40,137 nt of DNA. Source: Candidatus Hadarchaeota archaeon (GTDB lineage: Archaea > Hadarchaeota > Hadarchaeia > Hadarchaeales > Hadarchaeaceae). Where the stretch lies: contig JBFMBF010000011.1 in the NCBI GenBank assembly GCA_040755315.1, forward strand, positions 1-40,137, given 5' to 3'. Shown here piece by piece: positions 1-40,137 of this stretch. Below the pieces are notes generated by a model, which ran no database searches, had not been told where the DNA came from, and saw only the letters and a list, made by a program, of their open reading frames with translations. Position 1 is the first letter of the stretch, and each line of letters begins with the position of its first letter. Both the position numbers and the translations under genes were made by a program.

Positions 1-292
1 CACGCAGGGCCGCTGGCGAAATTTCATCTTGAGGCTTATCAATCGTCCTGTTAAGCTTCAGCTTTCCGTCACTGCTGAGGGAAGGGATGGAAAAAATGTT
101 CAAGGCATTGGCCCAGATTTCCGGCTGGCGCGGAATCCTCTCGTCGAAAACATCTCCGAGCACCAGTATCAGCTGGGCGCCCTGCTCTATCGCCTTTTCA
201 ATTGCCTCCTTCGCCTGCTCGAACGAGTCATTCTTGCGGGGCGTACCCCACTTCACCCCGAGGTGAAAGTCGCCGATGACTGCCAGCCTCAG
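1..292 (-). CDS. mre11: DNA repair exonuclease Mre11/SbcD-family metallophosphoesterase, 5' part (runs off the window start)
   Basis: Not in the ORF track. Manual minus-strand translation gives LRLAVIGDFHLGVKWG...QLILVLGDVFDERIP, i.e. phosphoesterase motifs I (DxHLG) and II (GDxFD). Apparent CTG start at 292 after GGAGATGGTGGT. Confidence 0.8.
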   Translation of the reverse strand, partial: MRLAVIGDFHLGVKWGTPRKNDSFEQAKEAIEKAIEQGAQLILVLGDVFDERIPRQPEIWANALNIFSIPSLSSDGKLKLNRTIDKPQDEISPAALR

Positions 293-387
293 ATTACCAC
301 CATCTCCTGTTGACCGCCCGCATATAATTGCGCTGTGTTTTTCGTCCTCGGTTCAAACCTATTAATCCTAGAAATAAAGTTTCTCCG

Positions 388-1614
388 ATGTCAGAGCTGT
401 GGGTGGAAAAATACGGGCCAAAAAAGCTGGCCGAAATCGTCGGGCAGCCGGTGGCGGTCCATCAGATGAGGGAGTGGGCCAAGGGGTGGCTCATGAGAAA
501 GCCAGGCAAGAAAGCTATTTTGTTACACGGCGGCACGGGGACCGGGAAAAGTGCCGCGGCCTCCGCACTTGCCAGGGAGTTCGGCTGGGACATCCTGGAG
601 ATGAACGCCAGCGACGAAAGGACACTCAGTCAGATAAAGAGGGTTGCCGGAGCCGCCGCAACATCTGGGACGTTGGTCGGAGGCGCAGGCGGCGTTAGGC
701 TATTGGTGCTGGACGAGGCGGACAATGTCCACGGCACGGCGGACAGGGGCGGCTACAAGGCGATAAAAGAAGTCATCGAGGAAGCGAGGAACCCGATCAT
801 CCTCATAGCCAACGACCAGTACTCCATCCCCTGGGACATCAGAGCTTCATGTCTTGCCATCGGCTTCAGGCGCATGAACAGGGACGTTGTGATGAGGGAG
901 CTGCTCAGGATTGCAAAAGCAGAGAGCGTGGCCCTTGAAGTTGGCGCCGCAGAAAAAATTGCCGATGCTTCCGAAGGTGACCTCCGCGCGGCAATCCAAG
1001 ACCTTCAGGTGTTGTCTGCTGGGAGAAAGGCCCTGAAGCTCGAGGACATCCAAAAATATTCCCGCGATAGGGGGAAAAACATCTTTGACCTGATAAACGG
1101 GATACTCACGGCAGGGAGCGCCGCTGAAATAAGGGAGCTGTCCTGGGCAGTTGACATGCCACCAGAAGACATCCTCGCGTGGGTGGAGGAAAACATCCCT
1201 AAGATGGTTGCCGACCCTGAGGCGCGTGCAAGGGTTTGTGATGCAATTTCTAGGGCAGACATCTTCTTGAACCGGGCAAAGAGGAAGCAGGCTTACGGCC
1301 TCTGGGGCTACGCCAGCGACGTCATGACGGCGGGTGTCGGCTTCAACAGGGGAGAAAAAATCAACTGGGAGAAGTTCCAGCCGCCCAGCCACATCCGGCG
1401 CTTCGCCCACACGCGCGGGCTGAGAGCGGTCAGGGACTCTGCGGCTAGGAAGGTGGCCCGCCGCTGCCATACATCATCAAGGGTGGCAAGAAGAGACATC
1501 CTGCCGTACTTGAGCGCAGTTTTGAAAAATGACAAGAGGGCCGGAGCCATTTCTAAAGAACTTGGGCTGAGCGAGGAGGAGCTTGGTTTCCTCACGTCGA
1601 CGGTGCGAGCTTGA
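388..1614 (+). CDS. rfcL: Replication factor C large subunit
   Basis: WVEKYxP RFC box, Walker A GGTGTGKS, EMNASDER, Walker B LDEAD, GDLRAAI; start set at ATG 388. Confidence 0.93.
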   Translation: MSELWVEKYGPKKLAEIVGQPVAVHQMREWAKGWLMRKPGKKAILLHGGTGTGKSAAASALAREFGWDILEMNASDERTLSQIKRVAGAAATSGTLVGGAGGVRLLVLDEADNVHGTADRGGYKAIKEVIEEARNPIILIANDQYSIPWDIRASCLAIGFRRMNRDVVMRELLRIAKAESVALEVGAAEKIADASEGDLRAAIQDLQVLSAGRKALKLEDIQKYSRDRGKNIFDLINGILTAGSAAEIRELSWAVDMPPEDILAWVEENIPKMVADPEARARVCDAISRADIFLNRAKRKQAYGLWGYASDVMTAGVGFNRGEKINWEKFQPPSHIRRFAHTRGLRAVRDSAARKVARRCHTSSRVARRDILPYLSAVLKNDKRAGAISKELGLSEEELGFLTSTVRA

Positions 1615-2681
1615 GAGTTTCTGAGAGGCTTCAGCTGGGAAAGTTGGCCACGCCGCTTCCCGACCGCGAGCGACCGATTTACAGGTGGTTCCAGATAAAG
1701 GAGTCGTTCTCGAGTGGCCTCGTCAAGTTGCTGGCGGAGACGTGGGGGCTTGGTGAAGGAGACATTGTGCTCGACCCGTTCTGTGGCGCTGGGACGACGC
1801 TCCTCGCCTGCAAGGAGCTTGGTTTGGACTGCATGGGCTTTGATGTCTACCCGCTTTTCCTACTGGCATCTCGGGCCAAAATTAGAGACTACGACGTCGG
1901 TGATTTGAAAACAGAAATTTCAAAGATTCTTGGAAGTGAACCCGAAGAGGCGGATGTTCAAGTGCCGCCATTTGTTGCCAGAGTTTTCCCGCCGCGCGTG
2001 CTCTATGAGTTGGATTTCTTCAGGGGCAAGGTGCTTGAGGTCAAGGATGAAAAGGCCCGCGAGTTTTTGCTGCTTGGGCTGTTGAACGCGGCGATGGACA
2101 GCAGCTGGGCTCGCAAGGATGGGGCGGCGATAAAGGTAACAAAAAAATCAGTGCCGCCGCTGAAAAAGGCGCTCGAGCGGAGGCTGTTTGGGATGTGCCG
2201 CGACATTGAGCAGGCGGCGCTGAAAGGGTCGAAGGTTGAGGCCAAACTCTGCGACGCGAGAGAGATTGATGCCGGGGGGGCCACCGCAGTGATAACATCC
2301 CCGCCGTATCTGGCAAAGCAAGAGTATCTCCACGCTTACAGGATTGAGAATTGGATTGTTGGACTGGAGAGCCCACGACCGGAGAAGCTGGTTGGGGGGG
2401 CCGGCGTGGGAGTCTCTCCAGAGAAATACTTTGGTGACATGCGCGCGGTTATCAAACGGCTCCACGAAGCCTGCGGTAATGGAGCAAGGGTCTGTCTTGT
2501 TGTCTCTGACGGCTGCTTCCCCGATGGACCGGTTGAGGTGTGTCTGCGGCTGAGCGACATGGGCGAGGCTGTCGGCTTCAGAGCAAAACAGGTTGTGGTT
2601 GTGAACAAGCGCCAGTGCACGACTCCATCTAGAAAAAAGATCGGCACAACAAAAGAAGCGCTGCTGATCTGGGAAAAGTAG
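1611..2681 (+). CDS. Orphan amino-DNA methyltransferase (probably N4-cytosine, alpha-type motif order)
   Basis: DPFCGAGTT SAM-binding motif precedes the ITSPPY catalytic motif; TTG start overlaps the rfcL stop (TTGA). Confidence 0.8.
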   Translation: MRVSERLQLGKLATPLPDRERPIYRWFQIKESFSSGLVKLLAETWGLGEGDIVLDPFCGAGTTLLACKELGLDCMGFDVYPLFLLASRAKIRDYDVGDLKTEISKILGSEPEEADVQVPPFVARVFPPRVLYELDFFRGKVLEVKDEKAREFLLLGLLNAAMDSSWARKDGAAIKVTKKSVPPLKKALERRLFGMCRDIEQAALKGSKVEAKLCDAREIDAGGATAVITSPPYLAKQEYLHAYRIENWIVGLESPRPEKLVGGAGVGVSPEKYFGDMRAVIKRLHEACGNGARVCLVVSDGCFPDGPVEVCLRLSDMGEAVGFRAKQVVVVNKRQCTTPSRKKIGTTKEALLIWEK

Positions 2682-2692
2682 TAGCTGGGAAA

Positions 2693-2734
2693 GTGCGGGG
2701 AGTAGGATTGAATCCAAGGAGACGCCTTTGTTAC
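2693..2734 (-). repeat. Degenerate copy of the 3' half of tRNA-Leu (att-like scar)
   Basis: gtgcggggagtaggattgaatccaaggagacgcctttgttac aligns with the tRNA segment gtgcggggggcaggatttggacctgcggagacccttcggtcac (3036-3078); about 300 bp of AT-rich DNA lies between them. Confidence 0.65.
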
Positions 2735-3033
2735 TTAGTTATTTCTATTTGAACTGATAATTTTCGGGGTGTGCAAAACTCTTTTTAGCTTTAACCGCAA
2801 GGAAGAAGAAAGCCTAACTCGAATAAGACTCCGAGGTGAAGTATCTAAATTTGAATCGTGCAAATGAAACAAATTAATGGCGTGCCTGATATTTCGGTTT
2901 TGAAAATTCATCTCAACTCCCCACGATATTTTAACTAGCTTTAACATGCTTTTGGGAGAGGTCACCGAAAGTATTCGCCGAAATGGCAAAGATTGAGTTT
3001 GTATAGTTTTTAGAAAAAATCGTCAGAAGCAAA

Positions 3034-3157
3034 TGGTGCGGGGGGCAGGATTTGGACCTGCGGAGACCCTTCGGTCACAGGATTTCTTAGCTTAGCCCTT
3101 AAGTTTGGCAACGGTTTTGCCGCTCCTGCCCTTTAGGCCAAGCTCAGGCACCCCCGC
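3034..3157 (-). tRNA. tRNA-Leu(TAA) with two BHB introns (30/31: 3105-3124, 20 nt; 37/38: 3084-3097, 14 nt), CCA encoded
   Basis: Acceptor GCGGGGG/CCCCCGC-A-CCA, long variable arm, anticodon arm CAGGA-CTTAAGA-TCCTG after removing both introns; each intron folds into a bulge-helix-bulge. T-loop reads TCCAAAT. Confidence 0.9.
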
Positions 3158-3188
3158 TGATAAAGGGTCTAGTTGGGAGGCAATAAAA

Positions 3189-3281
3189 CTAGCGCCCTTT
3201 CTTATGGGCCTTTCGGTAAACCGCGCGGCGCTTTCCCCGCTTTCTCAGGAGCTTTTGCTCGAGTTCCAGTTCTTCCTGCAT
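3189..3281 (-). CDS. Putative 30-aa basic microprotein MQEELELEQKLLRKRGKRRAVYRKAHKKGR
   Basis: GTGAT SD-like motif 3 nt before the ATG, immediately after the tRNA-Glu CCA; fills most of the gap between two tRNAs. Confidence 0.55.
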   Translation of the reverse strand: MQEELELEQKLLRKRGKRRAVYRKAHKKGR

Positions 3282-3290
3282 TTGATCACT

Positions 3291-3384
3291 TGGTGCTCCG
3301 GGCGGGATTCGAACCCGCGGCGTAGGCTTGCTCCCAAATGGCGTCGAGAGGCCTACATGTTTGACCGGGCTACACCACCGGAGC
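3291..3384 (-). tRNA. tRNA-Glu(CTC) with 16-nt 37/38 intron (3329-3344), CCA encoded
   Basis: GCTCCGG/CCGGAGC-A-CCA; anticodon arm TAGGC-CTCTCG|A-GCCTA; BHB central helix CTCT/GGAG; TTCGAAT T-loop. Confidence 0.93.
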
Positions 3385-3481
3385 ACCGGAGCTATTCATT
3401 TTTCCTGCCTTTATTTATTTTCAAAGCTTCCCCCCGCCCCAATAATTATTTAGCGTCGGCGGCAAAAATTGCACGACGGCC

Positions 3482-4417
3482 ATGTCAACTTCTGACGACT
3501 CCGCCGTGCTTGACGCGATAGAACGGGTGAGCAAGAGCGTCGTGAACGTCAACACTCTCAAGCATCTGCATGACTTGTTCTATCGGCCAATCCCGGTACA
3601 AGGAATGGGCTCGGGGATCATTGCAAGCCCAGACGGTTACATTATAACCAACAACCATGTCATCAGGGGCGCTGAAAGGGTCGGGGTCACGCTCACGGAC
3701 GGGCGAGTGGTCGAGGGCAAGCTTGTCGGCAATTGCCCCAGCATTGACATTGCGGTCATCAAAATAAATCAAAAGGGACTCCCGGCGGTTGATTTCGGCG
3801 ACTCCGACAAGCTCAGAGTGGGGCAGCGTGTTTTTGCCATAGGTAATCCGTTCGGCCTGTCCGGCGGACCCACTGTAACCATGGGTGTGATTGGCGCGCT
3901 CGGGCGCACCATACGCGCGGCAGACGGGGCGCTTGAAGACCTAATCCAGACGGATGCGGCGATAAACCCTGGCAACAGCGGCGGGCCTCTAATCGACGAA
4001 AGCGGGAGGGTCATTGCCATAAGCACTGCGATAGTGCCGTTCGCCCAAGGGATAGGGTTCGCCGTCCCAATCAACATGATATTCCGCTGCTATGGAGACA
4101 TCACCAAATACGGGCGGCCGCTGATTCCGTGGTTTGGGGTAAATGGAATAAGCCTGAACGAGACGATAAGTAAACACTACAAGATACCTGTGAACAAAGG
4201 GGTGCTGATTGTAGGAGTAATCGAGGACAGCCCGGCCGACCGGGCAGGGATTTCAGCGGGAGACGTGGTGCTTGAATTCAACGGCAAACCTGTAAACACC
4301 ATAGAAGAACTGCGGAAACTGATAAAGGCGAGCAAGGCTGGCGACAAGGCAAAGTTCACTGTGCTTCAGAAGGGGCGAAAAAAAGAAATTTCGGCTGTTC
4401 TGTCCGAGATACCGTAG
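3482..4417 (+). CDS. htrA: HtrA/DegP-family serine protease with one PDZ domain, no evident signal peptide
   Basis: GSG, TNNHV, DIAV, IQTDAAINPGNSGGPL and a C-terminal PDZ (SPADRAGI...GDVV). Confidence 0.92.
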   Translation: MSTSDDSAVLDAIERVSKSVVNVNTLKHLHDLFYRPIPVQGMGSGIIASPDGYIITNNHVIRGAERVGVTLTDGRVVEGKLVGNCPSIDIAVIKINQKGLPAVDFGDSDKLRVGQRVFAIGNPFGLSGGPTVTMGVIGALGRTIRAADGALEDLIQTDAAINPGNSGGPLIDESGRVIAISTAIVPFAQGIGFAVPINMIFRCYGDITKYGRPLIPWFGVNGISLNETISKHYKIPVNKGVLIVGVIEDSPADRAGISAGDVVLEFNGKPVNTIEELRKLIKASKAGDKAKFTVLQKGRKKEISAVLSEIP

Positions 4418-4430
4418 GGTTTGAGCTTTA

Positions 4431-4523
4431 TGGCGGGCCCGGGGGGATTTGAACCCCCGATGTGCAGCTTTTTCCGGATTTCCGTAGGACGCTGCCGCCC
4501 TATCCAGGCTGGGCCACGGGCCC
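4431..4523 (-). tRNA. tRNA-Arg(CCT) with 15-nt 37/38 intron (4470-4484), CCA encoded
   Basis: GGGCCCG/CGGGCCC-G-CCA; A20 in the D-loop; anticodon arm GCAGC-GTCCTA|A-GCTGC; relaxed BHB. Confidence 0.88.
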
Positions 4524-4620
4524 CATTTGACATTCCTCCCCAGCTTTAATGGAGTTTCCGATTTCCCTTCCCCGAAATCTATTTAAAAGCCCCGCCCGGA
4601 CTCTGTTAGAGGTGATTAAG

Positions 4621-4869
4621 GTGGGAACCACTAGAGCGCTCGGTGCAGTGCTGTTGGTAGTGTGTTTGGTGGTGCTAGTGGCGCACATCTACTTCGGATA
4701 CTTGACACCACGCGAGCTCATGCCTCTTGCTTTCGCGTTGCCGGTCACCTTGGGAGTGTTGGTAGTCTGTGCTTTGGGAATGTGGTTGGGATGGATAATG
4801 GCTACCACCAAGGAGTACACGCCTCCGGCTACGGGCGAAGCTAAGAAGGAAGAGAAAAAGGAAGCTTAA
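4621..4869 (+). CDS. 82-aa two-TM membrane protein, DPM2-like appearance
   Basis: GAGGTGAT SD before GTG 4621; two hydrophobic helices and a charged tail. Confidence 0.75.
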   Translation: MGTTRALGAVLLVVCLVVLVAHIYFGYLTPRELMPLAFALPVTLGVLVVCALGMWLGWIMATTKEYTPPATGEAKKEEKKEA

Positions 4870-4902
4870 CCAACTCTCTTAAAGCCTTGAAAACTTAGAA
4901 CT

Positions 4903-7122
4903 TTGGGTGGCCATTTGAACTATGGCAGATGGGTAGTGGTACTGCTCGTGGCTGCGTCGATGGGCATATCAGCATCTATACTTCTGATACCCGGGGAGAA
5001 GTACCAGATTCTCACAACTTCAGACAGCGGCTGGGTATACAACATAGCTGTTAGGATAGAAAACACGAACGCGTTGGCCGATAAAGTTCCTATTTCTCAC
5101 GCGCCATACGGGCTCGATGTCGAAACGTACCAGCTGCAATCCCTCGGCGCTGTTGTGCTTTACAGAGCTGCCCATGCCGTTAACCCTAGCGTCACCCTGA
5201 TGGACGTGGCGAAATATTGGGGGCCGCTGATCTTCGCCATTGCAATAATTCCTGTATTTTTGGCTGCGAGGGAACTGGGAGGAAACACAGCCGGGTGTGC
5301 GGCCGCATTTTTGATGGCGACCATGACCCGCTCAATATACTGGCACAAGGTTGGGGCCTTTGACAGGGAACCGACCCAGATTTTGTTCATAGCGCTGACG
5401 CTATATTTCACGATAAAGCTCTTCAAGGCCTCCAAGAAGGATGTGTGGAAATTCTCCATCCTTGCAGGGATGTCAACGGGGCTTTTTGGGATGACGTGGG
5501 GCGGCTGGATCTTCATCATGGCACCTTTTGTCGGAGGGGTGATGTTTATCCTTCTGCACGAGTTTGCTGGGCATCTTGTTCACAGGAAGTTTGACATTTT
5601 CGCCGCGGTATCTTCCGCAATAAAGGTCCATCTGAAATTCCTGCTGGGTGTGCTGGGCATGGCGGTGGTGGTGAGCATAGCGCTCTGGAGTATGACACGC
5701 CAAGAGCCGATAAGCATGTGGACTGGGTTTTTCCAGATGATGTTGAGCTATGTCGGGATATCTTTTGGAGGAGGAGGTGTGGGTAGTATCACGCCGCCCG
5801 CGACTGAAGCCCAACTGGCCGGGCCGTTGAGCCAGACTTTAGACTTCTACGACAGCGGGCTTCTTGGGCCGATAACTCTTGTTCTTTTGTCCCTCGCCGT
5901 GTTGAAATTTGTGTGGTCGAGGAAAAAATGGGAACTTCTAATGGTGGCGTGGTTCATAATTCTGCTCGCTATGGTGTGGCCAGGAAAGGGGCAGGCTAGA
6001 TTCGACCGCGTGTGGTGGCCATTTTACGCCATGATGGCGGGCGCCGGAGTAGCCGTCGTTATGTCGCTCATCAAAAAACTCTCCACCGAATGGCAATCTG
6101 GGTGGCTGGATCACCTGCACCACCCGCTGCTCTTGACAATCCTTGCCGTCTTTATCGGTAGCGCATTCCTGTTAAATGCCAAGGCAACTGCCGCGATAAC
6201 GACTCCCCCTACGCAATGGCACGGTTATCCATTGTATGATGGTTTCATAGAAGCGTCAAGCTGGATTGGCGCCAACACCACGCCGGATAATGTTTTTTCC
6301 ATCCAGTGGTCGTTCGGTCACTTTTTCACTGGAACCAACCAGCGGCCAACCGTATGCGACGGTTCCGATACCACCGGCAAGGAAGGAGCTTGGGAGACGC
6401 TGCCCGGCATACCCAAGCCGCCGGATTACATTTACTATGTAGAAGGCAACCAGGCGAGGAGGTATGGGATTGAGGCTTACCAGCCATATGGAAAATCTTA
6501 CTTCATCAACGGAAGAAGGGTGGATGTTCAGAGATTCCCAGTCATCGGCAAAGACGAGCTCAAATGGTACCTCAAAACATACAGGGACAACTACGGGGTG
6601 AAAATTGACTATCTGGTTTTCACCTATGATGAGTATGCACAGTCGGCAAACTACCCTGCAAACATCCTGCTCGGGAAAGAAAGGCTTGCCAGCTTAACGC
6701 AGGCGCCCACTTCAGACAACACGAAATTAATCCTCAACTTTGGAGACAACAGGAGCGCCGTGGTTCTGGACTCGGCGACGCAAAGTGTTTACCTGCAGGT
6801 AGGGAGCAGCCAGTTAACCATGGACGGCTACGGGATAATGGGCGTGGCCGGCAACAGCATCAGCGACTACCGCGTGTTTGTTCCTCCGGCAGCTCCGGCG
6901 CAAATCAACGAAACTCTGGTACTGTTCGTCGATTCATCCAACCCCGGCACAATCGTTGGAGCATGGCTTGTGACGGGCGCTTCGAATGACATTGCCCAGA
7001 CGCCCGTGTCTGCCTTGGCCTGGACGCAGAACTTGGCTGGGGTCGACTACCTCCAGACGGCATTCACCAGCTCGGATAGTATGGTGAAATTGTTGAGAGT
7101 CGACCACTCGCTGGTAACATGA
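4903..7122 (+). CDS. STT3/AglB-like oligosaccharyltransferase (GT-C) with divergent motifs
   Basis: Many TM helices; loop-1 Asp (DSGW), GAFDRE, TEAQ (TIxE-like), ARF; QWSFG at the WWDYG position followed by RPTVCDG; soluble C-terminal domain. Confidence 0.8.
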   Translation: MGGHLNYGRWVVVLLVAASMGISASILLIPGEKYQILTTSDSGWVYNIAVRIENTNALADKVPISHAPYGLDVETYQLQSLGAVVLYRAAHAVNPSVTLMDVAKYWGPLIFAIAIIPVFLAARELGGNTAGCAAAFLMATMTRSIYWHKVGAFDREPTQILFIALTLYFTIKLFKASKKDVWKFSILAGMSTGLFGMTWGGWIFIMAPFVGGVMFILLHEFAGHLVHRKFDIFAAVSSAIKVHLKFLLGVLGMAVVVSIALWSMTRQEPISMWTGFFQMMLSYVGISFGGGGVGSITPPATEAQLAGPLSQTLDFYDSGLLGPITLVLLSLAVLKFVWSRKKWELLMVAWFIILLAMVWPGKGQARFDRVWWPFYAMMAGAGVAVVMSLIKKLSTEWQSGWLDHLHHPLLLTILAVFIGSAFLLNAKATAAITTPPTQWHGYPLYDGFIEASSWIGANTTPDNVFSIQWSFGHFFTGTNQRPTVCDGSDTTGKEGAWETLPGIPKPPDYIYYVEGNQARRYGIEAYQPYGKSYFINGRRVDVQRFPVIGKDELKWYLKTYRDNYGVKIDYLVFTYDEYAQSANYPANILLGKERLASLTQAPTSDNTKLILNFGDNRSAVVLDSATQSVYLQVGSSQLTMDGYGIMGVAGNSISDYRVFVPPAAPAQINETLVLFVDSSNPGTIVGAWLVTGASNDIAQTPVSALAWTQNLAGVDYLQTAFTSSDSMVKLLRVDHSLVT

Positions 7123-7130
7123 GGGGAAAC

Positions 7131-8399
7131 ATGAGACGCCCACGCGGAACCAAGGACCTCTTTGGCCGAGAACTCTCGGCCGTGAAGTTCGTACTGGGAA
7201 AAATTGCCGAAACATGCCGGAGCTATGGATACCAGGAAGTGGAGACGCCGATGTTCGAGCACCTTGAGCTTTTCACAAAGAAGAGCGGCATGAACATCGT
7301 CAACCAGATTTATGCCTTCAAAGACAAAAGCGGGCGGGAAATAGCGCTGCGCCCGGAAATCACGCCTTCCGCTGTCAGGCTTTACTTAGAAAAGTTAAGG
7401 TCCGCCCCCAAGCCCGTGAAGCTTTGGTATTCCGGCAGCTGCTTCAGGTACGAGGAACCGCAGGCGCAGAGGTGGAGGCAGTTCATCCAAGCAGGCACGG
7501 AGGTCTTGGGCTCCTCAAGGCCAGAAGCAGACGCAGAGGTGGTGGCCCTGGCTAACGACGTGATGAACGAGGTGGGGCTGAAAAATGCTAAAATAAGGCT
7601 CGGAAACGTCCGGCTGCTCAGGGAGTTGCTCAAAAAGGCTGGAGTAACTGGAGAGGCTCAGGATCCAATCCTAAGGGCTATTGACTCTCAAGATGAACAG
7701 AGAATCTCGGAGGAGCTGGCGCGGGCCAAGGTCGAGAAAGATTTTGAAAAAACACTGCGGAACCTGATTTCTCTCAAGGGAGACGCAGGTGTCATAAAAA
7801 AAGCCGAGAAGTTATTAGCGGACACCCCGGCCGGGGCCAAGGCGCTGGAAAACCTGCAGAAGATAACCGGCTTGCTTTTGCCACTCGGTGTGGAAAACTT
7901 CAGCGTGGACTTCGGGATTGCTCGCGGCCTGGAGTACTACACCGACTTTGTGTTCGAGATTTACTCTGACGGCGTACAGGTCGCTGGAGGCGGGCGTTAC
8001 GATGAGCTAGTCAAGCTGTTAGGAGGGGACCACACCCCTGCTGTAGGGGTTGGCTTCGGAGTAGACAGGATGGCCAACGCCATTTTGTCAATTGGATGGA
8101 CGAAGCACAGCGGCTCGCCAGACTGCGTGGTGGTGTTCACGGAGGAGAAGGTGCTACCGAACGCCCTAGAGATAACATCAAAGCTAAGGAAGCGGGGCTT
8201 AAGCGTCCAACTGGACCTCATGAACAGGAAGCTTAGGAAGGCGCTGGAGTATGCGGACTCCTTGGGGGCAGAAAAAGTTGTGATAGTCGGAGCTGAGGAG
8301 CTTTTGAAAGGAGAAGTCGTGCTTAGGGACATGAGAACGGGGGAACAGCAGTCCTTGCCGCAGGATGAAATTGCGGACAGACTAAAACTTTTGCCCTAA
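7131..8399 (+). CDS. hisS: Histidine--tRNA ligase
   Basis: PRGTKD, LRPEITP, FRYEEPQ..RWRQF, RGLEYY, GGGRYD and an anticodon-binding domain. Confidence 0.96.
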   Translation: MRRPRGTKDLFGRELSAVKFVLGKIAETCRSYGYQEVETPMFEHLELFTKKSGMNIVNQIYAFKDKSGREIALRPEITPSAVRLYLEKLRSAPKPVKLWYSGSCFRYEEPQAQRWRQFIQAGTEVLGSSRPEADAEVVALANDVMNEVGLKNAKIRLGNVRLLRELLKKAGVTGEAQDPILRAIDSQDEQRISEELARAKVEKDFEKTLRNLISLKGDAGVIKKAEKLLADTPAGAKALENLQKITGLLLPLGVENFSVDFGIARGLEYYTDFVFEIYSDGVQVAGGGRYDELVKLLGGDHTPAVGVGFGVDRMANAILSIGWTKHSGSPDCVVVFTEEKVLPNALEITSKLRKRGLSVQLDLMNRKLRKALEYADSLGAEKVVIVGAEELLKGEVVLRDMRTGEQQSLPQDEIADRLKLLP

Positions 8400-9215
8400 C
8401 CTCTCGAAGACCCTTTTCATCTCCAGCGAGTCCTGCTCCAGAAGTGGCGACTCGGATATCAGGGTTATGTCGATTTTTCTTTTCACAACCTCCTTTGCCA
8501 GCGGAAGAAACGGCGGCTCGTTAAACCTGATTGGAAGGTGTCTGCGCTCGTTGCCTTGCCCTGGGACCTTCGCCGGCGCCCACTCCATGCTGGTGAAATG
8601 GGAGTGAAGGTGCTTCAGGTTGAGGGGCCTGAGCTTTTCGAAGATTTCCGGGTAGTTTATGCGACCAGCCGCCCTCGCCCACAGGTGTGAGAAGTCAATG
8701 ACCGGGACGCACCGGGATACCTGTTTTGAGAGTTCTACCAGCTCTTCCAGAGTGCCGAAAGCACTGACCTTCCCGGTTGTCTCATGCCCGAGCGCCACTC
8801 CATTTATTCCCATCGACTTCGTCCTGTCAAGCATGTCTAGGTCGGCGGCCTTAACTGCATCTAAGGCGGCCTCTGGAGTCAACGTGCCGTAAAACCCTGG
8901 GTGGAAGACCGCAACATGGGCGCCCAAGTAGTGTGCCCGTTCGACCGAGTCCAGAATCCTCTTTTTTGACGCCTCGAGTTTGGGTTTCTCCTGGCTACAC
9001 AAGTTGATAAAGTAAGGACAGTGAACGGAGAGGTCAATCTTCAGCTCCTTCGCCAGCTTTCCAACCTCTTTGGCTGTCTCATTTCCCATCGCCACGCCAC
9101 GGACGAACTCTATCTCCATGGCGTTCAGCCCCAGCTCGGCCACACGCCTCAGGCCTTCAATGCTGCCGTGACCTTTGCTGGAGAGGGGGATTCCCGCCGG
9201 ACCCAGGTAAATCAT
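8382..9215 (-). CDS. nfo: Endonuclease IV-like TIM-barrel AP endonuclease
   Basis: GPAGIP, HCPYFINL, FHPG, ETTGK, DFSH, HSHF, ISESP. Confidence 0.85.
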   Translation of the reverse strand: MIYLGPAGIPLSSKGHGSIEGLRRVAELGLNAMEIEFVRGVAMGNETAKEVGKLAKELKIDLSVHCPYFINLCSQEKPKLEASKKRILDSVERAHYLGAHVAVFHPGFYGTLTPEAALDAVKAADLDMLDRTKSMGINGVALGHETTGKVSAFGTLEELVELSKQVSRCVPVIDFSHLWARAAGRINYPEIFEKLRPLNLKHLHSHFTSMEWAPAKVPGQGNERRHLPIRFNEPPFLPLAKEVVKRKIDITLISESPLLEQDSLEMKRVFERLGQKF

Positions 9216-9271
9216 CCAATCAAAACCCTTATGGCGGGCGCCAAAATATCTCTTTTGTTGGAGGGGTTGAA

Positions 9272-9892
9272 GTGTTGAGCAGCATCCGGGACAGAGTCGG
9301 CGGCCTGACAAAACCGATAGCCGAAGCTGTCGCCAAGACTGGAATCAGCCCCAACGCGCTGACGCTGATCGGGCTTCCTGTCGGAGTTCTGGCCGCTTTC
9401 TTCTTTGCCAGAGGGGAGCAGTTGCTGGCTGGTTTTGTCCTGCTCGTGGCGGGATTTTTTGACATAATCGACGGTGCGGTGGCGCGGGTGCTCCAAAGGG
9501 AAACCGCCTTCGGAGGAGTGCTGGACTCGGTCATTGACAGATATGTCGACTTCCTGCTCTTTGCTGGGATAATCTACGCGCTCATCTTCGGGAGAATCCA
9601 AGATGTGGGTTTTACACCTGGGTGGGGGTGGGTGTGGGGTATGCTGGCCATCGCCGGGAGCTTCATGGTCAGCTACATCCGAGCCAGAGCAGAGGCCGCA
9701 GGGACAGGGAAGCTCGATGTCGGTATCGCTGAAAGGGCGGAGAGGCTTATAATTCTGGCTGTTGGGGCGCTGCTGGGCTACACTCAATATTCAGTTGTCC
9801 TGATAGTTGTCCTGACTCACGTAACAGTGATCCAGAGGCTGTGGGTGTCTTGGAAACGCCTCAGTCCGAAAGCTGCAAGCAAAGCCACTTGA
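9272..9892 (+). CDS. CDP-alcohol phosphatidyltransferase, probable archaetidylinositol-phosphate synthase
   Basis: SPNALT; DxxDGxxAR...GxxxDxxxD motif; VSYIRARAE, ERAER; lies near ino1. Confidence 0.88.
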   Translation: MLSSIRDRVGGLTKPIAEAVAKTGISPNALTLIGLPVGVLAAFFFARGEQLLAGFVLLVAGFFDIIDGAVARVLQRETAFGGVLDSVIDRYVDFLLFAGIIYALIFGRIQDVGFTPGWGWVWGMLAIAGSFMVSYIRARAEAAGTGKLDVGIAERAERLIILAVGALLGYTQYSVVLIVVLTHVTVIQRLWVSWKRLSPKAASKAT

Positions 9893-10163
9893 GGTACTTC
9901 ACGCCCTCTTGCAGCAACTCGTTTCCTTTCTTAGTTAGTTTATAGTATTTTCTCGCCGGCCGCCCGCGCTGCTCTTTCCACTCAAAGGTGACAAAACCGC
10001 CGCGCTGAAGGCGGTGCAGGACGATGTATGACGTTACGGTTGGCGGCTTCCAGCCGAACCTCTTCTGAACCTCCTGCTTTAGCTCGTAGGCGTACCTGGG
10101 TCGTTCCTTGAGCAGCTTTAGAAAGTATGGCCAGAGCAGCTCCGTTGCCGTTTTCTTCTTCAT
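9861..10163 (-). CDS. PadR-family transcriptional regulator
   Basis: PRYAYEL...YIVLHRLQRGGFV...RKYYKLTKKG. Confidence 0.9.
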   Translation of the reverse strand: MKKKTATELLWPYFLKLLKERPRYAYELKQEVQKRFGWKPPTVTSYIVLHRLQRGGFVTFEWKEQRGRPARKYYKLTKKGNELLQEGVKYLKWLCLQLSD

Positions 10164-10208
10164 CCTTGCTATCGCCAAGAAAACCCCCATTCTTCTTTAA
10201 CCGCAACC

Positions 10209-10242
10209 CTTATATATTTAATTATTTGAATATATTACAAAT
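10209..10242. promoter_or_regulatory. Divergent padR/ino1 promoter region with imperfect palindrome ATTTGAATATATTACAAAT (10224-10242)
   Basis: AT-rich TATA-like tracts (TTATATAT, TTTAATTA) between divergent genes; the inverted repeat is a candidate PadR operator. Confidence 0.5.
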
Positions 10243-10268
10243 CCCATAATAGCTCGGAATGTGAAAAT

Positions 10269-11339
10269 ATGGTCGTGAAAGTCGCGATAGTCGGAGTCGG
10301 GAACTGCGCCTCTTCGCTTGTTCAGGGGATTGAATATTACAAGAACGCGCGGGAGGACCAGTTCGTGCCAGGGCTGATGCACGTTAACTTCGGTGGGTAC
10401 CACATAAGAGACATCAAGTTCGTAGCGGCTTTTGACATCGATGCAAACAAAGTGGGGAGAAATCTGGCAGAGGCCATCTTCTCGCCGCCCAACTGCACGA
10501 TAAAATTTAGCGACGTTCCCCCCATCGGCGTAGAGGTCATGAAGGGCGCGATGCTGGACGGCCTCGGGAAATACCTAAAACCTGTGATACCAGTCGACTC
10601 CACGCAGAAGACCGTGAACGTGGCCAAGACCCTGGAAGATGCCGGCGCTGACATTCTCGTGAGCTACCTGCCGGTCGGGAGCTATGAGGCCTCCAGATTC
10701 TACGCGGGAGAAGCAATCAAGGCCGGCTGTGGATACATCAACTGCATCCCTGAGTTCATAGTCTCCGGGAAGGAGTGGGGAAAGCGCTTCGCTGAGGCGG
10801 GGCTGCCCTGCGCCGGAGACGACATAAAATCACAGGTGGGCGCCACGATCCTCCACAGAACCCTCGCGAGGCTGATGATTGACCGCGGGGTGAAGATGGA
10901 GGAGAGCTACCAGCTGAACATCGGGGGGAACACCGACTTCCTCAACATGCTGGAGGAGGAGCGCCTTAGCTCCAAGCGCATAAGCAAGACGGAGGCGGTA
11001 TCCAGCCAAGTGCCCTACGAGGTGCCACTGAGGATAGGTCCGAGCGATTATGTGCCGTTCCTTAAAGACAACAAGGTCTGCTACATCCATATGAAAGGAA
11101 AGAAGTTCGGGGATATCCCGCTGACGATTGATGTCAAGCTGTCGGTGGAGGACTCGCCAAACTCTGCCGGCGTGGTTATAGACGCAATCAGGGCCGTGAA
11201 GCTCGCGCTCGACAGAAAAATTGGCGGTCCACTGGTCGGAGTGTCAGCATACTTCTTCAAACATCCCCCCACGCAACTGCATGACGATCAGGCGAGAAAG
11301 GCGGTCGAGGACTTCATAGCTGGAAGGAGGGAGAGATAG
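10269..11339 (+). CDS. ino1: myo-Inositol-1-phosphate synthase
   Basis: [49 protein letters not shown]. Confidence 0.96.
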
Positions 11340-12233
11340 ATGCCTTTTGACATTGTTATTGTTGGCCATGTTACGGTTGATGTCAACATCCTGCACGGCG
11401 GAGGCATAGTAGAGAACATGCTCGGCGGTGCGCCAACGTACAGCGGCCTGGCGCTCGTTGCATTGAGAAAGAGCATTGGATTGGTCTCAAAGGTCGGGGC
11501 GGATTTTCTTGAAAAGTTCCCGCCGATCTACGGAAAGCTTGGATTAGACACCGAGGGGATAACGGTTGCCGGAGATTACACAACAACTTTTGAAAACACA
11601 TACGATGAAAAGGGGAACAGGACCCAGGTCTGCAAGCATGTGGCGCCGCAAATCCAGCCTGATGACATCCCAGAAGACTACCTCGACGCCGGCGCTTTCT
11701 ATGTATCGCCGATAGCTGGAGAGGTGGGGCCTGAACTGCTGAAGTCAATCAAGAAAAACTCGAACATAGTAATGTTCGACCCGCAGGGGGTTCTGCGCGA
11801 AATCAGAGGGGATGGGAGAGTCACCGTTAGACCAAAGGACCTCGCGGGATATCTGAAGAATGTTGACATCGTGAAGCTGGGGCTGGACGAGGCGGGAATC
11901 CTAGGGGAAAATGTAGAAGCGGCGATGAGGAAACTCAAGGATGTCGGGCCGAAAGTTGTCATGGTCACAAAAGGGGGAAAGCCTTCGCTAATCCTGAGCG
12001 ACGATGGGCTGGCAAAGGTGAACCCCTTGAAGGTGGATGCTCGGGATATGACGGGCGCCGGAGATGTCTTCGGGGCCGCCTTCCTTTCCTGCTACATGGA
12101 GACGAGAAAAGCGGTCGAGTCGGCAAAGTTTGCGGCGGCTACTGCCGGATTGAAGATAAGGTACCGAGGGCCGACGGGATTTCCTTCTGAAAAGGAAGTT
12201 GTGGAAGCCGCAAAAACTATTCAGGTTCAGTAA
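11340..12233 (+). CDS. PfkB/ribokinase-family kinase (inositol kinase plausible from context)
   Basis: GGAPTY, DPQG, DMTGAGDVF; directly abuts ino1. Confidence 0.85.
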   Translation: MPFDIVIVGHVTVDVNILHGGGIVENMLGGAPTYSGLALVALRKSIGLVSKVGADFLEKFPPIYGKLGLDTEGITVAGDYTTTFENTYDEKGNRTQVCKHVAPQIQPDDIPEDYLDAGAFYVSPIAGEVGPELLKSIKKNSNIVMFDPQGVLREIRGDGRVTVRPKDLAGYLKNVDIVKLGLDEAGILGENVEAAMRKLKDVGPKVVMVTKGGKPSLILSDDGLAKVNPLKVDARDMTGAGDVFGAAFLSCYMETRKAVESAKFAAATAGLKIRYRGPTGFPSEKEVVEAAKTIQVQ

Positions 12234-13654
12234 GTCCGCGCGACAAGCGCTTTCACTTTCGCCTTTTTGGAGCACCCGATGCAGTCACCGGACGGGCTGG
12301 CGCCGTCCACTTCTTCTCCCAAGAAATCCCCGCCCGTCTTCTCAGCAATATCTTTCCCACAGCTTTCTTGGCCGCACCAAGGGACTCTTACTACACCGCC
12401 GACTCTATCGATTATCTCCTTCGCTTCTCCCAGAACACTGACCTCGTTGATTGAACCTTTGAAAGTCTCCTGCGCTCGATCACGGAGCTCCGCCGTTATC
12501 TCCACCAACAGCTGCCTCGCCCGCTCCCTGAGCCCCTTTCTGGAGACGCTGAACCTCTTTCCTGTTGTTCTCGGCACAACCGTCACTTGGTCTTTCGTCA
12601 CTTCCTCTGGGCCGACCTCCACCCTGAGCGGGACGCCCCTCCTCTCCCAGTAGTAGTACTTGTTGCCGGGGCGGAGATCCCGGTCATCAAGATGTACTCT
12701 GAAGCCAGCTGCCGAAAGGTCGTCTTTCAGCGATTTCGCAAACTGCTCCACATTAGAGACCTTCTCCTTGTAAGGGATCGGAACGATGACAACCTGGATG
12801 GGGGCAACATCGGGGGGGAGGCAAAGCCCGACATCATCTCCGTGGGCCATAACCACCGCAGCGATCGCCCTCTCGGAGATGCCGTAGCAGGTCTGGTAGA
12901 CATGCTCGTGGCTCCCGTCCGACTTCTCGTACTCAATCCCGTAAACCCTTGAGAAATTCTGGCCGAGGTTGTGGACGGTTCCTATCTGCAATGTCCTGCC
13001 GTCCGGGGCGAGAGTGTCGAAGGCTATTGAGTACTTGGCCCCGGCAAACGTGTCCCATGGCGGGCGCTTTGTGACGGCGTGGGGGACTCCCAGCTCGTCG
13101 AAAAACTGCTTGTAAATATTCACGGCTTCCTTCACTTGGGCCTCTGCCTCCTCCTCTGTGGCGTGGGCTGTGTGGGCCTCCTTGAATGTGGTGACCTCGC
13201 GCAAACGGACGAGTGGCTTCGTCATCTTCGTCTCGTAGCGGAAGATGTTGACTAGCTGGTAGATTTTGAGCGGGAGGTCGGCGTGTGACCTGACCCAGAG
13301 GGCGAACATCGGGTACATCGATGTCTCGGACGTCGGGCGAAGGGCCAGCTTAACGTCCAGCTCATCGTTTCCTCCTCTTGTCACCCAGTAGACTTGGCCG
13401 CCGAAACCCCGGATGTGCTCGGCCTCCTTCTCAAAGAGGTTCTCAGGGATCAGCAGCGGGAACAGGACCTCCTGATGGCAGGTCTGCTCAAGGAGCTGTC
13501 TGACGATAGAGAAGACTGAGTTGCGGAGCTTCAGGCCGTACGGCATCCAAACGTAAAGTCCCTTCACGGGGTACCTCGTTTCCATTATCCCGGTTTCCTG
13601 GACGATGTCGTTAAACCATTCGCTGAAGTTCTCCTTTACCCGCTCGCGCTTCAC
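12227..13654 (-). CDS. proS: Proline--tRNA ligase (archaeal/eukaryal type)
   Basis: FSEWF, LRPTSET, FRYETK, LQIGTVHNLGQNF, GISER; C-terminal Zn domain ending ARTY. Confidence 0.96.
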   Translation of the reverse strand: MKRERVKENFSEWFNDIVQETGIMETRYPVKGLYVWMPYGLKLRNSVFSIVRQLLEQTCHQEVLFPLLIPENLFEKEAEHIRGFGGQVYWVTRGGNDELDVKLALRPTSETSMYPMFALWVRSHADLPLKIYQLVNIFRYETKMTKPLVRLREVTTFKEAHTAHATEEEAEAQVKEAVNIYKQFFDELGVPHAVTKRPPWDTFAGAKYSIAFDTLAPDGRTLQIGTVHNLGQNFSRVYGIEYEKSDGSHEHVYQTCYGISERAIAAVVMAHGDDVGLCLPPDVAPIQVVIVPIPYKEKVSNVEQFAKSLKDDLSAAGFRVHLDDRDLRPGNKYYYWERRGVPLRVEVGPEEVTKDQVTVVPRTTGKRFSVSRKGLRERARQLLVEITAELRDRAQETFKGSINEVSVLGEAKEIIDRVGGVVRVPWCGQESCGKDIAEKTGGDFLGEEVDGASPSGDCIGCSKKAKVKALVARTY

Positions 13655-13720
13655 ATTCCCACCCGTGGATAATCTCCATCGCCGATTTAAGAGGTTACTG
13701 TGAGGTGAATCTGCGAAACC

Positions 13721-15700
13721 ATGAAGCTGAAGCGGCTGCTGATATCCCCCTTGAGGATGAACAGGCGCGTGGCAATCGTCCTAGTGGTTCTGCTCGTGAT
13801 ATTCTCGGGCGCTCTTTTCATGAGGCTCGCCGTGACACTCGGCTACTGGCTGCCCTTGGGGAGGGACGGGCCTTACCACCTTTTCCATGTCAACTACTTG
13901 GCCGACCACTATCCTTCCAACCCCTACCTCGTCGGGACACCTCCGCTGTTCTTCCACTTCGCGGCTGGAGGGACTGGATTATTAACGGCATTCGGAGTAT
14001 CCCGGATAACTGCTTTTGACATTGCAACGGCGCTAGCCTCGGGGCTGGTGACCCTGACAACATTCCTGATGATGAGGCGGCTTACCAAAAACACCTACAC
14101 GGCGCTGGCGGCTGCTTTTTTCTCGGCTTTCCTCCCGGCCAGCCTCAGGATGATGGGCGAGCTCCAGAAGAATGCTTTGGGAGTATCGCTCGCTCCTCTA
14201 GCCGTGCTATTTCTCTGGAGGGGGCTGGAAGAAAACAAAAAGCTTGACTTGGTCCTGGCGGGTGTAGCGCTGGGGGTTGTAGGGCTGAGCCACCAGCTGG
14301 CGTTCGGCGCGCTTGTGGTGGCCTGCGTCACATACCTCGGCGTCCTGCTTGTTTATCACAAACGCATTCCGTTGAAGGAGATAAAGGCTGCTGTGATTGT
14401 TATAATTCCTCTTGCGCTGGTCGCTGGATGGTTCTACTACGGGGCGTTGGAGACTGCGGGGAGCCTGACCACCAACAGCATGCCCCCGACATTCATGGCC
14501 CAAGGGCCCGGAGAACAGCCGCTTCCACAGCCTTTTCAGGAGACGATTTACCGCTTTTATGACGAGTACATAGGTAAACCTCTGCTGGCACTCGCGGTCA
14601 TCGGTGGAGGTGTCGCGATCCACAGAAGAAAGAAGGCCGACCTCTTCCTGCTCGCGTGGGGACTGAGTTCTCTTGTTATGGCGCAGCCATGGGTCGACCA
14701 AGGCTACCAGTGGCGGTTTGTGATAACCCTTGCCGCACCCGTAGCCTTGCTTGGGGCTGTAGGTCTGGTGGATGGAGTCGGGGCTTTCCTGTGGAAGATT
14801 GGGGACTTGAAGAAGTCGTCCAAACGCCGGGGCAATGGAACAAGCGGCCTCGGCTGGGTGGGGCGCGGGGCATTCATCTTCCTTGTCCTGATTATTTTTG
14901 CAAACCGGGCATATGTCTCGAACACTTACGCCTGGACGGGGCAGATGCTGCAGCCTACAATATCCATGGACGAGTACAACTCCCTGACCAGCTTCCGCAG
15001 CCAGTTCGGAGAAGTTTACGTCTTCGGCACCGGGGAGCGAGTATTCCCATACTGGCCAGACGCTGTGGGGCTGAAAGGCACCATCCAAAGCAGTTCCATA
15101 TCCAGCCTATCCAACAGGCTACAGGGGCCCGTGAGCAGTGCGATGGATCTGGCGGTCGAGTGGTACAGGAAAGAGCGGGAGGTCGGGGGGAAGATTTACG
15201 CACTCATGGACCTGATGAGCCCGCAGATTCTTGAGAATGCGCAGCTTTTCAAGCGGGTCTTTGACAACTCAAACCTTCGCGCCTATGGGCTGAACGATAA
15301 TTTTGTGGCGCCGGAAAACTACCAGCCATCCGGCCAGCAGGGGGTGCAGACCTTTTCTTTCGATGGGCCGCCGCAGCAGCCGCCGCAAGATGGCAATCCA
15401 CCTCAGTACGATCAACAACCACAAAAACCTCAGTCGGCGGAGTCGCCTGTGCTGAAAGCTCTTATGGCGCCTGTTTACGCGCTGCCTGGCGGATGGAGGT
15501 TCGCCATAGGCGTGCCAATCACAGTCATGATCTGGGTGCTCCTGCCTTGCCTCACTTGCTGGGGTATGGGGAAGGTTCTCCCTGAAGACCAGTTGATGTC
15601 TGCGAAGAGGTTCATCATCATGGGTGGAGTTGTTTTATTCGTGATTGTTGTGTTCCTCCTTATACCACCATACTCGCAACAAATGGGGCCTGCATCCTAG
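13721..15700 (+). CDS. GT-C-fold (PMT/ArnT-like) membrane glycosyltransferase with P/Q-rich linker and two extra C-terminal TM helices
   Basis: GRDGPYH after TM1, PPLFF, SHQ and WRF motifs; many TM helices. Confidence 0.7.
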   Translation: MKLKRLLISPLRMNRRVAIVLVVLLVIFSGALFMRLAVTLGYWLPLGRDGPYHLFHVNYLADHYPSNPYLVGTPPLFFHFAAGGTGLLTAFGVSRITAFDIATALASGLVTLTTFLMMRRLTKNTYTALAAAFFSAFLPASLRMMGELQKNALGVSLAPLAVLFLWRGLEENKKLDLVLAGVALGVVGLSHQLAFGALVVACVTYLGVLLVYHKRIPLKEIKAAVIVIIPLALVAGWFYYGALETAGSLTTNSMPPTFMAQGPGEQPLPQPFQETIYRFYDEYIGKPLLALAVIGGGVAIHRRKKADLFLLAWGLSSLVMAQPWVDQGYQWRFVITLAAPVALLGAVGLVDGVGAFLWKIGDLKKSSKRRGNGTSGLGWVGRGAFIFLVLIIFANRAYVSNTYAWTGQMLQPTISMDEYNSLTSFRSQFGEVYVFGTGERVFPYWPDAVGLKGTIQSSSISSLSNRLQGPVSSAMDLAVEWYRKEREVGGKIYALMDLMSPQILENAQLFKRVFDNSNLRAYGLNDNFVAPENYQPSGQQGVQTFSFDGPPQQPPQDGNPPQYDQQPQKPQSAESPVLKALMAPVYALPGGWRFAIGVPITVMIWVLLPCLTCWGMGKVLPEDQLMSAKRFIIMGGVVLFVIVVFLLIPPYSQQMGPAS

Positions 15701-16770
15701 CGGCCTGACGTCAAAGAGCTGTGGCCGCCTTTCCAGACGAGCACCATGTCTTCCCACCTGACGCCGCCTACGCCGGGCAAATAGGCTCCGGGCTCAACCG
15801 TGATGACCATGCCTTCGCGGAGGATATCTTTGGAGACTGGCGAGAGACTGGGGGGCTCGTGGACTTCCATCCCGACCCCGTGGCCCATCCCGTGGGGGAA
15901 GAACCTGGCATGGCCTGCACGCGCGATCACCTGCCTGGCGGCACCGTCAATGTCGCTTGCTTTGACTCCTGGCCTTACTTTCGACAGGGCTGCTCCTTGG
16001 GCCCGCTTCACTATTCCAAGGAGCTTCAGCTGACGGCGTGTCGGTGAAAGTGTGAATGTTTTTGTCATGTCAGAGCAGTAGCCTTCAACAGTGGCACCCA
16101 TGTCCACAACAACAAGCTCACCTTTCGCAAGCTTCTTCTCGGTGGCTTGGGCGTGGGGCAGCCAAGAGTTCCTGCCGGAGGCGACTATCGTGGGAAAAGA
16201 GGTCCCTTCCGAGCCGGCCTTCCGCATTTCGAACTCGGCTTCCGCCGCCATCTCAAGCTCCGTGCGGCCGGGCTCGACAAGCTCCGCGGCTTTCTCCATA
16301 CCCTTCACAGCGATTTTTGCAGATTTCTTGAGCAGCACCAGCTCGTCTGCTGATTTTATCATGCGAAGCTCAAGCACAAGCCCGGGAAGCTCGCGGTAGC
16401 CCGCCTGGTGAAAGTTCCTGATTTTTCTTATGGAGTCCCGGCTGGCGCGGTCATATCCCACTGAACTGGCACCCAGCTCTCGCAGGCAACCGGCGATGAC
16501 CTCGTTCATCTCCTGGAAAATCACCCGCTCGCCCCGCTGCAAAGGCGCCTTCCAGCTGGAGAACGCCCGGACATCTCGAATCCAGCTCTGCCGCCTGGCC
16601 TGCTCCAACTCCAGCCTGCTACAGAGCAGAATAGGCTTTCCTTCTAGCGGTATGATTACGGCCTTGCCAGCTGTGGATCCTGAGAAATATCTCGTATTCT
16701 GGATGGCGACAAAGGCGTCGAGACCACGCGACGCCATTTTTTCCTTCATTCTGCTGATCCTGTTTTTCAA
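15697..16770 (-). CDS. pepQ: Xaa-Pro peptidase (M24B prolidase)
   Basis: RMIKS..E, PH, DMG, YCSDMT, HGMGHGVG.EVHE, EPGAY, ED; TTG start at 16770 inferred from a GGGTG SD. Confidence 0.9.
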   Translation of the reverse strand: MKNRISRMKEKMASRGLDAFVAIQNTRYFSGSTAGKAVIIPLEGKPILLCSRLELEQARRQSWIRDVRAFSSWKAPLQRGERVIFQEMNEVIAGCLRELGASSVGYDRASRDSIRKIRNFHQAGYRELPGLVLELRMIKSADELVLLKKSAKIAVKGMEKAAELVEPGRTELEMAAEAEFEMRKAGSEGTSFPTIVASGRNSWLPHAQATEKKLAKGELVVVDMGATVEGYCSDMTKTFTLSPTRRQLKLLGIVKRAQGAALSKVRPGVKASDIDGAARQVIARAGHARFFPHGMGHGVGMEVHEPPSLSPVSKDILREGMVITVEPGAYLPGVGGVRWEDMVLVWKGGHSSLTSGR

Positions 16771-16837
16771 GCGACACCCATGAGCCTTGGTGCTGGAGAG
16801 GTAAAAGCGTATAATCACATTTAAAGAGATTACATCG

Positions 16838-17365
16838 ATGAAGAGGAAGCTTGAGCTGCGCCGACTTTACGACGAAACCGCCGAGATTTACGACAGGCGC
16901 TACGCCGAGATACAAAAGGCGAAGTACGAGAAGATACTGCGACACATGCCGGAAAAGCTCGGCCGCGCCCTCGACCTCGGCTGCGGGACCGGACTGCTGC
17001 TTGGCGAGCTAAGAAAAAAGGCCAAGGTGGTAATCGGCGTCGACGCTTCCGAGAAGATGCTGCGGGGGGCAAAGGCGCGGGGTGGGGAAGTCGTTCTCGC
17101 TGACGCTGACCATCTCCCGTTCCGAGACAGAACATTTGATTTAGTGGCGTCTGTCACCCTCCTTCAGAACATGCCGAAACCAGCGAGGACTGTTAAAGAG
17201 ATTGCAAGGGTCATGAAGGTGGGAGGGACAGCGGCTTTGACGTCGCTCGGGCGCAAGCACTCGCCTGAAAACATCAGTGTCTGGGCCAAGCGGGCGGGGT
17301 TGAGGATGGATGCCTGCGGGGAAATTGAAAACAGCGAAGATGTTTTCTGTATCGCTCGAAAGTGA
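16838..17365 (+). CDS. Class I SAM-dependent methyltransferase (UbiE/Methyltransf_11-like)
   Basis: LDLGCGTG, GVDAS, ADADHLPF...FDLV. Confidence 0.88.
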   Translation: MKRKLELRRLYDETAEIYDRRYAEIQKAKYEKILRHMPEKLGRALDLGCGTGLLLGELRKKAKVVIGVDASEKMLRGAKARGGEVVLADADHLPFRDRTFDLVASVTLLQNMPKPARTVKEIARVMKVGGTAALTSLGRKHSPENISVWAKRAGLRMDACGEIENSEDVFCIARK

Positions 17366-17391
17366 TTAGCTAAATTTTCCCATTTTTCTCC

Positions 17392-17399
17392 TTTAAATA
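17392..17399 (+). promoter_or_regulatory. TATA-like box TTTAAATA upstream of the tRNA-like cluster
   Basis: The only clear TATA-like element between the methyltransferase stop and the RNA element. Confidence 0.4.
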
Positions 17400-17441
17400 C
17401 TACCGCCACCCAAAACTCCGGTGGGAAACAGATGACAAAAA

Positions 17442-17492
17442 AAGTAACGGATAACTTACCAGTCCGACGGCATTTGAGTATCTCGCTTCGAA
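17442..17492 (+). repeat. Partial upstream copy of the tRNA-like element (D-arm + CCAGTCCGAC + TTCGAA remnant)
   Basis: AAGT-AACGGATA-ACTT-A-CCAGTCCGAC versus GGGT-AACGGATA-ACCC-G-CCAGTCCGAC at 17520-17546. Confidence 0.75.
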
Positions 17493-17510
17493 GGGTAAAA
17501 GATTTTCGGC

Positions 17511-17604
17511 GGGCGTGTGGGGTAACGGATAACCCGCCAGTCCGACAGTCGCATCTGCGGCCGACAGCTGGAAATCCGGGTTCGAATCCCGGCGCGCCCT
17601 ACCA
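17511..17604 (+). ncRNA. tRNA-shaped RNA with no assignable anticodon (35-nt extended anticodon arm)
   Basis: Acceptor GGGCGTG/CGCGCCC, D-arm GGGT/ACCC with GG, T-arm CCGGG-TTCGAAT-CCCGG, 3' end TACCA. I found no intron removal that gives a 7-nt loop with U33 and a proper BHB. Confidence 0.8.
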
Positions 17605-17622
17605 CTCAAGGAGGTGATGTAG

Positions 17623-17799
17623 ATGCTGGAGCTTTACGAGTGTCCCAGAAAACACCGCTTCCTGCGCGCCCCAAGCGGCCAAGAGGAATCCATTCCCTGC
17701 GCGTACTGTCTGGAATCAGCGAAGTTGGCTGGTACATTTGACGAAGATCGCTTTGAATCCAGTGTGCTCGGTTCATCTTTGGACATGTTGCGGAGCTAG
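17623..17799 (+). CDS. 58-aa Zn-ribbon microprotein MLELYECPRKHRFLRAPSGQEESIPCAYCLESAKLAGTFDEDRFESSVLGSSLDMLRS
   Basis: Below the ORF-track cutoff; strong SD AGGAGGTGAT; CxxxH...CxxC ligand pattern. Confidence 0.75.
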   Translation: MLELYECPRKHRFLRAPSGQEESIPCAYCLESAKLAGTFDEDRFESSVLGSSLDMLRS

Positions 17800-17873
17800 A
17801 CAAGTTTCTGAAGCTGGGGAAAAGCGATGAGAACTTTGCCGAGAGCCGATCCTCAGCTTGAGCTCGGGCAGGT

Positions 17874-19175
17874 TCAGGAGACGATTTCAACTTTAACACC
17901 CAACACCTCGGACGCCTGCATTTCCAGCTCTGCCTTGTTTTCACTGACTCTATTCAGCGCCGCCTCTATCTCCTGATTAAATTGTCTGATGAGCGCCTGC
18001 GCCTGCTCCAAATCAGCTCGACGAGTTTCTATGGATTTTTCGATTTCGCTTCGGCGGAGGTGAGGTAACTTTTCCCAAGCGCTCAGCAGCTCTTCCCTTT
18101 TTAAATTCAATCCCCCAAGTTTTTCTCTTGACTTTTCAAGTGCTCCCGTCTCCAAGATTTCCCTTGCAGCCTCCGCCCGCCTCTTGCGCTCTTTCTCGTT
18201 CAAATCTATCTGGCCCCCATCTATGAATTCAACCATCTTTCGTAGCAGAGTTTTGACGGCTGAGAGCTTTTCTTCAGATGAGATTGCGGAAAGCGGATCC
18301 TGGATACACAGCTTCAGGATTACCACAATATCTCGGTCAATCGGATACTTGCCAGTCGCGACGACCTTCTCCATCTTTCTTAGGGGACGGCTCATGTTAG
18401 AAAAGACACCTTGAATTTCGTTCCTCACTTGGGCTGTTTCCTGATCGACATTTTTGATTTGTTCCCTGAGTGAATCTGCATTTTTGAAATCCACACTCCC
18501 AAGAAGCTGCTTCAAGCTGGCTTTCTCATCGTCCATTGAAATCTGCAGCTTTAGAATCTGTTCTTCCAATGATTTTACTTTGTTTTTCATTTCGTCGATG
18601 TAGCCGAGCAGCTCCGTCTGCGTCTGCACCTTCGCCGAGAGAGAATCGAGTGAGCGCATCTCTTTGAGAATATCTTGGATTGTGGTATGAATTTCTTTGG
18701 CGGTGTCATGAAGCGGCTTCAGGTAGAATGAGATTGGGTTAAACCTAGAGCCGAACACTGCCCTGATTTGTCTTGCGTGCGTTGCTATTGCGTTGGTTGT
18801 TTGGTTGACCATGTTCGTTAGCCTTTCATCAAGTGCGGCCAAAGATTCCGACGAGACTTCTTTTGGGTGGCGGAACTCCACGAGTGAGTGCATCATCTTT
18901 TCTATGAAAAGCCTTCGCGCCTCGAGCGACGACTTGTAAAGGCCAGGATGGATTTCCTCTGTAGCTTCTGCTTCTGAAAGGGTTTTGACCTCGTTCAACA
19001 GGGCTTTTCTCTCCCCAGCGAATCTGCCGAGCAACTGGCCCAACTTTGACTGGATTTCTATGAGCCTTTCTTTCCTGCGTTTTTGCGCCCTCTCCCCAAG
19101 CTCGGCGAGCGACAGCTTCTCGACCATCGGTTCCGGCGGCGGCGTTTTCTTGAAAACTCGTTTGAAGAACATCAT
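17874..19175 (-). CDS. Hypothetical coiled-coil protein
   Basis: Long E/K/L-rich heptad-like ORF; no recognisable catalytic motif. Confidence 0.75.
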   Translation of the reverse strand: MMFFKRVFKKTPPPEPMVEKLSLAELGERAQKRRKERLIEIQSKLGQLLGRFAGERKALLNEVKTLSEAEATEEIHPGLYKSSLEARRLFIEKMMHSLVEFRHPKEVSSESLAALDERLTNMVNQTTNAIATHARQIRAVFGSRFNPISFYLKPLHDTAKEIHTTIQDILKEMRSLDSLSAKVQTQTELLGYIDEMKNKVKSLEEQILKLQISMDDEKASLKQLLGSVDFKNADSLREQIKNVDQETAQVRNEIQGVFSNMSRPLRKMEKVVATGKYPIDRDIVVILKLCIQDPLSAISSEEKLSAVKTLLRKMVEFIDGGQIDLNEKERKRRAEAAREILETGALEKSREKLGGLNLKREELLSAWEKLPHLRRSEIEKSIETRRADLEQAQALIRQFNQEIEAALNRVSENKAELEMQASEVLGVKVEIVS

Positions 19176-19313
19176 CTCACAGATAGTTGGTTGACGCGCT
19201 GGTTTAAATCCAGCATGCGGCCGAAGATAATGAAAGTGGTGATTAATTTTTAACAAAAAATATTCATAACTTTATAAACACCGAGCGCAATTAAGCAATG
19301 AGGTTGACTGGAA

Positions 19314-19925
19314 ATGGAAAAAATGCAGCTGTATGCACTGCCTGGCCTTCCATACGATTACAAAGACCTTGAGCCGCACATGTCAGAGGAGCAACTCAGG
19401 ATACACCACGACAAGCACCACCAGGCATACGTGAAGAACGCGAACGCGATTTTTGAAAATCTTGCAAAATCCAGAAAAGAGGGGACCGATCTGGACATGA
19501 AATCCACATTGAAATCCCTCGCTTTCAATGCCAGCGGGCACGTTCTGCACTCGCTTTTTTGGCCAAACATGGCGCCAGCTGGGAGGGGTGGGGGGAAGCC
19601 TGGCGGGGCCCTCGGCGATATTTTGGACAAGGAGTTCGGCGGGTTTGAGAGGTTCAAGAAGGAATTCACTCAGGCTGCCGTGAGCGCGGAGGGCTCGGGA
19701 TGGGCTGCGCTGACGTTAGACAGTTTGACAAAGGGGCCGCAGATAATGCAGATAGAAAAACACAACGTCAACATTTACCCTGGGTTCGCGGTTCTTATGG
19801 TGCTGGATGTATGGGAGCATGCTTATTATATAGACTACAAGAACATGAGGGACAAGTTCGTCGAGGCCTTCTGGAACATCGTAAACTGGGACGAAATCAA
19901 TAAAAGGCTTGAAAGAGCCACCTGA
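19314..19925 (+). CDS. sod: Fe/Mn superoxide dismutase
   Basis: [39 protein letters not shown] promoter near 19271. Confidence 0.97.
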
Positions 19926-19998
19926 AAACTTCCCGCGCTTCTCTTGCTAAACCACGGCCGCCAGCATTATTAACCAAGATGGAGATAGAGTTACATGT

Positions 19999-20039
19999 CG
20001 GCGAGCTGGTGGGCGACCGTCGGGTGAAAGCATGAGGAA
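19999..20039 (+). repeat. Direct repeat of the RNase P RNA 5' end (matches 20622-20662, 40/41 identical)
   Basis: cggcgagctggtgggcgaccgtcgggtgaaagc(a/c)tgaggaa occurs twice, 623 bp apart. Confidence 0.95.
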
Positions 20040-20041
20040 TG

Positions 20042-20080
20042 CGAAAGGTTTAAATTATTGCAGGCTATAGTGTTCTATAG
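20042..20080 (+). promoter_or_regulatory. BRE-TATA promoter (CGAAAGG-TTTAAAT) with candidate operator CTATAG-N4-CTATAG of the TA operon
   Basis: Archaeal promoter geometry; two palindromic hexamers lie near the expected start site. Confidence 0.6.
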
Positions 20081-20086
20081 AGTGCT

Positions 20087-20317
20087 ATGGCAACTACAAT
20101 CCAAGTTGAAGAAAGGGTAAGAGCTAAGTTAGAGGAGATCAAAATGCACCCCAGAGAACCGTATTCCAGAGTCATAGAACGTCTAATCACATATTGCGGC
20201 GAAGAGGGAGAATTGAGCCCCGAAACCATAAAAAACATTGAGACGGCTTTGGAGGATGTCAAAAAAGGCAGGACTTACTCCACCAAAGATGCAAAGCGGA
20301 AACTGGGAATCAGATGA
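20087..20317 (+). CDS. Antitoxin (RHH-like, RelB partner)
   Basis: MATTIQV...L...K..PREPY..VIERL; C-terminal ALEDVKKGRTYS..AKRKLG; ATGA overlap with the toxin. Confidence 0.85.
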   Translation: MATTIQVEERVRAKLEEIKMHPREPYSRVIERLITYCGEEGELSPETIKNIETALEDVKKGRTYSTKDAKRKLGIR

Positions 20318-20571
20318 AATATGAAGTCAGATGGACCGAAGCCTCGCTCAGACAGCTGAAGAAGTTGGATAAGCGCACGGCCGGGAGAATTTTTGACAAG
20401 GTTGAGTCGATATCCCAAAACCCATTTGCATATGTTCAAAAATTGATGGGGCTCGGACTTTACAGGTTGAGGGTTGGGGAATACAGGGTAATTGTGAGCA
20501 TCGAGAGAAAGAAAATGGTAGTGTTCGTTCTGGAAGTCGGACACAGAAGCGTGGTCTATCGGAAGTATTGA
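20314..20571 (+). CDS. relE: RelE/ParE-family toxin
   Basis: YEV.WT...RQLKKLD, YRLRVGEYRVI, VGHRSVVY. Confidence 0.93.
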   Translation: MKYEVRWTEASLRQLKKLDKRTAGRIFDKVESISQNPFAYVQKLMGLGLYRLRVGEYRVIVSIERKKMVVFVLEVGHRSVVYRKY

Positions 20572-20619
20572 AGGCCACTCGTGCCAACGCTCTTAAACAA
20601 AGAAAAACAAGATTTCATT

Positions 20620-20916
20620 GCCGGCGAGCTGGTGGGCGACCGTCGGGTGAAAGCCTGAGGAAACTCCTCCCATCCGGCAGGACCGCAACCCCGAAAGGGA
20701 CCGGCTGAGAGGCCGGAACGGCGGAACAGAAACGATACCCCTCGGCCTGCGTGCGAGGATGCGGGAACGCTGAGGTCGGGTCAAAGGGGATGAAACGGCC
20801 GCCGCGCGGGATGCAAGGGCAAATTTCCGCCTACGAACGCCTGCCTGAGGCGGGTGGTAGCCTGCTAAGCTGAATGTCGCCTAAAACAGAAGGAGGGTTA
20901 CGGCCAGCACGCCAGC
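20620..20916 (+). ncRNA. rnpB: RNase P RNA (archaeal type A)
   Basis: CR-I GAGGAAACTCCTCCC, ACAGAAA, TGAAAC, CR-V AAACAGAAGGAGGGTTA; terminal P1 pairing; P6-like GGCAGG/CCTGCC; P8/P9-like hairpins. Confidence 0.95.
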
Positions 20917-20920
20917 GCCA

Positions 20921-21502
20921 TTATTTAGATACGAACCGATTCCCTTGGAGGAAAAACCGAAGCTCTCTTTTCAAATCCGCGCTTACGCCAATCCTGTGCG
21001 AGCGCGATATCTTGAATTCACCAGGCACGCCTTCAACAATTTTAAGGGCGCGCGATTTTGTTAAGTCAATCTTGTGGTCCCCGTAGGTTATCCCCATCGC
21101 CTGCGTCAGCCTCCCCGGCCCGGAAGCGAGCAGCCTAATATCATCCACGCGCCTCCGCTTTTTCATGAGCTCGATACCATCCAAAGGCTCAAGAGCCCTG
21201 ACCAAAGCTGCCCCCGGCACACCCTCCCGGTCGGCCGTGACGTTGAACATCCAGTTGTTGTGCACCATGTAAATGAAGGCAAACCCCCCGCACCACCACA
21301 TCAGCTCGTTCAGCTTCGTCCGTTTCCTAGATGCCCTTGACGCCGGGTCCCCCTTCCCAAAGTAGGCCTCCGTCTCCACTATTTTTCCAGAAGTCCTTCC
21401 CTCCGGAGTCCTGTGCACCAAAACCTTCCCAAGAAGCTCTCGGGCCACCATCGCCGGGTCTCGCTCGTAAAAACCCCGTTGAAGCGCCTTCATTCTTCTC
21501 AT
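20921..21502 (-). CDS. mpg: 3-methyladenine DNA glycosylase (MPG/AAG family)
   Basis: VARELLGK, IVETEAY, LVRALEP, GPGRLTQAMGI, RIGVS. Confidence 0.93.
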   Translation of the reverse strand: MRRMKALQRGFYERDPAMVARELLGKVLVHRTPEGRTSGKIVETEAYFGKGDPASRASRKRTKLNELMWWCGGFAFIYMVHNNWMFNVTADREGVPGAALVRALEPLDGIELMKKRRRVDDIRLLASGPGRLTQAMGITYGDHKIDLTKSRALKIVEGVPGEFKISRSHRIGVSADLKRELRFFLQGNRFVSK

Positions 21503-21561
21503 TCCAGAGTTCGGGGAGAAGGTTAAAAAGAACTTTGACAGATTAAGCTTGGAGGTTTTGA

Positions 21562-22224
21562 ATGAAGCTGGACCCAAAGGTGAGGGAAAAGTACCCTGAG
21601 TTCATCGCTGGCTACGTGCGCGTCAGCGGCGTGACCATGGAGCAGACTGTTGAAGCGCTCGTCGAGAGGAAGCGCGAGGTCTTCAGCGACCTGAAAACCA
21701 AGTACGGAGCCGTCAACGTCTTGGAAATCCCGGAGGCCAAGGCCTACCGCTCTTTCTTCAAGCAGATGGGCGCCGACCCATCGAGCTACCGCCCAGCGCC
21801 GGAGTTTCTTCTTAGAAGGGCGCTGGACGACAGGTTCCCGACCATAAACAACATCGTTGACGTCTCGCTTCTAACCACGGTGGAGCACTGGATCTCGACT
21901 GGAGTCTACGACATCCTGAAAATGAAGGGCGAAGCCAAGACCACTCTCGCGGAGAAGCCTGAACCGATCGAGCTGATTGACGGAAGGAAGTTAATTACCA
22001 AAGCGGGTGAGGTCATCCTGAGGGACGACCAAAAGATACTTTCTGCATACACCCTCGGAGACTCCAAGTTTGCGAAGATAAGTCACGAGGCATCATCTGT
22101 GCTTTACGCCCTCTGGAACGCCCCGGGGGTAGGTCGCGATCGAATGGAGGCCGCGATAAACTCCCTGAGCAGGTACGCCCGGAAGTTCTGCGGCGGGCAT
22201 GTTGACAGTGCAGAAATAATTTAG
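21562..22224 (+). CDS. Free-standing B3/B4 (PheRS-beta editing-like) domain protein
   Basis: YRSFF..MG.DP...RPA.E.LLRR, PTINNIVD, GVYD, GEVILRDD. Confidence 0.85.
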   Translation: MKLDPKVREKYPEFIAGYVRVSGVTMEQTVEALVERKREVFSDLKTKYGAVNVLEIPEAKAYRSFFKQMGADPSSYRPAPEFLLRRALDDRFPTINNIVDVSLLTTVEHWISTGVYDILKMKGEAKTTLAEKPEPIELIDGRKLITKAGEVILRDDQKILSAYTLGDSKFAKISHEASSVLYALWNAPGVGRDRMEAAINSLSRYARKFCGGHVDSAEII

Positions 22225-22233
22225 GGCGGCAAT

Positions 22234-22443
22234 ATGGAGCAGCTGACTTGGCTCGGCATAGCCCTCATGCTCATCGGCGCGGCTTTGGTGGTCCTGCCAA
22301 TCATCGGGAAGTATGTTGACTTCTCACAGGTCCCGTCATGGCTCATTTACATTTACCACAGCGACGGCTTTTACTTCGCCACTTCCCCGCTGTTGCTGGC
22401 GCTATCCATCCTATCGGTCATCATCTTCCTTTTGAGAAGGTGA
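22234..22443 (+). CDS. Small two-TM membrane protein (DUF2905-like)
   Basis: 69 aa, two hydrophobic helices around FYFATSP. Confidence 0.65.
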   Translation: MEQLTWLGIALMLIGAALVVLPIIGKYVDFSQVPSWLIYIYHSDGFYFATSPLLLALSILSVIIFLLRR

Positions 22444-22481
22444 GCGACCAGATTTATGTTGCCGAGTGGTTGTTGTTGGTG

Positions 22482-23693
22482 ATGTCTCCAGTGGAACCGT
22501 TCAAGATGGGCGCGGTCCTCCTGAACTCTGGCGGGGGCTGGACCAAAGAAGAGTCCGTCATCCTCATGGAGTGCCCAAGCACGACGCTCAGCTTCCAAGG
22601 AGAGGCTTCTGTCCTGAGGTCTGGGAAGAAACTAGTGAAGGTTCAGGGCTCTCCGCTGCCCCTGCTGGAGGAAAAGCTCCGCCAAGGCTACTTCGCCGTG
22701 GGTTACATCAGCTACGAGTTCTTCTGGTCCATCCTGCAAGGGTTCAGAACCAGCCGAATGAAAGATGGGCTGAGGCCGCCGGTCGCCAACTTCATGTTTT
22801 TTGAAAAGGATGCGATTCTCAGGGAAAAGCTGGAAAGATGGCTGGAATTAACTGAGACCCCAAAAGCTCGCCATGGACGCCCGCCTCGCCCAAACATGAC
22901 AAAGCCGGCTTTTGCCAAGATGGTCGAGAAGGCCCGGCGGTACATAGCGAGGGGAGACATCTACCAAGTCAACCTTTCCCAGCGCTTCGACACGCCGTTC
23001 AAAATCCAGCCCGAACAATTCCTTTCAAAGCTCTACCGAGCCCAGCCCACACCATACTCCTGCTGCCTGGACTTCGGAGAGTTTCAGCTGCTGAGCGGCT
23101 CCATGGAACTGTTCCTGCGGAAGACCGGCAGGAAGATCGTGACCAAGCCGATAAAGGGTACAAGGAGGCGGGGAAAAAACACGTTGGAGGACGCAAAACT
23201 CCGGGGGGAGCTGCTGAAAAGCGAGAAGGAGCGGGCGGAGAACCTCATGATAGTTGACCTGATGAGAAACGACTTGAGCCGGGTGTGCGAGGCGGGAAGC
23301 GTCAGGGTGAATAGGCTGTTCGAGGTGGAGCCGTACACCACGCTTTACCAGCTGGTGTCGGAAGTCGAGGGAAAGCTTGAGGAGAAAACAACGATAAACG
23401 ACATCTTTGAAGCAACTTTCCCGCCGGGCTCGGTCACCGGAGCGCCAAAGGTCAGGGCGATGGAAATAATAGACGAGCTGGAGCCGCACTTTCGAGGGCC
23501 ATACTGCGGGGCAATCGGATTTTTCAAACCTGACGGGGACTTCACGCTGAGCGTCGCCATCCGCGTCCTTCTAGCATCTCACGGTGTGGGCACATTCTGG
23601 GTGGGCGGAGGGATAACTTGGGGCTCCGTGCCAGGGCAGGAATACGAGGAAACTCTGGTAAAGGCGCGGGCGATGATGAAGGCGCTTCCATGA
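22482..23693 (+). CDS. pabB: Aminodeoxychorismate/anthranilate synthase component I family
   Basis: [47 protein letters not shown]; precedes a class IV aminotransferase. Confidence 0.85.
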
Positions 23694-23855
23694 TGATTCC
23701 GCGAAGGCGCTCACAAGAACTTTTTATAAAAAAATAGAAAATTAATTATTGTCAGAGGTGTATCCTACCCAGATTGGACCACGGGGCCGACTTGCCTCTA
23801 GGCGATTTTTGTGTGGAGGTGATTTATAAGGAAGAAAACTCTGGTTATCCACGAT

Positions 23856-24695
23856 GTGATGGCCGCCAACCAGCCGACCAAAAAATCGGAAATCATCTAT
23901 CAGTATGGAAAACCGCTTGAGGATGTTCTGCCACTGAGGGCCCTTTTTTACGCTGAGGGGCTTTTCGAAACATTCAGGTGGAAAAACGTCCCCCCCGCAC
24001 TTCTGAAAGATCACGTCACGCGCATGAAGCGTGGGGCTGAGCTGCTTTGCATCCCTTTCCCCGGCGCAGAGAAGATAAGAAAAGCTGCAGAGACGGCCGT
24101 CAAGTTGTCCGGCATTGAAGACGCGTATGTTAAGATCTGCCTCCTCTCTTCTGGCTCTCTGAAGTTCTACGACAGGGCCAGCCGCAGCCGACTTTTGATA
24201 GTGGTCAGGAAATATGAACCAACAAAAGAGCGCATGACGGCCCATGTCACCTCATTCAGGCGGTTCTCTCAATCGCGCCTCCTGTCCATAAAATCTTTGA
24301 ACTACTTGGAAAACATGCTCGCGCGGAGGGAAGCAAAAAGCGCGGGCTGCGATGAGGCAATTTTCCTGAACGAGAAAGGGGAAGTGGCGGAGGGGAGCTT
24401 CACAAACATCTTCTGGGTCAAAGGTAGGACACTCTACACGCCTTCGCTCGAGTGCGGGCTACTGCCGGGAATAACGAGGGGGGCGCTGCTCTCGCTCGCT
24501 CCTGGACTTGAGCTGAAAGTGGTACAGGGAAAATTTCATTTGAAGGAAGTTTTATCGTCTCAAGGAGCCTTCCTGACCAACTCTTTGATTGGGATTTCAA
24601 CCATCACTGCTGTGGACAAAACAAAACTGCCATGCGATGAAAAACTCTTCATGAAGCTAAAAGATGCCCTTTTCAAAAAAATGAAATGGGTTTAG
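23856..24695 (+). CDS. pabC: Class IV PLP enzyme, probable 4-amino-4-deoxychorismate lyase
   Basis: GLFET, KSLNYL, EGSFTN, LPGITR, TNSL. Confidence 0.8.
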   Translation: MMAANQPTKKSEIIYQYGKPLEDVLPLRALFYAEGLFETFRWKNVPPALLKDHVTRMKRGAELLCIPFPGAEKIRKAAETAVKLSGIEDAYVKICLLSSGSLKFYDRASRSRLLIVVRKYEPTKERMTAHVTSFRRFSQSRLLSIKSLNYLENMLARREAKSAGCDEAIFLNEKGEVAEGSFTNIFWVKGRTLYTPSLECGLLPGITRGALLSLAPGLELKVVQGKFHLKEVLSSQGAFLTNSLIGISTITAVDKTKLPCDEKLFMKLKDALFKKMKWV

Positions 24696-25222
24696 ATTTG
24701 CGAGTTGTTTAATTCAGTAGTGTTCAAAGTTTTTAAAACTAAACTAGCAAAACCAAAAACACGGGGCAAGTCAAACCACAAACACTAAAACCGAAACAAA
24801 AAGTTGAATTTGAGATATTAAAAAAACCGAATGGAAAAATGGAGTTTGAAATAATAGGACCTAAGGAAGTTTTGAATTTTGAAATCCTAGAAAAAAACAA
24901 ATAAGGATTAGTAATGACCATGACAACATCTCCATACTCCAAAAGACAAATAGTGACGGACCGGAATTAGGCAAATCTGTGAAAACTCAGCAACGGTTCA
25001 ACGTATTCCATGAATCTTCTATGCTTTAGGCTGGACAAGTTGGCTCCCTTGTCCAATGTAAATTTGAATCATTCCTTCAGTACACGCCACTCCCGCGCGA
25101 CCTCGGCGATTGCTGGTCTCCACTCGACGAAGACCTCCATCGCACGGTGTCTTGAACTCCATTGGACAAACCTAGGCTTGGAAACGCTTCTCCCCACGCA
25201 CCTGATTTTCTCAGCCTCAATT

Positions 25223-25555
25223 CTATCTGTTCGGTTCAACCCAACCCTCCTTCCACATTTCAAGAAGCACCTCGTTGACAAGACCAAGGTCTATCTGCAA
25301 AGCGTTGCTTATTTCGTCCGCCCAAACTCGTTCTTTGCCTCTTAAGTAACTTTGAACTTCTTTTCTCGCCTGCGCTTTACTCACCTGCCGGTATGCAACA
25401 ACTTCCAATCCACGGATGTACTCGGCGTAGTTTTTTATCGCTTCCCTTACCGCCTCGGCTTTTGAAATTCTGAGTTTTTCAGCAATAGCTTTCAAATCAT
25501 CTGCTCTCTCCGTCAGGTCTACGGGATATACAAGCCGGCCAGATTTCGTCGCCAT
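25223..25555 (-). CDS. RHH (CopG-like) plus winged-helix DNA-binding protein
   Basis: LKAIAEKLRISKAEAVREAI (RHH); C-terminal EISNALQIDLGLVNEVLLEMWKEGWV (wHTH-like). Confidence 0.75.
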   Translation of the reverse strand: MATKSGRLVYPVDLTERADDLKAIAEKLRISKAEAVREAIKNYAEYIRGLEVVAYRQVSKAQARKEVQSYLRGKERVWADEISNALQIDLGLVNEVLLEMWKEGWVEPNR

Positions 25556-25672
25556 GTTATCAAAGTATAATTGGTATATATTTGTATAAATATCCTCCGA
25601 CGCGTTTGCTAGTTTTGCCATATGTTCCCGCGAAGCTTTGGGTGAAGGCGGTGTTTAAACAAGAAAAAATGG

Positions 25673-26017
25673 TTATCGTTTCTCTTTGGTTTTCAAGATG
25701 GCTTCCGCGATGTCCCCGTTGCTTTCCTTCAAGGCCTGAACGGCGGCCTCACGCCCGACGCCACCTTGCTCCATGACGAGCCTCACGTCATCCTCCGACG
25801 GCCCGGCCTCGACCTTCCTCTCAATCTCCCGCCCGGTCACCTGGTAGCTCCTCTGCCCCCCCATCTCCGTGAGGACCACCTGCGCGCCGGGAATCACTAT
25901 CTCCCTGTCCGCCATCTTTATCGCGACCTCCTTGACTCCCTCAAGCTCCTGGGTCTTGATGCCCATCTGCTTCATCATCCGCTCCATCTGCCGCGGGTCA
26001 ATTTTTCTCGGAAACAT
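25673..26017 (-). CDS. nac: Nascent polypeptide-associated complex protein
   Basis: DPRQMERMMKQMGI, YQVTG, UBA-like DDVRLVMEQ...GDIAEAI. Confidence 0.95.
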   Translation of the reverse strand: MFPRKIDPRQMERMMKQMGIKTQELEGVKEVAIKMADREIVIPGAQVVLTEMGGQRSYQVTGREIERKVEAGPSEDDVRLVMEQGGVGREAAVQALKESNGDIAEAILKTKEKR

Positions 26018-26550
26018 CACTTAACCTTCTTCATGAGCTCTTTTAGCTTGTTCTTTACGCCGAGTTTTGACGCCCAACTTTCCATGCGCCTGACGTCTAG
26101 TATCCCCTTTTGCCTCATCAGCACCGCCGCGGCGTCCACGATGTCCTTCGCCCCTCCAATTGCTAGTTTTTGGAGCACCAGGTCCTCGGGTGAAGCTATC
26201 CAGACATTCACCCCGAAAATGTGGGCCTTCATTCCCCTCTTGACCAATTCCACCTCGTGCTCGGTCCTGACCAGCAAGAATTCAACCCTGTACCCCTCGT
26301 CAGACTCCACAACAAGCTTCCCTGTCTCCATGGTTCCGAATGGCTGCTCTATTTTTCTGAACCCTGCGGCGACCACCAGCCTAGTCAACTCTTTTATTTC
26401 TGCCCGATTGGCGACGACCATCACGTCAATGTCCCTTGTGGAGCGCGCGAGTCCGTGGTAGCCTGCCGCCAGCGCCCCCACAAAAGCATGCGGGAGCCCG
26501 GCACGCGACATCATGCGAGCCACGCGTATCACAATTTCCTTGTAAGCCAT
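26017..26550 (-). CDS. AbiEii/MenT-like nucleotidyltransferase (putative toxin)
   Basis: VGALA...HG..RSTRDID, SPEDLVLQK, KDIVD. Confidence 0.8.
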   Translation of the reverse strand: MAYKEIVIRVARMMSRAGLPHAFVGALAAGYHGLARSTRDIDVMVVANRAEIKELTRLVVAAGFRKIEQPFGTMETGKLVVESDEGYRVEFLLVRTEHEVELVKRGMKAHIFGVNVWIASPEDLVLQKLAIGGAKDIVDAAAVLMRQKGILDVRRMESWASKLGVKNKLKELMKKVK

Positions 26551-26753
26551 TCTTCCAAATCCCACATCTTTTTGATAGCCCTCTCTCTGTCGTTTTCCCT
26601 TGTGGTCCTGAGAAAAACTTCAAGCATCGCGTCCGACATCTCCGCAACCATGTCTGCCGTTTTGGAACCTTCCATTCGCCGGAGCGGCTCGACCAGCGCC
26701 TGAAGCCCAACAAAGTCCAGTTCAGACGTCTTCGGGTCCTTGATCTTCACCAA
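26529..26753 (-). CDS. Small helical protein, putative antitoxin of the nucleotidyltransferase
   Basis: 74 aa, LRRM...MVAEMSD pattern; overlaps both neighbours and lies directly upstream of the NTase. Confidence 0.6.
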   Translation of the reverse strand: MVKIKDPKTSELDFVGLQALVEPLRRMEGSKTADMVAEMSDAMLEVFLRTTRENDRERAIKKMWDLEEWLTRKL

Positions 26754-27213
26754 AACCCCTTCTTACCTGAACGGCCTTCCCGGCCTTGAATGCCACCATC
26801 TCCCTGCCCGAAAGAAGCGCCTTGCCACTGGCAAGAAGCCTGTCCTGAGTATCAACAACCAGCGCTTCCTCGGCGGGAATTATTGTTGGGTCCGCAGAAA
26901 CGACATGTTTTGCGAACAATGTCTTTCCCTTCGCCACGAAATCCGCCGCGCCGTCCATCACCACCACTCGCAGGCGGGGAGGCTTCAACGCGGCGTGAAG
27001 GAGTTCCGCACCCCTTCTGTTCAGCACTATAAAACCGTCGGAAGCCCTGATTGAGCACAGTATTTCTCCGCCCATCCACACCTGCCTGATTCTCCCCCGC
27101 GTCCTCACTATCTCAACACCGTCTGGAAACATCTTCGCCCCGACCCCTCGCCCGAAGAGGTAGTCTGCCACCGCCCGGAGCTTGAACAACTCCTTCCTTG
27201 TCGGCTGCTGCAT
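26722..27213 (-). CDS. PUA-domain RNA-binding protein (archaeosine TGT C-terminal-like)
   Basis: LRAVADYLFG, GRIRQV, FVAKGKTLFAKHV, GKAVQVRRG. Confidence 0.88.
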   Translation of the reverse strand: MQQPTRKELFKLRAVADYLFGRGVGAKMFPDGVEIVRTRGRIRQVWMGGEILCSIRASDGFIVLNRRGAELLHAALKPPRLRVVVMDGAADFVAKGKTLFAKHVVSADPTIIPAEEALVVDTQDRLLASGKALLSGREMVAFKAGKAVQVRRGFGEDQGPEDV

Positions 27214-27251
27214 TTGACGCCCTGCCTACTTTACCCGCCCATGGAAAAACT

Positions 27252-28076
27252 TTAGGTAGGTCCCACCCTGACGTCAACAACAACATGATCGACGCGAGGC
27301 GAGTACCTCTTGATGAAATGCTTTCCCAGGACTTCGACCTTCCTCCCCCCGGCGGCCTCAAAAATCCTCTTCACTGGCCTTTCAAACCTGAGCTTGGACG
27401 GGGCAGTCTCGTGGTAGTGGATTACTCCTCCCTCTGGTTTGAGGACTTCCATTGCAAGCGGAAGGTAGCGGGGGGTCACATGAAGAATCCCCATCACCAC
27501 ACGGTCGGCCACACCGTGCGGCGAAACCTTATCGCAGTCTCCGAGCACCGGCGCCACGATGTGCCCGACCTTGTTCATCCTCACATTTTCTACAAGGTAG
27601 CCATGAGCCACCGGGTTGATTTCAATTGCGTAAACTTTGCTCGGCCGCGCATGCTTGGCGATCGGGATGCTGAACTGTCCCACACCTGCAAACATGTCTG
27701 CCACGACCTCGCCGTCTTTGACTAACGTTGGCAGCCTCCCGCGCTCCTGGACGTTCCCCTTTGAAAACATCACCTTTGCCAGGTCGAGCTTGAAAAAGCA
27801 GCCGTGCTCCCGGTGAACCGTCTCTGTTGAAGGGTCCCCGGCAACGACTCTCAAGGCGGGCATCCTTTCCCTGCCATGGACGGCTCCCTCCCTCAGCGCC
27901 ACTGTCCTGACGCCTTTCAACTCCAAAAGTTTTTGATAGATCGGCCCTGCATCCCCGGCCAGTTCCTGAGGCAAGGATATGACTGCGACATGCCCTATTC
28001 TCTCGAATCCTTTTGGAAGCAGCTTCAGCTTTTCTTCCGGAAGAAGCCCCTTGAGGGCGCTTTGAAAGTATCCCAT
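27252..28076 (-). CDS. Taw2/Trm5-family tRNA-modifying SAM transferase
   Basis: HREHG, KVMFSKGN..ER, DMFAGVG.F, EINP, ADRVVMG, IHYHE. Confidence 0.88.
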   Translation of the reverse strand: MGYFQSALKGLLPEEKLKLLPKGFERIGHVAVISLPQELAGDAGPIYQKLLELKGVRTVALREGAVHGRERMPALRVVAGDPSTETVHREHGCFFKLDLAKVMFSKGNVQERGRLPTLVKDGEVVADMFAGVGQFSIPIAKHARPSKVYAIEINPVAHGYLVENVRMNKVGHIVAPVLGDCDKVSPHGVADRVVMGILHVTPRYLPLAMEVLKPEGGVIHYHETAPSKLRFERPVKRIFEAAGGRKVEVLGKHFIKRYSPRVDHVVVDVRVGPT

Positions 28077-28081
28077 GAGCG

Positions 28082-29530
28082 CTACTTTTTCTTCTTCCTC
28101 GTCTTCTTGGGCTTTATCACTCCGACGGCCTCGAGGAATTTCCCGCTGATTGCCCTGTCAATCTCCTTCTTGAGCTTTTCCTTGGGGACCTTGAAGAAAG
28201 ACAGCGGGATGGTGGCCCCGGCCATCCTCGGGTGCCCCCCAGCTGAACCCATCTGTGAGTAAGCGGTCTTGAGCGCCTGCCCAAGGTGGAGCGAAACTTC
28301 CTTAGTCCTAGCTGAAACGTAAATGTTGTCCTTGACCGTGCCGTAAACAAGCGTGGTGTTCACGCCCTCGTGGTTCAGGAATAGGTCGGCGACCTGGGCT
28401 ATCAGGTCCCTGTCCTTGACCTCCCCGGCGTTGGCCGTCAGGTAACCTTCCTTGATTTTCTTGGACTTCACGGACTTTGCGATGACATCGAAAGCGTCTG
28501 CCGACAGAGTCGTCGAGAACAGCCCGCCCAGGAGTTCCTTGTCCACAAAACCCAATAGGTACTCGTATGCGTCCAAATCCAGCTGGGTGACCCCTTTTGT
28601 CAAATGATTGGTGTCAGTGAGTATCCCAACCGCCAAGGCCGTCGCCGTGGCCTTGTCCATCGCTATCGCGGCGTACTTCAGGTAGTTTGTAAGCAGAGTA
28701 GAGTTTGCGCCTACGGGGGAAATATCGTAAAAAAGTGCCTTCACATCTCCCGAAGGGACAGTGTGGTGGTCGATCACTATCGTGGGGGTCGGCACAATGT
28801 CGGCTGGCAGGGCGCTGTTGGCGTGGGTTGCGACATCCACAAGCGCCCACAGGCTGTAATCCCTGAAGTTGACTTTTTTGGCCTCAAGCAGCTCGAGCCC
28901 GAGGAGGTTCAGCAGCGCCCTGTTCTGCGGGTGTCCCACCACCCCGTCGTAAACCAGGTCCGAGTCCACCCCGAACGCCTTGGCGTAGAGCTTCAGCGCC
29001 ACGCCGCTGGCTATGCTGTCCGGGTCCGGGTTTGTCTGGAGCACTATCGCCATCTTCCTCCTCCATGGCTCCCTCTGAAGCAGGGCCCTCAGTCGCCGCT
29101 CCCTGGTCATCCTCCGCAGCTCCTCGAGCTTCCCCACAGCGAACTTCGCGAGCAGCTGGTAGGTCGGAAGGGCGTCGCTTGCCCCCATCCTCTTCGCCTC
29201 CATCACCTCCGCCTCGTCGGAGACCCTCACGACGACGACGGGGTCGACCTTCAGCTCGGCCTTCAGGCTGTTTATGGAGCCCAGCGCGGTCAGCGTGGAA
29301 TTGAAGTCCCGCAGGAGAACCAGAATCATCTCGGCCTTCTCGAACCCCGCCTCCTTCAGGGCCTCCTGGACGCCGAAGTCCCCGACGAAGGCCTGGTAGC
29401 CCATCCTCCTGAGCTGCTCGACCCTCCTGGCGTCCCTGTCGACTATCGCCACCTCCTCCTTTTTCAGCATGCTGGCGACCGAGAAACCCACGTCGCCGCA
29501 GCCTAGTATCATGTACAGAGTTCCACCCAT
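28082..29530 (-). CDS. TrkA-N (NAD-binding) fused DHH/DHHA1 phosphoesterase
   Basis: GCGDVG Rossmann fold, NPDPDS, IDHH, GILTDT, SAGGH. Confidence 0.9.
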   Translation of the reverse strand: MGGTLYMILGCGDVGFSVASMLKKEEVAIVDRDARRVEQLRRMGYQAFVGDFGVQEALKEAGFEKAEMILVLLRDFNSTLTALGSINSLKAELKVDPVVVVRVSDEAEVMEAKRMGASDALPTYQLLAKFAVGKLEELRRMTRERRLRALLQREPWRRKMAIVLQTNPDPDSIASGVALKLYAKAFGVDSDLVYDGVVGHPQNRALLNLLGLELLEAKKVNFRDYSLWALVDVATHANSALPADIVPTPTIVIDHHTVPSGDVKALFYDISPVGANSTLLTNYLKYAAIAMDKATATALAVGILTDTNHLTKGVTQLDLDAYEYLLGFVDKELLGGLFSTTLSADAFDVIAKSVKSKKIKEGYLTANAGEVKDRDLIAQVADLFLNHEGVNTTLVYGTVKDNIYVSARTKEVSLHLGQALKTAYSQMGSAGGHPRMAGATIPLSFFKVPKEKLKKEIDRAISGKFLEAVGVIKPKKTRKKKK

Positions 29531-29635
29531 TCACACCTGTTTAGCAGGCTTATGAATGTGGCGGAAATGGGGCGATGCGTGCGGGTATTTACGTGGCTTA
29601 AATATGCTCAAGCTAAATTGTCATCTAGCGATAAA

Positions 29636-29917
29636 ATGAAACTCCGTGTTGTTGTTGCCGGAGTCATAATGGTGGTAACTGGCATCACCCTGATGTTGGT
29701 TGGCATTGCCCTGTTTTTTCCTTTCGTAATACTGAGTCCTTTACAAACCAGCCGACCTTACATCACGACTGGAGCGGCGCTGGTTTTTACCGGATTAATA
29801 CTCCTCGTCGCTGGAATTGTAACCTCTATCGTTGGGCTTGTCTCCTCGCCAACTGTGAAAGTAGTTGCGAGAAAAGAGCGGGACAAATCTAACCATAAAG
29901 AAACTAGTGGGAGGTGA
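29636..29917 (+). CDS. Small two-TM membrane protein
   Basis: Two long hydrophobic segments and a basic tail; TTAAATA upstream. Confidence 0.6.
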   Translation: MKLRVVVAGVIMVVTGITLMLVGIALFFPFVILSPLQTSRPYITTGAALVFTGLILLVAGIVTSIVGLVSSPTVKVVARKERDKSNHKETSGR

Positions 29918-30062
29918 GTGAGAGATAAAATCTGTTTAAACATTTCCCCCCGTCTCCTTTAATCAGTATAGACGATTGAGACCACCACCCGATAAGTTAA
30001 CAGAACCGAAAAACAATAGCTTTATAAGACTCTCCGCCTTTAAACTCGTTCACGTGAAGCTG

Positions 30063-30329
30063 ATGGAATTCTGTCCAAAATGCGGCACGATACTGGTGCC
30101 CGAAAAGGTCGGGCGCTCAAGGCGGCTGGTCTGCTCCAAGTGCGGCTACAAGGGCAAGCTGAAGAAGCCGTCCGCCTACAAGATCAGCGAGAAGGGCGAG
30201 GAAAGGAAAGAGGTCCCGGTCATCATCGAGAAAAAGAAGAAAAAGAAAAAGCCGATGGAGCGGGAGTACGATGTCGAGCAGCCGGAATACATCGAGGAAG
30301 AGGGCGGAGAGTCCTTCGACGTCGGCTAG
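30063..30329 (+). CDS. TFS/RpoM-like protein with only the N-terminal Zn ribbon
   Basis: MEFCPKCGTILVP...LVCSKCGY, then K7 and an acidic tail; no second CxxC pair and no RxADE hairpin. Confidence 0.8.
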   Translation: MEFCPKCGTILVPEKVGRSRRLVCSKCGYKGKLKKPSAYKISEKGEERKEVPVIIEKKKKKKKPMEREYDVEQPEYIEEEGGESFDVG

Positions 30330-31120
30330 CTTTTTATCACGGCGCCGTCCAAAGCATCTTTACATGTGCACTTTCTTTCTTTGGGAATATTCGGGATTGC
30401 TTCCATGAAGAGCTTCTGGACCCGGGCCACGTTGTCCTGCATCATCTCGAGGACGTCGGCGTGGGTCAGCTTCACCTTCGAGAACCCGGCTGCGTGGTTG
30501 GTGGCTATCCCGACTGCCGAATAACACATCTCAAGCTCTCGCGCCAGCACGCACTCCGGGATGTTTGTCATCCCTACCAGGTCCGAGCCGAGTCTCCTGA
30601 GCGCAACTATCTCCGCCGCCGTTTCGAAGCGCGGCCCCTCCATGCAGGCGTATGTTGATTCGGGGTGGAGCTTTATCCTAAGCTTCTTTGCCGCCGCAGA
30701 AAGCACCCTCCTGAGTTCTGTGCAGTAGGGCTCAGTGATGTCGATGTGGACCACACCTTCCTTCCCCTCATAGAAAGTGTTTGCGCGGGCCTTTGTGAAG
30801 TCCAGGAACTGGGTGAGCAGCGCGAGGTCCCCTGGCTTGATTTTCGGGCTCATTGTGCCGCATGCGGTCGTGGCCAATATCCTCTTCACTCCCAAATCCT
30901 TGAGCGCCCAGATGTTCCCCCGGTAGTTTACAAGATGAGGTGGAACGGTGTGCCCCTTCCCGTGCCTCGGAAGGAATGCCACATTCCTCTTCCCAATCCT
31001 TCCAATCACTACCTCGGGCGAAAGGCCGTAAGGGGTTTTTATTTTTGTCGATGTGGCGCCCTTCATCGCCGCCATCGAGTAGACGCCCGACCCGCCTATC
31101 ACGGCTATCTCGGCTTCCAT
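30326..31120 (-). CDS. mtnP: Methylthioadenosine/methylthioinosine phosphorylase
   Basis: IGGSG, TPYG, LPRHG..H..PPH.VNYR, EGPRFETAAE, VGMT..PE..LARE. Confidence 0.92.
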   Translation of the reverse strand: MEAEIAVIGGSGVYSMAAMKGATSTKIKTPYGLSPEVVIGRIGKRNVAFLPRHGKGHTVPPHLVNYRGNIWALKDLGVKRILATTACGTMSPKIKPGDLALLTQFLDFTKARANTFYEGKEGVVHIDITEPYCTELRRVLSAAAKKLRIKLHPESTYACMEGPRFETAAEIVALRRLGSDLVGMTNIPECVLARELEMCYSAVGIATNHAAGFSKVKLTHADVLEMMQDNVARVQKLFMEAIPNIPKERKCTCKDALDGAVIKS

Positions 31121-31124
31121 CTTT

Positions 31125-31931
31125 TCACCTTCCAAACCTTCTCTTCCTGTTCTGATAAGACCTTATGCTTCTTAAGAAATCCAGCTTGCTGAAGGCCGGC
31201 CAGTTGGCCTCGCAGAAGTAAAGCTCGGAGTAAGCCGACTGCCACAGCAGGAACCCGCTCAGTCGCTCCTCCCCGCTAGTCCTGATCACGAGGTCGGGGT
31301 CAGGCAGGCCAGCCGTGTAAAGGTGCTTTTCGATTGTCTTCTCGTCCACGCTGCCGGGTTTCAGCTTCCCCTTTTCCACCAACTCACAGATTTTCCTGAT
31401 AGCGTCAGTGATTTCCGCCCTGCCGCCGTAGCCCACGGCCAGGTTCAGGGTGTAACCGTCATATTCCTTTGTGGCCGTCTCTGCCTCCTCGATCGCGCGC
31501 CTCACCGACTCCGGCATCAAGTTCAGGTTCCCTATCACCTTCAGCCTGATCTTGTACTTGTGAACCCGCTCGTCCCTGGAAGCGTCGCGGAACTTTCTGA
31601 CGAAAAGCTCCATCAGGGTCTTTACCTCTTCGGGGGACCTCTGGAAGTTTTCCGTGGAGAACGCGTAAACCGTGACGTGCTTTATCCCAAGATCCTGACA
31701 CCACATGAGCACCTTTTCCAGCTTCTCTGCCCCGAACACATGCCCCCACACGCCGTCCAGGCCTATCTTTTCCGCGAACCTGCGGTTGCCGTCCAAGATT
31801 ATGCCCACATGGGACGGGACTGTGCCGTTCTGCTTTATTTCCTGGTAAAGCTGGCGCTCGTATGCCCGGGTGATTACTTCTCTGACTTTTGGTATCCCAA
31901 GCAGCTTCGCGATTGGCACTTTTTCCAGCAT
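31125..31931 (-). CDS. uppS: cis-Prenyltransferase (polyprenyl diphosphate synthase)
   Basis: [44 protein letters not shown]. Confidence 0.96.
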
Positions 31932-32043
31932 TCAACCACTTCCAATTTGTGGAAGCTGTCTTTTAGGGTTTTTCAACATGGCTGGTGGGACGGGCTTTCG
32001 GCTATCTTTTAATGGGCTGGCGGCATATCCTCAAAGGGTGAAA

Positions 32044-32844
32044 ATGTCTGAGATTGGCAAGCGGATAAGGCTTGAGCGCATAATCGACCGGAAAAGCAAG
32101 CGGACAGTGATTGTGCCGATGGACCACGGCCTCTCGATGGGCCCGATTGCCGGCCTTGAGGACATGGCCGCGATAGTCAACAAGATGGCCGAGAACGGCG
32201 CGAACGCCGTGGTGCTGCACAAGGGGATAGTCAGGGCTGGGCACAGAGGGTACGGGGAGGACATAGGACTCGTGATACACCTCTCGGGAAGCACCTCGCT
32301 TGGCCCGGACCCGAACTGCAAGGTGCAGGTGGCGAGCGTGGAAGAGGCGATATCAATCGGGGCGGACTCAGTCTCGGTACATGTAAATGTCGGGGCGCCG
32401 AACGAGCCGGAACAGCTGCAGATGCTGGGCGACGTGGCGGAGAGCTGCGCCTACTGGGGGATGCCCCTCATCGCCATGATGTACCCGCGCGGCCCGAAGG
32501 TGAAAGACCAGCACGACCCGGAGGTTGTCGCACTCGCGGCCAGAGTCGGGGCGGAGCTTGGCGCCGACATCGTGAAGACAGTCTACACGGGGGACATCGA
32601 CACATTCCAAAAGGTGGTGCGGGGCTGCCCGGTGCCGATAGTGATAGCTGGAGGGCCCAAGATGGCCACGGACGCGGATGTTCTGAGGATAGCCTTCGAC
32701 TCCCTGCAGGCGGGGTCGATAGGCGTCTCAATAGGCCGCAACATATTCCAGCACAAGGACCCGGCTGCGATGGTCAGAGCTCTGGCGAAGATAGTGCACG
32801 ATGGCGCTTCCGTAGAAAAGGCCATGAAAGAGCTCAAGGGGTGA
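32044..32844 (+). CDS. aroA': 2-amino-3,7-dideoxy-D-threo-hept-6-ulosonate synthase (class I aldolase)
   Basis: MDHG, LHKG, MMYPRG, GADIVKT, AGGPK, GRNIFQ; lies upstream of DHQS II. Confidence 0.9.
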
Positions 32845-32848
32845 AGCC

Positions 32849-33961
32849 TTGCGGAAGCTGGTTTGGGTTCGGGCCGACTGGAATGGCCCTTGGTCACTTA
32901 AGAAGCCTTTCGTGACTGCCGCGATTGAGTCTGGGGCGGATGTCGCTGTAGTCAGCCCAGCAGACGCCAAAGCGATGAATCTCGGGGCAATCTCACTTGC
33001 GTCCACAGGAGCCGCTCCATGGGTCGGAACGGTGATTTTGTCCGTACCTAACGCTGCTGGCGCGGAGAAGGCGCTTCGGGACGCAAAAAAGCTGAGGGCA
33101 CAGAGGAAAAAAGTGGCTGCTTACGTGGACGTGAAAGACAAAGTTACCGAGAAGCTGGCTGTGAAGGTCGGGAAAGCTGTTGACGTTCTTATTGTTACGG
33201 CGAAGGATTGGAAAATCATCCCTCTCGAAAACATCATCGCCGGCCTCCATGGCTCAAACGTCAGTATCCTGGCGGCTGTAAAAAACGCGGAAGAAGCCGT
33301 GACTGCGGCGCAGACCTTGGAGGTCGGGGCTGCTGGGGTTCTTCTGGACGCGAGAAAGGCCGGACCGGGTGAGGTCAAGAAAACATGCGAAGCACTCGAG
33401 AAGCTGGCCGCCGAGAAACTGGAGCTCGTGCCGGCGGAGGTGAAGACTGTGAAGACGGTCGGGATGGGCGATAGGGCCTGCATAGACACCACCTCCATCA
33501 TGCAAATCGGCGAAGGGATGCTGGTGGGGAGCCAGGCGGAGGGGCTCTTCCTCGTCCACTCAGAGTCGCTCAAAACAGAGTTCGTGGAGTCAAGACCCTT
33601 CAGGGTAAACGCCGGGGCCGTGCACGCTTACATAAAGGTCCCCGGAGGGAAGACGAGATACATGTCCGAGCTTCAGGCGGGGGACGAGGTCATGATAGTG
33701 GACTGGAAAGGCGAGGCGAAATCTGGCGTGATCGGGCGGGTGAAAATAGAAAGGCGCCCCCTGGTTCTGGTGGAAGCCACCTGGAAGGGAAAGGTTTACA
33801 AGACTCTCCTGCAAAATGCCGAGACGATAAACTTAGTCGGGAAGGATGGCAACCCAATCTCTGTTGCAAAGCTCAAGCCCGGAGACAAAATCCTTGTTTA
33901 CGTTGAGGCTGGCGGGCGTCACTTTGGTATGAAAGTGGAAGAAACAATGATAGAGAAGTGA
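32849..33961 (+). CDS. aroB': 3-dehydroquinate synthase II
   Basis: WKIIPLEN, GDRACIDT, RPFRVNAG, LQNAETI, GRHFGM...EK. Confidence 0.95.
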   Translation: MRKLVWVRADWNGPWSLKKPFVTAAIESGADVAVVSPADAKAMNLGAISLASTGAAPWVGTVILSVPNAAGAEKALRDAKKLRAQRKKVAAYVDVKDKVTEKLAVKVGKAVDVLIVTAKDWKIIPLENIIAGLHGSNVSILAAVKNAEEAVTAAQTLEVGAAGVLLDARKAGPGEVKKTCEALEKLAAEKLELVPAEVKTVKTVGMGDRACIDTTSIMQIGEGMLVGSQAEGLFLVHSESLKTEFVESRPFRVNAGAVHAYIKVPGGKTRYMSELQAGDEVMIVDWKGEAKSGVIGRVKIERRPLVLVEATWKGKVYKTLLQNAETINLVGKDGNPISVAKLKPGDKILVYVEAGGRHFGMKVEETMIEK

Positions 33962-34689
33962 GCTGGATGAATCTTGGCAAACGCGAGGTCAAGACGCCGG
34001 CTGTGTGCGGCGCCGTCATAGGAAACAGCGTTGGGGAAATGAAGAAGGTCATGGCTGGGGCCGTGAAGGACGGCGCGGACGTGATAGAACTCAGGATAGA
34101 CGGGCTTAGGGGTCAGCCTGGGTGGGAAGGGCTGCTCAAGAGCAAGTTGCCGGTAATTCTCACGAACATGTCGAAGCGTGAGGGCGGCTTCTTCACAGGG
34201 GACGACAAGGCCAGGACTGAAGAACTCATGAAAGGCATAGAGCTTGGAGTCTCATGTGTGGATTTGGAGTTCTCCACTCCGCAGGTTCTCAGAAGTCGCG
34301 TCATCAAAAAGGCAAAAAGCAACGGGGTTTCCGTAATCGTGTCCCGCCACGACTTCACTGGGACTCCCGCTCCCGCCCGGCTGCTTCATGTTCTTGATGA
34401 AATCGCTGGTGTCGGTTGCGACATCGCTAAAGTTGTGACATTTGCAAAAAACAGGTGGGACGCCTTCCGCATGATGGACTTTATAGTCCAGACTCAAGGG
34501 AGGCTGAGCATCCCTGTAATCGCCTTTTCCATGAACGATGCCGGAGTAATAACAAGGTTCATCGGAACAATATTCGGTTCTCCACTGGTCTACGCGGCGG
34601 CCGGGAAGAGGACAGCCCCGGGGCAGCTGGATGTTTCCACGACCAAGAGTCTGCTGCGGGAGCTGATGCCAAAGGAGGTCCGCGATTGA
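33958..34689 (+). CDS. aroD: Type I 3-dehydroquinate dehydratase
   Basis: ELRID, EGG, S.HDF..TP, DIAK, FSM...G, TAPGQ. Confidence 0.92.
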   Translation: MSWMNLGKREVKTPAVCGAVIGNSVGEMKKVMAGAVKDGADVIELRIDGLRGQPGWEGLLKSKLPVILTNMSKREGGFFTGDDKARTEELMKGIELGVSCVDLEFSTPQVLRSRVIKKAKSNGVSVIVSRHDFTGTPAPARLLHVLDEIAGVGCDIAKVVTFAKNRWDAFRMMDFIVQTQGRLSIPVIAFSMNDAGVITRFIGTIFGSPLVYAAAGKRTAPGQLDVSTTKSLLRELMPKEVRD

Positions 34690-35543
34690 GGCCGCCGGTG
34701 AAACTCTATCTTCTCATCGGGCATTCTGTTGAGAAATCCCTCTCCCCGGCCATTCACAACGCGGCCTTCAATGCCCTGAACTTGGACGCAATCTACGTGG
34801 CTGTCGACGTTCCAGAGAGAAGCCTCGCCGACGCAATCGGGGGAGTAAGAGCGCTCGGAATAGCCGGGTTCAACGTCACGATACCGCACAAGATATCCGT
34901 GATGAAGTTCCTCGACGAGGTGGATGAATCGGCGAAATCCGCCGGAGCCGTCAACACAGTAGTGAACAGGCGTGGGAAACTTGTGGGTTACAACACGGAC
35001 GGCGAAGGGGCGATGAGGGCCCTCATGAAAGCCATTAGGTCGATAAAGGGCCGGCAGGTGGTGCTCCTCGGGGCGGGCGGGGCGGGGCGTGGAATCGCCG
35101 TGTCCCTGGCGAAGGCCGGGGCTGCGCTGGTGATTGCCAATCGCACGGTGGAGCGGGCGAAAGCGCTGGCATCGATGGCCGAGGAATTTGGTGCGGAAGT
35201 TTCGGTCGTTTCTGTCCAGAAGCCAGCTCTGAAAAAAATCATAGGATGTGCAGATGTCCTGATAAACGCGACTTCCGTGGGCATGTGGCCGGAGAGCGGC
35301 AGGACCCTCGTCACTTCCGACATGATGCACAGGAACCTCATCGTCATGGATATCGTCTACAAGCCGCTCAAAACCAAGCTGCTCGCCGAAGCCAAGAAGG
35401 CGGGGGCGAAGACCATCGATGGACTTGGGATGCTGGTGAACCAGGGCGCATTGTCATTTGAGATGTGGACCGGAAAGCGGGCCCCCGTAAAGGTTATGAA
35501 AACCGCGGTAAAACGTGAGATGGGCAAGGTGAGCAAAACATGA
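34686..35543 (+). CDS. aroE: Shikimate dehydrogenase
   Basis: SLSP.IHN, NVTIPHK, GAVNT, NTDG, GAGGA, NATSVGM, GLGMLVNQG; TTG start after GGAGGT. Confidence 0.95.
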   Translation: MRPPVKLYLLIGHSVEKSLSPAIHNAAFNALNLDAIYVAVDVPERSLADAIGGVRALGIAGFNVTIPHKISVMKFLDEVDESAKSAGAVNTVVNRRGKLVGYNTDGEGAMRALMKAIRSIKGRQVVLLGAGGAGRGIAVSLAKAGAALVIANRTVERAKALASMAEEFGAEVSVVSVQKPALKKIIGCADVLINATSVGMWPESGRTLVTSDMMHRNLIVMDIVYKPLKTKLLAEAKKAGAKTIDGLGMLVNQGALSFEMWTGKRAPVKVMKTAVKREMGKVSKT

Positions 35544-36394
35544 AAGTCGCAGTCGTGGGCATGGGCGCGATGGGCAAATGGTTCGCGAGCTTCGCTAAAA
35601 AAAATCTTGGGGAAGTCATTGTCGTAAGCAGGGATATCGAGAAAGCCAAGAGGGTTGCCAGGGAATTGGGCGTGCGCGCGGAAACAAGGGGGAGGGCGGC
35701 TGTAGAGGCGGACATGACATTCGTTGCGGCGCCGATCGCCGTAACACCTGATGTCGTCAAATCGCTCGCGACGCAGGTGAAGAAGGGTGCGTTGCTTGCG
35801 GACATGGCGTCGGCAAAAAGGGATGTTGTAAACATGATGCGCAGGTTGAATGTTGATGTGGAGCTTGTTTCAATCCACCCGCTGTTCGGGCCGGGGGCAA
35901 AGACCATAAATGGCAAAGACGTTTTGGTGGTTCCTGTAAAACCCGGACCAAAGTACAACAACCTGAAGAGGACGCTCACTAGGCTCGGGGCGAATGTCAC
36001 AGAGGTGGATGCCGAAGAGCATGACAAGCTGATGGCGATTGTTCAGTGCATGACCCACTTCCTGCTGATAGTATACATTTCGGCAGTAGCTAAAATGAAA
36101 GGGCTCGGGAAGGCGCAAAAAATCAGGACCCCGCTCTCAGCCACCCTGATGAACACCGCTAAAGCCCTGCTTGCGGGACAGCCCAAGCTCTACGCGGAAA
36201 TTCAGGTGCACAACCCCCACGCAAAAATTGTTAGACGCGCCATTCTTGATGCCTGCCATACCATGGACACTGCTTTTTCGGCTGGGAAAAGCGGACCAGT
36301 GGAAAAAATATTCAAAAGCTCGGCGGACATTATCGGCGAGAAAGCCTTGCGTGAAGCTTACAAGAAGATGTACAAAGAGTTTGAGGGTGTATAA
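35540..36394 (+). CDS. tyrA: Prephenate dehydrogenase
   Basis: GMGAMG, DMASAK, HPLFGP, EHDKLMA.VQ..TH. Confidence 0.92.
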   Translation: MKVAVVGMGAMGKWFASFAKKNLGEVIVVSRDIEKAKRVARELGVRAETRGRAAVEADMTFVAAPIAVTPDVVKSLATQVKKGALLADMASAKRDVVNMMRRLNVDVELVSIHPLFGPGAKTINGKDVLVVPVKPGPKYNNLKRTLTRLGANVTEVDAEEHDKLMAIVQCMTHFLLIVYISAVAKMKGLGKAQKIRTPLSATLMNTAKALLAGQPKLYAEIQVHNPHAKIVRRAILDACHTMDTAFSAGKSGPVEKIFKSSADIIGEKALREAYKKMYKEFEGV

Positions 36395-36472
36395 AATGAA
36401 AGAAGTGCTTGTATCCACGGGCACAATCGGCGCACAGAAAAGGCTTAAAACCCAAGGCTTAAATTAGCTAAA

Positions 36473-37390
36473 GTGGAGATGAAAATGATGCAGGGACTTT
36501 CAGTAGCGGTTTTGGGCCCAAGGGGCACCAACACAGAGGAAGTAGCCAAAAAACACTGGAAACGCGCAAGACTCGTATTTGCAAAAGACCTGCCGGAAAT
36601 ATTTGAAAAAGTTGAAGAAGGAAAAACAACTTATGGCGTTATTCCGGTAGAGGACTCTGTAGAAGGTGATGTTACATTGTCATTTGACCTCCTTAGAAGT
36701 CACGATTTGAATATTGTGAAAGAACTTCATCTTCCAGTAACACACTGTCTCGCCGCGAGAGGGGGAAAAGACAAGATTAAAGTTATCGCTTCACACCCCC
36801 AAGCTCTGGCGCACTGTAGAGTATACTTGAAAGAAAATTTCCCAAACGTTGAACAAAGACAAGTTACAAGCACGGGGGAGGCGGCAAAACAGGCGGCAAA
36901 AGATGCAACTACTGGGGCAATCGCTAGTGAGCGGGCGGCTAAAATCTATAAGCTAAATGTAATAAGCAGAGAAGTGCATGACCGCGGAAGCAACACAACT
37001 AGGTTCTTTGTCATTAGTAGGAAACCTGTGAGACCAAAAAATTCCGCTAAAACATCAATAATAGTTGATATTCCAAAGGATTATCCTGGCGCGCTTTATC
37101 AAATTCTAGCAGAGTTTGCGAATCGTGGCATTAACCTTACAAAGATACTTTCTCGCCCAGCTAGAGGCGTGTTAGGTGAGTATATTTTTTATGTTGACTT
37201 TGAAGGAAGCACCAAAGACTCCAAGGTGAAAAAAGCGCTGAAATCCATTGAGCAAAAAGCGGCGGTCAGAATATTAGGTTCTTATTCTTACCCCACGCGG
37301 GTAATCGCTCTCAGACCTACTTTAAAGTCTCAGGTTTCTAACGTGGAAGTTAATTTGATGAGTTCATCTTCAAATTTGAAGGGATGCTAA
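36473..37390 (+). CDS. pheA: Prephenate dehydratase with ACT domain (AT-rich, probably xenologous)
   Basis: LGPRGT, PVEDSVEG, SHPQAL, NTTRF, PGALY, INLTKILSRP, Y.FYVDFEG, LGSY; about 30-aa C-terminal extension. Confidence 0.92.
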   Translation: MEMKMMQGLSVAVLGPRGTNTEEVAKKHWKRARLVFAKDLPEIFEKVEEGKTTYGVIPVEDSVEGDVTLSFDLLRSHDLNIVKELHLPVTHCLAARGGKDKIKVIASHPQALAHCRVYLKENFPNVEQRQVTSTGEAAKQAAKDATTGAIASERAAKIYKLNVISREVHDRGSNTTRFFVISRKPVRPKNSAKTSIIVDIPKDYPGALYQILAEFANRGINLTKILSRPARGVLGEYIFYVDFEGSTKDSKVKKALKSIEQKAAVRILGSYSYPTRVIALRPTLKSQVSNVEVNLMSSSSNLKGC

Positions 37391-37416
37391 AAGGGATAAC
37401 CACAGGTGAAGTAAAA

Positions 37417-37785
37417 ATGCCTGAAAGGGTGATTTTTAGGCGGGGAGATATTGTCAAGATAACGTTGCCAGGTAAACTTAAAAAAGGTGCAAACCCGCTA
37501 GCAGCGCTAGTAGTTTCTTCGGATTGGTACAATGATTATCGAGAGGACGTAATAACTCTTGAAATACGCTGTACAAATCTTGGACCTGAGAGAGATGATT
37601 ACGAACTCGATACAAAAGACTTGAGATTTGGAAAATTACCTGAACACTCACTCGTCAAGTTAGGAAAAGTTATGACTGTTCCTAAAAGGTTTGTCGCCAA
37701 AACGGAAAGAAGGCTCCCTGATGAAACTGTTAGAAAAATTATTCAAAAGTTTTCCCGTGAAATTCTAGCAGAGTTAGTGGTCTAA
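37417..37785 (+). CDS. PemK/MazF-fold protein with substituted catalytic residues
   Basis: RRGDIV, ALVVS..YN, G.LP..S.V.L.KV.TV; AGGTGA SD before ATG 37417. Confidence 0.8.
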   Translation: MPERVIFRRGDIVKITLPGKLKKGANPLAALVVSSDWYNDYREDVITLEIRCTNLGPERDDYELDTKDLRFGKLPEHSLVKLGKVMTVPKRFVAKTERRLPDETVRKIIQKFSREILAELVV

Positions 37786-37911
37786 GCTTAGGCGAACTGA
37801 TTGTTCAGAAAAAGAAGGTAACCCACAAGCTCTGCTCGCCGCCAATCCAGTCATTGTGATTATTCGTTCTCAAGCCTTTTTAAATTAACGCAGTTATAAT
37901 AATTTGATAGT

Positions 37912-38355
37912 ATGGCAAACTCCACAGACGAAATTACCAAAATTTTATTGGGCGCCCCTCAAGAAAATAGGAAAAACAGGAAACCTGTTCGTAAAGCCAT
38001 TGAAAGAGAAGTTCTGGCTAGAGCTGGACACAAGTGTCAAAGTTGTAAAAGACCATTGGGTGCGGTGTGGAATATACACCACAAAGACGGGAACCGCAAC
38101 AATGACCGCCTTAGTAACCTCAAAGTTCTTTGCCCGACATGTCACGCTGAAATACACCACAAAATAAGAGTTAGCGCACGAAAAATTAGGAAAAGCGCCA
38201 CACAGATGGGCGTACTTTCCGGAACGCCGTCATCATTTTCCAAACCAACTTCAAGTCCGTTCACATTCGGCTCGCCAAGAGGACAGGTTAAAAGTCCATT
38301 CGACCTCGGCTATAGGCGCAAGAAGCGTAAGCGGGTCAGCATATTCGGCGAGTGA
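37912..38355 (+). CDS. HNH endonuclease with basic low-complexity tail
   Basis: CQSC...IHHKDGNRNNDRLSNLKVLCPTCHAEIH. Confidence 0.9.
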   Translation: MANSTDEITKILLGAPQENRKNRKPVRKAIEREVLARAGHKCQSCKRPLGAVWNIHHKDGNRNNDRLSNLKVLCPTCHAEIHHKIRVSARKIRKSATQMGVLSGTPSSFSKPTSSPFTFGSPRGQVKSPFDLGYRRKKRKRVSIFGE

Positions 38356-38460
38356 TTTTCCGGCCACCAATATTCAAACTCTTACCGTGGCTGCCACACG
38401 CTTGTAGACTATCCTGCCCGGCCGTTATTTGGATAACTGCGATTTTTCAACTTCGTATTT

Positions 38461-38592
38461 TTACCATTCTACTCTGTGTCTTCTTTTTGGTCTTCTTCTC
38501 GCACCAAACACTACAGTTTCGCCTGACGACGTTTCAAAACTAACAGGCTGCTTGGTCAATGTTTTTTTCCTTCTTGCAAGGAAAGATGGCAT
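38461..38592 (-). CDS. 43-aa basic microprotein MPSFLARRKKTLTKQPVSFETSSGETVVFGARRRPKRRHRVEW
   Basis: Below the ORF-track cutoff; GGTGAT SD 4 nt before the ATG; AT-rich promoter-like tract upstream. Confidence 0.6.
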   Translation of the reverse strand: MPSFLARRKKTLTKQPVSFETSSGETVVFGARRRPKRRHRVEW

Positions 38593-38699
38593 GCTCATCA
38601 CCAATTATATTGGTTTGTTTTAACTAAAAAACTATGCTGACAGGCTTTCAACATCTGGTTGATTTATACACTTATTAAAAATTGTTTTTTGCTTCATCG

Positions 38700-38894
38700 G
38701 CACAGGGTCCACGCAGACGCCGGCGGCTATCGTCTGGCCGCTGTGTCTCACGGCCGCCGCTCTCTCGATGCGGTGCTTTCAACCGGGGGCCCAAGCCGTG
38801 GATTATATTTTCAAGGGTCCCGCGGGAATTATCGGAGATAAAGCCTTATGTAAAGCTTACAAGAAGCTGTATGAAGAGTTTGAGGGTGAGATAA
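38700..38894 (+). pseudogene. Decayed duplicate of the tyrA 3' end
   Basis: attatcggagataaagccttatgtaaagcttacaagaagctgtatgaagagtttgagggtg matches tyrA 36329-36389; similarity fades upstream with indels. Confidence 0.8.
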
Positions 38895-38895
38895 C

Positions 38896-39136
38896 ATGAA
38901 AGTCGCGGTGCTCGATTCACAAGGAACATATTCAGAACTGGCGGCCAATAAGCAATACGGCGCGGGCGTGCGGCTGGTTTACTTCCCGCCCGTCCAAGAA
39001 GGCCCTCGGCGACTATCTGTTTTTCATAAACCTGGAGGGGCACAGAGCGGATCCCAAGGTGAAGGAAGCACTGAATGCCTTGAAAGACAAAACCGCGATG
39101 CTGAAAATAATCGGCTCTTACCGGAAGAAGTTCTAG
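38896..39136 (+). pseudogene. pheA: Native pheA remnant with a large internal deletion and frameshift
   Basis: MKVAVLDSQGTYSELAA...RLVYF is joined out of frame near 38984 to SRPSKKALGDYLFFINLEGHRADPKVKEALNALKDKTAMLKIIGSYRKKF*. Confidence 0.88.
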
Positions 39137-39145
39137 GTGGCGCCC

Positions 39146-39943
39146 ATGGGTGAAGCACTTGAAAAGATAACGGCGAAGCTGAAAATAGACCCACATTCCG
39201 AGGAGAAGAAGATTGTCTCCTTCATAAAGCAAAGAGTGGAGGGGAGCGCCGCCAGCGGGGTTGTGGTCGGACTGAGCGGAGGGATAGATTCATCGGTGGT
39301 CGCGTCCCTCTGCGCAAAGGCCATCGGGGGGAAAAAGGTCTTGGGTCTTGCCATGTCGGAAACTGGAGTCACAAGCGTGCAGGATGTGCATGACGCCATT
39401 TCAGTGTCGGAGATTTTGGGCATAGAGTTCAAGCTGATGAACATAACTCCCCTCATCCGCCAGTTCCACACGACCTTGAAGGATTTCAAGCTTAAAGGCC
39501 TCCCGAGCGCCAACCTCAAGCCAAGGGTGAGGATGACGGTTCTTTACTACCACGCGAACCTCCTCAACAGGCTTGTGGCGGCCACGGGGAACAGGAGCGA
39601 GCTCAGGGCAGGGTACTTCACGAAGTTTGGCGACGGCGCGGGAGACATGCTACCGATAGGCGGCCTTTACAAGACCCAGGTCAGACAGCTTGCCAAACAC
39701 CTAGGGCTGCCGAAGAAGGTGGTGGAAAAGGTCCCCACTGCCGGCCTCTGGCCCGGCCAGACCGACGAGGGGGAACTCGGGATAACTTATGAAAAGCTTG
39801 ACATGGTCTACGCGGGACTTGACCTAGAGATGAAGCCGACCGAGATAGCGGAGGCGGTTGGTGTGGATGAAGCCAAGGTGAAGGAACTCATCGCCAGGGA
39901 GAAAAGGTCCTTCCACAAGCTTTCTCCGCCGCCCATTCCTTAG
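39146..39943 (+). CDS. nadE: NH3-dependent NAD+ synthetase
   Basis: GLSGGIDSS, NLKPRVRM, TGNRSE..GYFTKFGDG, YKTQV, PTAGLW.GQTDE. Confidence 0.96.
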   Translation: MGEALEKITAKLKIDPHSEEKKIVSFIKQRVEGSAASGVVVGLSGGIDSSVVASLCAKAIGGKKVLGLAMSETGVTSVQDVHDAISVSEILGIEFKLMNITPLIRQFHTTLKDFKLKGLPSANLKPRVRMTVLYYHANLLNRLVAATGNRSELRAGYFTKFGDGAGDMLPIGGLYKTQVRQLAKHLGLPKKVVEKVPTAGLWPGQTDEGELGITYEKLDMVYAGLDLEMKPTEIAEAVGVDEAKVKELIAREKRSFHKLSPPPIP

Positions 39944-40137
39944 CCGCGGTCACTTCGCTGGCGAATTTAAAGGGATATCTCTAAAATGGATATAGGACAG
40001 TAAAAATTTAGGTTCTGTTAATTTAACTATACTACCATCGTTTGCTCGCTATTGACCACAAAGCTGAATATCAGTTTTCAACACAAAAACAAATTTTTTA
40101 CGGGAAGGCCTTGTACCAGAACTCAACGCCAACATGT

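Follow-up and report, generated by a model that had tools for sequence, protein, structure and literature searches.

Hadarchaeota tRNA genes with altered anticodons and small opposite-strand genes predicted to bind and silence them

Background

SdsR-RyeA is reportedly a type VIII toxin-antitoxin system in which RNA is opposed to RNA. In the accessible descriptions of type VIII systems both toxin and antidote are RNA and act on translation, and the same is predicted for the Hadarchaeota cassettes presented here. Reported mutator tRNAs of the mutA type were likewise weighed as a precedent.

CreTA (PMC12737573) is archaeal and Arg-tRNA-related, as is our focal cassette. According to the available part of that article CreT is a tRNA-sequestering mini-mRNA and CreA represses through Cascade, whereas here a tRNA would itself be the toxin, and its putative antidote would be transcribed on the opposite strand from a partial copy that does not overlap it. 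Allo-tRNAs (Mukai et al., PMC5389517) also combine one identity with foreign anticodons, GUC being among the commonest, and share G73 and a long V arm in the Ser type. They are described in the accessible text as miscoding, sometimes lethal in E. coli and often located near toxin-antitoxin genes, and what is available of the main text makes no mention of antisense. Allo-tRNAs are bacterial with a Sec-like 8/4 or 9/3 branch in the sections available, while the Hadarchaeota tRNAs are archaeal 7/5, come from several parents and include forms with introns and 8-nt loops; the focal RNA has neither the 8/4 or 9/3 branch, nor a Sec-like D arm, nor a long V arm. The natural mistranslating tRNA-ProX (PMC10404621) has its own synthetase, and the text at hand contains no link to competence and 0 occurrences of the word antisense. 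Yeast tRNA-Ser anticodon variants (PMC6125640) are engineered mistranslators, with no antisense partner or competence link in the available portion of the source.

YrlA and Y RNAs (PMC4201824) are, in the accessible sections, tRNA-derived, non-standard and equipped with D and T arms, as is the focal RNA. YrlA adjoins Ro60 and has an acceptor stem closed by a loop in that account, whereas the focal RNA has neither feature; it also has neither the YrlA order of T arm before D arm nor a conserved GGUCCGA/GNCGAAN0-1G motif in a bulged helix near the 5' end. A tRNA with a dedicated antisense gene was found neither in Rfam nor in the literature searched, a search that most subscription papers fall outside.

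Results and discussion

A tRNA-like gene most likely derived from tRNA-Arg(GCG)

The window, by which we mean the whole 40,137-nt stretch of DNA analysed, is contig C11 of G000, an archaeal genome of 1.21 Mb that is 87 % complete. The following features are referred to by their positions in the window:

17383..17399, plus strand: regulon promoter, a pyrimidine tract in place of a purine-rich BRE, followed by the TATA box (17392-17399)
17405..17426, plus strand: 22-bp imperfect palindrome between TATA and start, common to the whole regulon (alignment A1, 43 promoters)
17437..17471, minus strand: predicted antisense RNA of 35 nt starting at 17471, from the direct repeat, the start geometry and an end in a U7 tract
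17493..17509, minus strand: housekeeping-type BRE and TATA for the antisense RNA, scoring 7.0 with the ordinary-tRNA-promoter matrix
17511..17604, plus strand: tRNA-like RNA (Rfam RF00005, 49.6 bits, E 4.6e-9; covariation)
17549..17565, plus strand: predicted 17-nt intron at the position that corresponds to the Arg(GCG) intron; its bulge-helix-bulge is relaxed and has one A.C mismatch
17610-17617 and 17623-17799, plus strand: SD and 58-aa CxxxH/CxxC ORF, read in the sequence
23710..23839, minus strand: second-cassette relic with regulon promoter, 5' tRNA half (23788-23751) and opposite-strand promoter spacer, without a 3' half

The sequence-only reading had placed a tRNA-like gene at 17511-17604, and both the Rfam match and the covariation in its family bear this out. 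The name given by ARAGORN shifts with the settings between Ser and intron-containing Val. We consider the host's tRNA-Arg(GCG) its most likely origin. Apart from an additional base in the anticodon loop (G at 17544), the anticodon arm and the beginning of the intron agree with that host gene, and A20 is found in 5 of 5 Arg against 1 of 28 other ordinary tRNAs of G000. A20, together with C35 and G/U36, serves as an Arg identity element. An automated ranking of parents by acceptor and T arm left Arg(GCG) tied with Val(CAC) and picked no single parent, so the assignment rests on the arm, the intron and A20; Val(GAC), considered as parent, was replaced by Arg(GCG).

Across the 11 aligned members of the focal family, 94.3 % of the cloverleaf cells are paired and two-sided changes occur at nine pairs; four stems contain compensatory changes. 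None of 500 shuffles reached the pairing or the two-sided-change value, a control that is inflated by related sequences. The normal 5-bp anticodon stem holds in 98.2 % of cells, the topology is that of an ordinary cloverleaf with a 5' acceptor in 11/11, and the 7/5 core has a short V loop and an extra pair above the acceptor (10/11). No member deviates at A20, C32, the extra G, C35, G37 or A38, and ten of the 11 have G36; the focal allele also has A36, U73 and C33. Position 73 is G in six members, A in four and U in one, several lack an encoded CCA, and C33, which would weaken decoding, is common.

The bulge-helix-bulge helix of the intron is 86 % paired with two two-sided changes in the family alignment, and a competing hairpin of 5-6 bp is equally well kept. 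A two-mismatch pattern search for the intron hairpin gave chance-level matches and was uninformative. EndA and RtcB were searched for and both found; EndA of the euryarchaeal type cuts relaxed motifs poorly (PMC6379350). Predicted excision at 17549-17565 would leave an 8-nt loop of the pattern C-Y-G-R-C-G-G-A. The gene thus departs from an ordinary intron-containing tRNA, which has a 7-nt loop with U33, by the predicted 8-nt loop, the invariant extra G and C33, and it has a distant regulon promoter instead of the purine-rich BRE-TATA found about 30 nt upstream of ordinary tRNAs. Nor is it a split or permuted tRNA: the gene is whole and colinear, and what is added to it is a partial copy on the same strand that lacks joining leaders.

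Several details of the earlier reading are present in the sequence, namely the 35-nt anticodon region, the T-ACCA end, the SD and the 58-aa ORF, and its view that this is a tRNA outside ordinary decoding is supported; the gene is conserved in relatives. Ordinary genes cover Val (GAC, CAC, UAC) and Arg (GCG, CCG, UCG, UCU, CCU), the codons whose service it had proposed to check. The bulged-C fold with a 3-bp stem fared poorly, with its outer pair in 3/11 members and its helix in 70.5 % of cells, and the arm sequence expected to be conserved, AGTCCGAC, is kept in only 3/11. CCGACA, said to occur on both strands, occurs twice on the plus strand instead, and the two splice products put forward (a 7-nt loop, or a 4-bp stem with a 6-nt loop) are both out of register with the Arg(GCG) alignment.

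The body appears to change quickly for a tRNA. Identities between the bodies of G000 and those of a same-genus genome are 68/90, 67/88, 76/92, 63/76 and 73/76, that is 76-83 % for four of the five pairs and 96 % for one. The focal body is 76 % identical to its same-genus orthologue, compared to 100 % for tRNA-Val(GAC) and 93 % (308/330) for L7Ae. Within the focal family identity is 99 % in the acceptor and 70 % in the segment targeted by the predicted antisense RNA. These figures suggest that the tRNA-like bodies diverge fast while their pairing is kept.

A partial copy with its own predicted promoter on the opposite strand

The sequence-only reading mentioned neither of the two promoters nor a 25-nt direct repeat, 88 % identical, between 17444-17468 and 17522-17546, which places a copy of the part of the tRNA-like body running from the D loop to the anticodon (D arm and 5' strand of the anticodon arm) 78 nt upstream. 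Such partial copies accompany 0 of the 38 ordinary tRNA genes of G000. In relatives the copy tracks its own locus and not the family consensus.

We curated 28 cassettes having both body and copy from 169 distinct promoter matches, covering 12 Hadarchaeota genomes and one metagenome contig; the copy lies upstream in 21 and downstream in seven. Outside this set stand near-identical repeats of L005, L148 and L254, truncated or deleted forms, L080 (a 58-nt exact duplication, possibly misassembled), L084 (a short copy in a different register) and L151. Full-length cassettes of the upstream-copy type were matched in 11 of the 65 genomes, spread over five genera, and downstream-copy types are present in further genomes. 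G000 has ten whole or partial cassettes, and a single genome may hold several unrelated ones. The cassette model R2 matched 0 of 38 genomes of another archaeal phylum in a scan run without a positive control; in viral contigs the spacer-tRNA junction had 0 matches and the promoter motif two.

Read on the minus strand, the AT-rich spacer between copy and body consists of a consensus BRE (CCGAAA), a TATA (TTTTTA), an AT-rich stretch and the copy. At the focal locus the first T of the TATA is 29 nt from the predicted antisense start. TAAA is invariant in alignment A2 and the motif is found in 27 of 28 cassettes; within the searched window of 15-40 nt, the distance from TAAA to the end of the copy is 20-32 nt in 27/28 and 23-27 nt in 23. 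With a matrix trained on the ordinary tRNA promoters of G000, this minus-strand promoter scores 7.9 at the 21 upstream-copy and 8.5 at the seven downstream-copy loci, compared to -2.6 on the plus strand, -1.1 in shuffled spacers and -0.6 on the minus strand upstream of 32 ordinary tRNAs. A U-tract lies 12-61 nt downstream in 27/28, preceded by a hairpin at the downstream-copy loci. A scan for sigma-70 promoters and intrinsic terminators, with models unsuited to archaea, gave no match. The presence of the copy together with a minus-strand BRE-TATA in the spacer makes the copy look like the gene of a 35-nt antisense RNA (17471-17437).

This predicted RNA is complementary over 28 nt to 17522-17549, comprising the D arm, the 5' strand of the anticodon arm, the loop and the 5' splice site, with 25 of 28 positions paired including two G.U. 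It is nearly unstructured alone; its predicted duplex with the tRNA-like body has -41.5 kcal/mol and the next non-self site in the genome, at the paralogue on C35, has -33.3. If the antisense product pairs with the tRNA, differences between copy and target are expected to favor G.U. We found 27 G.U-compatible internal transitions against seven incompatible ones, plus eight transversions, in the 28 cassettes. After shared contexts were collapsed the ratio is 23 to 7 (null share from base composition 0.40, p 5e-5), to be read with the caution that the cassettes come from kin and are not independent and that G.U tolerance in tRNA stems could contribute; the focal locus, with two compatible and three not, runs against the trend. 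The best target of a guide among the 28 bodies is its own body in 23 cases, and 27 of 28 guides bind their own body better than any ordinary G000 tRNA. Taken together, these results make it quite probable that an antisense RNA targets the tRNA-like RNA. A permuted, YrlA-like fold was considered for the downstream-copy loci and dropped, the copy having its own opposite-strand promoter.

Cassette forms without the stretch between the repeats are frequent, and L009 and L116 are decayed further. These two deletion forms look real, while other short forms may be assembly collapses, as a gap in L120 illustrates. The relic at 23710..23839 in the window, in which TAAA is 24 nt from the end of the tRNA half as in intact cassettes, is either a real deletion or an assembly collapse. 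The orthologue L002 is the only intact body found without a copy; its pair 1-72 is broken and its loop is scrambled. It is a single case, and an acceptor mismatch is also seen in two antisense-bearing bodies. Two extra antisense units with their own promoter spacers lie in G000 at C8:3720-3580 (minus strand) and C17:13365-13400 (plus strand), without a perfectly matching body in the assembly; the best match of the first is the Ser-GAA type of G002.

Decoding ends of the other cassettes

Paralogous cassettes, whose decoding defects were read by eye, differ from ordinary tRNAs in several ways. L254, L049 and L026 are intronless with 8-nt anticodon loops. L080, L222 and L223 have a Ser-type acceptor, G73 and a long V arm with the anticodons GUC or GAA, and keep a 7/5 core despite the long V arm. 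The GCU family has Arg-type bodies with GCU and irregular intron boundaries, L035 and L219 would carry UCA after canonical excision, and L084 is a Tyr-like gene with C33. The six loci of the Asp-anticodon family have a normal 7-nt loop and G73 and offer no evident miscoding route. Anticodon triplets are kept within families (GCU, UCA, GUC, RCG), and in the Ser-body and GCU families the mismatch between anticodon and identity is present in the sequence itself.

According to the accessible parts of the respective articles, SerRS ignores the anticodon (PMC11415595), Ser bodies with a GUC or GAA anticodon are toxic in yeast (PMC6125640), and natural enlarged anticodon loops are rare and do not always cause frameshifting (PMC5009743). 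What the antisense RNAs would target are tRNAs of host origin whose decoding ends are corrupted, the Asp-anticodon family being the main exception.

A promoter common to predicted DNA-uptake genes

From the spacing, plus-strand transcription of the focal cassette is predicted to start near 17421-17423. The regulon promoter scores 1.2 with the ordinary-tRNA-promoter matrix and is thus of a different class. Its model R1 matched 46 of 65 genomes of the class, of which 39 of 45 in the family. The promoter has 26 copies in G000 against 0 in the shuffled genome; whole or partial cassettes lie under nine of these copies and under one more at a contig end (C35). An exact-pattern scan of GTDB gave 22 matches, four of them labelled Hadarchaeota and the remainder probably due to chance.

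The recurrent first genes of the regulon encode a pilin-like cluster, a membrane OB-fold protein with TctA, a thermonuclease, Cas2-like, HTH, RHH and PIN-like proteins and functionally unnamed proteins; most genes of the regulon carry no assigned function. The pilins carry what we take to be a class III signal, from a pattern read by eye. Pilus, DNA transporter and nuclease genes are found under one motif, and their likeness to M. maripaludis transformation genes (PMC10133366) is by Pfam family without direct alignment. The available text of that transformation screen reports OB-fold plus TctA (essential), pili and a thermonuclease. Both sets share pilins, a TM-OB-fold gene beside TctA and a thermonuclease, while a common promoter motif and tRNA cassettes do not appear in the sections at hand. 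On the strength of that screen we read the regulon as a candidate competence-type programme, with a DNA-damage or cell-contact programme as alternatives. DprA was not found in G000, which is 87 % complete.

A divergent TFB with an altered C-terminal helix has an operon promoter that resembles the motif in most of 12 loci, above threshold in four. TFB-paralogue regulons such as the one reported for TFB3 may be likened to this divergent TFB, whose operon carries a related promoter. The TFB C-terminal helix reads the BRE in the available text of PMC13502027, and we regard the divergent TFB as a candidate master regulator of the motif. As a marker of the motif it was rejected: co-occurrence does not discriminate, and the paralogue is also present in genomes without motif matches, so that its regulator role is only a lead.

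Proposed mechanism and its alternatives

A host-derived tRNA with a corrupted decoding end lies under a promoter common to predicted DNA-uptake genes. Our preferred reading, which we hold to be evenly balanced, is that these tRNAs are poisons that miscode or shift the reading frame, that allele-matched antisense RNAs keep them in check, and that they are induced together with competence. There are strong grounds to infer that a housekeeping promoter would read the opposite-strand partial copy into an antisense RNA of 20-65 nt, and equally that this RNA would pair with its own tRNA, open the anticodon arm and cover the 5' splice site. Pairing over the arm and splice site would mean that leaky tRNA transcripts are never matured or used. 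Once the regulon is on, the tRNA would presumably outrun the antisense RNA, be processed and charged, and corrupt translation. The Arg-type family with 8-nt loops would be expected to cause a +1 frameshift or a stall at CGN codons, the Ser-body family Asp-to-Ser or Phe-to-Ser substitutions and the GCU family Ser-to-Arg substitutions. The outcome might perhaps be growth arrest, death of some cells or mistranslation tolerated during competence. With its A36, U73 and C33, the focal allele may have lost some of its activity or acquired another specificity.

It is also conceivable, if on balance unlikely, that the cassettes are allele-specific poison-antidote elements in DNA exchange from which only holders of the matching antisense gene escape. 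A poison tRNA made by the competence programme would then result in kin discrimination or in a gene drive made of tRNA only. The rapid change of the targeted arm, matched by its guide, the several unrelated cassettes per genome and the extra antisense units would fit such a toxin-immunity arms race.

A somewhat unlikely alternative to poisoning is an antisense-gated decoy or sponge, in which a non-decoding tRNA-like RNA titrates EndA, RtcB, RNase P/Z, a synthetase or EF-1A or, in a variant, is induced to shield the real tRNAs from the regulon's own nucleases; a decoy for the splicing endonuclease and RtcB had already been put forward by the sequence-only reading. The variable N73 and CCA, the frequent C33, the irregular introns and the acceptor conserved at 99 % against 70 % for the targeted segment are compatible with this, as are the Cas2-like, PIN-like and RelE-like genes of the regulon, the presence of EndA and RtcB and the inactivity in translation of some allo-tRNAs (PMC5389517, available text). 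However, anticodons kept by family together with synthetase identity elements predict miscoding, and a decoy has no need for allele-specific antidotes or rapid divergence of the arm. It has also to be asked whether the tRNA-like fold is a signal for RNase P/Z that matures the downstream mRNA, with the antisense RNA and the convergent promoter setting an expression threshold for that gene. Many cassettes do lie between the regulon promoter and a strong SD (PIN-like, Zn-ribbon and 96-aa genes), and the same genes also occur with the promoter without a cassette (L174, L178, G000 C20); yet the downstream-copy and several upstream-copy cassettes have no linked ORF, the downstream genes are mutually unrelated, and the guide always spans the anticodon arm although processing needs only the acceptor and T arm, which makes such a leader quite unlikely.

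That the cassettes are functionless, either duplicated tRNA pseudogenes in decay or what is left of integration sites, with copies that resemble each other owing to recent duplication or gene conversion, would account for the common deletion forms, the decay of L009, L116 and L007, the patchy presence and the possible assembly collapse at the L120 gap. We judge it very unlikely in view of the compensatory changes in four stems, the directional wobble bias, a minus-strand promoter and U-tract conserved in two layouts and the lack of an integrase among the regulon-flanking ORFs scanned. The Ro60-binding, Y-RNA-like mimic with a Zn-ribbon partner favored by the sequence-only reading has become scarcely credible. 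GUCCGA is present in the focal allele, and the YrlA motif GNCGAAN0-1G, as given in the accessible text of PMC4201824, can be read at the intron 3' end of 6/11 members, the focal RNA not being among them. Ro60 (TROVE) was found in 0 of 61 genomes, which are incomplete, in a search whose control was positive in 2 of 14 (Deinococcus and Bacteroides); Rfam scans found no Y-RNA family, the topology is ordinary, the bulged-C helix is poorly kept and the linkage to the ORF is rare. YrlA is defined by lying next to Ro60 and by an acceptor stem closed by a loop; with no TROVE in the 61 genomes, the Y-RNA reading fails.

The cassettes point to an unrecognized RNA poison and antidote system tied to gene exchange. 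If toxicity is shown, they would in formal terms count as type VIII systems whose toxin and antidote are of a new kind. If confirmed, this would be a gene family found in nature whose toxin or mistranslator is a tRNA, opposed by an anti-anticodon RNA dedicated to it. Such a family would give orphan miscoding tRNAs a testable purpose, supply four-base decoding with natural candidates and offer a way to switch off suppressor tRNAs. The toxin question aside, the 45-bp promoter identifies what may be a competence regulon of archaea, including many unnamed genes and a possible alternative TFB, and makes the control of archaeal DNA uptake directly testable.

Genes next to the cassettes and further observations

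The 58-aa Zn-ribbon ORF had been put forward as a dedicated partner of the RNA. It follows 2 of the 12 intact copy-bearing family members (the focal locus and L004) and the copy-less L002, hence three loci; the gene that comes after other members encodes a PIN-like protein, the CCA-adding enzyme, L7Ae or something else. It has no Pfam or NCBIfam match and weak Atlas leads, and two database homologues of similar length were found, one labelled Hadarchaeota. These linkages suggest a co-transcribed neighbour that is not an obligate partner. An ATG-TAG start-stop lies between the SD and the start of the ORF (17617-17622, plus strand), where L002 has an in-frame codon. The cassette is directly upstream of the CCA-adding enzyme gene in two genomes and of L7Ae in two others, L003:1779-3161 and L191 being among these loci. 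A predicted fold of the PIN-like protein was discarded (pLDDT 37); its Atlas lead is DUF3368/PIN.

Elsewhere in the window, 3291-3384 and 4431-4523 (both minus strand) are an ordinary intron-containing tRNA-Glu(CUC) and tRNA-Arg(CCU), which ARAGORN misnames with or without its intron mode. A third copy of the regulon promoter (25668-25226, minus strand) drives a 132-aa ribbon-helix-helix plus winged-helix protein that is a regulon gene in relatives. Stand-alone small Cas2/VapD-like proteins lie under the regulon promoter at C1:71819, C18:21167, C8:27783 and C30:6116 of G000; only one of the four has a Pfam Cas2 match, a weak one. The operon of the divergent TFB in G000 (C23:12338-14423; L217, L298) comprises a geranylgeranyl-reductase-like flavoprotein, the TFB (13521-14423) and a Zn-ribbon/TM/OB-fold gene.

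The downstream-copy cassettes L254:1380-1500, L049, L088:2050-2195, L084:1552-1680 and L026 have GGCA at the predicted start site and a complementary trailer at the end, so that an outer stem and a side hairpin enclose the tRNA; L254 and L049 have UCCA at the end of this outer stem, which thereby resembles a second acceptor. On C39 of G000 (L215, L216) the canonical TFB lies inside an 822-aa open frame, which suggests an insertion such as an intein.
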